Position numbers and translations under genes: made by a program. Of a stretch of 31,036 nucleotides of DNA, positions 1-31,036 are shown piece after piece. The DNA is from a virus. Its lineage: Duplodnaviria; Caudoviricetes. The notes under the pieces are model-generated. The model was given only the letters and a program-made list of their open reading frames with translations, did no database searches and was not told where the DNA came from. Location: IMG/VR virus record IMGVR_UViG_3300016484_000911, positions 1 to 31,036 of that record, one strand, 5' to 3'. The number at the start of each line of letters is the position of its first letter. Position 1 is the stretch's first letter.

Positions 1-150
1 AGACTAATCTCCACTCTCACAGATAGGGAAAGCGTTTCTACTGGTATGTACTACGATTATGTGAGACGTATACACGATTGCCGAGTTGATGAGAGATATA
101 AGTCGGTAGTGCTAGCTGAACTTGATGAGGCTTATGACGTTAGGTGGTAG
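1..150 (+). CDS. 3' end of a hypothetical early protein (truncated by window edge)
   Basis: Frame 1 is open from base 1 to TAG at 148-150 (RLISTLTDRE...AYDVRW) and is followed by a terminator. Confidence 0.6.
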   Translation, partial: RLISTLTDRESVSTGMYYDYVRRIHDCRVDERYKSVVLAELDEAYDVRW

Positions 151-178
151 CTAACTCCCCCGCATCACTAGTCCAATG

Positions 179-207
179 AGGGCGGTCATAGTACCGTCCT
201 TTTTTTT
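179..207 (+). terminator. Rho-independent terminator
   Basis: Stem AGGGCGGT/ACCGTCCT (one G-U pair), 6-nt loop, then a T-run. Confidence 0.8.
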
Positions 208-228
208 ATTCAAAAACAGAGAAAAAGA

Positions 229-257
229 TTGAAGCAGATCTCCCACTCGAGCAGAAT
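229..257 (+). promoter_or_regulatory. sigma70-type early promoter
   Basis: TTGAAG-17 bp-CAGAAT with an A-rich UP-like element; the same geometry is conserved in copy 2. Confidence 0.7.
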
Positions 258-288
258 AGGTATTAAGAGACGATGTTCTGGAGGACAT

Positions 289-591
289 ATGGACACACAA
301 GCTACGAATGGCGTGCTCCTACGGGACGAGCTGATAGTGCTCGCGCAGTCCCTTGAGAGCGGATTCTCTCTGGAAGAGGGAGAATTCAATAGAGTAATCG
401 AGGCAAAGAGGGTAGCAAGTCGCACTGCGGACTACGATAGCTGGGTAATCTGTCGCGCGATTTTAAAGTTGGACACCGCTGTGCGAGCCAGAGTTGAAGG
501 AGACATAGAAGCTGCTCTCATGTGGGAGCGGAGAGCTCAGGAGCTCTATGATCTCCTCCCTGCATCGGCCAGGTGGGGCAAGACTGCGTAG
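289..591 (+). CDS. Hypothetical early protein (100 aa; start moved from 229 to ATG 289)
   Basis: GGAGGA RBS before ATG 289, identical context to ATG 1034; the TTG at 229 is the -35 hexamer. Confidence 0.8.
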   Translation: MDTQATNGVLLRDELIVLAQSLESGFSLEEGEFNRVIEAKRVASRTADYDSWVICRAILKLDTAVRARVEGDIEAALMWERRAQELYDLLPASARWGKTA

Positions 592-618
592 CGATTTTAA
601 CGACAAACGGAGGCGACA

Positions 619-894
619 ATGACAATCACATTAACCATCAAGAAACTCGATTATTCCGCTAACCCTTGGAGGATCTGTATCAATGAGAACGAATGGAGGT
701 ATGACGGCTTCAACTCACTCTCTTTTCCTCGAAAGAGAGATGCGAAGCCTACCCTCGAGGCGCTCCTTGCGATAGGAGATTGGAGCCAAGAGTTCTCGCA
801 AGAACAAAGAGGGAAGGTTGTCGAAATAATCAAAGAGAGCGAGAGTTTCAAATCTCGGCAAGCTGTCCTTTCCCGGACTCGAGGAGGTTGGTAG
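619..894 (+). CDS. Hypothetical early protein
   Basis: GGAGG RBS, ATG start, 91 aa, terminator downstream. Confidence 0.8.
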   Translation: MTITLTIKKLDYSANPWRICINENEWRYDGFNSLSFPRKRDAKPTLEALLAIGDWSQEFSQEQRGKVVEIIKESESFKSRQAVLSRTRGGW

Positions 895-911
895 GTAATC
901 GATTGTCTAAG

Positions 912-1037
912 TCACGAGTTCAATGAGAGAGTTCAAAGCACCTCTCTTTTTTTATTCAAAAGAGAGAAAAAGATTGAACCAGATCTGGGTGTCGCGCAGA
1001 ATAGTTTTTATAAGATGATGTTCTGGAGGACATATGG
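912..1037 (+). repeat. Terminator-promoter-RBS cassette, copy 2
   Basis: Hairpin AGAGAG/CTCTCT (926-947) with T-run, TTGAAC(974)-17 bp-CAGAAT(997-1002), then TTCTGGAGGACATATG. Confidence 0.9.
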
Positions 1038-1240
1038 CAGAGCGAATCAACAAATACATTTACCTCTACAAGGTTCAAGGCTACTACTCTGATCAACATA
1101 AATGGGAGACTGTGACCGCCAGTGAGTCTCTCTCTGAGGCAAGGAGAGACCTCAGAGACTATAGGATAAATGAGCCGTACCAGTTCAGGCTGGTGAAGGG
1201 AAGGGAGAAGAATCCTAGCTATAAGGGGGAGGGGTTATGA
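1034..1240 (+). CDS. Small hypothetical phage early protein
   Basis: Strong RBS; the pattern QGxY...WExV...EA...LxDYRxN resembles small phage early-region proteins (recalled, not searched). Confidence 0.8.
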   Translation: MAERINKYIYLYKVQGYYSDQHKWETVTASESLSEARRDLRDYRINEPYQFRLVKGREKNPSYKGEGL

Positions 1241-1482
1241 GAACAGAGACTCGAAGGCTACACGAGTTAGAAACTCGGAAGCTCTACAGGTTTGACGAAC
1301 TCACTGAGGAGTTCCAACGGGAGGCATTAACTAAACTGAGGAAGGAGAATGAGAGGCGACTAGCAAGGGGAGAGCCTCTATGGTGGGACATAGGCGCTTT
1401 CGACCATACCGTAATTGATGAGATATGCTATAATGAGTTCCGGTTTGGTTGGGAGTTTACTGAGGATGGTGAGTTAGCTTAA
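1237..1482 (+). CDS. Small phage protein with YxFDEL...EFTEDG motifs
   Basis: ATGA overlap with the upstream gene; LYRFDELT and EFTEDG motifs recall a widespread phage/plasmid family of uncertain function. Confidence 0.75.
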   Translation: MRTETRRLHELETRKLYRFDELTEEFQREALTKLRKENERRLARGEPLWWDIGAFDHTVIDEICYNEFRFGWEFTEDGELA

Positions 1483-1504
1483 GGGAGCGGGGGAGGGGAG
1501 TAAA

Positions 1505-1816
1505 GTGACACGTTACGGGTTTATTATGAAGCAACTATCATCGGAAGAGTTTCAGGCTTGGAAGAGAAAAGAGAGAGCTCGGGTGGTAGATCTGTTCACA
1601 GCAGGAGAGACCGACCCAACTATTCACGCAATTGCCAAGCTGATCAGCTCCGGCATGGAGTATAGCGATATATTCCAATCGGAGGAGTGGGTACGGCTCG
1701 GTAACGGCTCCCGGTTCCTAGAGAGGCGCGCTCGAGCTGAGCATCGGGTGAAAACTGAAGGGGTGGAAGAGATGGATGTGGAGTATCTCGATTGCTGGAT
1801 GGAGGGTGTGGAGTAG
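1505..1816 (+). CDS. Hypothetical early protein
   Basis: GGAG RBS, GTG start (ATG 1526 is an alternative), followed by a terminator. Confidence 0.7.
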   Translation: MTRYGFIMKQLSSEEFQAWKRKERARVVDLFTAGETDPTIHAIAKLISSGMEYSDIFQSEEWVRLGNGSRFLERRARAEHRVKTEGVEEMDVEYLDCWMEGVE

Positions 1817-1824
1817 TCGGAGCG

Positions 1825-1844
1825 GGGAGGCACGCCTCCCTTTT
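1825..1844 (+). terminator. Rho-independent terminator ending the early + block
   Basis: GGGAGG-CACG-CCTCCC followed by TTTT. Confidence 0.75.
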
Positions 1845-1881
1845 GCCTATCTCGTCCAGTAGCTACCCTGCTTAAGCCTCT

Positions 1882-2193
1882 CTATCTCCTAAATGTCCAT
1901 TCAGTGTTGTTAGAGAACTCCTCTCTAGAGACAGCTGGACTAAGGCCCCTCCCTTCTAAGAAGCGTACCCAACCCATCGCAAGCTGAAGTGCCTCATCTT
2001 TAGCTCCTTTATGAGTGGCTCGAGAGAGGGGGCATATCCCGACAGTCCAAGGGGTATCGGAGCGGGGGTAGAGTCGTATAGTGACCTGCCCTCCCTGTTT
2101 GTTCTCCCAGATCTTGATGGTCTCAAACTCCTCCAACCAGTGTTGCTCGCCCTCTATCTCTAGAAGCTCACCATATAACCGATAGCTCGTCAT
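1882..2193 (-). CDS. Hypothetical protein (likely start MTSYRLYG at 2193)
   Basis: GGAGG RBS before the ATG at 2193; has its own promoter upstream. Confidence 0.7.
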   Translation of the reverse strand: MTSYRLYGELLEIEGEQHWLEEFETIKIWENKQGGQVTIRLYPRSDTPWTVGICPLSRATHKGAKDEALQLAMGWVRFLEGRGLSPAVSREEFSNNTEWTFRR

Positions 2194-2226
2194 GCCTAGT
2201 CCTCCACTCCTCTCAGTCTTAAGAGA

Positions 2227-2255
2227 ACTATATCCCCCTTCTATAACCGTGTCAT
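2227..2255 (-). promoter_or_regulatory. sigma70-type promoter for the 1882-2193 gene
   Basis: On the minus strand ATGACA-17 bp-TATAGT. Confidence 0.55.
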
Positions 2256-2584
2256 CACATCCCAGGTACAACCCTTGCTCTTATCTCTCTCACTGCTATC
2301 AGTAGGTGAATGGGGAGGACGTACTACTAGAGAGGGAGGAGAATGTGGAGCGGGGAGAGATACTTAGACTATGCAAAGATTGCGTAGTGATTAGAGGCTT
2401 GTTAGAGGTCATTAGAGAGGGGGGAGAGGCTGGGGATAGGGGAGGATATGGAGCGGGGGGATCGTTCAATGGCGGGGCTCCTAGGGGCCTTAGAATTGAT
2501 ATTTAGAGCATAGTTCTTCCTTATCGCTACACATTTTGGGAGTGAACCTAATAAGGTATTGTGTTCACATCTTACCCCTTTCCC

Positions 2585-2597
2585 CAACCCCTTGATT
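2585..2597 (-). promoter_or_regulatory. IHF-consensus site
   Basis: CAACCCCTTGATT is the reverse complement of WATCAANNNNTTR. Confidence 0.5.
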
Positions 2598-2722
2598 TTA
2601 CTAGGGCTCAGAGTCAAGGCTGAGAGGATATGATGGCAGAGGGGAGACGTAAGTGATTGGAATGATTAGCGATCTAGTCTTCTGGCTCAACGTTCGACTC
2701 TCTGATCTGAGCTGAGGAGCTG

Positions 2723-2735
2723 TAAGTGGTTGATA
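2723..2735 (-). promoter_or_regulatory. IHF-consensus site
   Basis: TAAGTGGTTGATA matches YAANNNNTTGATW; a near match (TAAGTGATTGGAA) lies at 2650-2662. Confidence 0.5.
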
Positions 2736-2890
2736 TCGTTGAGGAATGGAGTCGTTGCCCACCGCGACCGGCGTTGTGATTCTGATGCCTCACCCACCAC
2801 CACATAAAAAATAAAAATCAGAAAATCTCACTTCCGATAACGAAATTTATATTACCCCGCTCCACCTACCCCCACCCTCCACCTGCACAC

Positions 2891-3078
2891 CATCCCTAAA
2901 GAGCACATGCCCTTTAAAGGGCCATAGACACCCCTAGGTTCAATTCGAGAGGGGTGGGCTAGGCTTTCCCCCTCTCCGACCCCTCCCTCTCAACCTAGAG
3001 CCTCCTAGGGGCCTTAACGTGGGTGTCGCCCTAAAGGGCCCCTGTGCTCGCGCTGTTAGTTAGGCGGAGCCTCAGATG
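2891..3078 (+). ncRNA. Candidate structured RNA or ssDNA element (long stem plus three-way junction)
   Basis: Nested helices 2901-2907/3043-3049, 2909-2916/3032-3039, 2919-2922/3028-3031, 2927-2933/3021-3027, 2934-2940/2992-2998, 2947-2953/2985-2991 and 3000-3004/3008-3012; G-U pairs favour the + strand. Confidence 0.55.
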
Positions 3079-3166
3079 ACGTAGAAGTTCGGAGTTCGAG
3101 ATCATAAGTTATCCGAAAGTAACCGGAGAAAAAGTGCAATGATTTAGCGGGGATAGCTTGGGTTAT

Positions 3167-3298
3167 TTACCCCCAAACACGATAGTACTTACCCCCAAAC
3201 ACGATAGTACCGCTGTTTTAGCGACATTTCAGAACAGGGGTTTTATCTCAAGTACCCGATAGTAAAAACAGCGTAATTACCCAGATACACGATACCCC
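3167..3298 (+). repeat. 22-bp iteron-like repeats
   Basis: TTACCCCCAAACACGATAGTAC perfect tandem at 3167-3188 and 3189-3210; degenerate copies near 3243 and 3277. Confidence 0.8.
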
Positions 3299-3339
3299 CG
3301 CAACGTTGTTTGAGTATGATTATCGGAAGCTAGCCGGGG

Positions 3340-3367
3340 TTGACAAAAAAAGTTTAAGTGACATTCT
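3340..3367 (+). promoter_or_regulatory. Putative promoter for the packaging/virion operon
   Basis: Perfect TTGACA at 3340, 16-bp spacer ending in TGn, then CATTCT. Confidence 0.5.
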
Positions 3368-3671
3368 GAAGGGTTAAGTAGTTTTTAGTGAGCCTAGTGA
3401 AAATATTTTGCAAAAGGTACTACTGCTACCCCATTTTTTATGCTACCCTCCATTGGTAAGAAGAAAAGATTTATCTTAATCCTTCCTTCTTGAAACCCCT
3501 TGAAGTCTCGGGCAGAGACCAATTACCCCCGTTGGGATAATTCTCCTAGATTAAATAACACCACTTATTACTATCAATGATTGATTACCTTTGTTGGCTA
3601 TGAAGGAAGAGAAAAGACTCTTCTCTCACTGCTAACAAAGAGGTGGTGACACCTACATACATGAGGTTCTC

Positions 3672-3995
3672 TTGCGACATTTTCTCCCCGCTCCAAATAT
3701 CAACATCTCCGGTTATAAGAGAAGACCTACCCAGATACTCACAGGAGATGATCTCCCCGATGGTAAATATGCTGGCATAAGAGAGACGTGGGAGAGGATG
3801 ACTAAGGAGTGCCATGACTACAACCCCTCTACCTTTGGCAAGAAGGCGAGAAGATACGTGTGGTCTGTCTGGAGGGACGACTACACATCCTTCAAGAAGT
3901 GGTCTCTTAAAAGTGGTGGGTGGGGAGCGGGGAAAAACTTATGCTTGATAGACCCGAACGGCAACTATTGCCCCCGCAACTGCAAGTGGGTTTAA
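3672..3995 (+). CDS. Degenerate HNH-endonuclease-like protein
   Basis: W..M..EC...V...W.....FK.W and IDPNGNYCPRNCKWV parallel the intact family member at 27441-27902, but IDRID is replaced by LCLID; start codon uncertain. Confidence 0.6.
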   Translation: MRHFLPAPNINISGYKRRPTQILTGDDLPDGKYAGIRETWERMTKECHDYNPSTFGKKARRYVWSVWRDDYTSFKKWSLKSGGWGAGKNLCLIDPNGNYCPRNCKWV

Positions 3996-4057
3996 ACCTC
4001 TAAACTTCACTCCCCCGCTCCATATCTCACATAATCTCCTGACACTCATAGGGGATT

Positions 4058-4585
4058 ATGACTCATCAACCACTGTTCGCCATCAAGTACAAAGACGGTC
4101 GCATCTCTAGCACTTCCACGGCGGAGCAGCTATTTGAAGCTATCCAGAAACTCCTCCCCGCCACAGAGATCTACTCAGTCACACCAGACCCAGACGGTAA
4201 AGGATTCTCCTATCGGGAGGTAGGCACTCTAGTTGTGGACTTTCAAGCCACAGGGAGTACCGATTCAGTACAGGCCCCCGCCCCTGTACAACCTCCCACA
4301 CCTCCCCCCTCTCCAATTACCCCCGCTCCCCTATCGAGTCCTGACCAGTACGTATTCACTCCAGATGTCCCCGCTCCAAAACCCCAACCAACTCCTCCCT
4401 CAAAGCCTAAACGAGGGAGAAAGCCGAAAGAAGCACATATCAGTAATGACCCTAATGACACGTCATGGGAGGCAGACTTGCCTAAGCCGGTAGTAACGGA
4501 GCGGGGGACGATGCAGGTAACGGGGATTTATGAGGCTTCTCCTCAGCAGGCAGCAATGGCTAGTCACTTCGGGAAGAACTGGTGA
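4058..4585 (+). CDS. Proline-rich hypothetical protein upstream of TerL
   Basis: AGGGG RBS, GTGA overlap with TerL, central Pro-rich linker and a KRGRKPK AT-hook-like motif. Confidence 0.75.
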   Translation: MTHQPLFAIKYKDGRISSTSTAEQLFEAIQKLLPATEIYSVTPDPDGKGFSYREVGTLVVDFQATGSTDSVQAPAPVQPPTPPPSPITPAPLSSPDQYVFTPDVPAPKPQPTPPSKPKRGRKPKEAHISNDPNDTSWEADLPKPVVTERGTMQVTGIYEASPQQAAMASHFGKNW

Positions 4586-6216
4586 TCAAATTCATCTACC
4601 ACCAGAACCCGGATGAGGCGATCAGGCAGAAATCGGCAGAGCTGGCCAAGCTCAAGGCCAACAAGAGCACCTACCCCCTCTACAAGAAGCTACTAGGCGA
4701 AACCCTCAAGCATGACCTCTGGTATCTGCTGCGAGTAGGACTCCAGATGAATTTCTTGGACGAGCAGCTCACAGGACATGATTTCATCAAGCACCTCTCT
4801 GACAACTGGGGAAGCGACATAGGCATCCTTCTCCCTCGAGGCTTCGGCAAAACCCTCCCCGTCTCTGGGATGTGCATCTCGTGCATCTTGCAGGATCCGA
4901 ATATCGCGATGCTTCAGATGTCTCGAACGGACGGTAACGCTGACAAAATAGGCGCGTTCGTATCGGAACACTTGATGTACAACGACATGTTGCAGGAATG
5001 TTTCGGGCGGAAATACAACCCAGACGGGTTTCTCCCCTCTTCAGTCAGTGAATGTGGTTCGTGGGGTAAAGATGGGTACATGTTGCCCTATCGCACCGTC
5101 CGCAGAATCGACCCTACCTTCGTGAACATCTCGCTCAAGTCTGCAAAGGCCGGGAAACACCCTGATATCATCTGGGTCGACGACGCGACTGAGAAGGAGA
5201 ACAACAATGAAGTGGGGTACGAACACGTCGATGACGTTATCAGAGGACTCAAGTACCTCCTCCCCGCTAACGGGTTCATGATCTGGACCGCGACTAGATG
5301 GAGTGACGCCGACCCCGTGGGGAGAGCTTACGACAAAAAACTTAGGGGGAAGCAGGGCTACTTCAACTTTCTCCTCAGAAGTTGCTATGTGGATGACGAT
5401 CCGGCTAAGGGAGTCACCTATCCCCGCAAAAAAAGGTGGGGCATGGAGATTGAGACCGGATACACACTAGAAGCGCTAGAAGAGTTGCGGACAGACCCGA
5501 TAGAAGGACCTATGTTCTCGGCACAGATGAGGAATGACCCCGCTCCAAGCGACACTACCGAGATATCTGCTGCTGATATTCGCATTTACGACCCCGCTGA
5601 CAAACCGAAGTACATATCACCTGATAGCGTCCGAATGTTCGGAATTGAGATAACAGGTGGCGGAAGACCCATTTATAACGGGTTCCGTGACTTTTGTGAA
5701 GAGCTAAGAATCAACATTCCGCTAGTCGAGCTCAAGTCGCCTAAAGAGGCGGGGATGGAGAAGGCTGACAAGATAATTGCGGCGCTCCAGCCCATTGTGG
5801 CGCAGGGAAAACTCCACTGCCAGGAGTGGATGATAGGGGATGTGACCCGCCAGAAGGACACTTTGGGTTATGAGCTCCAACGTTGCAGGGTGGCGGTCCA
5901 TGATGATATAGCGGATGCGCTGTCTAAGGTAACAGCTATGGCGGGGAAGCTCACTCCCTCACAGCCAAACGAACCAGCCCACCTCTACATCTCGGTCGAC
6001 CTAGCCTATACCGAGAAAACCCGTTCTGACTTCACCGTAGCGATAGCAGTCGCCATAGACCACGCCGGGAACTGGTGGGTCTTGAACTATGACCGCTTCC
6101 AGCTCGAACGTCCCACTGAATTATACAATAGACTGCTCAAATTCTATCGTAAGTTTGAGGAGCCTGTGTCACTCCGCTCCTTATCAGGTCGGAAGTACCC
6201 TGGCTCCTGGCGTTAA
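4582..6216 (+). CDS. terL: Terminase large subunit (nuclease domain apparently circularly permuted)
   Basis: Walker A LLPRGFGKT, Walker B IIWVDD, motif III ATRW, FSAQMRNDP linker; nuclease motifs GIE, HDDIADAL and YISVDLA..SDFT; lies upstream of the portal. Confidence 0.92.
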   Translation: MIKFIYHQNPDEAIRQKSAELAKLKANKSTYPLYKKLLGETLKHDLWYLLRVGLQMNFLDEQLTGHDFIKHLSDNWGSDIGILLPRGFGKTLPVSGMCISCILQDPNIAMLQMSRTDGNADKIGAFVSEHLMYNDMLQECFGRKYNPDGFLPSSVSECGSWGKDGYMLPYRTVRRIDPTFVNISLKSAKAGKHPDIIWVDDATEKENNNEVGYEHVDDVIRGLKYLLPANGFMIWTATRWSDADPVGRAYDKKLRGKQGYFNFLLRSCYVDDDPAKGVTYPRKKRWGMEIETGYTLEALEELRTDPIEGPMFSAQMRNDPAPSDTTEISAADIRIYDPADKPKYISPDSVRMFGIEITGGGRPIYNGFRDFCEELRINIPLVELKSPKEAGMEKADKIIAALQPIVAQGKLHCQEWMIGDVTRQKDTLGYELQRCRVAVHDDIADALSKVTAMAGKLTPSQPNEPAHLYISVDLAYTEKTRSDFTVAIAVAIDHAGNWWVLNYDRFQLERPTELYNRLLKFYRKFEEPVSLRSLSGRKYPGSWR

Positions 6217-6235
6217 TACACGTGTACGGAGCCCA

Positions 6236-6400
6236 ATGGAAAAGAAAGATCAAATCAACTACCGAAAGATGCCGGTTCCTTCGACCCCCGGCGCACAGCA
6301 AATCACCAATGAAGGCGGCGAATATAAGAAGGGCGGGAGCTCTCTTACTCATTCTATGCCAACCAAGTACGTCGTACCTGGCAGCGACAAGAAAAAGTAA
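6236..6400 (+). CDS. Small basic protein (54 aa) between TerL and portal
   Basis: GGAG RBS then ATG 6236 (MEKKDQINY...SDKKK); fills the intergenic gap. Confidence 0.6.
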   Translation: MEKKDQINYRKMPVPSTPGAQQITNEGGEYKKGGSSLTHSMPTKYVVPGSDKKK

Positions 6401-6406
6401 GTACTC

Positions 6407-8488
6407 ATGGCGAGAAAATCAGCGCAGTCCAAGGAAAAAGAGATCACAACGTCCATCAAGAATCTGATAGACGGATGTGACCAGAAGACCGCGCTGATTA
6501 AGAACACCTGGCGCGAGAATTACGATATCTTTGTCTCCGGTACGCGAACAGATGAGAAAGAGGAGTGGCAGACAGCGTTTTCTGTCAACAAACTTGGGAC
6601 ATCTACTCGGGCAGCACAGGGGAGACTTGTAAACACCATCGTAAATACTCCTGACTGGTACAAGATGGAACCAGTTGGTTATGCGAACACGCAGGCTGAA
6701 GTATTAGCTCCAACGTTTAAAAAACTGTTGGACTACTACCTAGATAGCGCGAAGTTCAAGCGTCACGCCGGGACGTTCTTTTTATGTTCTCTTATCAGCC
6801 AAGGCGCAATGTACGTCGGCTGGAAGAGGAGGATGATACAAAACCCTGAGTACATAATCAAGGCGACTCAGGAACAATTCCAGAAAGAGCAGCAGAGAAT
6901 AGCGGGGAAGGTTGTCAACCCTCAAGCGGAGACTGAGCTAGCTCCTGAGGACATGGAAGCTCGCCTCCTCCAAGCCCTAGATGAGTTCGTTGCAGAAGCT
7001 CAAGGCCTAGCAGTAGAGGAAGAAGATGTCCCTGAGTGGGTTCAGATTGGATGCCTTGACCTAAAAGACATCAACCACGAAAAGCTCTACTGGGACAGTA
7101 ACGTGATGTACATGGAGGATTCCCTGTGGAAAGCCTTCAAGTACACAGTGAACAGATGGGAGCTCGAGAGAGACGCACAGCTTGGTTATTTCTCGAAAGA
7201 GAAGGTAGCGAAGATCTCAGGTAAGAATGACATCGCAGCACGAAGTGCGATGGAGCGACGACGATACAACAATATCGGAGAGTCCCCCGCTGATAATACC
7301 GATCTAGTCGAGCTCACGGTTTACACTGGTCCCCTTATCATTGACGGGAAGGTTGTTAAAGATCGCTACTTCGCAGTCATCGCGAACGATGATCTTATCC
7401 TCAAGGATGGGGAGTATCCTTTCTGGGAACCGCCAGGGCATCATACGCCCATAGTGGCGGCTGCTGTACGGCAGATTCCATATCGCGCTACTGGCGCTGG
7501 CTTAGGTGACGGAGCGGTCAAGCTCCAGAAGATTTATGACTCCAACTGGCAGCTAGTCTGTGACACGTTCCGGTTCGGCATAGCGGGCGTTAACGTCGTT
7601 AACTATCAAAACCTGGTAGACAAGTCTCAGCTGGCAGAGGGCCTCTACCCTGGAATGACGCTTGAGGTGAGAGGCACCCCGAAGGAATCCTTCGAGCATA
7701 TCGACCTCACGAGCAACATAGAGAACCAAGCCCACCCAGTTCAAGGGATGCTTGAGCAGGCAATAGACCAGCTCACAGGTATCAATGAACTCATGGTGGG
7801 AGGGAGTAATCCTTTCTCTCGCACAGCGGCCGCCGAAACTCAGGCGAGGCTGGAAGCTGGAAATGCGAACGTAAACACTATTGCTCTCGACCTAGAGCAA
7901 AACTTCCTTATCCCGATACTCCAGAAGTGCTTTGCACGAGTCCTTCAGTTCGGCTTAAACGAGCTCAACACTAACCCAGAGCTTCAAAATCTCTTCTCCC
8001 CTGAGGAGATGAATGAGCTCACAAGGATTACCTCCACTGCTCGGTATAACGTCTTGAGCATGTGGTATCGCTTCAAGATAGAAGGCTTCTCCGCATCGAC
8101 TGACCAGAACGCAGAGATGCAGAGGATGAATGAGCTCCTCTCTATCGTAAATAGCGGAGGGCCTCTGGCGTCCCTCATAAACCTCCCTGAGTTCCTGAAG
8201 GAGTACTTCAAGGTAATGGGAGTGAAGGAGCCAAATAGATTCCTCATCGTTACTCAAAGCCCACTGGCGATAGTGACAGCTGAGAACCAGGCGCTCATGA
8301 CGGGGCACGCCGTAGCCCCTTCTGAGAGCGACGACCACGAGTTCCACTTGCAGATGCATGGACCGCTAGCAATGGGGCCGACTGCTACGCCTGAGATGCA
8401 GGAGCATTACCAGATGCACCAGATTGCGATGCAGGAGCAGCAGATGATGATGGCGGAGCAGCAGTCGCAGCAGCAATTACCTCAATAA
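6407..8488 (+). CDS. Portal protein (podovirus/P22-like)
   Basis: 693 aa after TerL; helical; IDQLTGINELMVG..SRTAAAE motif; His-rich and Gln-rich C-terminus. Confidence 0.85.
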   Translation: MARKSAQSKEKEITTSIKNLIDGCDQKTALIKNTWRENYDIFVSGTRTDEKEEWQTAFSVNKLGTSTRAAQGRLVNTIVNTPDWYKMEPVGYANTQAEVLAPTFKKLLDYYLDSAKFKRHAGTFFLCSLISQGAMYVGWKRRMIQNPEYIIKATQEQFQKEQQRIAGKVVNPQAETELAPEDMEARLLQALDEFVAEAQGLAVEEEDVPEWVQIGCLDLKDINHEKLYWDSNVMYMEDSLWKAFKYTVNRWELERDAQLGYFSKEKVAKISGKNDIAARSAMERRRYNNIGESPADNTDLVELTVYTGPLIIDGKVVKDRYFAVIANDDLILKDGEYPFWEPPGHHTPIVAAAVRQIPYRATGAGLGDGAVKLQKIYDSNWQLVCDTFRFGIAGVNVVNYQNLVDKSQLAEGLYPGMTLEVRGTPKESFEHIDLTSNIENQAHPVQGMLEQAIDQLTGINELMVGGSNPFSRTAAAETQARLEAGNANVNTIALDLEQNFLIPILQKCFARVLQFGLNELNTNPELQNLFSPEEMNELTRITSTARYNVLSMWYRFKIEGFSASTDQNAEMQRMNELLSIVNSGGPLASLINLPEFLKEYFKVMGVKEPNRFLIVTQSPLAIVTAENQALMTGHAVAPSESDDHEFHLQMHGPLAMGPTATPEMQEHYQMHQIAMQEQQMMMAEQQSQQQLPQ

Positions 8489-8498
8489 TGTACTGACT

Positions 8499-8523
8499 CA
8501 GAGGGGGTCCGTTACTCTCTCTG
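8499..8523 (+). promoter_or_regulatory. Hairpin in the translation-initiation region of 8525
   Basis: CAGAGGGGGT/ACTCTCTCTG 10-bp stem with a 5-nt loop, ending just before the ATG. Confidence 0.55.
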
Positions 8524-8524
8524 T

Positions 8525-8806
8525 ATGACAGTCAGACCTGACCCTCGAATCCTCAGAGCGGAACGCCTCCGCACAATCATACGCATGCCGGAATACGAAG
8601 CGACGATTGGCCAGTGGTTAAAAGAAGCCCACGCCACCGTTCTTCACAACCTGGTTAAGGCCGTAGAGCCTCACGATGTGCATAGGGCACAAGGCGCATA
8701 CTCTGCAATCCAGAGCTTAATGGAGCAATTCGAGGCGGTTTGGACTGCTGAGGATGCCGCACTTGAAAAGCAGACGAAGCGGACAACTAAGGCTCTAGAG
8801 GAATAA
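8525..8806 (+). CDS. Small helical head-module protein
   Basis: Conserved slot between portal and scaffold; TAATG coupling to the next gene. Confidence 0.75.
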   Translation: MTVRPDPRILRAERLRTIIRMPEYEATIGQWLKEAHATVLHNLVKAVEPHDVHRAQGAYSAIQSLMEQFEAVWTAEDAALEKQTKRTTKALEE

Positions 8807-9438
8807 TGGAAGACGAGAATCAGAACCAGAACCCGCAGCTCCCCTTTGACCCCGCCGCCCTTGCAAAACAAGTGACGGATGCAGCGGTAACAGCAGCTAC
8901 TCAGGTAGCAGAGCAAAGGGCGGCGCAAGCAGCGGCTGCAAAATTACAGGCAGCGGCGGACGTACTAGTAGGTAGGAAGGCCGACCCTTCAGAGGCGATT
9001 CTGAATGAGTTCGTAGCTGACCCTATGAAGTTTGGAAAGGTCATTTCCGAAGCCACCGAAGAGCGAGTGCTGAGACGCATCCAGCAGCAAGAGATGGCAA
9101 AAGAACAGCAGAGAGCAGCGGTGATGCCCTTTGTTGAGGAATACCCAGAGCTCAAGACTCCGACTAAGGCGGCTCTCATAGAGACTCTCGCTGAGAAGTA
9201 TGAGCGACAAGGGAAGAGCAGAGTCGATGCCCTCAAGGCTGCATGTGAGGACACCGTAAAAGACTACGGCCTTAAGCCTCAGAGCGAGAAGAGAAAAGAG
9301 CAAGCCGCACTCTACGCAGGTCTTCCTGGTGGTGGAGGATTCACAGGCGGTTCCCCCGCTCGAAACGAGCAGAAATCACAATCAGATTTTATTGCGTCTC
9401 TCAGAGCCCAAAGCGCTGCGGTACGCACTAAGAAATAG
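8806..9438 (+). CDS. Capsid scaffolding protein (probable)
   Basis: Ala/Gln/Glu-rich helical protein with a Gly linker and C-terminal helix, directly before the MCP. Confidence 0.7.
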   Translation: MEDENQNQNPQLPFDPAALAKQVTDAAVTAATQVAEQRAAQAAAAKLQAAADVLVGRKADPSEAILNEFVADPMKFGKVISEATEERVLRRIQQQEMAKEQQRAAVMPFVEEYPELKTPTKAALIETLAEKYERQGKSRVDALKAACEDTVKDYGLKPQSEKRKEQAALYAGLPGGGGFTGGSPARNEQKSQSDFIASLRAQSAAVRTKK

Positions 9439-9460
9439 AAACCCCTAATAGGAGGATGCA

Positions 9461-10423
9461 ATGTCACAATCTTGGGCTGGTATTGGTTCGACCATTACCG
9501 TAAACGAGCTCACTGACCTCATCCGCCACGCTGCACAAGATATGCAGGGGTTCGCGCAGCTGTGCAATCCTCCTACGGGGCAAGCACTGGGGCGCGGACG
9601 TGGCGACACGATTCAATATACCTTCTTCCCTAACTTATCAGTTAGCGGTGGAGTTCTCTCTGAGAACGAGGAGATTCCCGAGGGTTCTCTTGTTCCAATC
9701 AGCGGAAGCTACACTGTTCAGGAATATGGTAACTCTACTTCTTGGACAGGAAAGCTTGAGATGCTCTCTCGCCTCCCAGTTGAGGATGGTCTTATGCAGG
9801 CCCTCATCAACGATATGAAGAAGGCTCAGAATAGCGCTGCTTTCGCAGAGTTCAACTCTACCTCGTGGATTGCCACTTTTTCTACGGTAGCGGACGAGTT
9901 CCGTACTGATGGAGCTCAAGCTAGCTTCACGAACGTAGCAAGTGAGGACCTCTCTCTCGCTAATCTTCGATACGTAGTAAAGGAGGCTCGAAAGAGACTT
10001 ATCCCCTACTTTGATGGTGAGAGCTACGTCTACATCACTGGCGTAGATTCTTGCGATGCTATCCGTTACGACAGCGCAGTCTCTACCATGCTTCAGTATG
10101 ACAGTGGACGTGCCGCTCTTAACGGGGAAGTGGGCCGTTTAGCGACCTGTAGGTTGGTAGAAGACACCCACAAAATCGTTAAGGCCGGAGATGACGGTGG
10201 AGCTGGTACTCCTACCGGCGCAGGTCTCAACCTCGACGTGGGCTTCCTCGTCGGTGCCGACGCTGTCATTAACGAGTATGCTCTTCCTCCTGAAGTTCGC
10301 GCTCAGGATAAGGACCTCGGACGATCTATCAAGGTTGCATGGTACTTCATTGCGGCTTGGAAGAAGATCTACTCCCAGACCCTCCACAGCAAGGAGCATG
10401 TAATCAAGGTTACCTCTAAGTAA
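9461..10423 (+). CDS. Major capsid protein (N4-gp56-like, HK97 fold)
   Basis: AGGAGG RBS; GDTIQY, EYGN, GEVGR and D.GR..KVAWY motifs; 320 aa. Confidence 0.85.
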   Translation: MSQSWAGIGSTITVNELTDLIRHAAQDMQGFAQLCNPPTGQALGRGRGDTIQYTFFPNLSVSGGVLSENEEIPEGSLVPISGSYTVQEYGNSTSWTGKLEMLSRLPVEDGLMQALINDMKKAQNSAAFAEFNSTSWIATFSTVADEFRTDGAQASFTNVASEDLSLANLRYVVKEARKRLIPYFDGESYVYITGVDSCDAIRYDSAVSTMLQYDSGRAALNGEVGRLATCRLVEDTHKIVKAGDDGGAGTPTGAGLNLDVGFLVGADAVINEYALPPEVRAQDKDLGRSIKVAWYFIAAWKKIYSQTLHSKEHVIKVTSK

Positions 10424-10433
10424 GGAGTGGCTA

Positions 10434-10829
10434 ATGGCTTACGCTGACAAACCCAAAGTATTCTCGTTCAACGTCAACACCGCCGATTCAGTCGGTGCTA
10501 TCGCTGACAACACCGACCTCTTCAACATCATAATCCCCGCTAACCGACAGATAGAAATTCAGGCTGTGCATGGTGCAGTTCGCGCTGCATCCGATGGCGC
10601 TGATTTTATCGAGCTCGTGAAGGATGACAACACGGTTCTCTGCAAGATTCCTCTTCAGACGACCGGACTAAAGAGTGCTGTGAACTCCGACGGGTCCACT
10701 GCAACTACGTTCCCCATCCGAGTGACCCCTCAGTCTACCACCGCTCTTAGCTCTCTGAAGCTCAGAACCGATGGTGCGACTGACACCTCCACAGATGTGA
10801 CCATCCAAGTCACTGTAAGCGGACTGTAA
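10434..10829 (+). CDS. Capsid decoration/cement protein (probable)
   Basis: Beta-rich 131 aa directly after the MCP, AAGGAG RBS, shares the downstream terminator. Confidence 0.6.
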   Translation: MAYADKPKVFSFNVNTADSVGAIADNTDLFNIIIPANRQIEIQAVHGAVRAASDGADFIELVKDDNTVLCKIPLQTTGLKSAVNSDGSTATTFPIRVTPQSTTALSSLKLRTDGATDTSTDVTIQVTVSGL

Positions 10830-10836
10830 ATTAACT

Positions 10837-10860
10837 GGGGCCGCAAGGCCCCTTCTTGTT
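10837..10860 (+). terminator. Rho-independent terminator after capsid genes
   Basis: GGGGCC-GCAA-GGCCCC followed by TTCTTGTT. Confidence 0.85.
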
Positions 10861-10868
10861 GAAGCATT

Positions 10869-11918
10869 ATGGCTATTACCCCGCTCGGTTCTGAGAACAC
10901 AATCAACGTTGACGTTATCAATCAGAAGAACTCCGGTGCGGGAGTGACGGTAGCCGGTGTAGCTCATCAAGGCGGTAGCGTCACGGCTACTGGTGCAGTC
11001 ACTGGCGCGACTCTTTCCACTACTGGCAATGCCACTGTAGGTGGCACATTAGGCGTAACTGGCGCTACATCTCTCTCGACTGTATCTACCTCTGGAAATG
11101 CTACAGTAGGTGGGAACCTCGCAGTCACAGGAACCTCAGCTCACACTGGCAACTCTACATTTGCCACCCTATCCACCTCTGGAGCTGCCACCCTCAATAG
11201 CGCGACAGTTACCAACAACGCTTCTGTAGGTGGTAATGCGACCGTCACAGGAACCCTCGGAGTCACTGGCGCAACTTCCCTCTCATCGGCCTCTACCACT
11301 GGGAACGTTTCAGTAGGTGGTACTCTCGGAGTTACTGGCAACACGTCTCTTTCTACGCTCTCTACTTCTGGCGCTGCTACCCTGAATAGCTTGAGCGTCA
11401 CAGGAACCTCAGCTCACACCGGTAACTCAACCTTCTCTACTCTCTCTACTTCAGGAGCCGCAACGCTCAATAGCGCAAGCGTCACCAATAACGCGACCAT
11501 AGGCGGCACCCTCGGAGTCACAGGGGCTACCACACTAGGGGCTCTCGCAGTCTCATCATTGGCAGGCATAACCTGGAGCAACTGGACGCCAACCTACGGA
11601 GACGGCGCGGCGCTAACCTTTACCTCCGTGACAACCACAATCGCCAGATGGGCGAGGCTGGGGAATATCGTAATCGTCCAAGTGAACGCAGCGGGAACCA
11701 CGGGCGGCACGGGAGCGGCGCTAAGGCTAACCCTCCCTGTCACTCCTACTAACGGCATAATGTTTGGTGGTGGACACCTCTTTGATGCTCAGTGGGAGAA
11801 AGCCATGGTGGAGATCACTAGTACCGGCTTCCTTATTATATACCGCGTCCCCGGTGTGCCTAACTGGGGCACAGGTTCAGGAAGAATCATCCGCGTATTT
11901 GCAGTCTTTGAGGCATAA
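10869..11918 (+). CDS. Fibre protein with Thr/Gly/Ser-rich beta repeats and a C-terminal globular tip
   Basis: Repeats of GNATVGGTLGVTGATSLS and LSTSGAATLNS; C-terminal WTPT..ARWARLGNIVIVQ..LPV pattern typical of fibre tip domains. Confidence 0.75.
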   Translation: MAITPLGSENTINVDVINQKNSGAGVTVAGVAHQGGSVTATGAVTGATLSTTGNATVGGTLGVTGATSLSTVSTSGNATVGGNLAVTGTSAHTGNSTFATLSTSGAATLNSATVTNNASVGGNATVTGTLGVTGATSLSSASTTGNVSVGGTLGVTGNTSLSTLSTSGAATLNSLSVTGTSAHTGNSTFSTLSTSGAATLNSASVTNNATIGGTLGVTGATTLGALAVSSLAGITWSNWTPTYGDGAALTFTSVTTTIARWARLGNIVIVQVNAAGTTGGTGAALRLTLPVTPTNGIMFGGGHLFDAQWEKAMVEITSTGFLIIYRVPGVPNWGTGSGRIIRVFAVFEA

Positions 11919-12104
11919 ATGAGAATACCAGTAACAGCGAAACTAGATCTCTCTGGTCTAATGAATTCTTTGGAGCCTCTGTATCTGTCTGTCTGTCTGC
12001 TAGACGACGAGATTGAGGTGATGACAGAAGAGGGGTACGAGCTAGGAGAGAGCGATGCTATAGTCGTTCAAGCAATGGTCGACACATTCACGAGTGATGT
12101 TTAA
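11919..12104 (+). CDS. Small acidic protein, possible fibre chaperone
   Basis: Abuts the fibre stop codon and is coupled to the next gene. Confidence 0.6.
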   Translation: MRIPVTAKLDLSGLMNSLEPLYLSVCLLDDEIEVMTEEGYELGESDAIVVQAMVDTFTSDV

Positions 12105-12832
12105 TGGCGACTTACCAAGAGCTAAGAGACAGAGCCCTAAATCAAGTTGGATGCCTTGGTCAGTCTGAGGCTCAGACCGTTGCTCAAATTGCGATGGAAG
12201 AGGCGATGAAATTCGTAGCCTTCCACATTCGCGTCCCTTCTCTCATTGCTAAAGCAACTGCCACCGCCCCCGCTTCACCTAATCTTGAAGCTAACGCAAT
12301 CTCCCTAGAAGGCGGTGCTGGCACCTTTCAAATCCCCCCAGGCGTGTATCAGGCCCCTGACCGGCTATTCGTCAAGCGCACTAGCACCACAGAAGACTAC
12401 GGAACTCCTCACGAATATATCGAGTACCACCACTTCCTCGACCTCAAGGCGATAGTGACAGGTCCTCGAGTCAGTCTCTATGCCCCCGCGCTAGGAGATG
12501 AGCGTCCCGACTTCTCATGGACAATCACACCGGATAACAAGGTGTGGTGCTCTCCCATCTCAGAGGGGAATGTAATCACTCTCTTCTACCGCAAAAACCC
12601 CGCCGCATACTCAGGTGCAGCTACGCCTGAAATCCTCCCCCGCTTCGATTATATCCTCGTGAACGCAGCTGTGCTCGCACTCAAAGAATGGCTACGCGAA
12701 CCAGAAGCCCTCACTACCCTCTGGACTCTCTTCCAGAATGGAATTTCGGACGACGTGAAGCAGTATGATTCGGAGCTGCAAGGACAGCGCAGGCGCTCGC
12801 ATCTCAGAATTCATCGCTCATATAGAGTGTAG
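12104..12832 (+). CDS. Head-tail adaptor / tail tubular protein A-like
   Basis: MATYQELRDRAL N-terminal helix, LFYRK.P and PEILPRFDYILV motifs; size and position fit. Confidence 0.7.
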   Translation: MATYQELRDRALNQVGCLGQSEAQTVAQIAMEEAMKFVAFHIRVPSLIAKATATAPASPNLEANAISLEGGAGTFQIPPGVYQAPDRLFVKRTSTTEDYGTPHEYIEYHHFLDLKAIVTGPRVSLYAPALGDERPDFSWTITPDNKVWCSPISEGNVITLFYRKNPAAYSGAATPEILPRFDYILVNAAVLALKEWLREPEALTTLWTLFQNGISDDVKQYDSELQGQRRRSHLRIHRSYRV

Positions 12833-12835
12833 AGC

Positions 12836-13822
12836 ATGACAGTAGAGGTCTTTACCTTCTCAGTATCATCCTCCTCTCCAGGAGGAAGCACTACCATAGA
12901 CCGCACCTGGTTTGGCCCTGGTACGGATGGTAACGTTACGATGTCCGTCAATCAGACTCTCACTGGCGACAAGTTCTACAACAATCTCACTATCAATAGC
13001 GGCGTATTCCTACAAACTGCTAACCCCAGCACTCGCTCTCCCCGCCGGATATTTGTGAAAGAGACGCTTACTATAAACGGAATTATTACCGCGGGGCACA
13101 ACGCTACCGTGGCTAATAGCTTTGGCGTCCCCAACATCTCCGCGTCCGACTACCCCGATAACACCATTGGCATGTGGGGGGGGAGTACGGACGGAGGTTC
13201 TCCTAACCCCACGCTCTCTTCTGGCAATGGCAATAACGGGGGGTCGGCTGCTGCCGCATACGGGTTCGGTGGAGCTGGCGGAGCCGGAGGCTCTGGAGGA
13301 AATGGGAATGGCGGAAGAGTGGGCGGAACGGGAGGGACTTCCGGCACACCCTTCGGCTCTCGCATGTGGTTCTTCTGCGAGCACATGTGGCTCTTCGATA
13401 CATTCCAAATGGGAGGAAGTGGAGGCGGAGCTGGCGGTAATGGCGGTGGCGACGGGACCAACGTAGGAGCCCGTGGGGGAGCCGGAGGTGCTGGGGGAGG
13501 TATCGTTTGGATAGCCGCAAGGACTATCGTGATTAACGCTACCGGAGGCATCCGCGCACAAGGAGCGAGAGGAGGGAACGGCAACAACGCCACAGCTTCG
13601 GGCACCGCTCGAGGAGGTGGTGGTGGAGGTGGTGGTGGCGGTGGAGGTCTAATCCTTCTAGCCTACGAATCTCTTACCAACAACGGATTTCTTTCGGCGG
13701 CTGGCGGGAATGGAGGGTCTGGTGGCAGCGGTTTTGGAGCTGGAACTGCTGGTGCTACAGGGGCCACGGGAGCGGCAGGGAAGATTATTCGCTACAACTT
13801 CACCACCGGGGAATACGAGTAA
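12836..13822 (+). CDS. Glycine-rich tail/adhesin-like protein, paralogue 1
   Basis: WFGPGTDGNVT..FYNNLTI..RIFVK, GGAGGGIVWIAAR and GGGGGGLILLAYE motifs. Confidence 0.8.
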   Translation: MTVEVFTFSVSSSSPGGSTTIDRTWFGPGTDGNVTMSVNQTLTGDKFYNNLTINSGVFLQTANPSTRSPRRIFVKETLTINGIITAGHNATVANSFGVPNISASDYPDNTIGMWGGSTDGGSPNPTLSSGNGNNGGSAAAAYGFGGAGGAGGSGGNGNGGRVGGTGGTSGTPFGSRMWFFCEHMWLFDTFQMGGSGGGAGGNGGGDGTNVGARGGAGGAGGGIVWIAARTIVINATGGIRAQGARGGNGNNATASGTARGGGGGGGGGGGGLILLAYESLTNNGFLSAAGGNGGSGGSGFGAGTAGATGATGAAGKIIRYNFTTGEYE

Positions 13823-14802
13823 TGGTGGCCAAGCAGTACTTCTTTGGTGCCGGAGCCTCTGGCAGCGGGGGGCAGCTTCAGCGCTACTGGTACGGCACCG
13901 GAGCCGACGGCAATGTTGTGATTCCTGCTAGCACGACGCTTTCGACTGACATGTTCTATGACAACCTTACAGTCAATGCGGGCGTGATTTTGAGCCTCGG
14001 AAGTAACGTTCGTTCTCCTTGTCGGATACACGTGAAGAACACTCTTACAGTCCACGGCACTATTCGGTGTGGCCACGACAGGACAGCGCACGACCCATCA
14101 GGGCTGGCGTACGGCGGCGCAGCTTCGAGTATCGTCGGTGTGGGAGGGACTCTCGGAGGATCGGGCACAGGTAGCGATGCAGGGTTTGGACTCACAACGA
14201 CAGGCGGAGCAGCCTCCGCTGTGGGCTTAACTCGATATTCAGGCGGACAGGGAGGTGCGGGCGGACAGGGAGGTGCGGGTGGCACACACCCAGGAGGAGC
14301 GGGCGGGGCGCTGCAAACAGCTGGCTATGGCTACCGTTTTTTTGAGACGTTCACGCATGATCTGTGGATGGGGACAAATGGAACCGACGCAGGGGGGTAT
14401 ACTGGTGGCGGTGCTGGAGGATCCGGTGGTGGCGGCGGTGGGGGCAATGGGACCAACTCGGGTGGCATAGGAGGTAAGGGCGGAGCTGGTGGCGGCGTAG
14501 TGTGGATAGCCGCTCGGGACATCGTAGTCGCAGGTAGTATTGAGGCCAACGGAGCAAAGGGCGCTAATGGTGCCCCGGGCTCCTCGGGTGGCGGCGGCGG
14601 AGCAGGCGGCGGCGGCGGTGGGGGAGGGGTGATCTTGTTGGCTTATGAATCCCTCACCCTCACGGGCCAAATCACAGCTCTCGGCGGATTGGGGGGCTCA
14701 GGAGGAGCAGGCGGAGCTGGAGCTTCAAACGGAGCAGACGGAGCGACAGGACAATCGGGAGTAGTTTACCACTTCAACTTCACTACCGGAGACCCCGCAT
14801 GA
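13822..14802 (+). CDS. Glycine-rich tail/adhesin-like protein, paralogue 2
   Basis: WYGTGADGNVV..FYDNLTV..RIHVK, GGVVWIAAR and GGVILLAYE; coupled at both ends. Confidence 0.8.
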   Translation: MVAKQYFFGAGASGSGGQLQRYWYGTGADGNVVIPASTTLSTDMFYDNLTVNAGVILSLGSNVRSPCRIHVKNTLTVHGTIRCGHDRTAHDPSGLAYGGAASSIVGVGGTLGGSGTGSDAGFGLTTTGGAASAVGLTRYSGGQGGAGGQGGAGGTHPGGAGGALQTAGYGYRFFETFTHDLWMGTNGTDAGGYTGGGAGGSGGGGGGGNGTNSGGIGGKGGAGGGVVWIAARDIVVAGSIEANGAKGANGAPGSSGGGGGAGGGGGGGGVILLAYESLTLTGQITALGGLGGSGGAGGAGASNGADGATGQSGVVYHFNFTTGDPA

Positions 14803-15785
14803 CAGCGCGACAATACCCTATAGGGGGATTCGCTACGGCCAGTTCTGGGGTGGCGGCTCGCTACTGGTTTGGAGATGGCGCAGATGGAAGCGTGACTATC
14901 TCTGCTGGGGTGACTACCCTCACCCGAGACATGTTTTATGACAACCTGACCATAGCCGCTGGCGCGACACTCAGAGCCGGTGATGGCACTTCCGCTAGCC
15001 GAAAAATTCACGTTCAGGGAACGCTGACCGTAGCGGGTACGCTCGCAGGCGGGTATATATCCACCGACACTACTCCCGGCGTTTGGATACCAGCTGGAGG
15101 TACAACAGCCGCCTCTAGCGTGTTCGGTATCCTTGGTAGCGCAGGGCAGGGCGGAACTACCGTAGTGCTCGGGGGGTTCGGCAGCGGGAACTTAGGGACG
15201 AACAACCAGAGTAGATTCAGTTACGGCGGCGCTGGCGGCAATGGCGGCAACGGGGGGAGCGCTCCCGGCGGTTCTGGCGGAACGGGAGGGACTTGCCTGA
15301 AGACGGAGTTCAGATATCCCATCTTCCGGTTCAATCCGATCTACTTCGGGGTCAATCAGAATTTCACGGCGTTCCGCAACAGGTTCGCGACATTCAGCCA
15401 AGCAGGCGCTACGGGGGGTGGTGGAGCCGGAGATGGGACAAATAGAGGCGGAACCTCTGGAGCCGCCGGCGTAGGGGGTGGCGCGCTGTGGATAGCTGCC
15501 CGACACATCATAGTGCTCCCCGGTGGGGCCATTAACAGCCTAGGACAGCCCGGCTTCCCTGGAGCCACTCCCACTGTAGGGAATTGCGGCGGTGGCGGTG
15601 GCGGAGGAGGCGGTGGTGGTGGAGCAATCTTTATCGGCTACGAGACCTACTCTAACAGCGGAACTATCAGCGTCGCTGGAGGAGCGGGTGGTGCTGGTGG
15701 CAGCGGTCGAGGCACAGGGTCAGCAGGACAGGCAGGAGAAGCAGGGTCTGCAGGGCAAATATATCTCTACAACCTAGGTGGGTAA
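14799..15785 (+). CDS. Glycine-rich tail/adhesin-like protein, paralogue 3
   Basis: WFGDGADGSVT..FYDNLTI..KIHVQ, GGALWIAAR and GGAIFIGYE. Confidence 0.8.
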   Translation: MTARQYPIGGFATASSGVAARYWFGDGADGSVTISAGVTTLTRDMFYDNLTIAAGATLRAGDGTSASRKIHVQGTLTVAGTLAGGYISTDTTPGVWIPAGGTTAASSVFGILGSAGQGGTTVVLGGFGSGNLGTNNQSRFSYGGAGGNGGNGGSAPGGSGGTGGTCLKTEFRYPIFRFNPIYFGVNQNFTAFRNRFATFSQAGATGGGGAGDGTNRGGTSGAAGVGGGALWIAARHIIVLPGGAINSLGQPGFPGATPTVGNCGGGGGGGGGGGGAIFIGYETYSNSGTISVAGGAGGAGGSGRGTGSAGQAGEAGSAGQIYLYNLGG

Positions 15786-15786
15786 T

Positions 15787-16149
15787 ATGGAAATAAAGAC
15801 AGGCGCTACTCACTACATGCAGTTTCCCCACAATGTGACTGGTCTACGCAGAGGAGACTTCACCTACTACGTCTATCAGGATGGAGCCCTCAGACGAGAT
15901 ATCCCGGTGGAGGTGACGGAAGAGGTGTCCGGTATCTACACGTTCTCCTTCACTAACGACGGCGCTCACGAGTCTCACTGGACGATGATCGTATGGCAGA
16001 CCTCAGATACTGACAGAAAATACGGAGAGTCTTGGATTGTCAGAGACGATGTACCAAGGAAAACAGTGCTCAACATTCAGTCGGAACTGAAGTCAGGTGG
16101 TAGCAGCGGCGTGAGTGGCAGCGCAGGAATTTCAATAGGAAGATCATGA
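15787..16149 (+). CDS. Beta-rich virion protein (likely start ATG 15787)
   Basis: ATG one base after the upstream stop; alternating beta pattern (GIYTFSFT); ATGA overlap with the next gene. Confidence 0.7.
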   Translation: MEIKTGATHYMQFPHNVTGLRRGDFTYYVYQDGALRRDIPVEVTEEVSGIYTFSFTNDGAHESHWTMIVWQTSDTDRKYGESWIVRDDVPRKTVLNIQSELKSGGSSGVSGSAGISIGRS

Positions 16150-18176
16150 CGACAGACAATCAAAGCCCCGGTGCCAGACGAGTACAGCGCTATAGTGTGG
16201 CGGGGGGATTGTCTGGCTCGAAGGCCAATCAGGAGACGACTCCAGTCGAGTTTGTGAAACTCGTTAATTGTCTTGTCGATAAGCGGCTAGGTGCTGTAGT
16301 GAAACGTCCCGGCTCTGTGCAGGAGACTATATCGGGAGCTCTAGGAACACCATTAGGTATTGCTGAATATTACTCAGCTTCTGCTTCTACTCTCATACCG
16401 ATTCGCCGCGTAATGCTGGCTAACTTCTCTGGCAATGAGTGGCGACAGAATCAGGCTGGCACATGGTCAAGCGTGTCCGTTGATTCTGGCCTTTCCCTCT
16501 CTTCCTCAAAGCCATCAACCTTCACTCAAATCGGCTCGCGCCTCTACATCGCAGCTGGTGAGCCTGCATACTGGGATGGCCCCGGAACCACTATCAAGCC
16601 TCTCGGTATTCCCGCTCCAACCTCAGCTCTCACCATAACTTCCTCCAACACAGGAAGCGGAATCACACTGACCTCTGGCACGAGCTATATGGCCACCTGT
16701 TATAACTCAACTACTGGAGCGGAGAGTGATTGGTCTCCTATATCAAGCGCGGTGGGTGCAATTAGCAACAAGTCGATAGTGATAGCTCTCCCCGCTACCG
16801 CTGCTGGCGAATGGGACCAGTTCAGAATTTACCGCTACCTCGATGGCGGCGCGTACCCTTACTTGGTGGATACAGTGAGTGCTGCGACCACTAGTTACAC
16901 TGACAGCAAGCCGGACGCACAGCTTACATCTCGAGCTAGCGCACGATACAAGAAGGGACTACCCCCTACCCAGGCCTTTGTATGTGCTAACTACTCTCAG
17001 CACTTGTGGTTCGTAGATGCCACTGACCCCTACAAGCTCTGCTTCAGTGAACCGTACACGGGTAGCAATGTAGACCCTTCATACTTCCCATTAGAGAATA
17101 CGGTTAGGAGCTCAGAGCCAATTACGGCGCTCCTTGTTACGTCTAGCAGGCTGCTCATATTCCACCCCCGCTCCATCTCTGTGCTTACAGGATCGTCCAA
17201 AGATGAGTTTGACATCGACCCCCTCATCCCCGGGATTGGCACAGTTTTCCCTCAGAGTGTCTCTACAAACGGGACCGATATCGTATTCCTCTCCGAGCAA
17301 GGGTTCGTGTCGATTACTTTCGGAGGTGGCTCTCGTATACATCTCTCGAGAGAAATAGACTTAGACTTACAGCCCTTGCTAGCTGGAAGCTACAACGCCT
17401 TCATTTACGCGAGCTCTGTCTGGTCTCCCAGTCTCAGGCAATTCATTTTCTGTATCTCTGCTCGCTCGGCTGCCACGGTTGGTTGGGTAGACGCTACTTC
17501 AGGGTTGACAGCAACATGGGTAGACACTCTCTCTGCAATCAGTAAGGCCTGGGAGAGCACCGACCTTGCAGCTCAGACCACGAACAGAGTGAAGATATGG
17601 GGCTGGTCTCCAGAGCTCTCGAACGCACAGGGGAACCTGTGGGCTGAATATGCGTTCCCGGTAGCGACCGACTCGAACACGAACAACGCATTTGTGACCA
17701 CCATGTGTCACCCCGCCCCCTCTTCCGATTCCAACGATCCACAGCAGGACAAGACCTATATCGGTTACTACACAGGCACCGCTGGTGGGATTATCTCAGC
17801 GTTCAGGAAAGACACGAATACCGATAACGGCACTCCCATCACCTCAGAGATTATCACTGGCAGAATATGCCCCGGAGATCAGCAAGCAGCGTTTAAGTTG
17901 TTCCAATCTCTAGGCTTCCACAACGCATACTCCGACCCTACCTCGGACACTCTAGGGTCTCTCTCTTACCTGATCGACTTTGACGACCCCCATCTCCGGG
18001 GGTATGAAGATTTTGATATCCCCCTCGCAGGTAGTACCGACCAGAAGAAGTTTTCGACAATGCAAGGTAGACATATACACTTGCGTCTAGTCGACACCTC
18101 ACAGAGCCAGAGCAAAGTCTTGCTATCCGAATTTTTTATCACCTACAGAGAGAGAATGAGGCGGTCTGGTCGCTAA
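16146..18176 (+). CDS. Tail nozzle / DNA stabilisation protein (P22 gp10 / T7 gp12-like)
   Basis: GGL..N......GAVVKRPG N-terminus, beta-propeller-like motifs (ITAL, GIGTVFPQS, IVFLS.QG, LSREI), GRHIHLRL C-terminus; FN3-like insert. Confidence 0.78.
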   Translation: MTTDNQSPGARRVQRYSVAGGLSGSKANQETTPVEFVKLVNCLVDKRLGAVVKRPGSVQETISGALGTPLGIAEYYSASASTLIPIRRVMLANFSGNEWRQNQAGTWSSVSVDSGLSLSSSKPSTFTQIGSRLYIAAGEPAYWDGPGTTIKPLGIPAPTSALTITSSNTGSGITLTSGTSYMATCYNSTTGAESDWSPISSAVGAISNKSIVIALPATAAGEWDQFRIYRYLDGGAYPYLVDTVSAATTSYTDSKPDAQLTSRASARYKKGLPPTQAFVCANYSQHLWFVDATDPYKLCFSEPYTGSNVDPSYFPLENTVRSSEPITALLVTSSRLLIFHPRSISVLTGSSKDEFDIDPLIPGIGTVFPQSVSTNGTDIVFLSEQGFVSITFGGGSRIHLSREIDLDLQPLLAGSYNAFIYASSVWSPSLRQFIFCISARSAATVGWVDATSGLTATWVDTLSAISKAWESTDLAAQTTNRVKIWGWSPELSNAQGNLWAEYAFPVATDSNTNNAFVTTMCHPAPSSDSNDPQQDKTYIGYYTGTAGGIISAFRKDTNTDNGTPITSEIITGRICPGDQQAAFKLFQSLGFHNAYSDPTSDTLGSLSYLIDFDDPHLRGYEDFDIPLAGSTDQKKFSTMQGRHIHLRLVDTSQSQSKVLLSEFFITYRERMRRSGR

Positions 18177-18234
18177 ATGGACTCACTCTAGGTCTGTCTA
18201 TACACTGAACAAAACCGACAATGGAGACGACTGA

Positions 18235-18396
18235 ATGGAAGCACCGCGCCTTTGGCTGCACCGCCCTTCCCGCCATGACCATAGGCTAGCTATTCAGTAC
18301 CGCTCTCGCCAGAGAATCCAACATCGCCAGAATCGCCGATTCATCCGCCATCGCATCGCAAGACTCATTCGCCTAGAAGCAGAGAAAGAACTATGA
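18235..18396 (+). CDS. Arg/His-rich 53-aa peptide (not in the ORF track)
   Basis: GGAG RBS at 18223-18226, ATG 18235, ATGA overlap with 18393; MEAPRLWLHRPSRHDHRLAIQYRSRQRIQHRQNRRFIRHRIARLIRLEAEKEL. Confidence 0.5.
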   Translation: MEAPRLWLHRPSRHDHRLAIQYRSRQRIQHRQNRRFIRHRIARLIRLEAEKEL

Positions 18397-19511
18397 TTGA
18401 CCCCAAGAAAGCAAGACAGAATCAGTTCGCTCAGGCGCTCTCTCAGGCGCGTATGCAGAGGGGGCCAGCTACCACTCAGCCGCGCCCAGCCGGTATGCCA
18501 GCACTACCTGGAGCCAAACATCAGGGGCAAGTTGGCGCGAACTTCCAACTCGGCACCACTCAGGAGAGACTCCAGCAACAACTTGCTCGAGCTAACTCTG
18601 AGATACAGAGACGTGGCGGCACCGCTCCTAATAACGAAGCTCGAAAGAGAATGATAGAGGCAGAGTTGGCAAAGCGTGGAGGAGGTGCTCCTGGGAATGT
18701 AGATACTCCTCTCCCTCCTCCTGGCCAGGGTGGAGGCCCCCAACAGCCCGGTAGCGGAACGGCTCCTGGCGCTAACCCCGGCGGAGCCTCACAGGTGGCA
18801 CCGGCTGACTCCCAGAACAATCCCTTTGGTATGCTAAATGGTGTATACAACGCTGCTACCAATGGCACCATCAATGAGTACAACACCGCCGCTAATCGCC
18901 TGCGTGAGAGAGTGGATGCAATGGGTGAGGCTAATATGGAGCAAGCCAAGTCTCGCCAGCTAGGGCGTGGATTCGGCACTTCTGGAGCGATGGACCAGGC
19001 AGCGTATCAGGTTGGAGCTAACACTCAGAACGCATACGCACAGGGGCTAAATGACCTCTCTATGCAGTTTGAGAATCAGAGACAACAAGGATTACAAACC
19101 GCTCTGGGCGCAGGACAGTCAGCTCTTAACTATCGATCACAAGGAGAAGATAGGCAGTCTACCGAGAGGATAGCTGGGGAGGGGAGAGCCTTGCAGGAGA
19201 GGCTCCAGCAGAGAGACCAGCAATTCCAGGGCGGGGAAAATGCGCTAGAGCGTGCTCTCAGACAGACGCTACTAGGGCAACAACAATCTTTCGAGGGTGG
19301 GCAAAACCAAGCGCAGAGGGACCTTCAGAAATATCTCGGTGAGCTTGGAGAGAAAAATGGGAACTGGAGAGCCTCTCTTCAAGGACTCCTGTCACTGCTC
19401 GACTCTTCCGGTACTAACCCCAACGCCTCTAGCATCGATATTGCCGACCTCTTGGGGTTAGGTAGTGGCTCGTCTGGAGCGCTGAAAGGCCCCAATCGGG
19501 GAGGTATATAA
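18393..19511 (+). CDS. Probable internal virion / ejection protein
   Basis: Gln/Gly/Ala-rich helical protein with LGRGFGTSG motif; located after the nozzle gene. Confidence 0.65.
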   Translation: MIDPKKARQNQFAQALSQARMQRGPATTQPRPAGMPALPGAKHQGQVGANFQLGTTQERLQQQLARANSEIQRRGGTAPNNEARKRMIEAELAKRGGGAPGNVDTPLPPPGQGGGPQQPGSGTAPGANPGGASQVAPADSQNNPFGMLNGVYNAATNGTINEYNTAANRLRERVDAMGEANMEQAKSRQLGRGFGTSGAMDQAAYQVGANTQNAYAQGLNDLSMQFENQRQQGLQTALGAGQSALNYRSQGEDRQSTERIAGEGRALQERLQQRDQQFQGGENALERALRQTLLGQQQSFEGGQNQAQRDLQKYLGELGEKNGNWRASLQGLLSLLDSSGTNPNASSIDIADLLGLGSGSSGALKGPNRGGI

Positions 19512-20281
19512 TGAAGTCGAGAGGGGCGGATTCTTCCAGTGCAGTTGCTAACATGGTAAGAGACTCCATCCGACAGGGTGGAACTCAAGCGCAAGACCCC
19601 CACGCGCGCACCATGACGAGACTCGGGGGGATGGTTAAAGACCCAGGAGACATACAGCAGTTGAGAGCAGCTGGCGCAGCACTAGGCGATGGCAGCGTGC
19701 TAGATAGTAAGATACGAGAGCTGCAAAGAGAGGGGGAAAAGGGAGGCTTCACAGACGAGCTTAGAGCGCAGATAGCAGGACTGAGACAGACTCAAACTGA
19801 CATGACTCAAGACGCTCGTAGCATGAAGCAGTTTAGCATAAAACCCAGTGGTGGCGGTGGTGGTGGTTTCGCACCAGGAAGAGGAGTAGGCGTGGCAGGA
19901 GGAGGAGGAATGAATTTAGCGTCGATAGCAGAAGCCTTGGCAGCATACAAGGCGCAACTCAACTTTAACCAGTCCTCTCCCTTTGCGGACGGCAGCCAGA
20001 ACAGGCTCGCGCAGCTCGAGCAGAGAGAGCAGATAGGTCAGCTCCAGAAGCTCTACGACATGCTCATGGAGAGAGAAAAGATGCAGACCGAAATGATGAG
20101 AGAACAGCAGTATGCCCAGAGGGCTGCAATGCAGAAGGCTAATACCGGAGGCGGGGGAGTTTTTGGCGGGCAAAGAGAGGGTGATAATGACGACGACCCC
20201 TACAAAGCTGTTCGAGACGGAGTAGTATCGGCTGCTATGCAGTACATGAGGAAGCGCAATCCCCATTCAGGAGTCGAATAA
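19511..20281 (+). CDS. Probable internal virion / ejection protein
   Basis: TAATG-coupled; low-complexity helical protein with Gly linkers. Confidence 0.6.
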   Translation: MKSRGADSSSAVANMVRDSIRQGGTQAQDPHARTMTRLGGMVKDPGDIQQLRAAGAALGDGSVLDSKIRELQREGEKGGFTDELRAQIAGLRQTQTDMTQDARSMKQFSIKPSGGGGGGFAPGRGVGVAGGGGMNLASIAEALAAYKAQLNFNQSSPFADGSQNRLAQLEQREQIGQLQKLYDMLMEREKMQTEMMREQQYAQRAAMQKANTGGGGVFGGQREGDNDDDPYKAVRDGVVSAAMQYMRKRNPHSGVE

Positions 20282-21402
20282 TGTCTTGGCTAGATGACTT
20301 ATTTTCTTCAATCACAGGCGCCACTGAGGATTTTGGGGCAGCGATGGACGGTGTTCGCGACTCGATAGGCTTAGAGCCACTCGCAGAGCTAACACGCCCC
20401 CGCCCTGTCTCCGGCATAAAGGTATCAGAAACCTCCCTGCCTTTCCCATCGGAAGAACTCAACATAGGTAGCCCCGGGATCGTTTTCGCTCCTTCTAGTC
20501 GAGACCTGGAGGCAGAGGCGAAGGCAGAGGAGCAACTGAGACAGCAGAAGATTCTCGGGAGTATTCGAGGGAGCTTCAACGTCAACGACCTCAACCCCGG
20601 AGCCGTAGCCTATAACGGAGACCTAGATAGCACGATAGGAGGGGCCCTCGAACCCCTCATCGGTGGCCTATCCTCCTTCCTCACTGGCCTAACAACTAAA
20701 GGCGCTTCTCAGGACTCTCTCGTACAGGAGATGGTAGGCAAGATGCCGCAGAGGGACGGAGCTAGCCCCCTTGCGCAACTGCTCCAAGGCCTCGCACAGT
20801 ATGGCGGAGAATGGGCGCCACAGGGAGAACCAGACCTGTCTGGGACTAGGGAGAGAGAGGCTGAGGAGGAAGCGTTGTTGCAGATGCTCAATCAGCAATC
20901 CTCTGAAGGCAGAGCTCAGAGAGTTGCTCAAGAGGACGAAGTTCAGGCACGATTAAAAGCGCTTAAGTCCGTGAGCAGTCCTGGCACTTTATCTTTTGCA
21001 GCAAAGGGTAATAGCGTTGAAGGGGACTTTGAGGAGGCCAGAGCAGAGGATCCCAGAGGCTCCTTCAGTCGCACTAACGTTCCTCTCGCAGAGCAGAGCA
21101 TGACCCGCAAACTCCAAGCTCTAGGCCTAGACTCAAGGCAAGCTCAAGCAATTGCAGAGAACGCCGATGCTCAGGATGCTCGAGCTATCATCAAGCAGCT
21201 AGCCCAAAGGCAGGCGATGGGGAGAGGGGAGAAAATCCAGAGCGCTCTCTCTGAGTATAGTAAGAACGTAGCCAAGGCACAGCAGCCAGACAAGGTTATG
21301 TCTGCACTCATCCTCCAGCTGCAAAATGCGGGGATGTCCGAAGCTGAGATTAGGCAGGCTCTCCAGTCTGCGATAGCGTCTATCCCCTCTAAGAAGAAAT
21401 AA
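20281..21402 (+). CDS. Probable internal virion / ejection protein
   Basis: TAATG-coupled; helical; MSWLDDLF N-terminus. Confidence 0.6.
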   Translation: MSWLDDLFSSITGATEDFGAAMDGVRDSIGLEPLAELTRPRPVSGIKVSETSLPFPSEELNIGSPGIVFAPSSRDLEAEAKAEEQLRQQKILGSIRGSFNVNDLNPGAVAYNGDLDSTIGGALEPLIGGLSSFLTGLTTKGASQDSLVQEMVGKMPQRDGASPLAQLLQGLAQYGGEWAPQGEPDLSGTREREAEEEALLQMLNQQSSEGRAQRVAQEDEVQARLKALKSVSSPGTLSFAAKGNSVEGDFEEARAEDPRGSFSRTNVPLAEQSMTRKLQALGLDSRQAQAIAENADAQDARAIIKQLAQRQAMGRGEKIQSALSEYSKNVAKAQQPDKVMSALILQLQNAGMSEAEIRQALQSAIASIPSKKK

Positions 21403-21405
21403 GCT

Positions 21406-24400
21406 ATGTGGCCATTTGACGATGAAGAAGAGACCGTTGATTACATCCGCCCCGATGCGCTTGAGGCGGTCCTCACATCGTCATCAATCGACCAGGACAC
21501 CCGGAACATGGCCCTCGGTATCGAGCGAGATATGGGCAAGCTCGCTCAACTTGGCTATGACCCAGAGCTAGCTGAACCCCGGTCGTCGTTCTGGGGTGAG
21601 TTATTCGACACCCTAGACGCCCCAAGACAGGGGGTAGCGGGGGTAGTAGACACCGTGCTCAGAGGCGATATGTTTGAGGACGGTGTTGGTACTGGCTGGA
21701 GGAGGGGGCAGATTGAGAACACCTCATCCTCTGACATACTGCGTAGGCACGATATCATCGACAACCCCATTGCGCGTGGCCTCGTTGGCTTCGGAGCCGA
21801 CCTTCTTACCGACCCCCTCTCCTGGGTATCCTTTGGCGCTACCGCCACGGCCAAGGTTGGAGGTAAAGCCTTAACAGAAGCAGGTACCGCCCTCAAAGCC
21901 ACAGGGGTAGAGCGCCTTATGGGGCTTGGCGTTACCGATATACTCGAGCAGGACAAGATACTAGGAGAAGTCTTCCAGTCTATCTCTCGTGGGCAGGAAG
22001 CAGCTTCAGAACTAGGCAAGGGGACTGCCGCTACTGATGCTTTCCACGCTAAAAAGCTGGAAGACTCAAGGGACTTGTGGAGTACTATCTTCAAGGATGA
22101 TGAGGTCTTAGGTGCCGACCTGTTCGAGAAACGAAAACTCCGGGTGGGTAGAGATCTTCCATTCCTAGGACACTTCCAGAAAACATCATCCGGGGCTGAA
22201 GAACTCATTTCAGAATCTCCTGGTGTGGTGGGACAAGCCTTGCGGGAGGTGAGCAAGGTTATCAAGCCAGGACGTGTTTCTGTAGCTGAGTTCGACATAT
22301 CCGATGATATAGCACGGACCTTTGAGCACCTCAATACTTTTGCTCAGAAAACTTTAGACCAAATTGCTAGTGCCGCATCCCAGATACCTTTAGCGGGGAA
22401 ATTGGTTGAGCCCACTGGCAAGGCCCTCTCTTCTGCTAACGAGCTACTCAAGAAGACCTTTTCACGTAAGGCGCTGATAGGCGCTACCAATGACGACATC
22501 ACGAAAGAGTATCTAAACGCTGCTGCTGGCGTGCGAGTCATTGCACGAGAGAGAGCGCTAGCTACTCTAGGTGAGGAAGGACTACGTAACCAAGACGACC
22601 TTAAAGATGCTTGGCTCCTGATAGACGAGTTGGGAGCGCAGGCTATGAAGCGGGGGAATCTCAACTCTCAGCAGACAGAGCAGATACTACGCAAGCTAGC
22701 TCTAGGAAGAGAAGTCGCAGACGGTGACATGCTCTACCTTAGAGACTCATTCAACATTCCTCTAGACGAGACAGGATCTACCGCTGAAGGTCTATTCAGA
22801 CAAGAGCTCCAAGCAAAGCTAGCCGACCCTAACATCCGCCCCGGCACTAAAGAGATGACTGCAAAACTCCTAGGAGCGTTTGACGACCTCGCCATAGAGG
22901 AAGCTGAGGCGGGGATACAGCATGGGTTTCTTGAGTATTATGTAGCTCACAAGTACAAAAACAGAGAGAGAAACCCCTTCGCCAGAAAGGGCGTTAAAGC
23001 AAATTTCACCGAAAGCAGAAAATACGACACGCTCTCTGAAGCGTTTGAGGTGTCCGGTAAAGTTGCAGACATTGATGTACCTCAGCTCCTCGAATCTCGA
23101 ATAGCAAAATCCCTCACCCTCAGAGCGCAGAAGGCATACGCTACTCGTCTCATGATAGAGAACTCCATGCCTCAGCATATCGTGCAATCTCTCTACAGAG
23201 AGGCCATAGCTGACCCACAAGGCCCCGCTGCTCAAGTTCTGAAGCGCAATAAATGGGACGCTCCTAAGGTTGAGATAGACCAGCTCAGAGAAGGCGCTGT
23301 CACCGCTAAGAGAGCGAAGCTCCTTGCTAAGGAAGCCACTGACCTCACAGCAGAGGAGAAGCAGCTTCTCGCTATGTCTCACCAGGAGTTCGCAGACGAG
23401 ACTCATAAGTCTTTAATGGCCGCTGGTTACACACCGAAAGATGCCCCGCTCCCTGATTCAATCTTAGGTGAGATAGGCAAGGAAGTTGACATCCCTGGCG
23501 GGGGGAAGATGTTCCTTCCCGTTCCAGTTGCAGAAGCTTACAAGGAGACTGTAGCGGCTAGAGACTTGTTTAAGGAGAAGTTCGGCAACACCGCTCTAGG
23601 AGCTGCTCTAGTCAAGGCAGCAGATGCCACTACTTCCTTCTTCAAGAAGTTCGTCACCATTCCCTTTCCCGCGTATCACGCGCAGAACATTTTAGGTGAT
23701 AGGTTCAGACAGGCCATGTCTGGAATCAACGCTATGGATCCAGGGGTTCAAGCTAGGACTGCATCCCTTATGGCGGGGAGAAGCTCTATCAGAAATGCTG
23801 CTGGTCAGGTGCTAGACAAACCTACTCTAGAGCGCCTCATTAAAGAGCAGGGCATGTCCTACAATCTCTCTGATTACATCGGAGCGATAGAGTCTTTCGG
23901 GGATATGGACATTGATAGGTTCCTTAGGACTAAGGAGTCCATCGGTAAGAACATAAAGGAGTTCAAGCAGAAAGGTGCTAAGGGTGCCGCTGTGATGCAG
24001 CTTCACGATAAATTCCAGAAGACCTTTGATGGGTTCTTTAGAATAGGTGAAGTGGTGAGAAGGTTTGAGGCGGGGGACTCACTATACGATGCAGTGAGAG
24101 CAAGCAATGAGATGTACTTCAACTACCGGGACATGACACCGATAGAAGCATCCTACTTCAGACGCTTCTATATGTTCTATGGGTACATGTCAAAAGCTAC
24201 TAAGTCTACCCTCACAGACCTAGTAACGAACCCTGGGAACCTCACAATGCAGCTCACCGCTACTCGTGCTCTAGCTGAGTTCTTCAGTGACCCAGACGCA
24301 GCTCCTACGGCTGAGATGGCAGACCTTAAACTCCTCTCCTCCACAGCCACAATGGAGTCCCTCTCCCATGCTGTAGGCACCACCCCAGATGGTAAGCCGA

Positions 24401-25017
24401 TATTCGGTAGAGGCTTTGCCGCCCCCGTTAATGCGGTCATGCAGCAGTTCGCTTTACAGGTCCCTCGTAATTTTACGGTAGGAGAGCTGGTCGATACACT
24501 GGGGTCCTCAGCAAAACGGACTCTCCAGAAACAGTTTGCTAGCGCTAACCCAATGGTAAATGCTAGCGCACAGTTAGTTTCTGGTAAGAATTTGTACTTC
24601 GATAAGCCTCTAGATGCGGAGTTCCTCCGCAAACTTCCTTCCCTAAATGCCCTTGCAGAACGTGTTGCGGGGTACTCTTATGACGACCTCCCAGTAGACC
24701 TAGACGCCCCCGCTAAAGCTTTCCTAAAGGCCGTACCAGACGGCAAAGGAAGATTAGTAGCAGACCCAGGGCGTATGTGGATTCTGATGAACCTCATTCC
24801 TGGTCTAGGAAGAGCTACGTCAATGGCAGGAAGCCTCTCCAACACCGAGATCCCCCTCCAAGCAGGATTGTTGAGGACAATTCTCGGAGTCAATCTGGAC
24901 GATCAAGATCCGTCACGCACGTATCTGTCCAGCCAGAGGAGCAGTCTAGATAGCTTCATGAGTCAAAATTCCATCCGCCAGCAGCTCAAGAATCTTGAGC
25001 CTGAAGAAGAGGAGTAA
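21406..25017 (+). CDS. Large internal virion / DNA ejection protein (1203 aa)
   Basis: Largest ORF and last in the virion module; GFGADLLTDPLSW segment; P.YHAQN and RRFYMFYGY patterns resembling large podovirus ejection proteins. Confidence 0.7.
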   Translation: MWPFDDEEETVDYIRPDALEAVLTSSSIDQDTRNMALGIERDMGKLAQLGYDPELAEPRSSFWGELFDTLDAPRQGVAGVVDTVLRGDMFEDGVGTGWRRGQIENTSSSDILRRHDIIDNPIARGLVGFGADLLTDPLSWVSFGATATAKVGGKALTEAGTALKATGVERLMGLGVTDILEQDKILGEVFQSISRGQEAASELGKGTAATDAFHAKKLEDSRDLWSTIFKDDEVLGADLFEKRKLRVGRDLPFLGHFQKTSSGAEELISESPGVVGQALREVSKVIKPGRVSVAEFDISDDIARTFEHLNTFAQKTLDQIASAASQIPLAGKLVEPTGKALSSANELLKKTFSRKALIGATNDDITKEYLNAAAGVRVIARERALATLGEEGLRNQDDLKDAWLLIDELGAQAMKRGNLNSQQTEQILRKLALGREVADGDMLYLRDSFNIPLDETGSTAEGLFRQELQAKLADPNIRPGTKEMTAKLLGAFDDLAIEEAEAGIQHGFLEYYVAHKYKNRERNPFARKGVKANFTESRKYDTLSEAFEVSGKVADIDVPQLLESRIAKSLTLRAQKAYATRLMIENSMPQHIVQSLYREAIADPQGPAAQVLKRNKWDAPKVEIDQLREGAVTAKRAKLLAKEATDLTAEEKQLLAMSHQEFADETHKSLMAAGYTPKDAPLPDSILGEIGKEVDIPGGGKMFLPVPVAEAYKETVAARDLFKEKFGNTALGAALVKAADATTSFFKKFVTIPFPAYHAQNILGDRFRQAMSGINAMDPGVQARTASLMAGRSSIRNAAGQVLDKPTLERLIKEQGMSYNLSDYIGAIESFGDMDIDRFLRTKESIGKNIKEFKQKGAKGAAVMQLHDKFQKTFDGFFRIGEVVRRFEAGDSLYDAVRASNEMYFNYRDMTPIEASYFRRFYMFYGYMSKATKSTLTDLVTNPGNLTMQLTATRALAEFFSDPDAAPTAEMADLKLLSSTATMESLSHAVGTTPDGKPIFGRGFAAPVNAVMQQFALQVPRNFTVGELVDTLGSSAKRTLQKQFASANPMVNASAQLVSGKNLYFDKPLDAEFLRKLPSLNALAERVAGYSYDDLPVDLDAPAKAFLKAVPDGKGRLVADPGRMWILMNLIPGLGRATSMAGSLSNTEIPLQAGLLRTILGVNLDDQDPSRTYLSSQRSSLDSFMSQNSIRQQLKNLEPEEEE

Positions 25018-25024
25018 GTCCCTC

Positions 25025-25051
25025 CCTGCTGAGACAAACGTCTACAGCAGG
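25025..25051 (+). promoter_or_regulatory. Hairpin overlapping the RBS of the next gene
   Basis: CCTGCTG-AGAC/GTCT-(A)-CAGCAGG, 11 bp, with no T-tract. Confidence 0.55.
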
Positions 25052-25056
25052 TGAAT

Positions 25057-25665
25057 ATGCTTCAAGGTAAAGGTCTCGGCAAAACTCTCCTACCCAACTT
25101 TTTCTATAACCTCTCAGCAATAACTGATGAGGGAAGGCCCAGATGGGTAGATGAGTTCGCAGATGCAGCCCCTTCCATCATTCAGCTTCAAGACCTATCA
25201 GCCAGCTTCCAAAAATCCAAGGCTCAACGGAACGAAGCCTACTCACGCTGGTTCGCCTCCTTCTTTGTCATCGACGACAGCGGAGACTGTGTCCCCGTAA
25301 TTAAGCCGACTCAAATGAAGTGGCAGGCAATACGGGTCCTCCACGACAAGCACTCTGAGACTCTCACCCGCGACTGGTGGCCCAATTACAGGGACTGCCT
25401 TTTTAGGGTTTTCCTCAACCCCCAGACCATCTACGACCACGCCACCGGGGAGCATAAGCAGTGGTATCTCCTCTGTCCTGAAGACGGGTATCTCGTCAAC
25501 CGACAGGAGATGCTGAAGCGGGGAGGAAATCCTCCACCTCGTGAATACACAGGAAGGGAAAGGTGGTTGTCTGCCCATAAAGAACTTCGACGTGCTCGAC
25601 TTATTCCGGTTGAGTGCTGCCATCACCTTCGTAATGAAGGTCAAGAATATAGAGCGGACCTGTGA
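25057..25665 (+). CDS. Hypothetical protein (start GTG 25051 or ATG 25057)
   Basis: About 200 aa, Trp/Phe-rich; AGGTGA RBS-like sequence; ends just before the next ATG. Confidence 0.7.
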   Translation: MLQGKGLGKTLLPNFFYNLSAITDEGRPRWVDEFADAAPSIIQLQDLSASFQKSKAQRNEAYSRWFASFFVIDDSGDCVPVIKPTQMKWQAIRVLHDKHSETLTRDWWPNYRDCLFRVFLNPQTIYDHATGEHKQWYLLCPEDGYLVNRQEMLKRGGNPPPREYTGRERWLSAHKELRRARLIPVECCHHLRNEGQEYRADL

Positions 25666-25666
25666 C

Positions 25667-25897
25667 ATGAAGACAGACAAAGAGCGACTAGCGATGTTAG
25701 AGGTAAAATCTGAAAACGCAGAGGAAACCCTGCGAAGCCACAGCGAGCAACTAGATCGCATGGACAGAGCTCTAACCTCTCTGCTTGGAGAAGTGAAGCA
25801 GATTAGGAACGCTCTGTACATCATGGCAATAGGCATAGCAGCTAATATCCCCGCCCTAAGCAATCTCCTCACGTCCCTCAAAGCCATCCTCAAATGA
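25667..25897 (+). CDS. XhlA-like coiled-coil plus TM protein (holin-associated)
   Basis: MKTDKERLAMLE coiled coil followed by hydrophobic ALYIMAIGIAANI; ATGA-coupled to the endolysin. Confidence 0.65.
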   Translation: MKTDKERLAMLEVKSENAEETLRSHSEQLDRMDRALTSLLGEVKQIRNALYIMAIGIAANIPALSNLLTSLKAILK

Positions 25898-26394
25898 CAC
25901 CCCGCGAACTAATTATTGACGCCATAGAGCGCCACACTAAAGCAATGGACCTCAGGCAAGATGTAGTCATCTGCATAATGCTGCAAGAGTCCAAAGGCGA
26001 CACGTTCGCCTGGAGATGGGAAGAGAAGTTCTGGGAACAGAGACTCAAGAATAAGGACCGTTCTCAACTCTCAGGCTGGACACCTAAGCCCGGGACTCTC
26101 CCTAGCATCACAGACGAACTCCTTCAGCGGTCGTGCTCCTTCGGACTCATGCAGGTCTTAGGAGATACTGCCAGATGGTGCGCCAAAGTGACAAGCCCCT
26201 ACTTGACCTCCCTCTGTGACCCAGACAGAGGAATTGAGGCGGGGTGCAGAATCCTCTCCTTCTACCTCAAGCAAGCCAGTGGCGACTACAGAGGAGCGCT
26301 TAAAGGTTACAACGGCTCCTGGTCGTATGCAGATGAAGTGTTAGGCCGTGTCCAGAGACGAGAGCACGTGGCTTGGATGAGAGGTGAAGTATGA
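25894..26394 (+). CDS. Endolysin, SLT-domain lytic transglycosylase
   Basis: Catalytic QES motif, SFGLMQV, and ALKGYNG. Confidence 0.88.
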   Translation: MTPRELIIDAIERHTKAMDLRQDVVICIMLQESKGDTFAWRWEEKFWEQRLKNKDRSQLSGWTPKPGTLPSITDELLQRSCSFGLMQVLGDTARWCAKVTSPYLTSLCDPDRGIEAGCRILSFYLKQASGDYRGALKGYNGSWSYADEVLGRVQRREHVAWMRGEV

Positions 26395-27224
26395 AGAAGT
26401 TACTCATAGCAACCCTCTCCTTACTTGCCGCTTCCGCTCAAGCTGAGACCAGAGGACTAGCGCTGTTGCCACTTAAGCATCCAAATTTTCCCGTAAGGCA
26501 GGCATGTGACATTCTCAAATCATCGCCTAGCCCTTCCTTCAGTTTTATAGCAGATGTTACTTTTGGGACCTCAGACAGAAACGTACACACGCTCATTAGG
26601 TGCATTAAGCCTTATGCTGATAGCCGTCCGAACGGGCTTCGCGTTCATGCTTATGTGCTTACTGGACCTGCGAGACGCCCTAGGAGGAATGGTTCGGTCC
26701 CTCATTCGATGCCGCATCTCACCATATCGGAGTTTAACGCAAAGCTCAGACTTAGAGATGGTAGAGTGGCGAAAGCCTACGTTCGACGGGTACAGCTGCT
26801 AAAGATTCTAGTGGACCACTACCCCGATATCGTGTGGGTTGTGACCCCAGAGCTAGAGGACAACCTTACGCGAGAAGGATTCTCTTACTTAAAACGACTC
26901 ACAGCTAGGGTGTTCGAGGGGTATCCGAATGTGCTTATCACACGCAATCCCCTAGTGCCGCAGAGAGGACCAGAGCCAACTGAGATTCACACGTTCAACC
27001 CTGAGAGGATTAAGACCTTGAGGCGGGGGGATACTGTGAGCGGAGATGGTGTCGATTACTGGCCAACAATGGAGTCTGTAAGAGTGGCTGAGAGAATGGG
27101 AATCCATTGGCACTTCTGGCAGCCATCCATGCAGGGCATCACAAGGAATCCCAACGTCCACCCCTCAAAGCGCACTTATAGATTTACAGATATCCCACGC
27201 ATTAAAAGACTACTAAGAGGATAA
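26391..27224 (+). CDS. Secreted protein with signal peptide, possible TIM-barrel fold
   Basis: MKKLLIATLSLLAASAQA signal peptide with AxA site; alternating beta/alpha pattern; PELEDN, EIH and SGDG motifs. Confidence 0.65.
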   Translation: MKKLLIATLSLLAASAQAETRGLALLPLKHPNFPVRQACDILKSSPSPSFSFIADVTFGTSDRNVHTLIRCIKPYADSRPNGLRVHAYVLTGPARRPRRNGSVPHSMPHLTISEFNAKLRLRDGRVAKAYVRRVQLLKILVDHYPDIVWVVTPELEDNLTREGFSYLKRLTARVFEGYPNVLITRNPLVPQRGPEPTEIHTFNPERIKTLRRGDTVSGDGVDYWPTMESVRVAERMGIHWHFWQPSMQGITRNPNVHPSKRTYRFTDIPRIKRLLRG

Positions 27225-27226
27225 AT

Positions 27227-27451
27227 ATGGAAGTAAGGAAGATACTCGAAGCCAGCGATAGGACCCTGTCAATGCTACCGCTTAACGGCGGGAAGACTCA
27301 GACAGGAGCCACTTTATATGTCGTGGGGCAACTACTCGCACTCATACCCGGACTACAGTTTCTTGCAGTCCCAGGAGTACTGGAGGCTATCGGCACAGCC
27401 GTAATGTCGGTGGGTGTTGCTCATCGCGCCATCAAGAAGGCTATCGAGTAG
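27227..27451 (+). CDS. Holin-like small membrane protein
   Basis: NGGKT motif followed by two hydrophobic segments and a basic tail; GAGG RBS. Confidence 0.6.
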   Translation: MEVRKILEASDRTLSMLPLNGGKTQTGATLYVVGQLLALIPGLQFLAVPGVLEAIGTAVMSVGVAHRAIKKAIE

Positions 27452-27902
27452 CGTAGCCACGTTGTTTGTGTAGCACTCTAAAGATCGTCTTCTTACCACA
27501 CCCCATGATTGCGGCAATCTCTCTATGGGGTGTTCCTTCGCTCGCCATCGCCTGTATTCTTTCCACATCAACCTCAGTCAGTGGGACTTTTCTCTCGACG
27601 CTGCTCCTCCTGTTCCACTGATTCTCAAGCGGTGTCACCCACCTACAGTTAGATGGCTCATAATTCCCATCGCTATCTATCCTGTCTATCTGTAGCTCGG
27701 CCCTCCACTCATTAGTCAGAGCCCACTCCTTGAAAACTTCGTACCGACTCCATTCCTCGCAGACCCGGATACCCCTGCCACCATAGAACTGATAGGCTGA
27801 GTGATTCTTGTTTGAACATCTCTTTCTCATGTATATCCAACAGCGGTAAAGCTTGAGATAGGGGCTTGAGGTCCGGTTGTCTAAATTAGGTTTTCTTGGC
27901 AT
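27441..27902 (-). CDS. HNH-family homing-type endonuclease with C-terminal HTH
   Basis: W..MRKRC...YGGRGIRVCEEW...IDRIDSDGNYEPSNCRW...NQWN and HREIAAIMGCGKKTIFRVL; GGAGA RBS. Confidence 0.88.
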   Translation of the reverse strand: MPRKPNLDNRTSSPYLKLYRCWIYMRKRCSNKNHSAYQFYGGRGIRVCEEWSRYEVFKEWALTNEWRAELQIDRIDSDGNYEPSNCRWVTPLENQWNRRSSVERKVPLTEVDVERIQAMASEGTPHREIAAIMGCGKKTIFRVLHKQRGYATR

Positions 27903-27917
27903 GTCTCTCCAAACGAC

Positions 27918-27937
27918 AAAAGGGGCTCAAAGGCCCC
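27918..27937 (-). terminator. Rho-independent terminator after dUTPase
   Basis: Minus strand GGGGC-CTTTGA-GCCCC-TTTT. Confidence 0.65.
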
Positions 27938-27962
27938 ACTCTATCACATCAATGTCCCGGCT

Positions 27963-28475
27963 TCATCTTCCCGTACTGCCAAACCCATCACTCCCCCGCT
28001 CCGTCTTCCCCAACTCAGCAAAGCTCACCTCCTCTAGTTCAGGTGTGATGCATGGGACGATGAGGAGCTGTGCTACTCTCTCACCCTTCTCAATGAAGAG
28101 AACTCCCTCTGACAGATTACTCAGCATGACGATGAGCTCTCCTCTATAAGATGAGTCTATCACTCCCCCGTGAGTCCTTATCCCCTTCAAGGCCATGCTA
28201 CTACGGTCTTTAATGATGCCTACATATCCTTCGGGGATAGCGACAAATATTCCCGTACTAACCTGGATTCTCATGTTGGGGTAGAGAACCCTCTTCTCGG
28301 TCGCTCTCAGGTCGTAGCCTGCATCACCGGAGCGGGGGGAGGACAAGGGAGTCCCTCCCAACTCTAGGTCAAGCCCTAGCCTAGTTGCGAACTTCATCTT
28401 CTGAGCTCCCTCTAGCGCACGAACCTTCTTCTCAAGGCGCTGGAACCTATCGTATATAGCGTCTCGAACTGTCAT
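27963..28475 (-). CDS. dut: Trimeric dUTPase
   Basis: All five motifs present: AGYDL, RSS, GVIDSSYRGE, GERVAQL, RGSDGFGSTG. Confidence 0.96.
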   Translation of the reverse strand: MTVRDAIYDRFQRLEKKVRALEGAQKMKFATRLGLDLELGGTPLSSPRSGDAGYDLRATEKRVLYPNMRIQVSTGIFVAIPEGYVGIIKDRSSMALKGIRTHGGVIDSSYRGELIVMLSNLSEGVLFIEKGERVAQLLIVPCITPELEEVSFAELGKTERGSDGFGSTGR

Positions 28476-28654
28476 ACCTCCTCCTTAGCCAACACATGAG
28501 TCCCCAACAAATCCGCCTCTCTCATCACCGAGAGAAAGCTTGTCCTCAAGTTACGCAGAACCACCACCACCTCAAACCCCTCCTCCTCTATCACCCCTAT
28601 CACAAGTCGCATGGCACCTGTGAAGGATTGGTAGACTTGCCCCTTCTTAATCAT
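28472..28654 (-). CDS. Small hypothetical protein (SH3-like beta pattern)
   Basis: IKKGQVY start; ATGA-coupled to dut. Confidence 0.7.
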   Translation of the reverse strand: MIKKGQVYQSFTGAMRLVIGVIEEEGFEVVVVLRNLRTSFLSVMREADLLGTHVLAKEEV

Positions 28655-28735
28655 TTAATCCTCGAACATCTTTATCAGGAATACGTAGTTAAGGACCACG
28701 ATGACTATCACCACTATTGCTCCTACCTCGCTCAC
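28655..28735 (-). CDS. 26-aa single-TM peptide (not in the ORF track)
   Basis: GTGA overlap upstream, stop abuts the next ATG; MSEVGAIVVIVIVVLNYVFLIKMFED. Confidence 0.6.
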   Translation of the reverse strand: MSEVGAIVVIVIVVLNYVFLIKMFED

Positions 28736-28992
28736 ACCACCTCCCTATACAGGCAAGTAACAGTCTTATTCCCCCGCTCATCATTCCCATACCTAATCCC
28801 GTCTATCGCATAAATGCGCCAGTGGGTGAGGGGGAAGTCATCTTCAAACTCACCAGGACGTAGGTCTACTGTCTGGCCTTTGAGAGGACGGGCTATCCTG
28901 TTCCACCAGTTCTCCCAGTTGGCGGGACGTTCAGTGACGAGAGCAAGGCCATCTGCTGATTCAAGATGAATGTAGTATTTTATTTCACTCAT
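28732..28992 (-). CDS. Hypothetical protein
   Basis: Coupled to its neighbours on both sides. Confidence 0.7.
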   Translation of the reverse strand: MSEIKYYIHLESADGLALVTERPANWENWWNRIARPLKGQTVDLRPGEFEDDFPLTHWRIYAIDGIRYGNDERGNKTVTCLYREVV

Positions 28993-29357
28993 AGTGGCCC
29001 CTGTCGGACATATTCCAGACTACCTATCGCGAAGTTCCCAGAGGCGATGACGTGGTATCCAGCAACATCTAATGCGACAACAAGTGATCTCTCTGGTACT
29101 AGCGCGATTATCTCCACCTCCGCCATCGCCTTCCATCTCCACACTTCCCCAACTCTCGGCTCACGGATGTGGGGCTCGTATTGCTCTATGAGATGCCTGA
29201 CTTGAATCACCCCCACAGAGCCAGCACGGTAGCCTGCCAATCGGTAAACAGCCAAAGGGATCTCTCCGTCTTTCGCCAGATCTACTATCGTGAGTTTGAC
29301 GCAGTCTCCACGCTTCTGTTGCCACTCACTACCAACTTTTATTTCCTGCTCGCTCAT
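28989..29357 (-). CDS. Hypothetical protein with two SH3-like repeats
   Basis: IKVGSEWQ and PRVGEVWR repeats. Confidence 0.7.
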   Translation of the reverse strand: MSEQEIKVGSEWQQKRGDCVKLTIVDLAKDGEIPLAVYRLAGYRAGSVGVIQVRHLIEQYEPHIREPRVGEVWRWKAMAEVEIIALVPERSLVVALDVAGYHVIASGNFAIGSLEYVRQGPL

Positions 29358-29817
29358 ACTCTTCCCCCGCTACAAGTAAGTCATCTTCCCATCTCGCTCT
29401 CTCAAGACTCACCTGAGACCCGCCTTGGGCTCCACCTTTGATTCTCTCTGTCTTCGCTAGCCACCACATCCCTAGCTCTGCAACGGAAGCCGACCTACTT
29501 ACCCTCGCTTTGCTTCTGCGTTTATTACCGAAGCCCTTAGTAACAATGGTGAACTTAGGATGAGCTACTATGATGGGCTCATAGAGTCCTTCAGTGTTCA
29601 CCCACCTACCACTCTTCTTGTCCTTATAGCCCAACCACACAGGCTTTGCGGGGTAGTGATGGTCGATGGTGAGTCGGTAGAGACGACCTTTACCGGAATC
29701 GTGATACCAACCTGGAGCGGTGAAACCCTGCTTACTCGAAGCTGAGTAGTAAACGAACTCCCAATCTTGTAAGCCTCTTCCTCTACGCCAGAGGGTGACA
29801 ATTACCTTACTCTTCAT
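29329..29817 (-). CDS. Hypothetical basic, Trp-rich protein
   Basis: GGAGG RBS; short overlaps with both neighbours. Confidence 0.7.
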   Translation of the reverse strand: MKSKVIVTLWRRGRGLQDWEFVYYSASSKQGFTAPGWYHDSGKGRLYRLTIDHHYPAKPVWLGYKDKKSGRWVNTEGLYEPIIVAHPKFTIVTKGFGNKRRSKARVSRSASVAELGMWWLAKTERIKGGAQGGSQVSLERARWEDDLLVAGEEYERAGNKSW

Positions 29818-30223
29818 CTCCCCCCTCCCAACTTGCTACATCCAGCCCCGCCACAAATCCCTCTTCAAACCCCTCGCTATACCCCTCCTCATAGCCCTTC
29901 GAGTGACCATCGGTATGTCCCTCCTGATAGGCTCTGTCCTCATCGTTAGCCATACTGATGACGCTTGGATTCTGTGCTAGAGCTAGCCTCTCCCCTTGCT
30001 CATGCCCTAGCCTGTAAGCGTTTCTAACGGCCTCTGCCACGACCATTGTAGGAATTAAAAGGGTTTGAGCGCCTAGCCCCTGTTCTCCCGAAGTCTGTAG
30101 CGATGCAATACTCACCGCTTTTGCTCTCGCCTGCTCCATCACCCTGTCTAGCTCGGTCTCCCACTCCTTCTGAGAAGACTGTACCGCACTGAACACACTG
30201 TAACCTGACGTTGCCTCGGTCAT
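29807..30223 (-). CDS. Hypothetical protein with FliH/Yae1-like GxxxG repeats
   Basis: GGAGG RBS; EGHTDGHSKGYEEGYSEGFEEGFVAG. Confidence 0.7.
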   Translation of the reverse strand: MTEATSGYSVFSAVQSSQKEWETELDRVMEQARAKAVSIASLQTSGEQGLGAQTLLIPTMVVAEAVRNAYRLGHEQGERLALAQNPSVISMANDEDRAYQEGHTDGHSKGYEEGYSEGFEEGFVAGLDVASWEGGDEE

Positions 30224-30284
30224 AATCTACCTCCCTAAACTCTCTATCTTTCGTGCATCGCTGACAGAATTTAATCGAGCTCAT
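30024..30284 (-). CDS. Possible zinc-ribbon protein overlapping the downstream gene
   Basis: MSSIKFCQRC...CVQCG; the ATG overlaps the end of the upstream gene. Confidence 0.45.
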   Translation of the reverse strand: MSSIKFCQRCTKDREFREVDYDRGNVRLQCVQCGTVFSEGVGDRARQGDGAGESKSGEYCIATDFGRTGARRSNPFNSYNGRGRGR

Positions 30285-30492
30285 CTCTGTTAAACTCCGC
30301 CACATACAACGCTGGCTTATCTAACGCTTCGCACATTGCGGTGAGGATAGCGGTAATCTGTTTAGGACTGCCTTCTACCGTGGCGGGGGTACGCTCCACC
30401 AGCGCTTGCCCCGCTCTCAACTGAAACCTGCTTAGCTGGTGGTGCCACCGTGTTCCCACCTTGAAACGTATGACTCTATAGCTAGTTTTCAC
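30271..30492 (-). CDS. Hypothetical protein
   Basis: GTGA-coupled to the upstream gene. Confidence 0.65.
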   Translation of the reverse strand: MKTSYRVIRFKVGTRWHHQLSRFQLRAGQALVERTPATVEGSPKQITAILTAMCEALDKPALYVAEFNRDELD

Positions 30493-30722
30493 TCTTCCCC
30501 TTTGAGTCTCTTTAATTCAGCCTCTAGCTCCTCTATCCGAGCGGCATTTTCAACTCTTTTGTTGTACTTCTGTACTGCCTCAGTCAGAAAACCAGCGAGC
30601 AAATCAAGACTTTTCCCTGTGGGGCCGGGGTACAGTTCTGCGACGGGCATCCCGCCCCACCCGTCAATGATTATTGCTCGCCCACACCTATCCACTCGAA
30701 ACGTCCAATATGTTTTAGTCAC
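30489..30722 (-). CDS. Hypothetical protein with C-terminal coiled coil
   Basis: GGAGG RBS; ARIEELEAELKRLK. Confidence 0.7.
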   Translation of the reverse strand: MTKTYWTFRVDRCGRAIIIDGWGGMPVAELYPGPTGKSLDLLAGFLTEAVQKYNKRVENAARIEELEAELKRLKGEE

Positions 30723-30847
30723 TTCTTGCCTCCACTGGTATTACCACCCACAGGACTAGGCTTCACCCCTTGGTTATCCTTCGGCGTCTTAGTGCCGCTC
30801 GGGATTGGCTTCGATGTATGATTGCAGCTACTTCCCTTCTTGCTCAT
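30719..30847 (-). CDS. 42-aa low-complexity peptide (not in the ORF track)
   Basis: ATG 30847 to TGA overlapping the GTG of the next gene; MSKKGSSCNH...GGKK. Confidence 0.45.
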   Translation of the reverse strand: MSKKGSSCNHTSKPIPSGTKTPKDNQGVKPSPVGGNTSGGKK

Positions 30848-31036
30848 CCTTCTTCTCCCCCGCTTTAGTTAATCTCGCTATCTCCTGTGCGCTCCTGACC
30901 ACCTCATAGAGGAACGTCAAGCACTGCTGGTGCTGGTCAGTCACGAAGAAAACTTCGCTCATGACCAAAGCTCTCTGCGCCTTCATGAACTGTCTGATTA
31001 TCTCGTTATCCGCCTCTGTAGGCTGAAAACCTTCAC
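30828..31036 (-). CDS. 3' part of a hypothetical protein (truncated by window edge)
   Basis: Open frame EGFQPTEADNEIIRQF...DEQEGK ending at TAG 30828-30830. Confidence 0.6.
   Translation of the reverse strand, partial: EGFQPTEADNEIIRQFMKAQRALVMSEVFFVTDQHQQCLTFLYEVVRSAQEIARLTKAGEKKDEQEGK

Follow-up and report, generated by a model that had tools for sequence, protein, structure and literature searches.

Chung, Nardone and Hinkle are said to have reported, in 1990, a concatemer junction of phage T7 with a hairpin end (a title among the references of PMC4925675). In the cos site of phage lambda, the IHF site lies between the sites of the small terminase (TerS) (PMC4856287). The prohead RNA (pRNA) of phage phi29 accompanies a vestigial nuclease and a genome capped by terminal protein (PMC7672431, PMC11476376). 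Chi is enriched near the genome ends of P1-like phages (10.1101/2021.07.08.451572). In plasmids, motifs of a size similar to the element described here were proposed to act as ssDNA in replication, and the same source describes ssDNA and RNA motifs as hard to separate by computation (PMC5737381).

The locus described here lies in the window, which is the whole stretch of 31,036 nt that was analysed. This stretch covers 31 kb of the genome of a podovirus-like phage, and its plus strand encodes terL, portal, capsid and internal virion proteins. Its fold-back element was read, at a probability of about 0.5, as a lineage-specific DNA element of a genome-end and packaging block. The block resembled lambda cos (cosN, cosB with R1-R3, IHF site I1; PMC4856287) in being single-copy, fixed in spacing and placed just before the terminase and late genes, and in holding IHF-consensus sites and short repeated words. 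Unlike in lambda cos, neither a symmetric cosN nor a TerS gene was recognised, the fold-back was strong, and the large terminase (TerL) of the window was permuted and nearer to the T7 type. The likeness to T7 consisted in the nearest solved terminases, those of PhiV-1 and T7, and in fold-back DNA beside a likely genome end. Unlike in T7, no phage RNA polymerase was found among 56 proteins scanned, the early/late layout was divergent and the fold-back was branched, not a simple palindrome; the genome here is known from contigs alone. The element shared with phi29 pRNA a similar length and a predicted bulged stem with a three-way junction. It differed from pRNA by having no sequence or Rfam match, an unconserved junction and a terminase that keeps its nuclease residues, and the genomes, of 41-45 kb, differed from phi29 in that no protein-primed polymerase was seen. 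The plasmid motifs ARRPOF, GEBRO and PAGEV are likewise structured and non-coding, with RNA and ssDNA undecidable by computation alone (PMC5737381). Unlike these, the element had no Rfam match, was located at a phage early/late junction and was not conserved as one structure.

Geometry and stability of the fold-back core

The core, not assigned to a strand, was located at 2901-3049. A bulged stem (2901-2933 with 3021-3049) closed a junction with a long arm (2934-2998) and a short arm (3000-3012). The core comprised 51 pairs, one of them G-U, with -75.7 kcal/mol on the plus strand. Its z-score was -6.2 on this strand, with 0 of 150 shuffles as good, and -4.9 on the minus strand; DNA parameters gave -5.0 (plus) and -4.8 (minus). 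The wider segment 2880-3090 held z-scores of -3.85 and -3.02 on the two strands (0 of 200 shuffles as good). Among the local folds of the window computed with Lfoldz, the element ranked first on the plus strand and second on the minus strand. The fold of this 150-base stretch into a stable branched hairpin is real, nearly all Watson-Crick and without strand preference. The initial annotation had named a series of pairing words, all of which were present at their places, and its expectation of a folding energy better than that of shuffled controls was borne out.

The three-way junction that it had drawn was recovered in part. Mean pair probability exceeded 0.95 for the long stem, the base of the long arm (CTAGGTT/AACCTAG) and the short arm (GCCTC/GGGGC), but the pairing of GAGAGGG with 2985-2991 had a probability of about 0.06 on the plus strand and 1.0 on the minus strand. 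The suggested outer pairs CCTAA/TTAGG and CATC/GATG did not form on the plus strand (probability 0.00, 5.3 kcal/mol when forced), CCTAA/TTAGG reaching 0.38 on the minus strand. The proposed switch between exclusive pairings was likewise unsupported: the alternatives cost 4.5 and 5.6 kcal/mol, so that a single fold prevails, one whose purine/pyrimidine tip is slippery. On the minus strand the fold could be extended to a 295-nt G-U-rich rod (z -2.1 as RNA, -1.2 as DNA), which was rejected as a real extension because it was no better than its composition. A GATAAC/GTTATC base stem on the plus strand was unsupported at the offsets tried.

The stretch is an imperfect inverted repeat, partly built from repeated TAA(A)GG(G/C)CC words. 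Copies of TAA(A/G)GGSCC lay inside the block in four of five cases in the window, three of four in L033 and two of two in L032. A perfect 14-bp palindrome with a TAAAGGGCC-type word (2909-2922) and its stem partner, a second, near-perfect palindrome with the same type of word (3028-3039), both without assigned strand, accounted for about 12 of the 51 core pairs. A further 21 pairs originated from three 7-bp helices, precisely nested. Positions 3002-3016 had an exact duplicate outside the fold at 2478-2492 (plus strand). A blastn search with 2720-3320 found no match in phages and four short, chance-level matches in plasmids, and the exact element pattern was found zero times in IMG/VR. The fold could be a functionless by-product, in which palindromic binding words and template switching would have given rise to an inverted repeat in one lineage. 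The contribution of the palindromes, the duplicated segment, the lack of similar DNA in the phage, plasmid and IMG/VR records and the different fold in L032 are all compatible with such an origin; the 21 nested pairs and the presence of a strong fold-back in the block of four of six relatives and in L032 argue against it, and we consider it improbable.

Conservation of the element and hairpins of the relatives

The relative L032 was the only one that could be aligned with the window element. A 22-nt word (2994-3015, plus strand) was common to both with 20 identities, a score that 2 of 500 shuffles reached. Its span from the TTTAAAGG word on the left was nearly the same in the two sequences (102 against 103 nt). 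In L032, the TTTAAAGG word and the 22-nt word formed a closing stem of 15 bp between them. When the window structure was imposed on L032, 22 of 41 comparable pairs were kept and 19 were broken, with only the short arm whole. As to covariation in this one homologue, six double changes were present (reached by 14 of 500 shuffles), though five of them fell in an arm with 7 of 12 pairs broken. Judging from this alignment, words and spacing are kept in L032 and the junction is lost. The window element showed no significant likeness to G001-G005 and a weak one to L033 (3 of 100 shuffles).

Unbranched hairpins were located at the same position in G001, G003, G004 and G005, with best z-scores of -2.9, -7.1, -6.5 and -5.4, respectively. 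These rods favoured the plus strand and contained six tandem GA/GA loops and one to eight G-U pairs, features that suit RNA as well as ssDNA. In four relatives, rods with symmetric tandem GA/GA loops directly followed the motif described below, at L061 1570-1625, L062 1362-1447 (minus strand), L063 1556-1645 and L064 1397-1486 (minus strand), and they are a possible ssDNA or RNA element in their own right. G002 and L033 held the motif and no strong hairpin. It seems that the fold-back sequence used at the block position differs from lineage to lineage. A model built from the hairpins of three relatives recovered only its own inputs and did not match the window element; it also missed G005 and is therefore insensitive. 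A pattern search for GA/GA hairpins detected 68 stretches, of which only G001 and G004 belonged to the family, and the other recurring groups read as coding. In Rfam, zero matches at E<=1 were obtained in the window, so the element found no counterpart there, although a far-diverged member could escape such a search. In the loci of five relatives, Rfam detected only a tRNA, and the tandem GA/GA rods were without match. A tRNA or tmRNA was looked for and none was found.

An alternative reading is a structured RNA other than pRNA. In this case, the element would be the 5' part of a plus-strand transcript begun at the motif by a phage sigma factor, with a role as antiterminator, processing site or small RNA. 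The strand bias, the up to eight G-U pairs and the tandem GA loops of the rods are in line with this, as are the sigma-like genes in four of five complete relatives and the single-copy motif, which is like a lone late promoter. Comparison of the G001 and G004 rods over 17 pairs gave three double and one single pair-keeping changes and one broken pair, but 73 of 500 shuffles reached this result. The window element itself had one G-U pair, was strand-neutral, was not kept in L032 and matched neither the insensitive hairpin model nor Rfam, and a separate sigma70-type promoter was predicted downstream. A structured RNA fits the rods of the relatives better than the window element, for which we regard it as unlikely.

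Motif, IHF-consensus sites and Chi-like word of the control block

In the window and six relatives, the non-coding block separated the early from the late genes and immediately preceded the first late gene and terL. These seven family blocks (window, G001-G005 and L033) all shared one motif layout, which spanned 2747-2818 on the plus strand of the window. Box A (TGGAGT-like, 2747-2752) was followed after 25-26 nt by box B (GATTyWGATGmC, 2778-2789, one copy per genome) and, after exactly 14 nt, by an A/T tract (the A-tract 2804-2818 in the window). By pattern, the motif was found in four of five records and in none of the reversed controls; G002 and L033 were added by eye. A leave-one-out matrix ranked the motif site first in five and second in two of the seven genomes or loci, which amount to fewer than seven independent cases because G001 and G004 are close kin. 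The motif was absent from the distant relative G011 and from a 5-kb fragment, and the sequences of L032 and L040 begin too late for the comparison. A scan of IMG/VR detected 19 stretches, two of them from the family. A single-copy site of fixed spacing ahead of the terminase and late genes, as found here, is a trait of packaging sites.

With a consensus that we take to be that of IHF, 11 sites were called in the seven blocks, none of them farther than 270 nt from the motif (1.07 expected; maximum of 4 in 200 shuffles). Two of these sites were located on the minus strand of the window at 2585-2597 and 2723-2735. IHF-consensus matches and repeated words were both enriched in the block, as candidate sites for IHF and terminase binding. 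IHF sites are also found at origins and att sites. A sigma70-type late promoter (TTGACA-16-CATTCT) was predicted at 3340-3367 on the plus strand, downstream of the fold, which places the element upstream of the predicted late promoter. Such late-promoter-like sites (TTGACA-16/18-ATTCT) were present in the window, G001, G004 and G005, 400-715 nt downstream of the motif and directed toward the late genes. A leftward promoter-like site (3319-3346, minus strand) overlapped the late promoter and pointed into the element; relatives did not hold it at the same place. Separately, two more stable hairpins (z about -5) were observed at 3442-3676, between the late promoter and an HNH endonuclease-like ORF (3672-3995, plus strand), and are candidates for late-leader control. 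The block of G004 also held a tRNA gene (L064, 825-896, minus strand) just ahead of its predicted late promoter.

The adjacent iterons noted initially were present as three iteron-like repeats of 19 nt at 3167-3295 on the plus strand (starts 3167, 3189 and 3277), beside AT-rich DNA. The block may on this basis be a replication origin, in which the repeats would bind an initiator, IHF would bend the DNA and the A-tract would melt; the fold-back would then serve as a single-strand priming signal or as part of a leftward primer RNA from 3346-3319. We consider this possible though unlikely. Besides the repeats, it draws on the IHF sites, the A/T tracts, the leftward promoter-like site, the primase zinc-finger genes of relatives, the ability of the minus strand to extend to the 295-nt rod and the plasmid motifs of similar size proposed as ssDNA (PMC5737381). 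However, the iteron core word occurred in none of eight relatives' blocks or upstream stretches, the leftward promoter was without conservation and the extended rod was marginal both as RNA and as DNA. No initiator gene was recognised beside the block, and in G001, G004 and G005 a distance of 7-10 kb separated the primase-like genes from the motif. Of what was proposed at the outset, the structure, the permuted TerL and a connection with the control of packaging or replication hold up. As for the origin, the iteron word and a nearby replication gene were not shared by relatives.

The Chi-like word GGAGCGGGG, which includes the most frequent octamer of the window, was present with 17 copies versus 0.37 expected. 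Within a scan of 1-6000, 13 of the 17 copies clustered in 1484-5538, and 11 of these 13 faced the block. The strand flipped between 2458 and 2855, a point picked after the fact, with the last plus-strand copy left of the block at 2450-2458 and the first minus-strand copy right of the motif at 2855-2863. The word contains AGCGG, which we take to be the Chi sequence of B. subtilis, and the cluster may help to identify the host. If the word acts as Chi, a nuclease that starts from an end in the block would meet it in its active orientation; a strand flip of this kind is what genome ends would be expected to show. The relatives contributed one copy of GGAGCGGGG in five genomes, and a search for a similarly polarised word in them gave none. 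A contig from a close relative ended at 2788, within box B, which is weak evidence, and the source contig ran through the block. Contigs of the close relative left 2789-3183 uncovered, a gap that carries no weight. Altogether, the block is a likely genome cut site for packaging, as predicted from these sequence features. Since the shape is lost in L032 and the family-conserved block likely marks the packaging cut, the element is more likely to act at the DNA level than to be an RNA for packaging.

Terminase, small terminase and genome family

TerL (4582-6216, plus strand) was confirmed to have a circularly permuted RNase H-like nuclease domain. In its homologs, positions 55-148 of Pfam Terminase_6C matched residues 341-439 and positions 1-54 matched residues 454-510; in the window TerL, the earlier segment corresponded to positions 607-697 of phrog_38 and the later segment to positions 544-606. 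The acidic residues D441, D442, D445, D473 and D483 were present in 41 of 41 aligned homologs and E356 in 39 of 41, and by these residues the permuted nuclease looks intact. The nearest solved sequences were the terminases of PhiV-1 and T7 (E 7e-8 and 9e-7), at only 11-16% identity. TerL had 70 homologs besides itself, many of them on contigs of 41-45 kb; about 40 contigs from Logan, JGI and ENA encode a TerL of 50-61% identity. It had no tblastn match among annotated phages, and no TerL or capsid relatives were found in GTDB contigs. In the openly accessible literature, a search brought up no paper evidently dealing with a permuted terminase nuclease.

The first late gene (4058-4585, plus strand) was conserved in the family and comprised a 65-aa domain (4058-4285) with a proline-rich tail. 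Considered as a possible TerS, the domain showed 119 profile hits and a confident model (pLDDT 88), but nothing in Pfam, the viral set or the PDB matched its fold. It so happens that the circular contigs G001 and G002, which are unrelated to each other, are both broken inside this gene. ORF 25051 was tried as TerS and gave only a weak Atlas lead. The statement of the initial annotation that no TerS is recognisable stood, as none was identified, but it carries little weight because phage TerS proteins share less than about 15% identity between groups (PMC9611059). Among the 56 proteins from G001, G004, G005, L033 and the incomplete window, no family B polymerase and no phage RNA polymerase were found. 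Relatives encoded sigma70-region-2 proteins, RecD-like helicases, primase zinc fingers and, at a distance of about 3.5-5 kb from the motif, tyrosine recombinases; a DNA polymerase was not seen among the proteins scanned. The loci concerned were L112 (8005-8718), L122 (2348-2917), L119 (12121-12702) and L067 (185-937).

The analogy to phi29 drawn earlier would have a pRNA-like RNA join the permuted terminase to the prohead, replacing the small terminase. In its favour are the length of about 150-190 nt, the bulged stem with a three-way junction, the unusual TerL and the lack of an identified TerS. It did not survive the comparison and is highly improbable: the nuclease residues are kept, the nearest solved terminases are of the T7 type, the junction is not conserved (lost in L032, simple rods in four relatives), and Rfam gave no match. 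Descriptions of pRNA are confined to phages of the phi29 kind, whose nuclease is vestigial and which have terminal proteins (PMC11476376, PMC7672431). A broader proposal is that the family packages by a permuted terminase without a conventional small terminase, a folded nucleic acid at the end recognising the genome. This nucleic acid would be a tandem-GA rod or a branched element depending on the lineage, as ssDNA or RNA. We hold this proposal as a whole to be very improbable.

The reading as a DNA element of the genome-end and packaging block, given even odds, draws on the fold, the fixed-spacing motif, the clustering of IHF-consensus sites, the Chi-like polarity, the inverted words and the kept nuclease residues, and also on the place of the block between early and late genes, the words and spacing kept in L032, the strand-neutral Watson-Crick pairing and the downstream position of the predicted late promoter. 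Several observations weigh against it. GGAGCGGGG clusters in the window genome only; the rods of G001, G003, G004 and G005 are plus-strand biased, with G-U pairs and tandem GA loops; and L032 shows the six double changes. In addition, the source contig runs through the block, G002 and L033 are without a strong hairpin, G011 is without the motif, IHF sites are shared with origins and att sites, and no TerS or other binding protein was identified. Under the DNA-element reading, IHF would bend the block and a putative small terminase would bind the inverted words in their double-stranded form. A cut near box B (2778-2789) would be made by the permuted TerL. If the end became briefly single-stranded, the repeat could snap back into a hairpin, which may help in completing or shielding the freshly made end; a role of this kind has been proposed for the hairpin of the T7 concatemer.

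Taken alone, the element is probably an ordinary type of site in a form particular to one lineage. Its surroundings point to a 70-bp motif that may predict where the genome ends in a podovirus-like family that is widespread and uncultured, with 70 TerL homologs, genomes of 41-45 kb, a permuted nuclease domain and no annotated phage match. If the fold-back is needed for end processing, T7 would no longer be the only case in which a hairpin assists end formation, and this second case could be tested.

Further features were observed elsewhere in the window. A 94-nt repeat, 81% identical between 199-292 and 944-1037, resembled an early promoter with a ribosome site. The early cassettes concerned are directed toward the block; the genes of relatives at this place face away. 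Strong folds were located at 6343-6512 (minus strand, z -7.7), at the portal start, and at 24969-25193 (z -6.3), at the end of a gene for 1203 aa; both are partly coding. In the tail region, at 12836-15785, three glycine-rich paralogues of 326-328 aa were encoded in tandem.

Follow-up and report, generated by a model that had tools for sequence, protein, structure and literature searches.

Evidence for a circularly permuted nuclease domain in the large terminase of a lineage of uncultured tailed phages

The DNA analyzed here (the window) is a linear IMG/VR virus record of 31,036 bases. It contains a gene for a large terminase (TerL), which is directly followed by the portal gene and, beyond a number of small head genes, by the major capsid gene (Table 1). 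The terminase ORF matches phrog_38 with E 2.7e-30 in a PHROG profile scan, and the N-terminus of its product bears an ASCE P-loop ATPase with Walker A and Walker B motifs, as is typical of TerL. The remainder of the protein resembles the RNase H-like nuclease of other terminases, except that two blocks of the chain appear in the opposite of their usual order. In the following, we refer to this order as permuted and to the usual one as normal. The portal-then-head-gene succession, with TerL beside the portal, also occurs in the permuted loci that we mapped from related phages.

Table 1. Features of the virus record and of its large terminase gene (aa, residues of the TerL protein).
Feature	Position	Strand	Remarks
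IMG/VR virus record (linear)	31,036 bases		Estimated 77% complete
TerL large terminase gene	4582..6216	+	544 aa, GTG start, single intact open frame
ATPase domain, lid, and interdomain linker, aa 1-342	4582..5607	+	Order normal until the expected start of β1
Walker A PRGFGKT, aa 85-91	4834..4854	+	R86 and K90 invariant in 111/111 full-length permuted proteins
Walker B IIWVDD, aa 196-201	5167..5184	+	D200 and D201 invariant in 111/111
I-S-P insertion, aa 345-347	5614..5622	+	At the new linker-to-β4 junction; lineage-specific
Normally C-terminal nuclease block, now first, aa 350-462	5629..5967	+	β4 (E356), helix B, β5, K394 helix, HDD helix (D442, D445); from profile tiling and DSSP on the model
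New loop from HDD helix to β1, aa 455-466	5944..5979	+	Coil in the model (DSSP); P459 kept in 68/68 alignment rows (clade-1 proteins)
Normally N-terminal nuclease block, now last, aa 464-526	5971..6159	+	β1 (D473), loop with D483, β2, β3, helix A; from profile tiling
Basic C-terminal tail ending RKYPGSWR	6160..6213	+	Attached to helix A, not to the HDD helix
Portal gene	6407..8488	+	Directly downstream of TerL; phrog_1216 E 1.1e-9, phrog_332 E 1.1e-19
Major capsid gene	9461-10423		phrog_1357 major head, E 1.6e-11; small head genes between portal and capsid

The genes immediately upstream of TerL vary among relatives. In the window, a proline-rich ORF of 175 aa (4058-4585) overlaps the TerL start; it has no Pfam or PHROG match, and its first 60-70 residues are kept in permuted relatives, where other genes may intervene before TerL. 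A zinc metallopeptidase-like gene with an HExxH motif lies directly upstream of TerL in other loci (L001:7380-8009, L003:1399-2136, and L004:59-694), and the L003 copy gives weak reprolysin-type Pfam matches, below the cut-off. HNH endonuclease genes are located just upstream of the terminase module (3672-3995, + strand) and at 27441-27902 (- strand). At the other end of TerL, an ORF in a different frame (6089-6400, + strand) overlaps the end of the gene, and its part from about 6238 to 6400 resembles an ORF that L005 and L129 have at the corresponding position, so that there is probably a small conserved gene between TerL and the portal. Three tandem paralogous ORFs of 326-328 aa each (12836-13822, 13822-14802, and 14799-15785) share mainly their last 100 residues, at 45-57% identity, and two of them match phrog_13336; at this site, relatives carry one or two ORFs that look unrelated, and 12836-15785 probably represents a variable region involved in the tail or in receptor binding. 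The stretch 2271-3585, about 1.3 kb, contains no + strand ORF of at least 70 aa, one short - strand ORF, and no tRNA or Rfam match, and is possibly a regulatory or genome-end region. The longest contigs with permuted genes measure 40-45 kb, and the presence of an SU10-type adaptor and internal virion proteins suggests short-tailed particles.

The order of the nuclease elements is most directly seen in profile alignments. The protein matches phrog_38 in three stretches: residues 28-342 correspond to profile positions 266-542, residues 462-526 to 543-606, and residues 350-448 to 607-697, where the coordinates of the latter two were taken from sub-fragments scanned separately. All seven normal-order relatives scanned as controls match in a single stretch, and all four permuted relatives scanned match in three. 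A canonical-order profile, constructed from 38 normal-order relatives, is tiled without overlap or loss: residues 33-342 cover positions 14-302, residues 350-462 cover 368-469 (i-E 2.7e-21), and residues 464-526 cover 306-367 (i-E 2.5e-20). The cut point thus falls at 367|368 of the canonical profile (606|607 of phrog_38), in the loop between helix A and β4, and the normal linker sequence pattern persists up to the switch, reaching profile position 302, three short of the last one before the moved block (305). At the sequence level, this is the arrangement of a natural circular permutant, with one cut, the old ends joined, and nothing lost or doubled. All core RNase H-like elements are present, and profile tiling and conservation point to three catalytic carboxylates. 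Judged by these matches, the swapped order is far beyond chance.

The proteins of PHROG 38 (T7-like or Terminase_6C-type terminases, covered by NF033889, TIGR01630, PF17289, and PF22530) are homologous to the query over its full length. They share the ATPase, the linker, the nuclease elements, the acidic residues, and the position of the gene directly before the portal gene, but have the nuclease blocks in standard order. Models built on that order recognize the query poorly. The canonical chain of PF17289 and TIGR01630 (β1-β2-β3-helix A-β4-helix B-β5...HDD helix) is not the one found here; the PF17289 match covers positions 57-151 only and scores 12.4 bits (15.6 for the domain alone) against a curated cut-off of 22.6, the NF033889 score is 29.2 against a cut-off of 150, and TIGR01630 gives no match at E 0.01. 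The HK97-type TerL_ATPase and TerL_nuclease families, PF03354 and PF20441, were likewise not matched in a Pfam scan of the protein.

An earlier, sequence-only reading of this DNA had proposed that the nuclease domain is permuted, and the proposal is borne out by the tiling of two profiles, by 123 proteins with the same order, by an independent contig, and by structure searches (see below). It had placed E356 at 5647, D441, D442, and D445 at 5902-5916, and D473 at 5998, all of which are correct, and had anticipated that the nuclease halves would align to terminase profiles in swapped order, as they do with both phrog_38 and the canonical profile. An alignment colinear with canonical TerL, which would have spoken against it, was seen neither in profile nor in structure comparisons. 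One detail did not survive: the motif KYISPD, just before β4, had been regarded as a relic of the YISVD of β1, left by duplication and subsequent deletion. In an alignment of 68 clade-1 proteins, however, the columns that hold I, S, and P are empty in 66, 66, and 65 rows, respectively, and the consensus at the site is P-K-L-G-x-V-R. The likeness is a chance feature of a single lineage. Duplication followed by deletion is thereby left as a proposal without a fossil.

Structure prediction leads to the same picture. The AlphaFold model of the full-length protein has a pLDDT of 92.7 and a pTM of 0.86, and its best structural matches are terminases. The nuclease part alone (5548-6168) is predicted to be a single confident domain (pLDDT 94.0, pTM 0.91); the C-terminal tail is of low confidence, with pLDDT values of 53 and 45 in its last two blocks. 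Among the listed matches of a sequential aligner, solved terminase nucleases can be followed no further than the HDD helix, their alignments ending at residue 132-146 of the nuclease model, before the β1 aspartate at residue 151. Similarly, the low-rmsd terminase rows from BFVD fall into alignments of 60-65 columns (rmsd 1.5-2.8) and of 99-116 columns (rmsd 2.7-4.4); a low-rmsd row over the whole domain does not occur among them. With the PhiV-1 terminase (PDB 8DGC chain E) and the T7 gp19 model (4BIJ), the alignment stops at residue 462, and the last block of the query cannot be aligned in sequence order. In the RuvC-like two-metal nuclease of G20c and P74-26 (PDB 5M1F and 5TGE), the catalytic residues follow each other as D294, D347, and D429, whereas the order here is E356, D442, and D473, with a Glu in place of the Asp at the second site.

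Aligned in sequence order, the permuted nuclease model (5548-6168) instead resembles Maf/Ham1, CinA, and the anticodon-binding domains of class II tRNA synthetases, with middling Z scores and 2-14% identity. This likeness is one of common topology, with no sign of kinship or function. In the models, a single circular permutation appears to turn the RNase H sheet topology into that of Maf/Ham1, CinA, and the anticodon-binding domains; a search of the literature for a link between the RNase H and anticodon-binding topologies found nothing relevant.

The permuted order is shared by many relatives. In a first homologue search, 70 proteins other than the query were recovered from several sources at 35-61% identity, most of them aligned over at least 90% of the length, and all 70 are permuted. 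A search with the nuclease part, accepting matches of any length, gave 53 matches, of which 46 were new: 26 permuted, 17 in normal order, and 3 unclassified (two unrelated repeat proteins and one fragment). These brought to light a second, distant clade (clade 2), which has 21-24% identity to the query and was enlarged by 25 proteins through further searching. Altogether, of the 168 protein ids, 123 are permuted, 32 are in normal order, 11 are partial, and 2 were unmatched, and the ORFs among loci L001-L158 comprise 18 permuted, 61 normal, and 79 partial ones. The homologues of the same order that the sequence-only reading had asked for thus exist in number, and permuted terminases are lineage-wide in more than 100 uncultured phage relatives. 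None of the 168 proteins has a duplicated nuclease block, and no duplicated or split intermediate was found among the retrieved proteins and loci. Neither an isolate nor a prophage carrying a permuted TerL was found in the searches made. The names given by the sources, where present, read 'hypothetical protein', which together with the missed curated cut-offs and a Foldseek search of the nuclease model without a terminase among its best 50 matches reveals an annotation blind spot.

Residue conservation was counted in the 111 permuted proteins, out of 123, that have at least 480 aa. Besides the Walker residues listed in Table 1, T238, K394, D442, D445, and D473 are invariant in all of them. Position 356 is Glu in 106 and Asp in 3 (acidic in 109/111), position 483 is Asp in 105 and Asn in 6, and position 441 is Asp in 106. 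Of 123 proteins examined, 120 had both motifs matched, and in 119 of these D442 and D473 are 27-33 aa apart. In the G20c terminase, D294, D347, and D429 are needed for cutting, with H427 and D300 being of secondary importance (PMC5389553); alignment and spacing lead us to equate D473, E356, and D442 with these three. We infer that the permuted order has been maintained under purifying selection since its origin, and most likely the permuted TerL is an active packaging nuclease.

To place the change on a tree, we used the ATPase plus linker from 62 permuted and 38 normal-order rows, which remained of the full sets after redundancy had been lowered by identity and intein-bearing and truncated rows had been excluded. 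A branch with 100/99 support separates the permuted rows from the normal ones, requiring one change, and the split is present in all 200 bootstrap trees examined, although the bootstrap was not fully settled. Free trees of the two nuclease blocks require 3 and 2 changes; the exceptions are normal rows on long branches (1.96 and 1.68). The simplest reading is one old event in one phage lineage, which presumably took place before its two deep clades diverged. As to the route, the simplest would be that part of the nuclease-coding stretch was duplicated and the redundant parts were then deleted. An aromatic residue occurs among the last 3 positions in 32/36 clade-1, 23/38 normal, and 5/26 clade-2 rows (24-29% expected), which hints weakly at retention of the old tail; this would require one duplication plus two deletions.

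The predicted fold also suggests why such a swap is tolerable. The chain runs from the ATPase and linker through β4 to the HDD helix, then via a 12-residue loop through β1-β2-β3-helix A to the tail. The two blocks are predicted to fold into one five-stranded RNase H-like domain that brings D473, E356, and D442 together. β1 and β4 are adjacent parallel strands with catalytic residues at their C-terminal ends, and the ATPase linker consequently shifts by one strand. The C-terminal helix of terminases is antiparallel to β1 (PMC3985635), which puts the end of the helix near the start of β1, where a short loop can join them. All three altered connections would thus be on the domain face opposite the active site, which would account for the tolerance of the swap.

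Several other explanations deserve consideration. An assembler might have exchanged two adjacent blocks. Run X1, the best match, contains the gene in one piece but may be the record's own source and is then not independent; furthermore, the evidence from the four runs consists of assembled contigs. Against this, a wastewater run from another study (X2) yielded a 434-nt contig that equals 5588-6021 without a mismatch and crosses both junctions, which speaks against the misassembly at about 5620 or 5975 that the sequence-only reading had named as a refutation, and run X3 covers the first junction at depth 2. With the order shared by all 70 homologues of the first search and no repeat beyond chance length flanking the blocks, an artefact is hardly conceivable. 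Alternatively, the permuted domain might fold and yet be a vestigial, non-cutting DNA-binding domain, such as phi29 possesses (PMC13595956). No small terminase was identified, and DSSP assigns helix and coil in the models where the terminase β-hairpin is expected near the C-terminal helix, before the HDD motif; the models thus show no hairpin of the kind seen in G20c and P74-26. Some solved structures likewise lack this hairpin or have it disordered (PMC13595956). The invariance of D442, D445, and D473, on the other hand, extends down to about 22% identity. In a related strain (run X5), 15 of the 16 listed differences in the moved block (aa 464-526) are synonymous. Loss of nuclease activity is accordingly very unlikely. 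We consider it highly probable that this TerL has a nuclease domain circularly permuted within its chain, and that the protein likely still works as a normal ATP-driven packaging motor and a two-metal DNA-cutting enzyme.

The two remaining alternatives concern how this permutation came about and why it was kept. The β1-β3-helix A block could have been captured from the terminase of another phage and placed behind the HDD helix, with loss of the original, possibly separately in clades 1 and 2. Indeed, the two clades are not joined in the free tree of the moved 63-column block, and they differ in tail length and in the D442-to-D473 spacing (mostly 30-32 vs 27-28). On the other hand, neither block rejects a single permuted clade (p-AU 0.44 and 0.57), the cut point is identical in both clades, and the ATPase tree joins them. 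Neighboring genes agree: among loci with at least 1.5 kb downstream, the record's portal matches 11/12 permuted but 0/48 normal-order loci, and the twelfth permuted locus, L045, the sole one from clade 2, resembles the record in capsid, adaptor, and portal, the last by blastp. The normal-order outgroup is thin, its 38 rows having been retrieved with permuted queries, and a closer normal-order sister group could split clades 1 and 2, so that two events or a capture may have occurred, though this is improbable. It is also conceivable that the permutation was selected for altered function, either by removing an arm from the ATPase site or by blunting bacterial sensors of terminases. In the D6E terminase, an arm directly after the last helix enters the ATPase site, its loss raises Km about 20-fold, and docking on the portal has been proposed as a further role of it (PMC5727402); here the same position is taken by the loop into β1, and a basic tail emerges from helix A. 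The sensors recognize the ATPase and, to some extent, the nuclease: SeAvs3 attaches to the nuclease in its native fold, and EcAvs2 captures a helix that is buried in the nuclease (PMC13601566). Escape from terminase-sensing defences would be a speculative possibility. Neither the classification nor the ATPase tree shows a return to normal order inside the permuted clade. Yet a basic tail is still present at the C-terminus, the active-site residues and ATP that SeAvs3 reads are unchanged, EcAvs2 is triggered by the ATPase alone (PMC13601566), and neutral fixation accounts for all observations. Selection for a new function thus seems doubtful, and the permutation has probably left function unchanged.

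Circular permutation itself is a known process, but a permuted terminase nuclease has apparently not been described. The sequence-only reading knew of none, and our search of the open-licence literature, in agreement with this, found no such paper. PMC3985635, which surveyed 60,923 RNase H-like sequences, does not contain the string 'permut' in its main text, and neither do PMC13595956 and PMC13601566. In PMC7617512 and PMC7824862, the term is used of P22 DNA or of methylases. A 2026 review calls the solved terminase nuclease domains practically indistinguishable (PMC13595956).

More speculatively, the terminase nuclease may have been rewired more than once in tailed phages, with ATPase-nuclease coupling, portal docking, or defence detection altered in the present case, an extension that we regard as unlikely. 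If it were true, the arm that plugs the ATPase site would be gone in the permuted lineage, so that motor control would differ, and the lineage would provide a dated natural switch from an RNase H to an anticodon-binding-domain-like sheet topology, with both states alive. What we describe is a whole phage lineage, with genomes of roughly 40-45 kb, in which an essential conserved domain is rewired. Because the segment after the last helix, to which coupling and docking are ascribed (PMC5727402), has become an internal loop, these phages may serve as a natural experiment on how the nuclease couples to the ATPase and docks on the portal.
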